Shown here: positions 1-64,000 of the stretch, piece by piece
How positions within the stretch are numbered: the first letter of the stretch is position 1
How the letters are laid out: the number at the start of each line of letters is the position of its first letter
Assembly (NCBI GenBank): GCA_964016885.1
Contig: OZ024750.1
Location: 52,948,001-53,012,000 of the forward strand
Origin: Eledone cirrhosa
Lineage: Eukaryota
Reading direction: 5' to 3'
Length of the DNA stretch: 64,000 bases
Position numbers and translations under genes: made by a program
Notes under the pieces: model-generated
What the model was told of the DNA's origin: nothing
Databases searched by the model: none
Seen by the model: only the letters and a program-made list of their open reading frames with translations

Positions 1-1856
1 GTGATGGTGGGGAAACATTTCAAAGGGACGCGGTTGGAAGGTCTAGTACAGGGGTTCCTCACGTCCTCGGGAAAGTTTTGTTTGAGCATTGCGTAGGTGC
101 CCCTTGGGACCCTAATCATTTTTAAATGTGGTTTATTCGCCGCGTTGGTGAACATTTTCCCTTCGGTTTCCACCGAAGGGTCTTTGTCTATTGTTTGTAC
201 AAGTGTTTTGTTGTTTGTGTTGATGTATGTATAATGTTTTTGTTGTGTTTGTTTTTGTTTGTTGTTCTTGTGTGTGTTTGCGTTTTGTAGTATGTGTTAT
301 ATTTTTGGGAGGGGTGGTTTTTGTTTGTGATGTTTGTTCTGTTTGTGCTGGTGGTTGTGTGTTTATTGCATTTTTGTTAATGTGGTGCCTTCTTTTCTTT
401 CTTTTTACTGGTTGAAAGGGCTCTCCCTCGTCGTCACTGGGTGACGTTGATAAGGGGTCCTCGTCCATGTTGTTAGGGAGTGATATATTTTGGGATTTTG
501 TTGTGGTTGCGGGTGCTTTTGTATTTGTTTTAGGTCGGGAGCGGTTGGGTGGTACAGTGTCTTGTTTTGTTATTTTTTTGTGTTGTTGTGATGGTTGTGG
601 TGGTGGTGGTGGTGGTGGTGGTGGTTGTGTTGTTGTGTTTGGGGTTGGCATAAGAGCCTTTTTTTGACTCGTTAATTGAGGACAGGCAGCCTTCAGGTGA
701 CCCCTGCTTAAGCAGTGGTAACATGACGGCCGCCTACCCTCAACTGAAATGTTTATATAGGTTAGCCCGTCCAGAGGCACGCGTTATGAGATTTTAGCTA
801 TTCGTCCTGGGCTCATTTGAACCATAACTTCTACGCTAGTCCCACTAAATACACCTCTGGAGGACTTTCCTACTGAGATTATCCTGTCTTCCTCAAAATC
901 AACGAATCCACATAGTATCCACCAAATATTTACATTTGGTGTGATACTCAGAATTTTTATTTTTTGTATCCTTTTTTCCCTGTATGTGGGGAAAAAGGTG
1001 AAACAGGGGGACACAATGGGTGATACAGCATATTTTTGTGCCGTTGGCTGGTCATTCATTAGCACCAAAATGCTACCAAACAGTTTTCTTCTTTGGATGA
1101 AGGTTATGTCCTTCATTGCATCTTTTAGAACCAGCCCAATTTCATTTTGTGATAATTGAGCTGGCTTTCTAGTTGCGTTTGATATTGTCCTGAAAACCAC
1201 AGTTTTCAGGACAGTCTCTCTACGTAATACCTGGGGAGAATTGATGCTAAAAGTACCATTTTGTCCAAAAGTTACATATTGTTTTGCATCTTGGAGTAGC
1301 TGTTCTGCGTTTGTGATTGGAGTGTATAGTTCTGTTTTTTTTACAGTTTGCGCGAACAATGTTTTGGTGTTGTTGTCTTTCTTGTTGCTGTTGTTGTTGT
1401 CACTGTTGTTGATGTTGTTCATATTTTTCTTGGTGTTGGTGTTGTTATTGTTGCAGTTGTTGGTTGTGATGTTATTGTCATTGTTCTTGTTGTTGGTGTT
1501 GGTATTATTTACCAGGTTTGGTTCCGTGGTTGCAATATTTACAACATTTTTCGATAAGGTGAGGGGGGAAGGCTGCAAGCTTTGTACTCTTACCTTCCCT
1601 CCACCACTTTTCTTAGTGGGCGTGGCACTCACTACAGTGTGAGGGGTTGAAATGGCATCCATTACTAACTAACAAGTCTACACAATGTTTTCAGATGAAA
1701 ATTTTGCCCCAAAAAGGGGCGAAAATTAGTTAACCCAACGTCTGAAGGCCCAGATAAGGGGTTAAACTAAACAATAATAACAAATTCAACAATAAACTCA
1801 CAGTTTTTTGTACACTAATCCGTAAACAATCCGGAGCGAAGTAATACACGTCTACC
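1..1856 (-). mobile_element. 5' part (5'UTR + ORF1) of an L1/Tx1-like non-LTR retrotransposon, continuing beyond the window start
   Basis: ORFs 784..1662 and 133..780 are in the same frame, separated by one stop codon. They contain the gag-like zinc knuckle CYHCLSRGHLKAAC (CX2CX4HX4C), an N-rich N-terminus and a basic PFQPVKRKKRR motif. The 5' end begins GTAGACGTGT next to a (GATA)n tract. Confidence 0.7.
133..1662 (-). pseudogene. LINE ORF1 (nucleic-acid-binding, CCHC zinc knuckle) interrupted by one in-frame stop at 784-786
   Basis: Frame continuity of the two ORFs and the CCHC knuckle. Confidence 0.65.
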
Positions 1857-1862
1857 AATCAC

Positions 1863-1900
<38 letters not shown>

Positions 1901-1925
1901 AAGATAGATGGATAGGTAGATAGAT
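1863..1925. repeat. (GATA)n microsatellite
   Basis: Directly visible. Confidence 0.95.
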
Positions 1926-1927
1926 AA

Positions 1928-2080
1928 ATGTGGTTGGCATTAGGAGGGGCATCCAGCCATAGAAACCAAGCCAGAAACAGTTCGGTATGAACAAGACATG
2001 GTCACCTGGCTCAACATGCCTCAAATTGGACAACACGTCTAACCCATGCTAGCATGTAAAATAGACGTCAAATGATGATG
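1928..2080 (+). mobile_element. RTE-type 3' tail fragment ending in (GAT)n
   Basis: GGTTGGCATTAGGA.GGGCATCCAGC...AACCCATGCTAGCATG...GATGATG motif, recurring more than 10 times in the window. Confidence 0.75.
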
Positions 2081-2085
2081 AATTA

Positions 2086-5000
2086 TCATCATCATCATCG
2101 TTTAACATCCATTTTTCCATCAACTTTGATTGCCTGCACCTTTTTATACAGCTATCATCCTTCATATGCATCATATGTCCATACCAACACAATCTCCTCT
2201 TCTGTACACTGCATCTGATTGCCTAGTTGCTCTCTCAGCTTATTTATGCTTTGCTATTCATGTATGACACAACCATCGGAACATGCATGCTTCGTTTCTT
2301 TCCAATCTTCACAAGTCCTCTGCACACAATGCCCAAGTCTCACTACCAGGCAACTTTGCTGTTCATATGCACCATACAATCAGCCCTTCATTCTGAGGAA
2401 AACACCTTTTGTTGTTAGTAGTGGTAGTAACTCCCTGAACTTTTTCCATCCCGTTCTTACTCTGGCTATTGTGTTTTCAGAACACCCTCCTTCACTGCTA
2501 ATCCCATCACGGAGGTAACAGAAATTGTCTATTATTTTTACAGAACCCTCTGGGCATTTGTAGGGGATGGTATCCTGTGGGCACTTGCTACTTACAGCAC
2601 CTGTGCATCAGTTGCATATAAAACGTACATTCTTTGATAGCCTGCTCGTGATCCCACTACATCTTTTATGTACCCATAGCTTGCACTTGGGACAGGATGG
2701 AATTTCTACCTACTCTTTTCCTGCACACTGAGCAAAACCATTTCCCAGAGGGGATCCGGACCCTATTTTCCTTTCTACATACTAGGACTTTAATCTTAGA
2801 CAAGTTAACTTTAAGACCCTTAGATTCTAGGCCATGCTTCCAGGTTTGGAATTTCTTCACTAAATCTGCCATAGATGCAGCTATGAGAGTTAGATCATCT
2901 GCATACAAAAGTTCCCATGGGCAGCCAGTCTTAAAGTTCTCCATTATAGCCTGAAGAGCAACAATAAACAGGAAGAGGCTAAGGACAGGGCCTTCATGAA
3001 GACCTACCTGCATGCTAAATTTTTCACTATATTCATTGTTAATTCTAACCTTGCTGACTGTTCCTCTATACATGGCTTGTATAGCTCTCATGAGCCACTC
3101 ATCTATTCCTAGTTTTCTAAGACCCCACCAGATAATAGAACAGGGGATTCTGTCAAAGGCTTTCTCCAGGTCAACAAAAGCTAAATAGAGGGATTTATTT
3201 TTAGCTTGGTGCTTCTGCAGTTGTCTCACGAGGAAGAGAGTATCCATGGTACTTTTATCTCGCACAAAGCCAAATTGCATTTCCTCGAGTTTAATTCAAT
3301 CCCTAATCAGCGGCGCAATAACTCTTTCTGTGACCTTCATGACCTGGTCAATTAACTAAATGCCTCTACAGTTTTCTCTGTCTAGAGTGTTTCCTTTGCC
3401 CTTGTAGCAGTTGACGATGATGCTGCTACACCACTCATTGGGTATGACACCACTTTATATTACTTCGCTTACAATTGTGATCTTGGTGTGGCCCACCATC
3501 CCAGATGCTTTCAGCATCTCAGCAATTATCCTCCAAAATCCAGCTGCCTTGCCAGTCTTCGTATCTTTGATTGCTATTACTAACTTGCACAGTCGGTCCC
3601 TCTGTTTGGTCAATTTGGGGTAAACTATCTGTATTCCATTCATTCTCCTCGTTTAGTAATCTTTCATAGTGGCACTTCTATGCTACCTTGTTATCAGCAT
3701 CAGTGAAGGCAAGTACTCTGTTATCATCGCAGACACACTTCTCCCCAACGACATCACAATTTTCCTTGATACATTGCCTCAATCCTGAACAGCTCAAGCC
3801 TTTGGTCCTCTCATTGCAAAACATGCTTAAAATTTGTATCTTCTGCTTCCCTTTTTGCAAAGTACACTTGTCGCCTAGCTTCTCTCCAAGCCTCCTATCC
3901 CACCCTTTTCCTCTTATCCTGCCATTTTCCCCCTATCCCGCCATTTTCCCCCCTATCCTGCTATTCTTTCCATGCCTGTCTTCTAGCCTTAATTATCTAC
4001 TCCACCCTACTGTTCCCCCACCAAAGTACTCTCCTTCTCCCATTCTTTCCAGGCCTTAATTGTCTCCTCCACCCTACTGTTCTCCCACCAAAGTACTCTC
4101 CTTCTCCCATTCTTTCCAGACCTTAATTATCTCCTCCACCCTACTGTTCTCCCACCAAAGTACTCTCCTTCTCCCATTCTTTCCAGACCTTAATTATCTC
4201 CTCCACCCTACTGTTCTCCCACCAAAGTACTCTCCTTCTCCCATTCTTTCCAGGCCTTAATTATCTCCTCCACCCTACTGTTTCCCCACCAAAGTACTCT
4301 CCTTCTCCCAAGAGACCTGCTCCATCCTCAGATTTCATTTGTCATCTTCAGTAGGTTATCTTTCAGGAATTCCCACTGCTCCTATATTGTATGTCTTTAT
4401 TTGCTCATCAAGTAACATACTTCTAAATTTGTTACTGACTGTCGGGTCCTTCAACTTTCACATTCTTCTCCTCAAGGTTGTCCTCTGTCATTGAGTGCGT
4501 CTAGTCTTGACTATGAGGTGACTAACTATTAGGCTATGTTGGGAGGTGCATTCTTCACAAGGAAGGGACTTTGTGTTTATAACAGTCACTCTGTCTCATC
4601 TTCTGGTAAGGATAAAAATCTATCTGGCTGGTGTGCTCACCAGTGATCAGATGATTGTCTCGTTTTTTGAGGTTTGTGCTATAGATAATTAGGTCATTTG
4701 CATCACATAATTCCAGGATCCTGAAACCTTCCTCATTTCTAGTACCAAACCCCCAACCTCTGTTGTAGCCATCACAGTATTGTCCAACATGCCCATTAAC
4801 CCTTTAATGTTCACACCGGCCAAAACTGGCCAGAATTCTCTACCTTTTTCTGTTGAAACTGGCTGTAACTGGTCACTCAAAATAAATACTTTCAAAATCT
4901 CATAGATTCGATATTATTTGAGATAATTATGCGAGATAAAGCCTTTACCATGAAATAGAGTAATGTGAATACTAAAGGGTTAAAGTCACCAGCAATAATT

Positions 5001-5360
5001 CTGTAGTCACTGCCATTTATTTGGGAAGTAGTGTTCATTAGGGACTCATAGAACCTGTCTTTTATAACGTCTGGTAGACCAGATTGGGATGCATAAGCAG
5101 ATATAACTGATACGGTTGTTCTATTTGCAGCAATTACCTTATCTTCCCATTTTTCTGCTAACATGATCCCTACTCCACCCAGCCCAGACAAATTTGAAGC
5201 ATTGTTTTTTTTCCCACAATGAATCTAGCTGACCCTCCCCCCCATCTTGTCTCTTGTACACAGCATACATCAACCTTCTTTCATTCAAGTATCTCTACAA
5301 TCTCACCTGATTGTCCTTTCTTCATGCCTACATTGGTGGTACCAGCTCTGAAGTGAAGGA
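2086..5360 (-). mobile_element. Degenerate RTE-clade LINE (APE endonuclease + RT), with frameshifts and internal deletions
   Basis: ORF 2666..3280 has QFGF, FVDLEKAFD and LLYADD (RT). ORF 4892..5191 has GVGI, ISAYA and IIAGDFN (APE). (CAT)n tail near 2086. Confidence 0.9.
3984..4310. repeat. 67-bp tandem repeat, about 5 copies, inside the RTE ORF
   Basis: Unit AGGCCTTAATTATCTCCTCCACCCTACTGTTCTCCCACCAAAGTACTCTCCTTCTCCCATTCTTTCC; copies start at 4051 and 4118. Confidence 0.9.
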
Positions 5361-6051
5361 GTTCATCGGAAGTGTGAGGGGAAGAAGATGAAAGCTTGTG
5401 GAGGGGAGTGAGAGATGAATTACTGTTGGTTTGGGTTTTCCATGTCTGAAATAAAGAGGAATGTCAGTATGGTCGTCTGGAGACAGGAGGTAGATTGATA
5501 TTCATTTTTAGGAATGCTCCAACTTTCCACCTCTGTAGTCCATTTATCATACAAAACAACAATCTGGCCCCTCACAATGTTTAGTAGTAGTAATAGCAGG
5601 AGGAGTAGGTTTTGTTATAGAAATTGGGTTTAGAATGAAACATATTTGCACTGTTGAGTTTTGATTGGTTCAGATGGTTATGGTGGCATATGGTGTGGGT
5701 GGGAGTTATAAAGAGAGGAGGGAAAATATTTGAAGACTAAGGAAAAACTAAAATGAAATCGGGAAGACAGAATATTTTTGAGTTTCGATTGAAATAGTAT
5801 ATTAATGGATGAGCAGGTAGGTGGGAGAATTTACATTACTTTCAGAGCTTTTCAAAACAGCAGTGATAGAATCAGATGAATCAAGGATATAAGGGGTTTA
5901 GTTCCATGCAACATATATAGAGTGAGCAGCACTACATATTATAAGCGAAGACAGAAAGGGTATGTGAACTGAACTGTGTGACTGAAATTGGCAATAGAGA
6001 GTGGATAGAGAAATCGGGAAGACAGAATATTTACGAGTTTCGAAAACAAAA

Positions 6052-6852
6052 CAAAGTTCAAGGAGCTACTACCATTGCTGGCTAGAAAAGGCTTTTCCCT
6101 CAAAATGAAAGGCAGATTGTATGATGCGTGCATACGAACAGCAATGTTGCATGGTAGTGAGACTTGGGCGCTGTGTGCAGAAGACTTGCATAGATTGGAA
6201 AGAAATGAAGCCTGCATCCTCTGATGGATGTGTAATAGTAATATATGTGAACTGCAAAGCATAAATGAACTGAAAGAGAAACTAGGCATAAAAGGTATCA
6301 AATGCTGTGTGTAGGAGAGGAGATTATGTTGGTATGGACATGTGATGCATATGAAGGATAACAGCTGTATAAAAAGGTGCAGGGTGTTCAAAGTCGATGG
6401 AAGCCTTGGAGTGGGAGACCCAGGAAAACCTGGGATGAGGTGATAAAAGCCAACTTTGCCCAATTACACCTCTCAAAGGAGATGACACATGATCGAGATT
6501 GCAGTAATACAGATCACCTGACTTCCCACAGGCACAAGCTGAATCATATATACGGTATGCCCCACTCCACCCTCCCATACACCCCATGAGGACAGGCCAA
6601 AGTAAATGCATCCAGTGAAGCCCCCAGCCCACACTGTAAAGTGGTCATGTAGGTGTCATGACAAAAAGCACCCAGTATTCACTGTAAATGAGGTTGGCAT
6701 TAGGAAGGGCATCCAGCTGTAGAAACCAAACCAGAATTAGTTCTCTATGAGCAAGACATGGTCACCTGACCTAGGATTGCCACAACAGTACAACTCGTCT
6801 AACTCATGCTAGCGTGAAAGAATAGGTGTAAAACGGTGATGATGATGATGAT
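6052..6852 (+). mobile_element. 5'-truncated RTE LINE (C-terminal ORF + 3'UTR + (GAT)n)
   Basis: Remnants of MLHGSETWAL, WYGHV and GRPRKTW, followed by the tail motif. Confidence 0.85.
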
Positions 6853-7210
6853 ATATATTTACACACAAATATATCATCATCATCATCTTCATTTAACGTC
6901 CATCTTCCACACTAGCATGGGTTAGACGGGAGTTGTCCCACTCGAAGCAAGGTTGGTCGGGTCATCGTGTCTCGCTCATATAGGACTATCTGGCAGGTTT
7001 TCTATGGCTGGATGTGGAACTGGGAACTTTTTACCGTGTTACCTACATGGCCACATTACAGCGTGGACTGTGTTTTTTTGTCGTGACACCTACACGATCT
7101 TAATCTCATTATCTCATTTATTTGGACTGGATGTTGTGGTTCCAACTTTACAGAGAGAGGGTGGTGTTGGTGGGAGTGGGAGGATAGGGTAGGGGTAGTG
7201 GATTGGGGTG

Positions 7211-7379
7211 TGTAAATGTGGTTGGTGTTAGGAAGGGCATCCAACTGTAGAAAACCCGCCAGACAGTCCTATGCGATCAAGACAACCACTCTTGCCTCAA
7301 GTGGGAAAACTCCCGTCCAAACCCATGCAAGCATGGAACACGGACGTTAAACGATGATGATGATGATGATGATGATGAT
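7211..7379 (+). mobile_element. Short RTE 3' tail inserted antisense into the RTE 3'UTR
   Basis: GGTTGGTGTTAGGAAGGGCATCC...GGACGTTAAAC(GAT)n. Confidence 0.75.
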
Positions 7380-8945
7380 TTGGTTAAGAGGTGCCTACTG
7401 ACTAAGTTTCACTTTGTACATAGGCAAGTCGGGTCTTCTGTATTACTGCGTAGCGCCAAAGATCTCGGTCCAGTGACATTGTCTTAGAGAGGTGCAAATG
7501 TGTAAGGTCGGAATTTATCAGATCGTCCCAGGTTTTTCTGGGTCTTCCTACTCCGTAACTACCATCAATTTTGCTCGCCCTGCACTTTTTTTATACAGCT
7601 GTCTTTCATGCGCATCACGTGGCCATACCAACATAGTCTTCTCTCGAGTAAACAGCATCTGATCCCTCTTATTCCTAATTTATCACTTAGTTCATTTATG
7701 CTTTGCTGTTCACCTATATTACTATTACACATCCAGCGGAGCATGCATGCTTCGTTCTTTCCAGTCTGTGCAGGTCCTCTGCACACAATGCCCATATCTC
7801 ACTGCCATGTAGCATTGATGTTTGTATACAGGCATCATGCAATCTGCCTTTCATTTTTAGAGAGAAACCTTTTGTGGCCAACAGCAGTATCAGCTCTCTG
7901 AACTTTTTCCATCTCGTTCTGACTCTGACTACTGTACTTTCAGAGCACCCTCCACCACTGTTGATTTCATCACCCAGGTAACGGAAAGTGTCCACTATTT
8001 CTATAGAACCATCTGGGCAATAGAACCAGCTAGTATCCTGTGGGCACTTGCTACTTATTGCACCTGAGCATTGGCCACATATAAAGTCTACGTTCTTAGA
8101 TAGTTTACCTATGATCCCACAACATCTTTTATGTACCCATACTTTGAATTTCTGCCTACTCCTTTCCTACACACTGAGTATGGCCATTTCCCTTAGGGCA
8201 CCTGTGCCCTATTTTCCTTTCTACAAACTAGAACTTTAGTCTTAGACAAGTTAACTTTAAGGCCTTTTGATTCTAGGCCATGCTTCGATGTTTGGAATTT
8301 CTTCTCTAGTTCAGCCATAGATTCAGCTATGAGAGTTAGATCATCTGCGTATAGGAGCTCCCATGGGCAGCCGGTCTTGAACTCCTCTGTTATAACCTGA
8401 AGGGCAATAATAAATAGGATGGGGCTAAGGACAGAGCCTTGATGAACACCAACTTTTCCACTAAATTCTTCACAATATTCATTGTTAATTCTAACCTTAC
8501 TGACTGTTTCTTTATACATAGCTTTTATAGCTCTCACAAGCAATTCATCTACACCTAGTTTACTAAGAGCCCACCAAATAATAGAGTGGGGGACTCTGTC
8601 AAAGGCTTTCGCCAGGTCTACAAAAGCTAAGTAGAGGGGTTTATTTTTAGCTAGGTACTTCTCCTGTACTTGTCATACAATGAAAAGAGCATCTGTGGTA
8701 ATTTTACCTGACACAAAGCCAAACTGCATTTCATCTAGATCAATTCGCTCTCTGATTAGTTGCGCTATAACTCTTTCTGTGACCTTCATGACCTGGTCAA
8801 CTAACTTAATGCCTCTATAGTTTCCTCTATCTAGAGCATCTCCTTTACCCTTGTAGCAGTTAATGATGATGATGCTACACCAGTCTTTTGATATGACTCC
8901 ATTCTGTATTACTTGGTTAACTATACGGGTGACCATAGTATGTCC

Positions 8946-9267
8946 TATAGCGGAGAACTCGTGTGTATGAATGTAACAAGGAGACATTGTTTGTGTGTAT
9001 AATATTTAATCAACAATTTAACAGTATAGTTGACATGTCAATGAATAAACGAAAGAATGAAGCAAAGTTAGTAGTTACCGTTTTGATTGCCAGGCAAACG
9101 CAGGCTGGCAGAAGACGCCTGGCGAAGGCCAGGCGCCGGAAGGGCAAAATGAGAGAGTGAGAACTTAAAGTTGTTAGTTTTATAGGGTTCTGACCGGAAG
9201 TTACAGAAAGGGTTCTACTTCCTGTCTAGATGGTGTTGTGAGTATCACAAGGGAGGCAACTGCTACA
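8946..9267 (-). repeat. 3' LTR
   Basis: Copy of 10592-10913. Confidence 0.92.
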
Positions 9268-10558
9268 TAACCTCCCGCCAGAATTTTAGAATATAAAAAT
9301 CGAATGAAATATGTAGCAAGTTGGCGAGAATGTTGTAACAGGCATGAAAATTACGACAAAAGAATGTTTGCAAAAATCAATGATAGATATCAAGGTAGCC
9401 AACCGCTCTTGGCCAGAGAACGACTGGACATCTATCTATCCATCACCCAAAGATACAATGTAATAAAGTAAGAGAAGAGCTCAAAGTTCAAATGTACAAA
9501 ATATAGTTCACAGGTGTGCAATCACATGACAGCAGGAAAGAAAGTGTGTTCCAGAGAATGAATGCAGGTGGTTTCTGTTCTGTGGTATATCGTGAAATTT
9601 CCAACCTCCGAATGGATTTTCTCACAGGAAGAGTGCTGCAAAAATAAATTCTCTGGCTTGTTCTGCTGGTTTTGGTTGTTGGTGAAGCTGTGTTGTTGTT
9701 GATGATGTTGTCTTGTGGAGTGTGCGTATTCGGAGTGAACGTATTCACAGTAAAAAAAATGTTTTTCAGAAAAAATGAGTTGCGCAAAGTGCTAGAAATA
9801 ACTGCCGAAGTTGATGGTCGATGTTGAGAATGTGTTGACCTGGAAGGGTCAAGAGGCCAGCGACCAAAGAAATAAGCATTCTGAATAAATGCGCAGTTTT
9901 CAACGGCAAATTTACGTGGTAAATTTTTAAACCGGCAAATAGGAGAATATAGCTTAAGGCTGAAGAATCCTTGGCGAGAAACGTTATCTCTGTGAGTCGA
10001 GAATTTGTGCTGCCTACACGTGCCAATACAAGGTTAAGTTAGGTTGAAAAAAATAATATTTCTAACACGCGAGAAAATGAAAGTGCAACAGGTCGTTGGC
10101 AGCAATTTTGAAAAAAAAATGTGTGTGAAAGTGACAATGATGAAAAAGAAAGGCTTCACTTAGCATAATTATTGGTGTGAACTTTGAAAAAAAACTTGAG
10201 CGATGAAGAAAACGATGAAAAAAAAAAAAGGCAATGGTTCATCGAAAATAAATGTTCCTGTTGAAATGTTTTTAAAAAAAAAAATATCAAATTTCTTTTT
10301 TTTTTTTTTTCCTTTTGTTTTGAAAGTGTTCGTTGTAAGAAACGAGAAACATATATATATCGTGAAATGCGACAGTTAGTTGATGCGTGAGAGAAAAAGT
10401 CTGCATGTGCGAAAATTTCATATGTGCGTTTCTTTGACTGCGTATTTTCATAGTTTGTCAATAAATTTGCTGTGTATTCGTAATGTTACTCACACAACAC
10501 CAGATTCTGCTATTTTTTTTTGGAGGGGGGGGGGGGGGTACCACTTATAACAATGAAC

Positions 10559-10590
10559 GGCTGCGTGTTCGTATCACGTCAGGGTTACCA
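10559..10590 (-). promoter_or_regulatory. Primer-binding site complementary to the tRNA-Trp 3' end (extended, about 32 nt)
   Basis: The + strand reads GGCTGCGTGTTCGTATCACGTCAGGGTTACCA, matching the metazoan tRNA-Trp 3' half (..GGCTGCGTGTTCGAATCACGTCGGGGTCA-CCA). It lies 1 nt from the LTR. Confidence 0.8.
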
Positions 10591-10591
10591 A

Positions 10592-10913
10592 TATAGCGGA
10601 GAACTCGTGTGTATGAATGTAACAAGGAGACATTGTTTGTGTGTATAATATTTAATCAACAATTTAACAGTATAGTTAACATGTCAATGAATAAACGAAA
10701 GAATGAAGCAAAGTTAGTAGTTACCGTTTTGATTGCCAGGCAAACGCAGGCTGGCAGAAGACGCCTGGCGAAGGCCAGGCGCCGGAAGGGCAAAATGAGA
10801 GAGTGAGAACTTAAAGTTGTTAGTTTTATAGGGTTCTGACCGGAAGTTACAGAAAGGGTTCTACTTCCTGTCTAGATGGTGTTGTGAGTGTCACAGGGGA
10901 GGTAACTGCTACA
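10592..10913 (-). repeat. 5' LTR
   Basis: Adjacent to the PBS; contains TATAAAA on the minus strand. Confidence 0.92.
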
Positions 10914-11409
10914 GTCCCACCATTCCAGATGCCTTCAACATCTCAGCAACTATATCCGAAGGCCCAGCTGCCTTGCCTGTCTTCATATCTTTGATTGCCT
11001 TACTTATTATACTAGCTTTAACTTGCACTGCTGGTGCTTCTATAGGATCGATTTGGGGCAGACTATTTTTTCCCATTTATTCTCCTCATTTAATAGTCTC
11101 TCATAGTGACACTTCCAGGCTATCTTCTTATCAGTATCAGTGAGGGCAAGTACACCATTATCATTACAGACACACTTCTCCCCGACAATATCACGGTTTT
11201 CCTTGACATATTGTCTAGCAATCCTGAACACCTCACGTTTTTGGTCCTCACGTTGTAGAACATGCTTGAACTTTCTATCTCTGCTTCCCTTTTTGCAAGG
11301 TACACTTGTCTCCTAGCTTCTCTTCTGGCCATTTGATAGTGCTCTCTACTTCCCCCATCCTGCCATACTTTCCAAGCCTGCTATATATATATATTATCAT
11401 CATCATCAT

Positions 11410-11940
11410 CCTCTGGAAACTGTTCAGAGACATGCAACCAAGCGCATACCCTCCATCAGACACCTACCATGCTTCCCTGGGCATGGATTCATTGAAGCTC
11501 CGACATCTGGCAATGGACTTGGTAAACACCCAAAAAGTTATTAACCATCTCGCCAACAACAACCCTGGGCCCCTTTTTGATCTCCATGTGTCTAACACAC
11601 GTGGATATGCCTATAAAGTCAGAAAACAGCACAGCTCCCATGACTTTTGGAAACATTTTTTCACGCTTAGAGTTGCTGAAGCATGGAAGAAACTTCCTGC
11701 ATCAGTTGTTAGCTGCCGAGGCACTGCACCCTTTAAAACCTTCATGCTTCCCGAAATTCGACAAAACTACACCTGATGTCCCCCTTCCATACACATGCAC
11801 ACATGTGTATATCATGACTCATGCACTGTTCATTTTCCTGACATTTGTACATTACCCTATGTACTATACATACACTTTTGATGAGTTGTAGTGCACCTGA
11901 GCACTGTACACAATATTTTCATTATTATTATTATTATTAT
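11410..11940 (+). mobile_element. 3' end of a CR1-clade LINE with an (ATT)n tail
   Basis: SLKLRHLAMDL...TRGYAYKV...FFTLRVAEAWKKLPASVV...FK matches the CR1 ORF2 C-terminal consensus. Confidence 0.8.
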
Positions 11941-11950
11941 ATATATATAT

Positions 11951-12193
11951 TATGTTGGTACCACAAAACATCCAATCCACTCTGTAAAGTGGCCGTGTAG
12001 GTCTCTCGGCAAAAAGCACCCAGCACACACTATAAATGTGGTTGGCGTTAGGAAGGGTATCCAGCCATAGAAAACCACCTAGAAACAGTCCTATATGAGT
12101 AAGACATGGTCAGCCAACTCAATTTGCCCCAAATCGGACAAACCCGTCTAACCTATACTAGCATGGAAAATAGACATTAAATGATGATGATGA
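11951..12193 (+). mobile_element. RTE 3' tail fragment
   Basis: Tail motif plus (GAT)n. Confidence 0.75.
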
Positions 12194-12205
12194 TATATAT
12201 ATATA

Positions 12206-14720
12206 GTCCCCACTGTGAATGTGGTTGGTGTAATCTCAATAGCTGGTCCCTCTGTCGGGTCTACAGGGGGTAGTTTCTCTCTCTCCCATTCGTTCTCCAC
12301 ATTCATTAGCCTCTCATAATGACATTTCCAGGCCTCCTTTTTCTGATCATTCATGAAACCAGCATCATTCCAGACACATTTATCTTCAACAACATCCTGA
12401 TTTACACTGACACACTGCCTTGCAATGTGGAACACTGCAAGTCTCTGATCTTCCCATTGCAGGACATTGGCAAACCTCCTACTCTCAGCCTCCCTGCGTG
12501 CTAAGTACACCTGATGTCTAGCTTCTCTCTTAGTGGCTGTATATCCTTCTCTACTCCCACCCTTTTCCCAAGCCTTCCATGCTAGTCTTTTGTCTCTAAT
12601 GGCCCTATCTACCATGCTGTTCCACCACCAGGTCACTCTCTGTCTGGTCGGAGCTCTGCTCCAGCCACAAGTTTCTTTCAGTAGCCTGCAGTAAGCTGTC
12701 ACGTAAGAAATTCTAGTTATTATCTATGCCATACGACTCTAAAACGTCTTCTTTCTCATCATACACATCTTAAAGGTGAAAGGTCTTTTAGTTTCCAGAC
12801 CTTCCTTTTTCACACCTTCCTGTATGTCTCATTTTGTCTCTTGCTTATTGAGATGTCACTAACAACTAACCTATGCTGTGGGGTACATTCTTCCCCGAGG
12901 TATGCCTTGGTATTTGACCCCATCTGTCTGTCTCACTGCCTAACTAGAAAGAAATCAATCTGGCTTATATGCTCGCCTGATTTGTAGGTTATTAGGTGGT
13001 TGGTAGGTTTCTTGAAGTTAGTGTTGCAAATGGTTAGTGTACTTGCATCACAAAATTCAAGAAGCCTCACTCCTTCTTCATTTCTTGAGCCATAACCATG
13101 ACCACCATGTACCTCAGTGTATCCATCCTGGAGCTGTCCAAAATGACCATTAAAGTTACCTGCTAGCATAACGATGTCTCTGTCCTCTGTCATTGTGGCT
13201 GTTTCTAAAAGTTGCTTGTAAAAGCAGTCCTTCTCTTCTTTACCTAGGCCCACCTGGGGAGCCTAGGCAGAGATGATTGTCAGTAGTCTCTTGCCTACAA
13301 CTAATCTAAGCTTAATTATTCGATTATTAACTCTAACTACCTGTATTGTCTCAGCCAAGAAAATGCCTACTCCCCCTGACCCATCATCATTACCCACCCA
13401 GAAAAGCTTATAACTAAGATGTTTGCCTGCGATTAGTCTCGCTGAGGCACCTCTCCATCTCACCTCTTGCATGCGGCACACATTCACATGTCTTCTCTCC
13501 AGCATCTCCTCTATTTCACCAGATCTACCTGTTAGAGTGCCAATATTAAGTGTGGCAACTCTGAGATTTGACGTCTTCATATTCTTGTTCTTGTTCCTGT
13601 TGTGCGATTGCTTGATGACGGTCGAGGGGTTCTCACACATGGCCACACTAGCCACCCCACTACCGTACGCAGCCCTAACATGGTTAGTGTTATTGCTGTT
13701 TACACAGTTGTTGCAATTCTTATTTGTTGTGCTCATAGTTTTTGGCATTAATATATACTGGTTGGATGCCCTTCCTAACACCAGCACCACTTTACAGCAT
13801 GGACTAGGTGCTTTTATTCGTGCCACCAGCACTAGAGAGGTTGTCTTACTGGACTCAGGGGCCCTCTCTACCCCTCCATTTTACAGCATGGACTAGGTGC
13901 TTTTATTCGTGCCACCAGCACTAGAGAGGTTGTCTTACTGGACTCAGGGGCCCTCTCTACCTCTCAATTTTACAGCATCGACTAGGTGCTTTTATTCGTG
14001 CCACCAGCACTAGAGAGGTTGTCTTACTGGACTCAGGGGCCCTCTCTACCCCTCCATTTTACAGCATCGACTAGGTGCTTTTATTCGTGCCACCAGCACT
14101 AGAGAGGTTGTCTTACTGGACTCAGGGGCCCTCTCTACCCCTCCATTTTACAGCATCGACTAGGTGCTTTTATTCGTGCCACCAGCACTAGAGAGGTTGT
14201 CTTACTGGACTCAGGGGCCCTCTCTACCCCTCCATTTTACAGCATGGACTAGGTGCTTTTATTCGTGCCACCAGCACTAGAGAGGTTGTCTTACTGGACT
14301 CAGGGCCCCTCTCTACCCCTCCATTTTACAGCATGGACTAGGTGCTTTTATTCGTGCCACCAGCACTAGAGAGGTTGTCTTACTGGACTCAGGGGCCCTC
14401 TCTACCCCTCCATTTTACAGCATCGACTAGGTGCTTTTATTCGTGCCACCAGCACTAGAGAGGTTGTCTTACTGGACTCAGGGGCCCTCTCTACCTCTCC
14501 ATTTTACAGCATGGACTAGGTGCTTTTATTCGTACCACCAGCACTAGGGAAGTTGTTTTACTGGACTTAGGGGACTCCTCTACCCAGCACCAATTTATTC
14601 GGAGTGGAAGCTCTACTAGATGGGTTGCCTACACTATGGCTTACGGAGCCTTCATCCACCCCTTGTCTGTCCTATGCTATACTCACGAGGGAATGGTTAG
14701 CATACAGCGTCAGGCATGTA
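12206..14720 (-). mobile_element. 5' half of an RTE LINE: 5'UTR (with 89-bp expansion) + APE endonuclease region, 3'-truncated
   Basis: ORFs 13263..13832 (LRVATLNIGTL, MQEVRW, GVGI, ISA), 12933..13253 (GNFNGH, RNEEG, SQIDF) and 12148..12702 (TWWWN). Confidence 0.85.
13791..14585. repeat. 89-bp tandem repeat, about 9 near-identical copies
   Basis: Unit TTTACAGCATGGACTAGGTGCTTTTATTCGTGCCACCAGCACTAGAGAGGTTGTCTTACTGGACTCAGGGGCCCTCTCTACCCCTCCAT; starts at 13791, 13880 and onward. Confidence 0.95.
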
Positions 14721-15003
14721 TACCAAATGTGGTGTAGGTGGGTTGGGTGGGTGGGAGGTGAGAACTTATTTATAGGCACACACATTCAACACAGCTTTTT
14801 TATCACATACAAATTTCATACATATATATATATATACAACCGAAAAAGTTGGAGACATAAAAAGGCGACACTTATCTTATTCGGAGTTCTCATAACAACA
14901 GCTTATTTTTAACATAGAAAATCACAGTGTTGAGCACATGCTGAGCTAATGGAATTTTCTATCACACACGAATGTGGCGTATACATACATATTTATAGGC
15001 ATA

Positions 15004-15034
<31 letters not shown>

Positions 15035-15121
15035 GGGTGTATATATATATATATAAAACTAAGTGAGAAAAAACTCAATTTATGGGAGTACAAACCTGAC
15101 AGACAAAAACAATATTTCATG

Positions 15122-15353
15122 TGTAGCGACTAGCGCCACCTTGCCCAGGGAGAAAAAACTAATTGGAGTTACTTCCCGTTGAATTCTAGAAGATTCCTTG
15201 AACTTCCGGTCTAGGGATTATAAAGGACGGCTCACGGACAGGTCACTCACAAGCGAGTTTGTTAACTTTATTATATCTGTATCGAATTAAATTAGTGGTT
15301 GGCCTGCAGTGGCGTTTACCAAAGTAAATAACCCTGTGACCTGTTTCACTAAA
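15122..15353 (+). mobile_element. Probable solo LTR (232 bp) with CATG TSD
   Basis: Starts TGTAGC and ends ..CACTAAA (one change from CTACA). CATG at 15118-15121 and 15354-15357. Shares AACTTCCGGTC..TATAAA with the 322-bp LTR; AGTAAA near the end. Confidence 0.5.
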
Positions 15354-15599
15354 CATGTAAACTCGCTTCTATAAAGATCTACCATGGTTTTATTTGCAGG
15401 AGAATTCTTATTGGAACCACCAATAATTGAAGAATCCGCAATACTTCAAAAGCTAAGAGAATATTGACCGAGAAATTATACATACTGTTTCATTTGGCAA
15501 GGTAGCATGCTGAACAAAACATACGTTGTGTAGTAAAAATATTACATGATCAAAAATCTAACATATTAGGATTATGTGACAGGCTTATACAATCACAAA

Positions 15600-15870
15600 T
15601 ACAAGTGGCGGAAATGGAATTCCTCTGAAGGTTCTTTGGAGTAATGTTGCTCGATAGAGTGTGTTGCTCGGAGATGAGAGAGTCACTCCAGGTATAATAG
15701 CTACTTCTCTGAATTGAGAGATCACAGCTCCGATACTATGGACATGTGGTTAGAATGTCTCAGAAAAGAATCACTGGACAGAAGAAGAAGAAGAAGAAGA
15801 AGAAGAAGAAGAAGAAGAAGAAGAAGAAGAAGAAGAAGAAGGAAGCGGAGGAGGAGAAGAAAAAGAAGGA
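15600..15870 (+). mobile_element. Degenerate 3' fragment of an RTE family with a (GAA)n tail
   Basis: GAGAGATCACAGCTCCGATACTATGGACATG is homologous to about 33610-33645 (-); (GAA)n at 15781-15840. Confidence 0.6.
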
Positions 15871-15958
15871 GGCGAGATATTTCATTATCAAATGCTGCTT
15901 GACATTTTATCTTTCTGCCGTCCAGTTTTGAAATATGCTGCTAAGGGTTTCAAAAATT

Positions 15959-17687
15959 GTATTTGTGTATGTCTGTGTGTGTATGTGTCTGTGTGTGTAT
16001 GTCTGTGTGTGTATGTGTCTGTGTGTGTATGTCTGTGTGTGTATGTGTCTGTGTGGGTATGTCTGTGTGTGTATGTGTCTGTGTGTGTATGCCTGTGTGT
16101 GCATGTGTCTGTAAATATGTGTATGTCTGTGTTTGTATGTGTCTGTAAATGTGTGTATGTCTGTGTGTGTATGTGTCTGTAAATGTGTGTATGTGTCTGT
16201 AAATATTTATATGTCTGTGTGTGTATGTGTCTGTAAATGTGTGTATGTCTGTGTGTGTATGTGTCTGTAAATATGTGTATGCCTGTGTTTGTATGTGTCT
16301 GTAAATATGTGTATGTCTGTGTGTGTATGTGTCTGTAAATATGTGTATGTCTGTGTGTGTATGTGTCTGTAAATGTGTGTATGTCTGTGTGTGTATGTGT
16401 CTGTAAATATGTGTATGTCTGTGTGTGTATGTGTCTGTAAATGTGTGCATGTCTGTGTGTGTATGTGTCTGTAAATGTGTGTATGTCTGTGTGTGTATGT
16501 GTCTGTAAATATGTGTATGTCTGTGTGTGTATGTGTCTGTAAATGTGTGTATGTCTGTGTGTGTATGTGTCTGTAAATGTGTGTATGTCTGTGTGTGTAT
16601 GTGTCTGTAAATGTGTGTATGTCTGTGTGTGTATGTTTCTGTAAATGTGTGTATGTCTGTGTGTGTATGTGTCGGTAAATATGTGTATGTGTCGATAAAT
16701 ATGTGTACGTCTGTGTGTGTATGTGTCTGTAAATATGTGTATGTCTGTGTGTATGTGTCTGTAAATGTGTGTATGTCTGTGTGTGTATGTGTCTGTAAAT
16801 GTGTGTATGTCTGTATGTGTATGTGTCTGTAAATGTGTGTGTGTATGTGTCTGTAAATATGTGTATGTCTGTGTGTGTATGTGTCTGTAAATATGTGTAT
16901 GTCTGTGTGTGAATGTGTCTGTAAATGTGTGTATGTCTGTGTGTATGTGTCTGTAAATATATGTATGTCTGCGTGTGTATGTTTCTGTAAATGTGTGTAT
17001 GTCTGTGTGTGTATGTGTCTGTAAATATGTGTATGTCTGTGTGTATGTGTCTGTAAATGTGTGTGTGTCTGTAAATGTGTGTATGTCTGTGTGTGTATGT
17101 GTCTGTAAATGTGTGTATGTCTGTGTGTGTATGTGTCTGTAAATATGTGTATGTCTGTGTGTGTATGTGTCTGTAAATATGCGTATATCTGTGTGTATGT
17201 GTCTGTAAATGTGTGTATGTCTGTGTGTGTATGTGTCTGTAAATATGCGTATATCTATGTGTCTGTGTGTGTATGTCTGTGTGTGTATGTATCTGTAAAT
17301 GTGTGTATGTATCTGTAAATGTGTGTATGTCTGTGTGTGTATGTGTCTGTAAATATGTGTCTGTCTGTGTTTGTATGTGTCTGTAAATGTGTGTATGTCT
17401 GTGTGTGTATGTGTCTGTAAATATGTGTCTGTATGTGTGTGTATGTGTCTGTAAATGTGTGTATGTCTGTGTGTATGTGTCTGTAAATATGTGTATGTCT
17501 GTGTGTGTATGTGTCTGTAAATATGTGTCTGTCTGTGTTTGTATGTGTCTGTAAATGTGTGTATGTCTGTGTGTCTATGTGTCTGTAAATATGTGTCTGT
17601 CTGTGTGTGTATGTGTCTGTAAATGTGTGTATGTCTGTGTGTGTATATGTCTGTAAATGTGTGTATGTCTGTAAATGTTTGTGTGTA
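15959..17687. repeat. TG-rich compound minisatellite, dominant 34-bp unit
   Basis: GTCTGTAAATGTGTGTATGTCTGTGTGTGTATGT repeated. Confidence 0.95.
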
Positions 17688-18689
17688 ACATCCAGCTAGC
17701 TTCTCTGTCCTAGATATACTCTAATATTGAGTACAGTTTTAGCTTTTTATAAATATATTCTTTTATTGGTTTCAGTTATTAGACTGCAGCCATGCTGAGG
17801 CACTGCTTTGATTTAGTCAATCACATTGATCCCAGTACTTTTTTTCTTCAAATCTGTAACTTATTTTATCGATCCTTTGTCAAACCACAAGTTACAGGAC
17901 ATAGATATATACACATATATATTTGTGGTGATAGGAAGGTCATCCAGCCATAAAAACCAAGCCAGAAACAGTTCTGTATGAGTAAAACATGGTCATCTCA
18001 CCTGACATATCTCAAATGGGACAATTCGTTTAACCCATGGACATTAAATGGTGCTGATGATAATGATGATATATATATACAATGGGCTTCTGCAGTTTCT
18101 ATCTACCAAATTTCACTCACAAGGTGTCAACACAAGGCTATAATAGAAGATATCTGCCCAAGGTTATATGCTTACAAAGTGAACTCCTTAACCACACTGC
18201 CATATCTGGTCAGCAACATTATAGATCTGTTGTACATTAGTCTGTGTTAGCTCATGGCCAGGCCCCTAGGCTTTCATGTATTTTGGGCCCTAATTGGCAC
18301 TTTCATCAAGTCTTTCATCCCACTACAGCATAAAGCTTATGAATAATGGTTTAGGCACGAGGTCAACAAATTTTTAGGGGAGGGAAAAGTTGATTAAATT
18401 GACCCCAGTGCATTACTGATATTTTATTTTATCTATCTTGTAAAGATGAAATACAAAGCTAACCTCGGCAGGATTTGAACACAAAATGTAAAGGGACATA
18501 ACTCTATGTTGCAAAGTATTTCGTCTAGCACTCTACCGATTACTGCCCATCCATTGACTCAGCAGCCATAATAACACCTTGCTCATACATATTACTGTGT
18601 ATAGTGTTAAGTATATATAGTATTAAACCTCTGTTTCAACAAAGTGTTCCAGTTGTTCAAATAATGAAAAAGCCTATTCATGGAATAAT

Positions 18690-18930
18690 ATGCAAGTGGC
18701 TGAGCATTCCAGATATACATTCCTCCTTAAAGTTCTCCTCAGGAAAATTCAACAACGCACAGGATGTAATGAGGCTAACCCTTTGAATTATAGATACAAT
18801 TCATTTATTTTACTTCAGTTGAGTGAACAGGAACAATGTGAAATTAAATTACTTGCTCAAGGATACTCTTCCGAGAATGAAACTCACAACCATACAATCA
18901 TGAGGTGAATACCCCTGACCACTAACCCAT
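18690..18930 (-). mobile_element. Decayed tRNA-derived SINE
   Basis: Similar to the SINE at 29340-29674 (CAATGTGAAAT..TTGCTCAAG..GAGAAT.GAACTCACAACC..ACCACTAA). Confidence 0.6.
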
Positions 18931-21900
18931 TAAATAGATGACACTGTAACACTGACCACTAACCCATTAGATAGATTACACTGTAACCGTGAACACTAAG
19001 CCATTAAATAGATGACACTGTAACCCTGACCACAAAGCCATTAAATAGATGACAGTGTAACCATAAACACTAGGCCATTAAATAGATGATACTGTAACCC
19101 TGACCACTAACCAATTAAATAAATGACACTGTAACTCTGAACACTAACCCATTAAATAGATCACACTGTAACCCTGAACACTAACCCATTAAATAGATGA
19201 CACTGCAACGCAGAACACTAATCCATTAAATAGATGACACTGTAACCGCGAACACTAACCCATTAAATAGATGACACTGTAACTCTGAACACTAAACCAT
19301 TAAATAGACGACACCCTAACGCTGAACTCTGAGCCATTAAATAGATGACACTGTAAACATGAACACTAAGCCATTAAATAGATAACACTGGAACCCCGAC
19401 CACTAACCCATTAAATAGATGACGCTGTAACTCTGAACACTAACCCATTAAATAGATGACACTGTAACCCTGAACACTAATCCATTAAATAGCTGACACT
19501 GTAACCCTGAACACTAACCCATTAAATATATGACATGGTAACCCTGACCACTAACCCATTAAATAGACAACACTGTAACCCTGTCCAATGACCCATTAAA
19601 TAGATGACACTGTAACTCTGAACACTAAACCATTAAATAGAAGACGCTGTAACTCTGAACACTAAGCCATTAAGTAGATGACGTTGTAAGCCTGAACACT
19701 AACCCATTAAATAGCTGACACTGTAACCCTGAACACTAACACATTAAATAGATGACACTGTAACCCTGAACAATAACACATTAAATAGATTACACTGTAA
19801 AGCTGAACACTAACCCATTAAATAGATGACGCGTAACCCTGACCACTAAGCCATTAAATAGATGACACTGTAACTCTGAACACTAAGCCATTAAATAGAT
19901 GACACTGTAACTCTGAACACTAACCCATTACATAGATGACACTGTAACTCTGAACACTAACCCATTAAATAGATTACACCGTAACCCTGATCACTAACCC
20001 ATTAAATAGATGATATTGTAACTCTGAACACTAACCCATTAAATAGATGACACTGTAACTCTGAACACTAACCCATTAAATAGATGGCACTGTAACTCTG
20101 AACACTAGCCCATTAAATAGATGACACTGTAACCCTGAACACTAACCCATTAAATATATGACGCGTAACCCTGACCACTAAACCCTTAAATAGATGACAC
20201 TGTAACCCTGATCACTAACCCATTAAATAGATGATATTGTAACTCTGAACACTAACGCATTAAATAGATGACACTGTAAACCTGACCACTAACCCATTAA
20301 ATAGATGACACTGTAACCCTGACCTCTAAGCCATTAAATAGATTACAATGTAACCATGACCACTAACCGATTAAATAGATGACGCTGTAACTCTGAACAC
20401 TAACCAAGTAAATAGATGACATGTAACCCTGAATAATAACCCATTAAATAGATGACACTGTAACCCTGAATACTAATGCATTAAATAGATGACACTGTAA
20501 CCTGACCACTAAGCTATTAAATAGATGACACTGTAACCCTAACCACTAACACATTAAATAGATGACACTCTGACCCTGACCACTAACCCATTAAATAGAT
20601 GACACTGTGACCCAGACCTCTAAGCCATTAAATAGATTACAATGTAACCATGACCACTCAGCTATTAAATAGATGACACTGTAACTCTGAACACTAACCC
20701 ATTAAATAGATGACAATGTAACTCTGAACACTAACCCATTAAATAGATGACAATGTAACTCTGAACACTAACCCAGTAAATAGATGACATGTAACCCTGA
20801 CCACTAAGCCATTAAGTAGATGACACTGTAAACCTGAACACTAGGCAATTAAATAGATGACACTGTAACCCTAACAACTAACCCATTAAATCGATGACAC
20901 TGTAACTCTGATCACGAAGCCATTAAATAGATAACACTGTAACTCTGACCATTAAGGCATTAAATAGATGTCACTGTAACTCTGACCACTAAGCCATTAA
21001 ATAGATGACATGTAGCCATGACCACTAAACCATTAAATAGATTACGCTGTAACCCTGAACACTAACCCATTAAATAGATGACACTGTAACCATGAACACT
21101 AAGTCATTAAATAGATGACACTGTAACTCTGACCATTAAGGCATTAAATAGATGACGTTGTAACTCTGAACACTAAACCATTAAATAGAAGACGCTGTAA
21201 CCCTGAACACTAACCCATTAAATAGCTGACACTGTAACCCTGAACACTAACCCATTCAATATATGACATGGTAACCCTGACCACTAACCCATTAAATAGA
21301 TGACACTGTAACCCAGTCCAGTAAGCCATTAAATAAATGACACTGTAACTCTGAACACTAACCCATTAAATATATGACACTGTAACCCTGAACACTAACC
21401 GATTAAATAGATGACATGTAACCCTGACCAGTAACCCATTAAATAGATGACACTGTAACCCTAACCACTAACCCATTAAATAGATGACACTGTAACCTGA
21501 CCACGAACCCATTAAATAAATGCCACTGTAAATATGTACACTAACCCATTAAATAGATGATACTGTAACTCTCAACATTAACCCATTAAATAGAAGACAC
21601 TGTAACTATGAACACTAACCCATTAAATAGATGACACTGTAACCCTGATCACTAACCTATTAAATAGATGACACTGTGACCCTGAAGAGTAACCCATAAA
21701 TAGATTACACTGTAACCCTGATCTCTAAGCCATTAAATAGATGACACTGTAACCCTGACCAATAACCCATTAAATAGATTACGCTGTAACCCTGACCACT
21801 AAGCAATTAAATAGCTGAGATGTAACCATGACCACTAACCCATTAAATAGATGACATTGTAACCCTGACCAATAACCCATTAAATATATGACGGTGTAAC

Positions 21901-23300
21901 TCTGAACACTAACCAATTAAATAGATGACGGTGTAACTCTGAACACTAACCCATTAAATAGATGACACTGTGGCCCTGAACATTAGGCTATTAAATAGAT
22001 TACACTGTAACACTGACCACTAACCCATTAAATAGATGACACTGTAACTCTGTACAGTAACCCATTAAATAGATGACACTGTATCTCTGAACACTAATCC
22101 ATTAAATAGATGACACTGTAACTCTGAACACTATCCCATTAAATAGATGACACTGTACCTCTGAACACTAACCCATTAAATAGATGACACTGTAACCCTG
22201 ACCACTAACCCATTAAATAGATGACACTGTATATCTGAACATTAGGCCATTAAATAAAATATACTGTAACTCTGAACACTAACCCATTAAATAAATGACA
22301 CCTTAACTCTGAACACTAACCCATTAAATAGTTGACACTGTAACTCTGAACACTAACCCATTAAATAGTTGACACTGTAACTCTGAACACTAACCCATTA
22401 AATATATGACGCTGTAACTCTGAACACTAACCCATTAAATAGATGGCACTGTAACCCTGACCACTAACCATTAAATAGATTACGCTGTAACCCTGACCAT
22501 TAAGCAATTAACTAGATGACATGTAACCATGACCACTAACCCATTAAATAGATGACACTGTAACCCTGACCAATAACCCATTAAATATATGACACTGTAA
22601 CACTGAACACTAACCCATTAAATAGATGACAGTGTAACTCTGAACACTAACCCATTAGATAGATGACACTATGACCCTGAACACTAGGCTATTAAATAGA
22701 TGACACTGTAACCCTGACCACTAACCGATTAAATAGATGACACTGTAACTCTGAATACTAACCCATTAAATAGATGACACTGTAACTCTGAACACTATCC
22801 CATTAAATAGATTACTCTGTACCTCTGAACACTAACCCATTAAATAGATGACACTGTAACCCTGTCCACTAACCCATTAAATAGATGACACTGTATCTCT
22901 GAACATTAGGCCATTAAATAGATGACACTGTAACTCTGACCACTAACCCATTAAATAGATGACAATGTAACTCTGAACACTAACCCATTAAATAGATGAC
23001 ACTGTAACTCTGAACACTAACCCATTAAATAGATGACACTTTAACTGTGAACACTAACCCATTAAATAGATTACACTGTAACCTTGACCACTAACCCATT
23101 AAATAGACGGCACTGTAACCCTGAGCACTAACCCATTAAATAGATGACACTGCAACCCTGACCACTCACCAATTAAATAGATGACCCTGTAACCCTGACC
23201 ACTAACCCATTAAATAGATGACACTGTTACCCTGACCACTAACCCATTAAATAGATGACACTGCAACCCTGACCATTAACCCATTAAATAGATGTCACTT
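18912..23300. repeat. 37-bp satellite, about 118 diverged copies
   Basis: Unit CCATTAAATAGATGACACTGTAACCCTGAACACTAAC; period 37 (19445 to 19482). Confidence 0.97.
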
Positions 23301-24060
23301 TGTAAAACATTTTTAAGGAGAGGAAACTCACTTTGTATATCGTCAGTTCAATGTTGTATTGCTATAATCACTGTTCACCATCATCCTCATCATTTTCATC
23401 TTTATTATGATCATCGTGATCATCATCATCATTATCACCATTGTTATTATCAGTCATCAACCTCACCACCATCATCATTGTTCTCATCATCATCATCACC
23501 ATCATCATCATCATAACATGTTTATTCTCAATGCCATCGTGTTTTCTACATGTATGTAATACAATATCAGGTTTTATCAGAAAAAATAATAAAATGTCAA
23601 AGTACTAATTAGGTTATTTACAATCTGAATATTTTACTAACTAGTTTTTACTACATACATATTATAGCACATATACACCAACCTACATATATAGAATGGT
23701 CCTCCATCAGGTTCAATGATGATTGTTCTAGTTGTTTGACCAATGGAACAGCTTGCTCATCAAATTAATGTACAAGTGACTAAGCATTCTACAGTCAGGT
23801 GTAACTATGCAATGTGGGACAAAGCTGACCCAGTGAATTACAGGTACAGTCCATTTATTATATTGCAAGTGGGCTGAACATTCCTTATCATGAAATTAAC
23901 GTTCAACTGACTGAGCATTCCACAATCAAGTGCATTCTTAACATAAATCTCAGGGAGATTCAGCTAGCTCTTTGAATTACAGATAGAGTCTGACAGGCTA
24001 CCCAACAGTTTCCATCTCCCCAATTTTACTCACAAGTATTGACCCAAAGCTATGGTGACA

Positions 24061-24300
24061 CTTGACCAACCCATGCAGGTGTACAATAGACCTGTCCAAC
24101 CCATGCAGGTGTAGAAAAGACTTGTCCAACCCATGCAGGTGTACAATAGACCTGTCCAACCCATGCAGGTGTACAATAGACCTGTCCAACCCATGCAGGT
24201 GTACAATAGACTTGTCCAACCCATGCAGGTGTACAATAGACTTGTCCAACCCATGCAGGTGTACAATAGACCTGTCCAACCCATGCAGGTGTAGAAAAGC
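24061..24300. repeat. 30-bp minisatellite x8 derived from the RTE tail
   Basis: CCTGTCCAACCCATGCAGGTGTACAATAGA, compared with the tail CCGTCCAACCCATGCAAGCATGG. Confidence 0.9.
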
Positions 24301-25859
24301 AGATGTAAAAAGATGATTTCTTTCAACTAAGGTGAAAATATTTTAGTTGAATTTTGAAATGAAACGTTGAGATCAATTCTGGAATAAAGTAATTCTGTGA
24401 TAATAGTTTTATTTGTATTACTATTTTAATTTTTTCACCACTTTTCTTTGTTTTGTTGTTGTTTTTGAGGGGGGGGGGTCAAGAATCTGAGACAAAGTTC
24501 TCTTTTAATTAACGTGTTGTATATGAGGGGACTGTTTAATGAGAAAATAATTTACAAAGCTATTTAACAATTTAATTAAACTCAGTGGTTACTTCTGAAA
24601 GGTAACAAAAATTTACAAGCACACACAGACATTACACACATACTCTTATTAAGCACATACATGCACAAAGACACACTCACACTTATACACACACAAACAC
24701 ATATATAACAAATATATACATTCGTATATAGTTACATATACAAATACATATATGTACATATACATAGCTACATGAATACATACAAACATACATGTATACA
24801 TATGTCTATACAGACAGACATACTGACAGACAGTTTCATTAGACAAAGCAAATGAATAATGAGTATAAAAATGAGTCAGAAAAACAAAGATGTGTACACT
24901 CCCTCAATCACACACTCCAGCAAAGAATATCGGAGTTTCCCTGGAAAAATGTTTCAGGCAACTCATAATATTTGTGGCATAACCATAAATGATAGCAAGG
25001 CTGAGGCACTGGAACAGCCAAGCACCCTTACAAGCATCACCTGATACTTCAGTATGAGAAGCCACCAGCAATGACAAAAACTTTGTTGCCAACTGCTAAG
25101 CTCCCCCCACCGAAATAGTTTGAATGCACCACCACGCCACCCCATCAGCACCAACACCAATTCTTTCATTGGAAAAATTGTTCAAATCAAACTTGAAGCA
25201 GAACTGGATTTAGAAGAACATTATTTTCAGTCAAACACATAAAATTCCTAAAACTGTCTTAATACTTTTGATACTATACTGCCTCTGGTTCTACGATAGA
25301 AAACTGGTTATTTTAAAGTATTTATATTTATCTAAAAACCTTCCTTTATAATTTCACGTAATAAACTTGATATTCCAAAAACTAACTTAATAATGAGAAA
25401 GTTAGTTATATTATTAAATCTCCCCATATATATGATAATTTTCAAAATGATTTGAAAATTACAGGCAGCGTCTTTCATTAGAAATATGGTAAGAAAACAG
25501 TTAAACTGTTCAAGAGATTAAGGTTGCCTCTCAATAACAGGATTGGTCCTCCAATGAGCTGCTTCTTCACAGTTTCCATGTACCTAATTCCTCACACAGG
25601 GTTCAGTTCAATCCCAGGTTATAATAGAAGACAGTAAGATGAAACCCAGAACAATTTGATTGTTATGCAAACTCCTTAATCACACAGCCATGTCTGCACC
25701 ATGCATATGAGTGAGGATGGAAGCAGATCTCAGAATGCTGACCCTCCCAGGAGAGATGACAAATGCAACAAGCTGAAGGAAGGTGTGCTGGAGAGGACTC
25801 ATTTATTTAACCCATGTAAGCGTGGTAAAATATGTAAAATGATCATATTAATGATGATA

Positions 25860-25897
<38 letters not shown>

Positions 25898-25914
25898 CTC
25901 CCATAAACGAACTA

Positions 25915-26564
25915 AGGGAGAAATTAGGAATAAGAGGGATCAGATGTTGTTTACTTGAGAGAAGACTACATTGGTACGGTCACGTGATGCACATGAAAGA
26001 CGACAGCTGTATAAAAAAGTGCAGGGCGATAAAAATAGACGGTAGCCACGGAGTAGGTAGACCCAGAAAAACCTGGGACGACTTGATAAATTCCGACCTC
26101 ACACACTTACACCTCTCCAAGACAATGTCACTGGACCGAGATCTTTGGCGCTACACAGTTATACAGAAGACCCGCCTTGCCTAAGTACAAAGCGAAACTT
26201 ACAGTCAGTAGGCACCTCTAACAAAATACACCCCCGTCCCACTACCCCCACCCCTTCCCCTTAAATGTGAAGTTATGTTGGTACCACAACATCCAGTCCG
26301 AAACAAATGAGGTCGTGTAGGTGTCACGACAAAAAAACACACAGTCCACGCTGTAATGTGGCCGTGTAGGTAACACGGTAAAAACCTCCCAGTACACACT
26401 TTAAACGTGGTTGGTGTTAGGAAGGGCATCCAGCCATAGAAAACCCGCCAGACAGTCCTATACGAGCAGGACAACAAATCTTGCCTCAAGTGGGAAAACT
26501 CCCGTCCAGACCCATGCTAGTGTGGAAAATGGACATTAAACGATGATGATGATGATGATGATGA

Positions 26565-26567
<3 letters not shown>
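25915..26567 (+). mobile_element. 5'-truncated RTE (ORF end + full 3'UTR + (GAT)n)
   Basis: ORF 25984..26184 with GRPRKTWDD; same family as 6874-11380. Confidence 0.88.
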
Positions 26568-26618
<51 letters not shown>

Positions 26619-26644
26619 ATATATGACATATATATGGCTTGGGT

Positions 26645-26988
26645 GGAGGCACAGGTCTTAGTGGTTAGAGCATTGGCCTTGCAATCGAAAGGTTGTGAGT
26701 TCAATTCTCAGACCGGGTGATGTGTTTTTCCTTGAGCAAGACACTTTATTTCACATTACTCCAGTTTACTCAGCTGTAGAAATGAGATGATAGGGACTGG
26801 GGTCCCTATCATTCCACTGCAAAGTGACCATGGAGGTGCCACGGCAAAAAAGCATGGAGCACTCACTGTAAATGAGGTTGGTGTTAGGAAGGGCATCCAG
26901 CTGTAGAAATCATGCCAGAATCAGTTCCCGTCCCACCCTTGTAAGCAGGGAAAAGTGGACGTAAAATGAAATGAAAAATGATGATGAT
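26645..26988 (+). mobile_element. tRNA-derived SINE with RTE-type tail
   Basis: A box-like TAGTGGTTAGAGC, B box GAGTTCAATTC, a body, then the GGTGTTAGGAAGGGCATCC tail and (GAT)n. Confidence 0.85.
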
Positions 26989-27044
26989 ATATATATATAT
27001 ATTTATATATATATATACATACATATATATATATATATATACAT

Positions 27045-27117
<73 letters not shown>

Positions 27118-27140
27118 CATACATACATACATATATACAT

Positions 27141-27175
<35 letters not shown>

Positions 27176-27178
27176 CAT

Positions 27179-27276
<98 letters not shown>

Positions 27277-28244
27277 TACATAGATAACAAGTCCAACCTC
27301 TACTAGAAGGTAAATGACGATATATGTATAGAGGCACATACACAAGACTGAAAATAATGCATTAGTTTTGGTTGGAAAGTAAAAGATGCAGAATAAATTT
27401 ATTAGAAGCTGCTGTATCAGTAAAACCTAAAACTATATGAAACAGCATGGAAACTGTTGAACGGTTACCTCAAATGAAATTCCATTAGCCAGTGAGCCAT
27501 AAAAGATGTTGAGTCATTGGAATAAACACAGCCAGCGCTAAGCTCCTTAACTGAATCCCCTGATGAAAGCTGTGATTAATCTCCTCAAACTTGCCAATGT
27601 ATTGAGAAGTGATGTACTGTAGAAGGAATGTCTACCAAACTCAATACGAAACTAAAGAACAACTAGTTGAGACTTTAACATCAACTGATAAACTACCAGA
27701 GTTTTTACTAATAACACCATCTAGCACATTAGAAAGACATTCTTTAAAAACACCAAACAGCACTGTTGTTGCATTGCATAAGAGATTAAAGTCTTTACTT
27801 TAGTTTACAGTAATTTTTTTACAAGCTGTCCAGTATTAAAGGTACTATAAATATATGAATTAACAAACCACATGAAACCACATTAGAAGACATTGTTGAA
27901 AACTTTAAACAGCACTATGACTGCATCACATGAAAAATGAAAGTTTTATTTTAATTTACAGCAACATTTTACAACAACTTGTCTACTAGTAAAGATACTA
28001 TAAATATTTGAATATTTATGATGGCTGCAAACTCGTGTTCAAGCATTGCCATCACCTGATAAAATGCTCAAAAATGTGAGGCACGAATGTGGCTCTTTAA
28101 AACAACCAAAGACTTGCACCCTCTGGCACATACATGGCAACTGCAGGCTCTTCTGGGACTTTCCACTGCTTTGTTCTGGCTGCGTGTTCTCATGTGTCTT
28201 TTAAGACCTCCCATGCTAGCACATTCCTTACACCTTTTCAGATT

Positions 28245-30070
28245 CTAATCTACATGGGGTGTACTGATATGACTTTGTTCGTGTCTAGTCAAACCAGCTT
28301 TACTCATGCAGACTCGACCATAGTGCTGGCAAACCAGATGTTGTTCAACAGCAGGCACTTCAGAACAGTCCCTTTTCCTCACCTTCCTTTTCAATGTTAG
28401 GTGTTCTCTCCGACGGGTTTCAAAGTGTTCACTACCTGACTTGATCAAATGTCTCCTCTTCACACGCTCCTCAGCCATTTTCTCCCATTCGTCAGATGAA
28501 ATTCCAGCGCAACCCAAGGTGCCCCTGACACAGTCCCGGTACCACATTTTTGGTTTGTGTGGTGGTCGCCTTCCATTGCACATTTCACTGTAGAGAAGTT
28601 GCTTTGGAATACGATCATCAGACATCCGGACCACGTGACTGCACCACCTCAACCGATGCCGAAAGATCATTTTCTCTATTCTCCTACACCTGTTCTGTTC
28701 GAAAACTTCCAAATCACTGATTTGCACCCCAAGTAACTTACAAAGAGATTGTTAGTGAAACCTCTCCAGTTCCTTGAGGTACTTTCTGTATGTGACCCAC
28801 GTTTCACTAGCATAAAACAAAGAGGAGACGACACAAATAAGATACACTTTTACCTTGGTTTCAATGGTGATACCTCGCCTGGACAATAAACGTTCATTCA
28901 GCTGTCCAAAAGCATCACTGGCTTTCTTGATTCTTAAGGATATTTCATCATCAAGTGTGCATGATATGTTCAACGTACTACCAAAGTAAACAAACTTATC
29001 AGCAACTTTTAGCCTCTTTCCTTACATGTACACACTTGGTGTAGTATATTCTTTCCCAGGTGTTGGCTAGTACATACCAATCATCTTGTCCAAGCCTATT
29101 GTGAGGCCCAAAGCACTGCAAGCTTTAGAAAAACAGTTCATAATATGCTGCATGTCACTTTAAGGAAAAAGATCGCAGTCTTTTATATACAAAAAAAAAA
29201 CAAAAAAAACTCTTGGATTATAGATGTTAATACCTTCATGCTTGCACCAAAGCGCCTGATGTTGAACAACCTTCCTGAAGTGTGATACCTGATGTAAACT
29301 CCATACAAACAATTTTTTCTGAATGCCTTGAGAAACACTATCATCATCATCATCACTGCTTTTCCCTGCTTGCAAGGGTGGGACGGGAACTGATTCTGGC
29401 TTGATTTCTACAGCTGGATGCCCTTCCTAACACCAACCTCATTTACAGTGAGTGCTGGGTGCTTTTCTTTTTGCCGTGGCACCTCCACGACCACTTTGCA
29501 GTGGAATGATAGGGATCCCAGTCCCTATCATCTCATTTCTACAGCTGAGTAAACTGGAGCAATGTGAAATAAAGTGTCTTGCTCAAAGAAACAACACATC
29601 ACCCAGTCTGAGAATTGAACTCACAACCTTTCGATTGCAAGGCCAATGCTCTAACCATTAAGCCATGTGCCTCCATAAAATATAAAGAAAACAGAGTTGG
29701 AGCCGGAATGTCCCCCTGCGTCATTCCATTTTAAACTTATATTGGTTCAGAGATGCTACCACCAATACTGATCCAAGCCTTCATGTCATCATGATAAAGT
29801 CAGAATTTTCACAAACTTTGGAGGGCAGCCAAGTTTTTCCAAAATTTTCCACAACGCAGTTCGATTGACAGTCTCAAAGGCCTTTACCAAGTGAACAAAG
29901 ACTTGGTAAAGGTCCATACATTGCTCCATACAATTTTCTTGCAGAAAAGATCATATCCATTGTTCCTCTTTCGTTTCTGAATCCACACTGCGACTCAGGC
30001 AACACATTCAAAGCAACCTTTGAGATCAATCTATCCATCAAAATTCGACGCCTGACTTTACCAACTACTG
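28245..30070 (-). mobile_element. Degenerate BovB-like RTE LINE, interrupted by a SINE
   Basis: ORFs with LPESQCGFR..GTMDMIF, LFYASETW, HRLRWCSHVVRM...RIPKQLLYSE and a degenerate C-terminal C2H2-like motif. Confidence 0.85.
29340..29674 (-). mobile_element. tRNA-derived SINE, near-identical to 26645-26988
   Basis: Reverse-complement match along the full length. Confidence 0.85.
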
Positions 30071-30109
<39 letters not shown>

Positions 30110-30112
<3 letters not shown>

Positions 30113-30461
30113 TCATCATCATCATCATTGTTTAACGCCATGTTCCACGCTTGCATGGGTTTGGACGGGAGTTTTCCCACTTGAGGCAAGAGTGGTTGTC
30201 ATTGCTCGCATAGGACTGTCTGGCGGGTTTTCTACAGCTGGATGCCCTTCCTAACACCAACCACATTTACAGTGTGGGGCTGGGAGGTTTTTACCATGTT
30301 GCCTACACGGCCACATTACAGCGTGGACTGTGTGTTTTTTTGTCGTGACACCAACACGATCTCATTTGTTTCGGCCTGGATGTTGTGACACCAACATAAC
30401 TTTACATTGAAAGGGGCGGTGTGGATGGGGTGGGGTGGTGGGACGGGGGTGTATTTTGTTA
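30110..30461 (-). mobile_element. RTE 3'UTR fragment
   Basis: Reverse complement of about 26220-26567. Confidence 0.8.
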
Positions 30462-30500
30462 TATATATATATACACATACATACATACACATACATATTA

Positions 30501-31567
30501 TACTGTATTTTCTCTTGTATGATAAGAAATATTAAACTAAATCTAAGGGCAAAAAAGGTGGGGGTCATTTTATTCCTGGGTACAAGTTTTCAGAAATGTT
30601 TACTGAACTTAAAAATACACATTTCAATTGACCAAGATTGCAAATCCACATTGATAACAATCATTTACAAATGTTTTGAATATATTGGCAACATTTGTTA
30701 TTTGGAAATCAGCATAATTTAACATTGTTTGTTCCAAAGACTGGAGACTGATAAAATAAAATAAATTAATAAAGAGACTTACATAAGAGTTGTCATATTC
30801 TGATCACATCATTGTGGTAATTGAGGCCTAACTATTGTTAAAATATATACTGTTTCTGGCTTGAATAATAGGGTGCTATTTCTAGTTGTTGATAATGTGA
30901 TGAAGATGTTTGCTAACCCTTTGTTGACACACAATGAATGCATGCATGGTCCTGTAATTCCTGGGGAAGTTGTAGGGGTGCCATAATGACTTACAGCGTT
31001 TCTAGGGCATTTTAAAACTTGGTGGAGCCCTCCTCGTCATGTCTGAATACAACAGATTTCTTCCAGAGAGAAAGAGAAAGGAAGTGAGAAAGAGATATAG
31101 AGGAAGGATCAACCCCAGTACTAGACTGGTACTTTTTATTGACCTTAAAAGGATGAAAGATAAAGTTGATCTCAGTGGGATTTGAACTGAGAGATAAGAG
31201 AGCTGGAACAAATACAGCAAATCATTCTATTTGGCATTCTAATGACTCTGCCACCGCCTTCTCACACACAATACTCAATATAAAAACTACAATAGATTAT
31301 CTGAGAAAAACAATAGAAATTAGATAAGCCTGTTCCTCTTTAAAATGCTGAACATCTGCTTCTTGTACATTTTTAAACATCACAACAAACTGAATATTGT
31401 TGTGACATCAAGATTTTGATGGATAACATGGCACCACTGTACATTAACAGAGACATGACTGTACTCTGGGGTCGTATAATACACAACAAAGTATTTTATT
31501 CCTGTTTTGTTTTGTATTTTTTTAACTCCAGAAACAGGAGTGGTATTATACACAAAGAAATATGGTA
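30501..31567. mobile_element. Old pogo/Tigger-like non-autonomous DNA transposon remnant, with a SINE inserted at about 31080-31260
   Basis: Ends TACTGTATTTTCTCTTGTATGAT and revcomp TACCATATTTCTTTGTGTATAAT can both be derived from TACCGTATTT.. by CpG decay. Subterminal GGGGTC(G/A)T..TA motifs at both ends. Confidence 0.45.
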
Positions 31568-31844
31568 GTTTACTTTACATGAGAACTATGAAGAAAATAT
31601 TTCACTTGAGTCAAGGAAATATAATTAGTCAAAAGATTTACAAAAGAGGATTAAAAATAAAAAAAAATATTTATGATTCTGTGCTAATTATATGATAATT
31701 TAAAAAAAAATTATATTCATTTATATACGAGGGTCAGCTGAAAAGTTCATAAGCTCACTATGAAGGAGTGATGCTAGATTTCAACTCTTATTAACAACTG
31801 CTCTGTTTCTTTCCAGGGACTATGATGAGAAATAAAGCTCATTT

Positions 31845-32776
31845 GGTTATGGCGGTGATGGTGGTGATGATGGTGGTGATGGTGGTGGTGTTGGTGGTGG
31901 TGATGGTGCTGGTAGTGGTGGTGGTGATGGTGCTGGTGATGGTGCTGGTAGTGGTAGTGGTGATGGTGGTTGTGATGGTGGTTGTGATGGTGGTGGAGAT
32001 GGTGGTTGTGATGGTGATAGTGGTGGTGGTGATGGTGGTGGTGGTGGTGGTGGTGGTGATGGTGCTGGTAGTGGTGGTGGTGATGGTGCTGGTGATGGTG
32101 CTGGTAGTGGTAGTGGTGATGGTGGTTGTGATGGTGGTTGTGATGGTGGTGGAGATGGTGGTTGTGATGGTGATAGTGGTGGTGGTGATGGTGGTGGTGG
32201 TGGTGGTGATGGTGGTTGTGATGGTGGTTGTGATGGCGGTGGAGATGGTGGTTGTAGTGGTGATAGTGGTGGTGGTGATGGTGGTGGTGGTGGTGATGGT
32301 GGTTGTGATGGTGGTGATGGTGGTTGTGATGGTGGTTGTGATGGTGATAGTGGTGGTGGTGATGGTGGTGGTGGTGATGGTGATGGTGGTGGTGATGGTG
32401 GTGATGTTGATGGTGGTGATGGTGGTGGTGGTGATGGTGTTGGTGGTGATGGTGATAGTGGTGGTGGTTGTGATGGTGGTGGTGGTGGTGGTGATGTTGA
32501 TGGTGGTGGTGGTGATGTTGATGGTGGTGGTGGTCGTGGTGATAGTGGTGGTGATGTTGATGGTAGTGGTGGTGGTGATGGTGATAGGGGTGGTGGTGGT
32601 TGTGATGGTGGTGGTGGTGATGTTGGTGGTGGTGGTGGTGATGGTGATGTTGATGGTGGTGGTGGTGGTGATGGTGATAGGGGTGGTGGTGGTTGTGATG
32701 GTGGTGATGTTGATGGTGGTGGTGGTGGTGATGGTGATGGTGGTGATGGTGGTGATGTTGATGGTGGTGGTGGTGA
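31845..32776. repeat. (GGT/GAT)n degenerate trinucleotide repeat
   Basis: Directly visible; source of the poly-V/M pseudo-ORF. Confidence 0.95.
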
Positions 32777-33387
32777 CTACAACAGAAGTAGTGTATATTA
32801 CATCATGTGTACCACTGTGTATGTTTATGCATGTTTGTATGGGTGTGAGAATATGTTTGTGCCTCTTTATGATTGTGTGTGTATGTGTGCGTGTGTGTGT
32901 GTATGCACATACAGCATCACCATTTAATCCCTATTGTCCATGGGTTACACAGGTTATCATGTTATGATACAAGCTAGATCAGGTGACCCTGTCTTGGTTT
33001 CTTCAGGTGGATGTCCTTCCTAATGCCAACCATCTAACAGGGTAGACTGGGTGCATTTTGTTGTTGTGGCACCAGGACTATTACCGTACAGAGTGGACTG
33101 GGTGGTTTTTGTCATGATACCAGCACTGTTGGGATGTCTAGCTTTCCATGCATAGATGTATCATTTTGATAAGAGACATGTATCAGGAGTGTGGAAGGTA
33201 GGGTTAAGGGCTAGAATACATCCTTATCATTGTTAAAAATCTATTTCCCACATGGGTCAGGTGGGTTATAATGTTACAAGACTTGGCAGAACAGGAAACC
33301 GCATCTAGTTTATATAGTCTGTTTTTGTTTTGGAAAAGCCTCCCTCATCAGATGTCTTGTCAAACCCTAACCAAGCATTTTATATAT

Positions 33388-35150
33388 CTTCTTCTTCTTT
33401 GCCCTCTTATTCCTGAGAGGGTCATCAGAGGGCAGAGTCCTCAAACACTCCTTCCAGCAGGTCATGTCAGAAGCAAGCATCTCCAACTGATCCAGCTGGA
33501 TCCCCAAGCGTGACCAGCCAAGCTCATGGATGTTATCCAACCATCTTGCTCAGGGTCTACCTCTGGATCTCCTGCTGGTTGGTTTTTGTTTGTAACATCT
33601 GTCCAGCGAATCATGCCCATAGTATCAGAGCTGTGATCTCTCAACTCGGAGAAGTAGCACCTCTACCTGGAGTGACTCTAATTTCCAAACTATGCACTTT
33701 ATCAAGTAATGTTACTGCAATGACTCATTGAAGGAATCCCATTTAGGCTGCTTGTATTTGCGATAATCCTTTGGTCATTAGCCAAGATTCATGACCATAG
33801 GTGAGGGTTAGCATGAATACCAAATTGATGATAGTGAGTTTGGCTTTTATACCTACCTGTCTTCTGATTACCAAATGTTGAAGATGGCACATTACTGCAC
33901 CAGCTCCTGCAATTCTTGCCCCTAATTCAGCCTCTTGCCTTCCATCACTTGTGAACACAGTCTCAAGATACTTTAACTTCTCCACCTGCTTCAGTGTAAC
34001 TCCATTCCCATGTAGAATGCACTGCGAAGGCTTCCTTGAGAGGACGAGTGTCTCAGTTTTCACAGCACTGATTTCATTCCAGCCATGCAGCACTCAGCAT
34101 CAAACCTATCAGGTTCAAGTCGAAGATCATCTTCTGTTGAGTTAAGTAATACCATGTCGTCTGCAAATTTCAGCTGACCAACCTAGCAGCTGCATGTCAA
34201 TCCTCTTCATGTAAATAAGGAATAGGATAGATTACAGTTTGCCAGAACACTTTATTTGCTGATCTGAAGTCAGATTCCAACTTAACCTCAAAGTCCTCCC
34301 ATGGCTTAACTTTGGATACTTTTAATGTCTCTGCTGTGCTTTTTCATGTCAGCTTCTACCACAAGTGCAAGAAGGACTTATTTCCTAGCCAAGCTTTGTA
34401 AGACTCCTACTTTGCTCGGATGGCATCTTTGACATCTTAATTGATCGAAGGGGTCCTCCTGCCATCTGGCACCACACCAAGCCTCTTTCACCTGCAGCAT
34501 GTAACAGTTAAAGCAGAAACTGCTGTACTGAACAATCTCCATTCTGTCTCAACGTCCTCAGTTTACTCAGGGAGTTCTCTAAATCTGGATGCAATAGCAT
34601 CTGCATACCTGGTCCTAACTTCCGCCATACCTAGTCTTTATCCTGAAGGTCGCTCTGGATTTGCCACTTTTGTGGGCTTCTTTAGCTTTAGGTAGTCTCA
34701 AGTTGCAAATAACAAGATGGTGATCAGTTGACAGCTCAGCCTCTCTCTTAACATCCATCAAAGAATCAAAGACAATAATAAAATCAATTATTGATCTCTG
34801 TCCCTGATTCCCCTTATACCATGTATATTAATGGATGTCTCTATGCTGGAAGGTGTTTATAACAGAGAATCCAGTGGTAGAACAGAAGTCTAGTAAGGCC
34901 TCTCCATTCATATTTAGATCAGGGTTGCCATTCCCTCCTTTCCATGTCAGGTGGTCAGTACCAACATGTGCATTAAAGTCTCCCATCAGGATATATGACT
35001 CAGTCTTAACTCTACAGTGACTTTATCAAGGAAGGACTCTTTGTTTGGTACATAAACTAGCACCACCCACAGACCTATCTTTCAGCCTAAGCTTCAAGAG
35101 GCAAATCCTCCCTCCTAATAGGAACAGGTGCATACTAGGGAATGCTGGTG
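33388..35150 (-). mobile_element. Degenerate RTE (Expander/Rex3-like) with a (GAA)n tail
   Basis: ORF 33743..34093 has KTETLV, LKQVEKLKYL and LTYGHESW. FADD and GDFNAHVG remnants are present; CTTCTT tail at 33388. Confidence 0.75.
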
Positions 35151-35349
35151 TTTCCTTCTAAATGTGTTTTAGGCAAGCTACCATACTCACAGTATTACAA
35201 TAGGTGATAGCGAGACTAAGGCACTGTAACAGCCAAACACACACACGAGCATAACCTGATACTTCAGTAAGCCGTCACTGATGACAAATGTTGTTTTCAG
35301 CGCCTACCCCCCACTTCTACCGAATGTCTCGAATGCCACAGACTAAATA

Positions 35350-36250
35350 ATGTAGTTTAGCGATTTAGAAATTATCATAAAGACTACGTCGTATTTAGTT
35401 ACGTTCCTTTATGTTCTGAGTTCAAATCTAACCGTGTGACACACGAAACGATTTCAACCTAGAGTAGAAACTAGACATATGACGACTAAAATGCGGGCGT
35501 GTATGCTAAAATGTACGATCGTTATATATTCGGCGGGTTACCAGCATCAATCTCGCCGGTCTCAGGTCTGTAAAGGCCATGAACACAGACACTGTTTGTG
35601 TAAGGAATTAGTATTATTGCAGTACCGAGGTTTATTTAATCGTATACACTAAACTTTCTCGTCTTGTACCTATATAAGAAACGATTATTGTTTAAGCAAA
35701 GTATCTTTGTATGCATCCATTTACGTTTTGAGTTCAAATCCCGCCAGAGTTGACTTTCAATCCCTCTGGAGACAATAAAATATAAACCTGTCATGTGCGA
35801 TGTCGACTGCAATATACAACATCCTTATCACTTGGGCGAAAGTTTGACATCATCATCACCATAAAGTATTAATTGATTAGTAGAATATTTACGGCGTCCG
35901 ACAAAATGTTTTGCAACATTTGTTCCGTGCCTTTACGTTCTGAATTCAAATCCCACTGAGGTCAACTTTGCTTTTCATCCGTCTGGGAGTCGATAAACTA
36001 TCAGTCAAATAATAAAGTCGATACAATCGACTTTACACCCTATTCCCCAAAGTGCTAGCCTTATAAACCATGGATTGGCAGTATCGGTAGAGGGTCGGAC
36101 GCCATGCTTTCCAGCATAGTTACGTCCCTTTATGATCTGAGTTCAAATCCCGCCGAGGTTAACTTTGCCTTTCATCCTTACGGGGTCGATAAAATAAAGT
36201 ACCAGTAATACACTGATTTATGGCTGGCCTTGTGCCAAAAGTAGAAACAA
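35350..36250 (+). mobile_element. Cluster of about 4 same-orientation tRNA-derived SINE copies or fragments
   Basis: Repeated ..(C/T)TGA(G/A)TTCAAATC.. B-box cores near 35415, 35730, 35940 and 36140, followed by AACTTTGC.TTTCATCC..GTCGATAAA in the best copies. Confidence 0.7.
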
Positions 36251-36429
36251 TTATTACAATTTCTTTCTAATTCTAACGTCCACACATACGTTGATGGGTT
36301 TAAAAGCCACCTCCTAGTGTTTGGTATATGGAAGAATAGAAGTACGGTTCACACCGTTACCTTAAATTACAACTGCTGTTGCCTCACTTCATTCAGTAGA
36401 TATTTTTACACTCAAAACATCGGCTTCCA

Positions 36430-36982
36430 GAGAGAGAGAGATGGTGATAGAGTGAGAGAGAGATGGTGATGGAGTGAAAGAGAGAGAGAGAGATAGTGAT
36501 GGAGTGAGAGAGAGAGAGATGGTGATGGAGTGAGAGAGAGAGAGAGAGAGAAATGGTGATGGAGTGACAGAGAGAGAGAGAGAGAAATGGTGATGGAGTG
36601 ACAGAGAGAGATAGTGATGGAGTGAGAGAGAGAGTGAGAGATGGTGATGGAGTGAGAGAGAGATGGTGATGGAGTGAGAGAGTGGGAAATGGTGATGGAG
36701 TGACAGAGAGAGAGAGAGATAGTGATAGAGAGAGAGATGGTGATGGAGTGAGAGAGAGATGGTGATGGAGTGAAAGAGAGAGAGAGAGAGAGAGATAGTG
36801 ATGGAGTGAGAGAGAGAGAGAGATGGTGATGGAGTGAGAGAGAGAAATGGTGATGGAGTGACAGAGAGAGACAGTGATGGAGTGAGAGAGAGAGTGAGAG
36901 ATGGTGATGGAGTGAGAGAGTGGGAAATGGTGATGGAGTGACAGAGAGAGAGAGAGAGAGATAGTGATGGAGTGAGAGAGAG
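36430..36982. repeat. GA-rich minisatellite (ATGGTGATGGAGTG(AG)n)
   Basis: Directly visible. Confidence 0.9.
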
Positions 36983-38143
36983 ACTAGTTGATGGAAGTAC
37001 AACAGTTAACATTCATGTATATATATATATAGTTATACACCTGCCATCTCTCTCTCCTCCTTTTCATTCTACAGCGACTATTTCTTCAAGAATTTTGCAC
37101 ACGACTCTGTTTTCATGCTCTAGCGCTAACCTAGCGATGATCAGAAGTACTTGACTTATTCCTTAGCCCACTCACCCTACTTCTTCGCTTTTTAACTCAA
37201 AACAGGCTAGAATCATGATCGTTCTTAGACATTAATGACAGGTTATTGCCGTGAAACATTGAAAACATTAAAAGATATAAAGTAATAATGGTTTTCTACT
37301 AAGTTTAAAAAATATATATATTTTAAATATTAATTAATTTATATAAATATTTATTTAATAGTCGCAGTAATTAATTATATGTAGATGAAGTGAAAACGTT
37401 TACAAGAGTAAATAAAATTAAAAAACGTATTATTTTAATGTATATACATAAATACACACACACATATATATATATATATAATATTGTAAATTTATATTAA
37501 TAAGAAACAAACCCATTCAACAAGAAATTTACTGTTAAAAATGTGAATGTAGTTTTAAGCAATTATGGTCTTTCATAGTTTTCCCGATTCCAAAGCGCGG
37601 TTTTGAATGAGAGAGAAAGATATATTAAGCGGCAGAGAAGGAAGGAAAGAGAAAGTTAAGACAGAGAGAGAAAAGATATATACAGAGAGTAAAAGAGAGA
37701 AACATATATAATGAGCATGTCAGAAAGAGAAATATAGAGTGAGAGAGAGAGAGAGGAAGAGATAAATATAAAGAGGGAAAGAGAAATATATACATGTATT
37801 TATATCGCCGAATATTTTAATAATATTCGGTACTGAGATTCGGAAATGTCTTTTAATGTGTTAAAAATAGTGGCAAATTTTTAAAAACTTTAAAGTATTC
37901 TTCAGCAATTAATTTTGCAGCTGTCAGCCTCCTCCTTCGACCTGCTCATCAATTAAACATCGTCCTGGTTTGATCTCAGAATCAACGGACTTCCAATTAA
38001 GTATTCGGCAGCTGTGACGGAAACTACCGAATGTAGCCGAAGTGTGTGTTGGTATAATGGCTGACAGTGGACTGTACTCACGGACTACTACAGTGATGTA
38101 CAGGGAGTTCAAGTTTTCTTGATAGAATATGGAAATGTGAGCC

Positions 38144-38210
38144 ATGAGCTCGTGTGAACAAACGGAAGATAATATATGTGATAGTGAGGTGGCTCATTAT
38201 TACAAGCCAG
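38144..38210 (+). CDS. Candidate first coding exon (MSSCEQTEDNICDSEVAHYYKP..), product unknown
   Basis: Non-repetitive, CpG-retaining island 37920-38280; GCCATG start; open to a CAG|GTAATT donor at 38210/38211. No homology recognised. Confidence 0.35.
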
Positions 38211-38832
38211 GTAATTACTTTTCACCTTTTTCTTCGTTCTCAGCTGTAATTTTTTTCGTCCGTCGAGATTGCGAGACAGTGTAATTAGAAAGAAGAAAAC
38301 TAGCCAATGTGGCTACAACTCATCTTTTATTATATATACATTATATACATTCTCTTGCAGCAACACCAACTTTGATACTTATCAAATTTGACAAAATACC
38401 ATCTTTGCTCTATTATAAAAGCCACTATTATATTTCAATGAGGTGTGCTCGTTATTATTAGTAGTATTATTTATCATCAGTAAGCTTCTTTACCGGGATT
38501 GTATGGCTTGTCTCTGATATTTATTTTATCTGGTTAGGGGAAAAGGCAAGGAGTCTGGCTGAGGGTTGGATGATGTTGAAATGATTCATATTAAATATAT
38601 ACACACACATACTCACTCATATGTATATAATATATGTATACCTTTTAAATTAGATACACACACACATATATATAGATATACTTTTCTGGCATGTATTTCT
38701 AAATGGAGGAAGAATATATGTGTAGTATATATTGTGTGTGTTTGGGCACCTGTGTATTTGTGGATATACATATTACTAGTCGATTTATTAAATATATATG
38801 TGCGTATATATATATATATATACACACTGTCT

Positions 38833-38879
38833 ATTAGTTACCTGAAGAGCAGTAAAGGCGAAACTGAGTAGTAACTAAT
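38833..38879 (+). ncRNA. Type I hammerhead ribozyme (minimal, PLE-type)
   Basis: ATTAGTTAC CTGAAGA GC-AGTAAAG-GC GAAAC-TGA-GTA GTAACTAAT: perfect 9-bp stem I, intact core, predicted GUA cleavage after 38870. Confidence 0.85.
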
Positions 38880-38956
38880 TCTGACTATAACAAATGTTTA
38901 CACACTAATATTGTATTGAGGACTTTTTCATAGCACTTGTAAACTTATGCATATTG

Positions 38957-39004
<48 letters not shown>

Positions 39005-39654
39005 ATGTGCACACATTTTCTATACAATCCACCCAGAAACAAGTTTTCTGCAACAGACCTCTAGTTAAACAGTAGATGTAATTAAGTTTGCTTCGTGGAA
39101 ATAATAAATTACTTAGTTCTCTTATATATGATAGTTGTTTGTATTTTGTCCATATAATTTCCTATTTTTATTTAGTTATATATCTGTAAGTAACGAGAAT
39201 TATGTATAGATAGATGTGAATATATACTGAACATTCGCAAAATGAAGCCACAGTTAATCGTAATGTAGAATTGTCTTAATTTGATTTAAATTACGTGTGC
39301 ATACATATGTATATATGTTTATGTGTGTTTATGCCTCTCTCTCTGTCTATATATATATATATAATTGGTAATAAGTATGGAAGATGGGTCAAATTTTCAT
39401 CAAATTTATTCAGGTTTGACGCGCGTTTCGCGATTGATCAGCTCAAGGTTCGATCTCTATCGAACGGGCCCGACTCTGGAATTAAAAACTCAACTGACTA
39501 CTGTTAGCTTAATGACGGAATGATTCGCCTATATATATATACATATATAACACTCATACACACACACACATATATAACACTCGTACACACACACACATAT
39601 ATATAACACTCATACACACACTTATATATATATATATATATATATATAACACTC

Positions 39655-39689
<35 letters not shown>

Positions 39690-39876
39690 TATCATACAAA
39701 CTTTCATTTAAATGTATAATCGTTCATATAGGATAGTCATAATTCATGTTTGCAATTATGTATGTAATGCTTTCCTAGATTGTAAAACCTTACTTCGCCA
39801 ATCATCAATGCCTTTAGAAAATATCACGAACCCCTTTCGTAAAGATACAGAAGCTACATATATATGAGAACATTAG

Positions 39877-39926
<50 letters not shown>

Positions 39927-40751
39927 ATATAAGTATATATGTTCTCCCTCATAGAACAACGTTGCTTACATACAGCATTGGGGTAGTACATGGTGTCATT
40001 TTTAAGGTTCTTTTACTGAGACAACCTTAAACTCACCCATTTCTCCGGCCTCATACAGCAATATAATGATGGCTGTGGTAATTTATTAGCTTCACTGGTC
40101 ATCTAATTCTGATCGATATTTACTTACCAAATTACTTAATTTCAGAACCGGGATAGATAGATATATATTAAAGAGGCCACAAGTTGACTTGATGCTGTTG
40201 TTTAATATTTTTATTCTTATAAAGCTAAAGCCGGTTTTCAGTGTTATTTAAATATGCTCCTGCATTTATAATAAATAATAGATTTATTTGATTCATCCTC
40301 TATCTCTTTCTCTGTATTAACAAACCCTGTTCGACATTTTCGTCTAATTTTTCTCACACCGTTTCTTAAACGATGACATCTTTTGTTTTAACTTGCATCC
40401 TTTATATTTTGAGATGATCTCTTAAAAAATAATTTCACGTTCACACACACACATTCATGAACGTTCACATGAACACACACACAATTATGAACGTTCACAT
40501 ACATACATGAACGTAACACATACACACACTTATGAACGTTCCATACACATATGAATGTAACACACACACACACTTATGAACGTTCACGTACACACATGAT
40601 GTAACATACACACACACTTATGAACGTTCACATACACACATGAACGTAAGACACATACAGACATACACACACACGTATGTTTATTATAATTACAAGGCAT
40701 CTGTGTTATTTAGTTTTTAGCTTAGTTAATGTAGCGGAAGGAAGCAAAGGT

Positions 40752-40842
40752 TGTGTGTGTGTGTGTGTGTGTGCACTGAACTATATGTAATATACGTGTG
40801 TATATATATATATATATGTGTGTGTGTGTATATATATATATG

Positions 40843-40873
<31 letters not shown>

Positions 40874-42734
40874 ATATATATATATGTGTGTGTGTATATA
40901 TATATATGTGTGTGTGTATATATATATGTGTGTGTGTGTATATATATATGTGTGTGTGTGTGTATATATATGTGTGTGTGTGTGTATATATGTGTGTGTG
41001 TATATATATGTGTGTGTGTGTATATATATGTGTGTGTGTGTATATATATATGTGTGTGTGCATATATATATATTGTATATGTATATATATATTGTATATG
41101 TATATATATATTGTATATGTATATATATATTGTATATGTATATATATTGTATATGTATATATATATTGTATATGTATATATATATTGTATATGTATATAT
41201 GTATATATATATTGTATATGTATATATGTATATATATATTGTATATGTATATATGTATATATATATTGTATATGTATATATGTATATATATATTGTATAT
41301 GTATATATGTATATATATATTGTATATGTATATATGTATATATATATTGTATATGTATATATGTATATATATATTGTATATGTATATATATATATATATA
41401 TATTGTATATGTACATATATATATATTGTATATGTACATATATATATATTGTATATGTACATATATATATATTGTATATGTACATATATATATATTGTAT
41501 ATATATATATATTGTATATATATATATTGTGTGTATATATATATATTGTGTGTATATATATATATTGTGTGTATATATATATATTGTGTGTATATATATA
41601 TATTGTGTGTATATATATATATTGTGTATATATATATATATTGTGTATATATATATATATATTGTGTATATATATATATATTGTGTATATATATATATAT
41701 TGTGTATATATATATATATTGTGTATATATATATATTGTGTATATATATATATATTGTATATATATATATATATTGTATATATATATATATTGTATATAT
41801 ATATATATTGTATATATATATATATTGTATATATATATATATTGTATATATATATATATTGTATATATATATATATTGTATATATATTGTATATATATAT
41901 ATATTGTATATATATATATATTGTATATATATATATATTGTATATATATATATATTGTATATATATATATATTGTATATATATATATTGTGTATATATAT
42001 ATATTGTGTATATATATATATTGTGTATATATTGTGTATATATATATATTGTATATATATTGTGTATATATATATATTGTGTATATATATATATTGTATA
42101 TATATATATATTGTATATATATAGTATATATATATATATTGTATATATATAGTATATATATTGTATATATATAGTATATATATTGTATATATATAGTATA
42201 TATATATATATTGTATATATATAGTATATATATATATATTGTATATATATAGTATATATATATATATTGTATATATATAGTATATATATATATATTGTAT
42301 ATATATAGTATATATATATATATTGTATATATATAGTATATATATATATATTGTATATATATAGTATATATATATATATTGTATATATATAGTATATATA
42401 TATATATTGTATATATATAGTATATATATATATTGTATATATATAGTATATATATTTGTATATATATAGTATATATATATATTGTATATATATAGTATAT
42501 ATATATATAGTATATATATATATTGTATATATATATAGTATATATATATATAGTATATATATATAGTATATATATATAGTATATATATATAGTATATATA
42601 TATAGTATATATATATAGTATATATATATAGTATATATATATAGTATATATATATATAGTATATATATATATTGTATATATATATATTGTATATATATAT
42701 ATTGTATATATATATATTGTATATATATATATAG

Positions 42735-42768
<34 letters not shown>

Positions 42769-44349
42769 TGTATATATATAGTATATATATATATTGTATA
42801 TATATATATTATATATATTGTATATATATATATATTATATATATTGTATATATATATATTGTATATATATATATATTGTATATATATATATATTGTATAT
42901 ATATATATATTGTATATATATATATATTGTATATATATATATATTGTATATATATATATATTGTATATATATATATATTGTATATATATATATATTGTAT
43001 ATATATATATATTGTATATATATATATATATTGTATATATATATATATATTGTATATATATATATATATTGTATATATATATATATATTGTATATATATA
43101 TATATTGTATATATATATATATATTGTATATATATATATATATTGTATATATATATATATTGTTTATATATATATATATTGTATATATATATATATATTG
43201 TATATATATATATATTGTATATATATATATATATTGTATATATATATATATTGTATATATATATATATATTGTATATATATATATATATTGTATATATAT
43301 ATATATTGTATATATATATATATTGTATATATATATATTGTATATATATATATTGTGTATATATATATATTGTATATATATTGTATATATATATATTGTA
43401 TATATATATATTGTGTATATATATATTGTGTATATATATATATTGTGTATATATATATATTGTGTATATATATATATTTGTATATATATATATTATTGTG
43501 TATATATATATTGTGTATATATATATTGTGTATATATATATATTGTGTATATATATATATTGTGTATATATATATATTTATATATATATATTGTATATAT
43601 ATATATTGTGTATATATATATATTGTATATATATATTGTGTATATATATATTGTGTATATATATTATTGTGTATATATATATATTGTGTATATATATATA
43701 TTGTGTATATATATATATTGTGTATATATATATATTGTGTATATATATATATTGTATATATATATATATTGTATATATATATATATTGTATATATATATA
43801 TATTGTATATATATATATATTGTATATATATATATATTGTATATATATATATTGTATATATATATATTGTATATATATTGTATATAATATATATTGTATA
43901 TATATATATTGTATATATATATTGTATATATATTGTATATATATATATTGTATATATATTGTATATATATATATTGTATATATATATTGTATATATATTG
44001 TATATATATATATTGTGTATATATATATATATATATATTGTATATATATATATATATATTGTATATATATATATATATATATATTGTATATATATATATA
44101 TTGTATATATATATATTGTATATATATATATATATTGTATATATATATATTGTATATATATATATATATTGTATATATATATATTGTATATATATATATT
44201 GTATATATATATATATATTGTATATATATATATTGTATATATATATATATATATATTGTATATATATATATTGTATATATATATATATATATATTGTATA
44301 TATATATATTGTATATATATATATATATATATATATTGTATATATATAT

Positions 44350-44385
<36 letters not shown>

Positions 44386-44532
44386 ATATATATATATTGT
44401 ATATATATATATTGTATATATATATATTGTATATATATATATTGTATATATATATATATTGTATATATATATATATTGTATATATATATATATATATATA
44501 TATTGTATATATATATATATTGTAAATATATT
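40752..44532. repeat. Compound (TG)n/(TA)nTTG microsatellite tract
   Basis: Directly visible. Confidence 0.97.
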
Positions 44533-46261
44533 ATAAATGCTCTGAAATAGCGATATATATGTGAATATAGACATAGAATATTCGAAAATATTCTGTATGT
44601 TTATAATAAACATTTTGAAGACCTAATCGCTATAGAATAGAATACGTCACGTATTACAATTAGATTCTCGATAAAAGCAAGGGAAGTAATCTACGCGTTT
44701 CATTCTCGTAAGAAATCATCAGGACTACATATCCAGTGCTTTTATCGAGAATGACACAGCTAGAGACTTATAGAATACTTAGCTGTGTACAGGAACTGGT
44801 TTGAAAGAGCGGTTGCCGGTCCGGCAGAAATTAGAAATTGGAATAAATGCTCTGAAATAGCGATATATATGTGAATATAGACATAGAATATTCGAAAATA
44901 TTCTGTATGTTTATAATAAACATTTTGAAGACCTAATCGCTATAGAATAGAATACGTCACGTATTACAATTAGATTCTCGATAAAAGCAAGGGAAGTAAT
45001 CTACGCGTTTCATTCTCGTAAGAAATCATCAGGACTACATATCCAGTGCTTTTATCGAGAATGACACAGCTAGAGACTTATAGAATACTTAGCTGTGTAC
45101 AGGAACTGGTTTGAAAGAGCGGTTGCCGGTCCGGCAGAAATTAGAAATTGGAATAAATGCTCTGAAATAGCGATATATATGTGAATATAGACATAGAATA
45201 TTCGAAAATATTCTGTATGTTTATAATAAACATTTTGAAGACCTAATCGCTATAGAATAGAATACGTCACGTATTACAATTAGATTCTCGATAAAAGCAA
45301 GGGAAGTAATCTACGCGTTTCATTCTCGTAAGAAATCATCAGGACTACATATCCAGTGCTTTTATCGAGAATGACACAGCTAGAGACTTATAGAATACTT
45401 AGCTGTGTACAGGAACTGGTTTGAAAGAGCGGTTGCCGGTCCGGCAGAAATTAGAAATTGGAATAAATGCTCTGAAATAGCGATATATATGTGAATATAG
45501 ACATAGAATATTCGAAAATATTCTGTATGTTTATAATAAACATTTTGAAGACCTAATCGCTATAGAATAGAATACGTCACGTATTACAATTAGATTCTCG
45601 ATAAAAGCAAGGGAAGTAATCTACGCGTTTCATTCTCGTAAGAAATCATCAGGACTACATATCCAGTGCTTTTATCGAGAATGACACAGCTAGAGACTTA
45701 TAGAATACTTAGCTGTGTACAGGAACTGGTTTGAAAGAGCGGTTGCCGGTCCGGCAGAAATTAGAAATTGGAATAAATGCTCTGAAATAGCGATATATAT
45801 GTGAATATAGACATAGAATATTCGAAAATATTCTGTATGTTTATAATAAACATTTTGAAGACCTAATCGCTATAGAATAGAATACGTCACGTATTACAAT
45901 TAGATTCTCGATAAAAGCAAGGGAAGTAATCTACGCGTTTCATTCTCGTAAGAAATCATCAGGACTACATATCCAGTGCTTTTATCGAGAATGACACTGC
46001 TAGAGACTTATAGAATACTTAGCTGTGTACAGGAACTGGTTTGAAAGAGCGGTTGCCGGTCCGGCAGAAATTAGAAATTGGAATAAATGCTCTGAAATAG
46101 CGATATATATGTGAATATAGACATAGAATATTCGAAAATATTCTGTATGTTTATAATAAACATTTTGAAGACCTAATCGCTATAGAATAGAATACGTCAC
46201 GTATTACAATTAGATTCTCGATAAAAGCAAGGGAAGTAATCTACGCGTTTCATTCTCGTAA
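44533..46261 (-). mobile_element. Retrozyme-like 310-bp tandem array, left arm (about 5.6 units, HHR on minus strand)
   Basis: Unit starts at 44533, 44843, 45153, 45463, 45773 and 46083. HHRs at 44686-44728 + 310n (5 complete, 1 cut by the inversion). Confidence 0.92.
44686..44728 (-). ncRNA. Type I hammerhead ribozyme (representative left-arm copy)
   Basis: Reverse complement of the motif at 46444-46486. Confidence 0.88.
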
Positions 46262-49200
46262 ACATACAGAATATTTTCGAATATTCTATGTCTATATTCA
46301 CATATATATCGCTATTTCAGAGCATTTATTCCAATTTCTAATTTCTGCCGGACCGGCAACCGCTCTTTCAAACCAGTTCCTGTACACAGCTAAGTATTCT
46401 ATAAGTCTCTAGCTGTGTCATTCTCGATAAAAGCACTGGATATGTAGTCCTGATGATTTCTTACGAGAATGAAACGCGTAGATTACTTCCCTTGCTTTTA
46501 TCGAGAATCTAATTGTAATACGTGACGTATTCTATTCTATAGCGATTAGGTCTTCAAAATGTTTATTATAAACATACAGAATATTTTCGAATATTCTATG
46601 TCTATATTCACATATATATCGCTATTTCAGAGCATTTATTCCAATTTCTAATTTCTGCCGGACCGGCAACCGCTCTTTCAAACCAGTTCCTGTACACAGC
46701 TAAGTATTCTATAAGTCTCTAGCTGTGTCATTCTCGATAAAAGCACTGGATATGTAGTCCTGATGATTTCTTACGAGAATGAAACGCGTAGATTACTTCC
46801 CTTGCTTTTATCGAGAATCTAATTGTAATACGTGACGTATTCTATTCTATAGCGATTAGGTCTTCAAAATGTTTATTATAAACATACAGAATATTTTCGA
46901 ATATTCTATGTCTATATTCACATATATATCGCTATTTCAGAGCATTTATTCCAATTTCTAATTTCTGCCGGACCGGCAACCGCTCTTTCAAACCAGTTCC
47001 TGTACACAGCTAAGTATTCTATAAGTCTCTAGCTGTGTCATTCTCGATAAAAGCACTGGATATGTAGTCCTGATGATTTCTTACGAGAATGAAACGCGTA
47101 GATTACTTCCCTTGCTTTTATCGAGAATCTAATTGTAATACGTGACGTATTCTATTCTATAGCGATTAGGTCTTCAAAATGTTTATTATAAACATACAGA
47201 ATATTTTCGAATATTCTATGTCTATATTCACATATATATCGCTATTTCAGAGCATTTATTCCAATTTCTAATTTCTGCCGGACCGGCAACCGCTCTTTCA
47301 AACCAGTTCCTGTACACAGCTAAGTATTCTATAAGTCTCTAGCTGTGTCATTCTCGATAAAAGCACTGGATATGTAGTCCTGATGATTTCTTACGAGAAT
47401 GAAACGTTCCCTTGCTTTTATCGAGAATCTAATTGTAATACGTGACGTATTCTATTCTATAGCGATTAGGTCTTCAAAATGTTTATTATAAACATACAGA
47501 ATATTTTCGAATATTCTATGTCTATATTCACATATATATCGCTATTTCAGAGCATTTATTCCAATTTCTAATTTCTGCCGGACCGGCAACCGCTCTTTCA
47601 AACCAGTTCCTGTACACAGCTAAGTATTCTATAAGTCTCTAGCTGTGTCATTCTCGATAAAAGCACTGGATATGTAGTCCTGATGATTTCTTACGAGAAT
47701 GAAACGCGTAGATTACTTCCCTTGCTTTTATCGAGAATCTAATTGTAATACGTGACGTATTCTATTCTATAGCGATTAGGTCTTCAAAATGTTTATTATA
47801 AACATACAGAATATTTTCGAATATTCTATGTCTATATTCACATATATATCGCTATTTCAGAGCATTTATTCCAATTTCTAATTTCTGCCGGACCGGCAAC
47901 CGCTCTTTCAAACCAGTTCCTGTACACAGCTAAGTATTCTATAAGTCTCTAGCTGTGTCATTCTCGATAAAAGCACTGGATATGTAGTCCTGATGATTTC
48001 TTACGAGAATGAAACGCGTAGATTACTTCCCTTGCTTTTATCGAGAATCTAATTGTAATACGTGACGTATTCTATTCTATAGCGATTAGGTCTTCAAAAT
48101 GTTTATTATAAACATACAGAATATTTTCGAATATTCTATGTCTATATTCACATATATATCGCTATTTCAGAGCATTTATTCCAATTTCTAATTTCTGCCG
48201 GACCGGCAACCGCTCTTTCAAACCAGTTCCTGTACACAGCTAAGTATTCTATAAGTCTCTAGCTGTGTCATTCTCGATAAAAGCACTGGATATGTAGTCC
48301 TGATGATTTCTTACGAGAATGAAACGCGTAGATTACTTCCCTTGCTTTTATCGAGAATCTAATTGTAATACGTGACGTATTCTATTCTATAGCGATTAGG
48401 TCTTCAAAATGTTTATTATAAACATACAGAATATTTTCGAATATTCTATGTCTATATTCACATATATATCGCTATTTCAGAGCATTTATTCCAATTTCTA
48501 ATTTCTGCCGGACCGGCAACCGCTCTTTCAAACCAGTTCCTGTACACAGCTAAGTATTCTATAAGTCTCTAGCTGTGTCATTCTCGATAAAAGCACTGGA
48601 TATGTAGTCCTGATGATTTCTTACGAGAATGAAACGCGTAGATTACTTCCCTTGCTTTTATCGAGAATCTAATTGTAATACGTGACGTATTCTATTCTAT
48701 AGCGATTAGGTCTTCAAAATGTTTATTATAAACATACAGAATATTTTCGAATATTCTATGTCTATATTCACATATATATCGCTATTTCAGAGCATTTATT
48801 CCAATTTCTAATTTCTGCCGGACCGGCAACCGCTCTTTCAAACCAGTTCCTGTACACAGCTAAGTATTCTATAAGTCTCTAGCTGTGTCATTCTCGATAA
48901 AAGCACTGGATATGTAGTCCTGATGATTTCTTACGAGAATGAAACGCGTAGATTACTTCCCTTGCTTTTATCGAGAATCTAATTGTAATACGTGACGTAT
49001 TCTATTCTATAGCGATTAGGTCTTCAAATGTTTATTATAAACATACAGAATATTTTCGAATATTCTATGTCTATATTCACATATATATCGCTATTTCAGA
49101 GCATTTATTCCAATTTCTAATTTTCTGCCGGACCGGCAACCGCTCTTTCAAACCAGTTCCTGTACACAGCTAAGTATTCTATAAGTCTCTAGCTGTGTCA

Positions 49201-49390
49201 TTCTCGATAAAAGCACTGGATATGTAGTCCTGATGAATTCTAACAAGAATGAAACGCGTAGATTACTTCCCTTGCTTTTATCGAGAATCTAATTGTAATA
49301 CGTGACGTATTCTATTCTATAGCGATTAGGTCTTCAAAATGTTTATTATAAACATACAGAATATTTTCGAATATTCTATGTCTATATTCA
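46259..49390 (+). mobile_element. Retrozyme-like 310-bp tandem array, right arm (about 10.1 units, HHR on plus strand)
   Basis: HHR motifs start at 46444, 46754, 47064, 47374 (deleted copy), 47674, 47984, 48294, 48604, 48914 and 49224. Confidence 0.92.
46444..46486 (+). ncRNA. Type I hammerhead ribozyme (representative right-arm copy)
   Basis: GTAGTC CTGATGA T-TTCT-TACG-AGAA-T GAAAC-GC-GTA GATTAC: stem I GUAGUC/GAUUAC, palindromic stem III ACGCGU, predicted cleavage after A46480. Confidence 0.88.
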
Positions 49391-49403
49391 TATATATATA
49401 TAT

Positions 49404-49434
<31 letters not shown>

Positions 49435-49605
49435 TGTATATATATATATATATATTGTATATATATTTATATATATTGTATATATATATATATATATATT
49501 GTATATATATATATATATATATATTGTATATATATATATATATATTGTATATATATATGTATATATATATATATTGTATATATATATGTATATATATATA
49601 TATTG

Positions 49606-49636
<31 letters not shown>

Positions 49637-49736
49637 TATATATATATATATATATTGTATATATATATGTATATATATATTGTATATATATATGTATATA
49701 TATATATATTGTATATATATATGTATATATATATAT

Positions 49737-49767
<31 letters not shown>

Positions 49768-50095
49768 TGTATATATATATGTATATATATATATTGTATA
49801 TATATATGTATATATATATATATTGTATATATATATGTATATATATATATATTGTATATATATATGTATATATATATATATTGTATATATATATGTATAT
49901 ATATATATATTGTATATATATATGTATATATATATATTGTATATATATATGTATATATATATATTGTATATATATATGTATATATATATATATTGTATAT
50001 ATATGTATATATATATATATTGTATATATATGTATATATATATATATTGTATATATATATATATATATATTGTATATATATATATATATATATAT

Positions 50096-50126
<31 letters not shown>

Positions 50127-50174
50127 TGTATATATATATATATATATATATTGTATATATATATATATATATAT

Positions 50175-50236
<62 letters not shown>

Positions 50237-51746
50237 TGTATATATATATATATATATATATTGTATATATATATATATATATATATTGTATATATATATA
50301 TATATATTGTATATATATATATATATATTGTATATGTATATATATATATATTGTATATGTATATATATATATATATTGTATATGTATATATATATATATA
50401 TTGTATATGTATATATATATATATATTGTATATGTATATATATATATATATTGTATATATATATATTGTATATGTATATATATATATATTCTATATGTAT
50501 ATATATATATATTCTATATGTACATATATATATATATATATTGTATATGTACATATATATATATATATTGTATATGTTACATATATATATATTGTATATG
50601 TACATATATATATATATATATTGTATATGTACATATATATATATATATATTGTATATGTATATATATATATATATTGTATATGTATATATATATATATAT
50701 TCTATATGTATATATATATATATTGTATATGTATATATATATATATATTCTATATGTATATATATATATATTCTATATGTATATATATATATATTCTATA
50801 TGTACATATATATATATTGTATATGTACATATATATATATATATTGTATATGTACATATATATATATATATATATATTTTGTATATGTACATATATATAT
50901 ATATATTTTGTATATGTACATATATATATATATATTTTGTATATGTACATATATATATATATATATTGTATATGTACATATATATATATATATATATTGT
51001 ATATGTACATATATATATATATATATATTGTATATGTACATATATATATATATATATTGTATATGTACATATATATATATATATATTGTATATGTACATA
51101 TATATTGTATATGTACATATATATATATATATATTGTATATGTACATATATATATATATATATATTGTATATGTACATATATATATATATATATTGTATA
51201 TGTACATATATATATATATATATTGTATATGTACATATATATATATATATATTGTATATGTACATATATATATATATATTGTATATGTACATATATATAT
51301 ATATATTGTATATGTACATATATATATATATATTGTATATGTACATATATATATATATATATTGTATATGTACATATATATATATATATTGTATATGTAC
51401 ATATATATATATATATATTGTATATGTACATATATATATATATATTGTATATGTACATATATATATATATATTGTATATGTACATATATATATATATATT
51501 GTATATGTACATATATATATATATATTGTATATGTACATATATATATATATATTGTATATGTACATATATATATATATATTGTATATGTACATATATATA
51601 TATATATTGTATATGTACATATATATATATATATTGTATATATATATATATATATATATATTGTATATATATATATTATATATATATATTGTATATATAT
51701 ATATATATATATATTGTATATATATATATTGTATATATATATATTG

Positions 51747-51777
<31 letters not shown>

Positions 51778-52814
51778 TGTATATATATATATATTATATA
51801 TATATATTGTATATATATATATTGTATATATATTGTATATATATATATTGTATATATATATATATATATTGTATATATATATTGTATATATATATATATA
51901 TATTGTATATATATATATTGTATATATATATATATATTGTATATATATATATATATTGTATATATATATATATATATTGTATATATATATATTGTATATA
52001 TATATATTGTATATATATATATTGTATATATATATATATATATATTGTATATATATTGTATATATATATATATATATTGTATATATATATATATATATTG
52101 TATATATATATTGTATATATATATATTGTATATATATATATTGTATATATATATTGTATATATATATTGTATATATATATTGTATATATATATTGTATAT
52201 ATATATATATTGTATATATATATATATTGTATATATATATATATTGTATATATATATATTGTATATATATATATTGTATATATATATATTGTATATATAT
52301 ATATTGTATATATATATATTGTATATATATATATTGTATATATATATATTGTATATATATATATTGTATATATATATATATTGTATATATATATATTGTA
52401 TATATATATATATTGTATATATATATATATTGTATATATATATATTTGTATATATATATATTGTATATATATATATATTGTATATATATATTGTATATAT
52501 ATATTGTATATATATTGTATATATATATTATATATATATATTGTATATATATATATTGTATATATATATATTGTTATATATATATTGTGTATATATATTG
52601 TGTATATATATATTGTGTATATATATATATTATTGTATATATATATATATTGTATATATTATATATATATTGTATATATATATATTGTATATATATATAT
52701 TGTATATATATATATTGTGTATATATATATATTGTATATAATATATTGTATATATATTGTATATATATATATTGTATATATATATATATATATTGTATAT
52801 ATATATATATATTG

Positions 52815-52849
<35 letters not shown>

Positions 52850-53087
52850 TATATATATATATATATTGTATATATATATATATTGTATATATATATATAT
52901 TGTATATATATATATTGTATATATATATATATTGTATATATATATATATATTGTATATATATATATTGTATATATATATATTGTATATATATATATATTG
53001 TATATATATATATATTGTATATATATATATATATATATTGTATATATATATATTGTATATATATATATATATATTGTATATATATAT

Positions 53088-53123
<36 letters not shown>

Positions 53124-53570
53124 ATATATATATATTGTATATATATATATATTATATATATTGTATATATATATATATATATTGTATATATATATATTGT
53201 ATATATATATATTGTATATATTGTATATATATATATATTGTATATATATATATATATATATTGTATATATATATATATTGTATATATATATATTGTATAT
53301 ATATATATATTGTATATATATATATATTGTATATATATATATTGTATATATATATTATATATATATTTATATTGTATATATATATTATATATATATTGTA
53401 TATATATATATATATTGTATATATATATATATATATTGTATATATATATTGTATATATATATATATATATTGTATATATATATATATATTGTATATATAT
53501 ATATATATTGTATATATATATTATATATATATATTGTATATATATATATATATATTGTATATATATATAT

Positions 53571-53632
<62 letters not shown>

Positions 53633-53933
53633 TGTATATATATATATATATATTGTATATATATATATATATATTGTATATATATATATATATATATTGT
53701 ATATATATATATATATTGTATATATATATATATATATATATTGTATATATATATATATATATTGTATATATATATATATATATATTGTATATATATATAT
53801 ATATATATTGTATATATATATATATATATATATATTGTATATATATATATATATATATATTGTATATATATATATATATATATTGTATATATATATATAT
53901 ATATATATTGTATATATATATATATATATATAT

Positions 53934-53969
<36 letters not shown>

Positions 53970-54000
53970 ATATATATATATTATATATATATATATATAT

Positions 54001-54036
<36 letters not shown>

Positions 54037-54064
54037 ATATATATATATTATATATATATATATA
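49391..54064. repeat. (TA)nTTG microsatellite tract
   Basis: Directly visible. Confidence 0.97.
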
Positions 54065-54264
54065 NNNNNNNNNNNNNNNNNNNNNNNNNNNNNNNNNNNN
54101 NNNNNNNNNNNNNNNNNNNNNNNNNNNNNNNNNNNNNNNNNNNNNNNNNNNNNNNNNNNNNNNNNNNNNNNNNNNNNNNNNNNNNNNNNNNNNNNNNNNN
54201 NNNNNNNNNNNNNNNNNNNNNNNNNNNNNNNNNNNNNNNNNNNNNNNNNNNNNNNNNNNNNNNN
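54065..54264. other. Assembly gap (200 N)
   Basis: Run of N. Confidence 1.
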
Positions 54265-55108
54265 GGATCCTATGTAATTCCAGGTGGAGTTACCCGAGAT
54301 GACCGTGGACATGTACACTAGGCTCGAATCGAGACATCTGTTCGCCAATGGGCACCTATCTGGTAGGTGACAGTTACAGTTTGAGGCGCTATTTTGTGCA
54401 GCTTTTACATTCCTGTTTAGTACTCTGTTATTGACTAGACATAGGGTTAGACACGTAACACCTGGAGTAAACGGCCAAAACACTAATAACGTAAACCCAA
54501 GAAACAATAGAAGAAACAGACAAAGAAAATACCTATGGTTCAACCCAATATTCAACTCCTCTATAAAAACTAGACTGCCCTCTACATTCTTTAAACTAAT
54601 AGATAAACACTTCCCTATCTCGCATAGGTATCACAAAATACTCAATAGATCTACTATAAAACTCTCATACTCAACAGCAGCTAACATAGAATCACACATA
54701 CGCAAGATCAACCACAGAAATATCTCTAGTAAATCAACTGCACCTATACATAACGTTGCACCAAATTATAAGCACAAACACATCACAACATCACAACCAC
54801 AAGCGCATACAAACGCGCAGCAGCAAAACCCCATTGGGCATATATCGCAACCCACTTATAACAGAGTACTAAACAGGAATGTAAAAGCTGCACAAAATAG
54901 CGCCTCAAACTGTAACTGTCACCTACCAGATAGGTGCCCATTGGCGAACAGATGTCTCGATTCGAGCCTAGTGTACATGTGCACGGTCATCTCGGGTAAC
55001 TCCACCTGGAATTACATAGGATCCACCGCGGGTTCTTTTAAAAAAAGATGGTATGTGCACAGACACTCAATGAAAAACCGTAAATATATGCGTATATTAC
55101 TTCGTTAA
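54265..55108 (+). mobile_element. Penelope-like element fragment (RT thumb/linker + start of GIY-YIG endonuclease) with a 5' inverted segment
   Basis: ORF 54431..55108: WFNP..F.KLIDKHFP..KILNRSTIKLSYS, CNCHLPDRCPL..RCL, LVY..YIGST..FKKRW..H. 54265-54431 is the reverse complement of 54858-55024 (1 mismatch). Confidence 0.88.
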
Positions 55109-55795
55109 CCTCTGTATTAACTCAACAACTATTTAGCTTTGACAGTGTTGCCCCACTCATGTATACTATTGAAGATGAAAAGAAAGACTGTAAACACTGG
55201 CTTATCTTTATAATTTAAAATTGATACACACTTCGATACTCTGTACATGCCAAACTCTTACTTTTGCCTCATGACAGCTAGTTTTACACGCCGTAACGTT
55301 AGATACATTATACCCCCCACCTAAGTAATGTCAGGGTCTCCTCAAATAATTTATTAATAGCATTGTTGTAATTGTTGTTATTGTTCTAATTGAATGCCAT
55401 TACTACTTCATATAGTAGCCTGTATATTCTTTTCTTGCCTGTGTATTTTCTTCATTCTCGCATGCTCCGAAGATCTGACTGGTTATAATTTTGTATTGGC
55501 GATCGAGTAACGTGAAAATAAGTGAATAGCGATCTCTAGACCTACCAGTTCAGAGAAACAATTGTCAGCTATGAGATTAAAAACCTTTTTTGTATAGCAA
55601 ACCATGTCAACCTTCTTTCCTGATTTATTATTACTCCAAGTGTTTACAACATAGGAATTATGGCATACCCGCAGCATCACTATGAAAACGCCTTGTTGAG
55701 TCAAACCAAGCCAAGCGTTAATATCATCCACTACCTGGAATACCATAACTGGACTATACCTAAGTGGACTGCATTTAACTATTATTTGTTACCCC

Positions 55796-55832
<37 letters not shown>

Positions 55833-56476
55833 TGAATCCTTAGTAAAAATTTTTAGACCCAAGAATTTTAGAATTGTTGAACACGGTCTGTGATTTCATG
55901 ATCATAAAACGGTAAAATAGATTTAAACACTTTTGTATTGGCTTCCGTTCCTTCTTTTAGAGTGAATTCTTTGATGTAATGTCCTGTTACTTTTGGTTTC
56001 ACTAGTTTTTAGAAGTATTTATCATACACACACACACACAAATATCTCCCTGCTTTAACATTATATATATATATGTGAAATTGTTCTTTTGTCTTTATAA
56101 CCAATGGTATTAACAGCATAAAGATGGCATCAGAACGAATTTTTTATTGCTGTAAGTACATTTTTACAACAAACAATGAAAGAATATAATTTGTACTATA
56201 AGTCAGGGAGTGGTGGTGGTAACGAAGCAGGGAGTGCTGGGGGATGGCGGCGGTGGCAGCTGCTGCTGCTGTAGTTTAACTCAACTTGTATCACTATAGA
56301 TTGGCTACTGTCTTTCTCTCTCTCTATGAAGGGCCCAGTCATTCCTTCGTTTTAGCTATATTTTATATTACGCATACGTACACATTTATATATATATATG
56401 TATATATATTACTCACTCTGGGGGTGGGAAAATTTGTTTTGATATATATACATTAAGAACATGTGTAAACACTTCC

Positions 56477-59400
56477 AGTCTGCCCCCACCATCGCCATCA
56501 TGTTCATTATAACAGTCTACCCCCACCACCGCCATCATGTTCATTATTATAACACCCTACCCCCACCACCGCCATCATGTTCATTATTATAACAGTCTAC
56601 CCCCACCACCGCCATCATGTTCATTATTATAACAGTCTACCCCCACCACCGCCATCACGTTCATTATTATAACACCCTACCCCCACCACCACCATCATGT
56701 TCATTATTATAACAGTCTACCCCCACCACCGCCATCATGTTCATTATTATAAGTCTACCCCCACCACCGCCATCATGTTCATTATTATAACACCCTACCC
56801 CCACCACCGCCATCACGTTCATTATTATAACAGTCTACCCCCACCACCGCCATCACGTTCATTATTATAACAGTCTACCCCCACCACCGCCATCACGTTC
56901 ATTATTATAACAGTCTACCCCCACCACCGCCATCATGTTCATTATTATAACACCCTACCCCCACCACCGCCATCACGTTCATTATTATAACAGTCTACCC
57001 CCACCACCGCCATCACGTTCATTATTATAACAGTCTACCCCCACCACCGCCATCACGTTCATTATTATAACAGTCTACCCCCACCACCGCCATCATGTTC
57101 ATTATTATAACACCCTACCCCCACCACCGCCATCACGTTCATTATTATAACAGTCTACCCCCACCACCGCCATCATGTTCATTATTATAACACCCTACCC
57201 CCACCACCGCCATCACGTTCATTATTATAACAGTCTACCCCCACCACCGCCATCATGTTCATTATTATAACACCCTACCCCCACCACCGCCATCACGTTC
57301 ATTATTATAACAGTCTACCCCCACCACCGCCATCACGTTCATTATTATAACAGTCTACCCCCACCACCGCCATCACGTTCATTATTATAACAGTCTACCC
57401 CCACCACCGCCATCACGTTCATTATTATAACAGTCCACCCCCACCACCGCCATCATGTTCATTATTATAACAGTCTACCCCCACCACCGCCATCATGTTC
57501 ATTATTATAACAGTCTACCCCCACCACCGCCATCATGTTCATTATTATAACAGTCTACCCCCACCACCGCCATCATGTTCATTATTATAACAGTCTACCC
57601 CCACCACCGCCATCATGTTCATTATTATAACAGTCTACCCCCACCACCGCCATCATGTTCATTATTATAACAGTCTACCCCCACCACCGCCATCATGTTC
57701 ATTATTATAACAGTCTACCCCCACCACCGCCATCATGTTCATTATTATAACAGTCTACCCCCACCACCGCCATCATGTTCATTATTATAACAGTCCACCC
57801 CCACCACCGCCATCACGTTCATTATTATAACAGTCTACCCCCACCACCCCCATCACGTTCATTATTATAACAGTCTACCCCCACCACCCCCATCACGTTC
57901 ATTATTATAACAGTCTACCCCCACCACCGCCATCATGTTCATTATTATAACAGTCTACCCCCACCACCGCCATCACGTTCATTATTATAACAGTCTACCC
58001 CCACCACCGCCATCACGTTCATTATTATAACAGTCTACCCCCACCACCGCCATCACGTTCATTATTATAACAGTCTACCCCCACCATCCCCATCATGTTC
58101 ATTATTATAACAGTCTACCCCCACCACCGCCATCACGTTCATTATTATAACAGTCTACCCCCACCACCGCCATCACGTTCATTATTATAACACCCTACCC
58201 CCACCACCGCCATCATGTTCATTATTATAACACCCTACCCCCACCACCGCCATCACGTTCATTATTATAACAGTCTACCCCCACCACCGCCATCACGTTC
58301 ATTATTATAACAGTCTACCCCCACCACCGCCATCACGTTCATTATTATAACAGTCTACCCCCACCACCGCCATCACGTTCATTATTATAACAGTCTACCC
58401 CCACCACCGCCATCACGTTCATTATTATAACACCCTACCCCCACCACCGCCATCACGTTCATTATTATAACAGTCTACCCCCACCACCGCCATCACGTTC
58501 ATTATTATAACACCCTACCCCCACCACCGCCATCACGTTCATTATTATAACAGTCTACCCCCACCACCGCCATCACGTTCATTATTATAAGTTTACCCCC
58601 ACCACCGCCATCACGTTCATTATTATAACAGTCTACCCCCACCACCGCCATCACGTTCATTATTATAACACCCTACCCCCACCACCGCCATCACGTTCAT
58701 TATTATAACACCCTACCCCCACCACCGCCATCACGTTCATTATTATAACAGTCTACCCCCACCACCGCCATCACGTTCATTATTATAACACCCTACCCCC
58801 ACCACCGCCATCACGTTCATTATTATAACACCCTACCCCCACCACCGCCATCATGTTCATTATTATAACACCCTACCCCCACCACCGCCATCACGTTCAT
58901 TATTATAACAGTCTACCCCCACCACCGCCATCACGTTCATTATTATAACACCCTACCCCCACCACCGCCATCACGTTCATTATTATAACACCCTACCCCC
59001 ACCACCGCCATCATGTTCATTATTATAACACCCTACCTCCACCACCGCCATCACGTTCATTATTATAACAGTCTACCCCCACCACCGCCATCACGTTCAT
59101 TATTATAACACCCTACCCCCACCACCGCCATCACGTTCATTATTATAACAGTCTACCCCCACCACCGCCATCACGTTCATTATTATAACACCCTACCCCC
59201 ACCACCGCCATCACGTTCATTATTATAACAGTCTACCCCCACCACCGCCATCACGTTCATTATTATAACAGTCTACCCCCACCACCGCCATCACGTTCAT
59301 TATTATAACACCCTACCCCCACCACCGCCATCACGTTCATTATTATAACAGTCTACCCCCACCACCGCCATCACGTTCATTATTATAACAGTCTACCCCC

Positions 59401-59868
59401 ACCACCGCCATCACGTTCATTATTATAACAGTCTACCCCCACCACCGCCATCACGTTCATTATTATAACACCCTACCCCCACCACCGCCATCACGTTCAT
59501 TATTATAACAGTCTACCCCCACCACCGCCATCACGTTCATTATTATAACAGTCTACCCCCACCACCGCCATCACGTTCATTATTATAACACCCTACCCCC
59601 ACCACCGCCATCACGTTCATTATTATAACAGTCTACCCCCACCACCGCCATCACGTTCATTATTATAACAGTCTACCCCCACCACCGCCATCACGTTCAT
59701 TATTATAACACCCTACCCCCACCACCGCCATCACGTTCATTATTATAACAGTCTACCCCCACCACCGCCATCACGTTCATTATTATAACACCCTACCCCC
59801 ACCACCGCCATCACGTTCATTATTATAACAGTCTACCCCCACCACCGCCATCACGTTCATTATTATAA
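56477..59868. repeat. 40-bp minisatellite, about 85 copies
   Basis: Unit CCCCACCACCGCCATCA(C/T)GTTCATTATTATAACA(GT/CC)CTAC. Confidence 0.97.
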
Positions 59869-60796
59869 TATTCTTTGTATTACCACCACCATGTTTATTA
59901 CGTCAAATACCGATTGTCTTACTTTTACTTTTTACCCAACTCTTTCGTTTTTACTTTTTTCAAATTTTAATTTTCAATTTTTTAAAAAACATCTCATTCT
60001 TTTTCTTAAGAAAAACTGTGGACATTAATTTTCATTGAATTATGAAATATTTTTTATTGCGTTAAAAAAGTTGACATTTCACATCGATAATCTTTTTCAA
60101 TATTCTTATTTGTTTTGTTGTATATAATTGATATTAATAATTGGAGCAATATTTGTTTCCAATGTTGCTCATCGTTGTATCAGTCAGTAATTGAATCATC
60201 GCTTCTGTTTACTCCACTCCTCTCCCACAGTTTCCTATTCTTTAAACTTCCTCTACAACTAAAAGCTGTAGTTCTTACTAATTATTATTTCTTACTGTTA
60301 AATTGCCAGTTTAGAGCCTTCAAAGAAAGCCAACGAAGGAAACATCCTAGACTCTGTTAAAAATAACAGCCAGGTCTCATTTAAATCATACACAGTCTTT
60401 TTAAAAAATAACGCATCCAATAATGATGGATTCTCTGTCGGTTTTGGTGATGAGTATTTAGTTATTCAACAAAAGTAAGTTGCAGTTGACAAAAATATCT
60501 AAATGAAAGTGGTGTCATTTTTAGCAAGCACGCAAATCTTAATTATTGCCGGTCTTCCTACACTAAACTTAACGTCCATAATTAAATGCTTATAAACCTA
60601 CTTAAAGAGATAGATAGACCCTTATTAACTCTGTTGAGAAATAAAATGGCGAAATTAACACACATAACTATTTCTCCACACCCTAGCCAATATTTTAAGA
60701 AATATAGACAGGCTGGTACTGACCACATTCCCAATAAGTGGTATTCCGTTTCTTCGCCAAAATGTAATAAATTTATGTCTAGGGATTTTATAATCA

Positions 60797-61150
60797 CTGT
60801 TTTACGTCCATTTTTCCACGTTAACATGGGTTAAACGAGTTGTCCTGTTGTGGGCAATGTCTTGCTCATACAAAACTGATTTTGGCTTGATTTCTACAGC
60901 TGGATGCCCTTCATAACATCAACCACATTTACAGTGAGTACCGGGTGCTTTTTGTCGTTTCACCTACACGACCACTTTAGTGTGGGCTGGGTGCTTTTTA
61001 CTGTATCACCATTATGACCGCTCTACAGTGTGGGCTGGGTGCTTTTTACCGTATCACCATCACAACCACTCTACAATGTGGGCTGGGGGCCTCATTGGAT
61101 GTATACCTGTCCTCATGGGAAATGCATTGTGGGGCATACTGTGTATATGG
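60797..61150 (-). mobile_element. RTE 3'UTR fragment
   Basis: TTTCTACAGCTGGATGCCCTTC tail motif; homologous to about 6570-6850. Confidence 0.7.
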
Positions 61151-61164
61151 CCTGTATGTGTGTG

Positions 61165-61224
<60 letters not shown>

Positions 61225-61291
61225 CAAGGTTTAGCAAATAAGAAAAAGTTTCAAAATAAATTTAAAAAAATTCACTGTATTTACTATGGTT

Positions 61292-61378
61292 ACCTTTACC
61301 GAATCGGTTTCGAGTCTCAAAAATAAATGGAAAGTCCCTGCGGGCTTCCATTGAAAAGATAAACTCTCGTCAGAAGGT
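61292..61378 (-). ncRNA. Type I hammerhead ribozyme with a long stem II
   Basis: Minus strand: ACCTT CTGACGA GAGTTT..AATGGAAG-CCC-GCA-GGG-AC-TTTCCATT..AGACTC GAAAC-CG-ATT-CG-GTA AAGGT. All core residues and all three stems are intact. Confidence 0.88.
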
Positions 61379-61706
61379 TCAATTCACTCGGAGAATATAA
61401 AATTCCCGAGTTCAAATTACGAACTGGCGCTATTCAAAATTGTTCCCGAGATGAGAATGAATGATGTGGAAGCAATTCTGTCCAGTGCCGCGTGTAAAGA
61501 TAGAACCATGAGGCAGGGATGTCAGTCTACAACCACTATAAATAGCAGCAGTCAAAATGACCAGATTTCATCTCGACCGGGGGAGATTAATAATAATAAG
61601 GTATAGATCCCTACACGCGAAAAACGAATAAGAACACATGTATTATCCAAACATATGCAAATGTGGTTCAATGTATATATATGTATATATGTATATATAT
61701 ATATAT

Positions 61707-61881
61707 GTAGGCAGACCCAGAAAAACCTGGGACGACCTGATAAATTCCGACCTCACACACTTACACCTCTCCAAGACAATGTCACTGGACCGAGACCTAT
61801 GGCGGTACTCAATAATAGAGAAGACCCGCCTTACCTAAATACAAAGTAAAACCTATTACAGTCAGTAGGCATCTCTAACAA
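61707..61881 (+). mobile_element. Short internal RTE fragment (GRPRKTWDD region)
   Basis: Near-identical to about 26055-26225. Confidence 0.85.
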
Positions 61882-63590
<1,709 letters not shown>

Positions 63591-64000
63591 TTTGGATTTA
63601 ATGCTCTGAAATAGCGATATATATGTGAAGAAAACAGAATATTCGAAAATATTCTGTATGTTTATAATAAACATTTTGAAGACCTAATCGCTATAGAATA
63701 GAATACGTCACGTATTACAATTTGAGATTCTCGATAAAAGCAAGGGAAGTAACCTACGCGTTTCATTCTTATTTGAAATCATCAGGATTACATATCCAAT
63801 GCTTTTATCGAGAATGACACAGCTAGAGACTTATAGAATACTTAGCTGTGTACAGGAACTGGTTTGAAAGAGCGGTTGCTGGTCCGGCAGAAATTAGAAT
63901 TTGGATTTAATGCTCTGAAATAGCGATATATATGTGAAGAAAACATAGAATATGCTAGCTGTGTCATTCTCGATAAAAGCATTGGATATGTAATCCTGAT
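63591..64000 (-). mobile_element. Second, diverged retrozyme array (unit about 309 bp), inverting to + at about 63954 and running off the window
   Basis: Homologous to the 310-bp unit. The unit start repeats at 63591 and 63900. From about 63955 the sequence is the opposite-strand CTAGCTGTGTCATTCTCG...GTAATCCTGAT. Confidence 0.9.
63749..63791 (-). ncRNA. Type I hammerhead ribozyme, variant
   Basis: Minus strand: GTAATC CTGATGA T-TTC-AAATAA-GAA-T GAAAC-GC-GTA GGTTAC. Confidence 0.88.

Follow-up and report, generated by a model that had tools for sequence, protein, structure and literature searches.

The window, the 64,000-nucleotide stretch of DNA that was analysed, belongs to contig C10 of a genome that totals 3.0 Gb and is assembled into 1796 contigs; the region is rich in TA and other microsatellites, and the host is by inference an animal. 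On its minus strand, from 61673 down to 61216, lies a 458-nt copy of a repeat unit of 486 nt, corresponding to unit positions 29-486 and thus truncated at the 5' end. Thirty close copies gave a consensus to which it is 95.6% identical. An earlier note on this DNA had described an island at 61222-61670 between TA tracts; the tracts are indeed present on both sides, but the limits of the island had to be moved to 61673 and 61216. The (TA)n target tract (61165..61222) is found on the 3' side of the insertion, and a TA-rich tract (61674..61709) adjoins the truncated 5' junction. The 3' end of the copy, end A, is a TATATAT that is internal to the unit (61216..61223, minus strand), located 81 nt past the predicted cleavage site of the ribozyme described below and fused to the host TA tract. 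End A is the commonest fixed 3' end in the family. The second fixed end, site B, is a TAT-rich segment at unit positions 100-114 (61588..61602, minus strand), which the window copy reads through.

Inside the copy, a type I hammerhead spans 61292..61378 of the minus strand; near the ribozyme, window positions equal 61702 minus the unit position. The layout proposed earlier was confirmed on this strand: the core CUGACGA (61373-61367), a 5-bp stem I (61378-61374 with 61296-61292), 55 nt between the core and GAAA (61311-61308), stem III with the elements ACCG/AUU/CGGU (61308-61298), and a GUA triplet after which cleavage is predicted, between 61297 and 61296. Stem II (61312..61366, minus strand) has the length of about 55 nt given to it, but it is not one helix. 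It consists of a 6-bp base (61366-61361/61317-61312), an 8x8 internal loop and a distal hairpin (61352-61326), with compensatory pairs in base and hairpin among subfamilies. Two further minus-strand elements are predicted. The segment at 61379..61386 would be the 5' strand of a pseudoknot, forming 8 bp with the stem II internal loop at 61359-61352, and a hairpin that starts at the cleavage site (61226..61296) would sequester the 3' strand of stem I in full-length or circular RNA. Standard Rfam models miss this hammerhead shape: the covariance search that the earlier note had suggested gave no hammerhead match, either over the whole window at the gathering score or over 61150-61750 at E 10.

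Other elements were seen in the same window. At 44533-49399 there is an unrelated hammerhead array with a 310-bp unit, in which 5.6 units stand inverted against 10.2 units, 99% alike; its layout is the same, with two arms that both run into TA tracts and whose end points are about 25 nt apart on the unit. The 486-nt unit had been regarded as unrelated to this array, and the best blastn E value of 3.1 agrees with a second, independent hammerhead family. The core scan also returned a short type I hammerhead-like motif on the plus strand (38834-38880; CUGAAGA ... GAAA) with a 9-bp stem I and a 2-bp stem II. Fragments of non-LTR retrotransposon reverse transcriptase (RT) and endonuclease (Pfam RVT_1, Exo_endo_phos) occur on the minus strand at 2666-3295, 8193-8672 and 13263-13880, and a weak tRNA-like match (29604-29667, minus strand, 29.9 bits) is possibly the head of a SINE.

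The view of the hammerhead as solitary does not hold at genome scale. A first look at the genome gave 2208 candidates for the island, and the best 40, which were those scored, align over the full length at 91-96%. Exact matching gave 904 hits for end A (the 3' end followed by TA, including a few variants of internal junctions), 649 for the 3' half of the ribozyme, 595 for the head-to-tail unit junction and 95 for one variant of end B, whereas reversed-pattern controls for end A, the unit junction and end B gave 0. The unit, defined from 30 copies, has a GC content of 37%, and its consensus contains no long ORF in six frames; T-runs in the sense strand argue against Pol III. Several subfamilies exist, 80-98% alike; a CpG decay test was set aside because it is confounded by the differences between them. 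A few copies are segmental duplicates (the L101 pair). A diverged copy of the ribozyme region (70%) lies next to a young copy (L011:2290-2415), and older subfamilies may extend beyond our sample. Reads from three sequencing runs of one sample behaved like fragmented contigs of a many-copy repeat.

The similarity search suggested for the island thus returned head-to-tail copies elsewhere. The longest array found, among 40 of 3007 candidates scored, measures 1529 nt or 3.1 units and begins at unit position 416. Copies holding two full ribozymes (at least 649 nt) make up 12 of 156 A arms. The island itself, with 0.94 unit and one ribozyme, counts as a near-monomer under the scheme of Li et al. 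(2026), and the label of retrozyme remnant that it had been given is borne out in so far as the family is tandem and non-coding and the island a truncated member of it. The window copy, which stopped after 458 nt and has one ribozyme and two pseudoknot mismatches, is likely a dead end.

The isolated 95-mer folds with all three helices at its minimum, and its stability is ordinary (z -1.15; 27 of 200 shuffles are as good). Our verdict that the fold exceeds chance is based on compensatory changes among the copies, not on the fold energy of the 95-mer. Homologous copies that keep the stems are present, and among 153 distinct copies two-sided changes were found at the pairs 327-407 (UA 138, CG 9), 336-390 (GC 138, AU 8), 338-388 (GC 129, AU 14, UA 3) and 352-374 (UA 118, CG 25). 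Columns varying in 7 or more of these copies number 0 of 12 in the core and 13 of 27 in loops. On a tree of 214 copies each two-sided change is limited to one clade, which corresponds to about five events in three lineages, and sliding the partners by 1-3 columns as a control gave at most 1 double-changing pair. With 44 hand-picked copies across subfamilies, there were 30 double-change cells against 6.4 in shuffles, none of 500 being as high; the number of double-changing pairs is a weaker signal (5 vs 3.1; 37 of 500).

The compensatory changes sit in helices I and II. Helix III is paired in 97.7% of cases and has no double changes; its loop is variable. Palindromes of the kind found in dimer-type ribozymes, ACCGUACGGU or ACCGCGCGGU, are present in 24 of 214 copies; for the dimer type we followed the rule in PMC4209133. 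For the whole unit the fold has a z of -4.3, with eight double changes in the predicted structure. Some of them overlap the helices above, and six of the eight fall outside both the hammerhead helices and the 8-bp pseudoknot helix. Judged from sequence comparison, the hammerhead motif is real, comprising a type I core and three helices with helix I open, and self-cleavage is predicted. On the same evidence the ribozyme fold has been under selection, and compensating mutations maintain the hammerhead.

The predicted pseudoknot involves unit positions 316-323, the 8 nt on the 5' side of stem I, which pair with positions 343-350, the 5' strand of the stem II internal loop. Seven or eight of the 8 pairs can form in 173 of 198 copies, compared with 54 of 3960 control 8-mers. 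One compensatory change was found in this helix (AU 175, GC 16). One of its pairs fails to form in 53 of the 198 copies. In the window copy the strand reads UGAAUUGA where the family has UGAAAAGA; the change of AA to UU leaves two mismatches and 6 of 8 pairs, with a duplex energy of -3.7 vs -7.7 kcal/mol. Because the helix crosses stem I it would be a pseudoknot, and it may brace stem I and stem II. Perreault et al. (2011, PMC3088659) showed that fast cleavage depends on pseudoknots of this kind.

Folding of the full unit gives a different picture from that of the isolated motif. The hammerhead fold is then 4-5 kcal/mol above the computed minimum, with a stem I probability near 0, partly because a hairpin at 406-476 takes the 3' strand of stem I; variation in this hairpin is mostly one-sided and keeps the structure. 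The expectation that the ribozyme should fold as a monomer is thus right for the isolated motif but not for the full unit. It is plausible for the subfamily of the window copy, but this copy has lost two pseudoknot pairs and other subfamilies have the palindromic, dimer-type helix III. The modeled folds suggest a ribozyme that would cut during transcription and be shut afterwards. A different role of the 8-bp helix, as an off-switch that keeps the ribozyme shut so that cutting requires a protein or a dimer, would suit its place in the computed inactive minimum, where stem I and the base of stem II are open. The palindromic helix III found in part of the copies also bears on this reading, and the hammerhead of an Anolis Penelope-like element (PLE) was reported to cut solely when protein was present (Frangieh et al., 2024, PMC11167929). 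On the other hand, the helix occupies bases that, one shared base excepted, are free in the hammerhead fold, and it abuts the end of stem I and lies 1 nt past the base of stem II, which is the geometry described by Perreault et al. (2011). Moreover, the folding program is unable to draw pseudoknots. We consider the off-switch the less probable of the two roles.

The ends of the copies provide a footprint of insertion. Copies end either at site A (486) or at site B (100-114), about 110 nt apart, and both ends are fused to (TA)n, while the 5' ends are variable. Position 100 as the second end gave 10 exact matches; the commoner end is at 106-114. After 8 internal, 2 short-flank and 13 duplicate matches had been dropped, the A-anchored set comprised 158 arms. 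An adjacent inverted arm is present in 41 of these, ending at 100-119 in 35 cases; conversely, 63 of 95 B-anchored arms have an inverted neighbor, 49 of which end at 480-486. TA is found at the 5' junction too in 81 of 115 solo A arms, as it is in the window copy, and within TA tracts target-site duplications are unreadable. Several 5' ends of both A and B arms cluster at unit positions 29-46, including that of the window copy (29), possibly owing to a transcription start or a structural stop. Another small TA-inserted family with a minimal hammerhead (CUGAUGA ... GAAACAG) and inverted pairs was noticed in the flanks of several loci, among them L209:5750-5900 and the upstream flank of L027.

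A purely DNA-level origin, in which a satellite-like repeat with a relic ribozyme spread through recombination or duplication, finds some agreement in the segmental duplicates mentioned above. It does not account for fixed 3' ends combined with random 5' ends, for inverted arms and unrelated flanks, or for compensatory changes in RNA structure between subfamilies, and we regard it as extremely improbable. The footprint instead suggests that a PLE helps insertion of the 486-nt unit, and the candidate helper is a PLE of Neptune type. PLEs with a GIY-YIG endonuclease are abundant in this genome (10597 first-look candidates, 150 scored). The loci L191 (G000:C1:145870500-145877000), L192, L196, L199 and L202 belong to a PLE family in which Pfam identified RT and GIY-YIG domains and which has a CX4CxxC linker as in Neptune or Nematis. 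This family is a candidate for the helper and offers a case for the question of circular templates in an autonomous PLE. In L191-type PLEs a type I hammerhead lies upstream of two TA-fused ends, at distances of about 80 and 145 nt, and these ends are used on opposite arms. Given such elements, the unit might be the pseudo-LTR (pLTR) of an autonomous PLE with rare ORF-bearing copies, and the island an ordinary 5'-truncated PLE end, close to the PLE terminal repeat that the earlier note had proposed. The local PLEs share the two-ended, TA-fused layout with direct and inverted arms, and their ribozyme, located about 80 nt upstream of an end, is similar (CCUU/AAGG stem I, GAAAC..GGUA site). Against this stand the many exact head-to-tail junctions with no ORF between the units and the lack of a long ORF in the unit. 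In a sample of the family comprising 424 distinct arms, none proved to be joined to a PLE ORF. No common flank recurred at a fixed position, either in the 176 free 5' flanks or in the 21 non-standard 3' flanks, and PLE ORF fragments occurred in seven loci, at none of which they lay at a junction. The window contains no PLE ORF. No significant sequence match linked the unit to 50 PLE loci (best blastn E values 0.048 for 30 loci and 0.064 for 20 loci), and global alignment with the best-looking PLE end scored 83, against 82 for shuffles. The word CGTGTAGG, common to the tails of unit and PLEs, and the stem I that they have in common were not above shuffles either. As no ORF-linked copy was found in the arms sampled, the unit is better described as a non-autonomous retrozyme than as a PLE end, and a pseudo-LTR seems quite improbable.

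If a PLE is the helper, its template may have been a circle or a linear multimer. A cleaved linear monomer would allow just 81 nt to be copied from A, and 133 of 156 A arms go further, which means that the template was a circle or an uncleaved multimer; 41 of the 156 are longer than one unit. Under the linear alternative, the helper is unchanged but the template is a multimeric transcript of two- or three-unit copies or of an unassembled master array, the ribozyme trims some 5' ends, and no circle is made. The 5' ends lend it some weight. At unit positions 404-425 there were 29 ends in the pooled early passes where 14.5 were expected (p 5e-4, or 0.10 after scanning all windows; of the two choices, the cleavage site had been fixed in advance but the width of the window had not). 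In paired B arms, 12 of 45 ends followed the predicted site, with 2.7 expected. The longest array starts at position 416, and unprocessed RNA was reported to be the main PLE substrate (Frangieh et al., 2024). However, the excess is absent from late passes (4 vs 5.4) and from those B arms to which the A sample led (1 of 24), and a first sample of 92 arms, which included some internal junctions, had no pile-up at the predicted cleavage site. The modest excess hints at cleavage in vivo, and pausing at a folded ribozyme would look alike. Furthermore, copying that truncates at the 5' end only shortens and cannot lengthen linear templates, which makes a circle the simpler source, and the family has persisted through its subfamilies with no array longer than 3.1 units found. 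Units within a locus also behave like copies of one monomer: tandem units differ by 3.6% and inverted arms by 4.2%, with a median near 8% to other loci, and no unit-position difference recurs in more than 3 of 46 pairs. Private variants shared between tandem units number 4 in those 46 pairs, too few to prove one RNA molecule as their source. Among solo A arms, the stop rate rises from 1.3 to 4.9 per 1000 nt after 377 nt, about fourfold beyond 380-390 nt, near where a circle would return to site B; a sharp one-lap step was discarded, since a smooth curve fits almost equally (log-likelihood -623.1 vs -621.6). Overall, the linear template is a minority possibility in our judgment, although an uncleaved linear multimer would explain equally well why copying passes the cleavage site.

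The explanation we prefer, with a probability of about 0.7, is that the island is a truncated copy of a 486-nt, tandem, non-coding and non-autonomous retrozyme that the RT-endonuclease of a Neptune-type PLE copies into TA microsatellites from circular or uncleaved multimeric RNA. We count as observed the unit and its copy number, the covarying ribozyme, the two fixed ends, the TA targets, the tandem and inverted arms and the lack of an ORF. Points against this explanation are that helix III has no double change and the pseudoknot has one, and that the 8-bp helix, which is present in the computed minimum, could belong to an alternative fold that is inactive. The proposed cycle would start with transcription of two-ribozyme copies, which have at least 649 nt and account for 12 of 156 arms. 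The pseudoknot-braced ribozyme would cut during transcription, before the downstream hairpin forms, and ligation of the released 486-nt piece would give a circle that keeps its ribozyme in a closed fold. Based on the footprint and on Frangieh et al. (2024), the PLE protein would nick both strands of a (TA)n tract, and reverse transcription would begin internally at site A or site B. One start would yield a solo arm and two starts an inverted pair, the intervening 110 nt being the PLE "tail". Copying would then run back past the cleavage junction and the unit junction and stop at a variable point.

It is a more tentative reading that the copies record the whole retrozyme cycle: a pseudoknot-braced hammerhead that cuts in vivo, a self-silencing 486-nt circle, and a PLE dimer that primes at two points and completes up to three laps. 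We give this full version somewhat less than an even chance. If true, the genome would supply evidence that retrozymes take the circular-RNA route proposed for them, and perhaps that PLE pseudo-LTRs form in this way. A circular-RNA route and a PLE helper have been proposed in the discussion of the mobility of animal retrozymes and the role of the hammerhead in PLEs (PMC7229834; Li et al., 2026; Frangieh et al., 2024). Published experiments bear on the role of cutting: cleavage was dispensable in vitro for a PLE (Frangieh et al., 2024, PMC11167929), and only 1 of 9 Xenopus retrozyme dimers was cleaved (Li et al., 2026, 10.64898/2026.07.22.740005). The family yields testable predictions: it specifies where cleavage should occur, the two points of priming and the length of the circle, it includes a naturally broken variant of the predicted pseudoknot, and its genome offers candidate helper ORFs. 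In the literature covered, no paper on the 486-nt family or on end-mapping of retrozyme insertions was found; subscription journals, Repbase, Dfam and supplements lie outside this scope, and the supplements may describe this family or fold.

In comparison with known systems, the family has the testable features of a metazoan non-LTR retrozyme, of which it is likely a new member, and its expression as linear and circular RNA is predicted. As described for these elements (PMC7229834; Li, Clavereau and Pollet, 2026), the unit is short, non-coding, arranged head to tail and highly self-paired, with one type I hammerhead and a low GC content (37% here); copies range from monomers to small multimers, and autonomous PLEs are present in the host genome. 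Two consecutive complete ribozymes, by which Li et al. (2026) recognize active elements, occur in the 12 A arms mentioned above. The unit of 486 nt is longer than the 150-450 nt usually quoted for metazoan retrozymes, but inside the 51-972 nt of Li et al. Differences from the published descriptions are that copies are mostly dispersed and truncated instead of forming arrays, that the 55-nt stem II has a likely pseudoknot and the ribozyme is predicted to be shut in the circle, and that no sequence link to a pLTR was found for the unit.

Among the endonuclease-containing (EN+) PLEs, those of Neptune type resemble the family in their partial tandems, an adjacent inverted 5'-truncated copy, a tail at one end and (TA)n targets (Craig et al., 2021, PMC8557442), and EN+ PLEs also have a hammerhead near the end (Cervera and de la Pena, 2014, PMC4209133). 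Unlike them, the unit has no RT-GIY-YIG ORF between repeats in the 424 arms sampled. Its tail is about 110 nt, compared with 30-40 nt published for PLEs and about 65 nt in the local PLE family, and its hammerhead has a canonical C3-G8 core with a helix III of 3-4 bp, whereas the local PLE has a minimal U3-A8 motif. In vitro work on the Poseidon PLE of Anolis showed that reverse transcription starts at two internal points, that these bound the tail, and that both DNA strands are nicked and then extended (Frangieh et al., 2024, PMC11167929). That element would share with ours the two start sites that define a tail and the use of both DNA strands, and it likewise has AT-rich targets and copying past the ribozyme site. 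Poseidon's start site is not homologous to the target, whereas both ends of the unit lie in TA-like motifs that match (TA)n, and the unit, unlike Poseidon, is non-autonomous. In the pseudoknotted hammerheads of Perreault et al. (2011), as predicted here, a Watson-Crick helix joins the stem I side to stem II and replaces loop-loop contacts; here the partner would be an internal loop, that of the long stem II of a repetitive animal type I motif, a layout that the figures or supplements of that paper may also show. The class of element is already known, and the novelty probably lies in a family with an unusual long-stem-II, likely pseudoknotted hammerhead.
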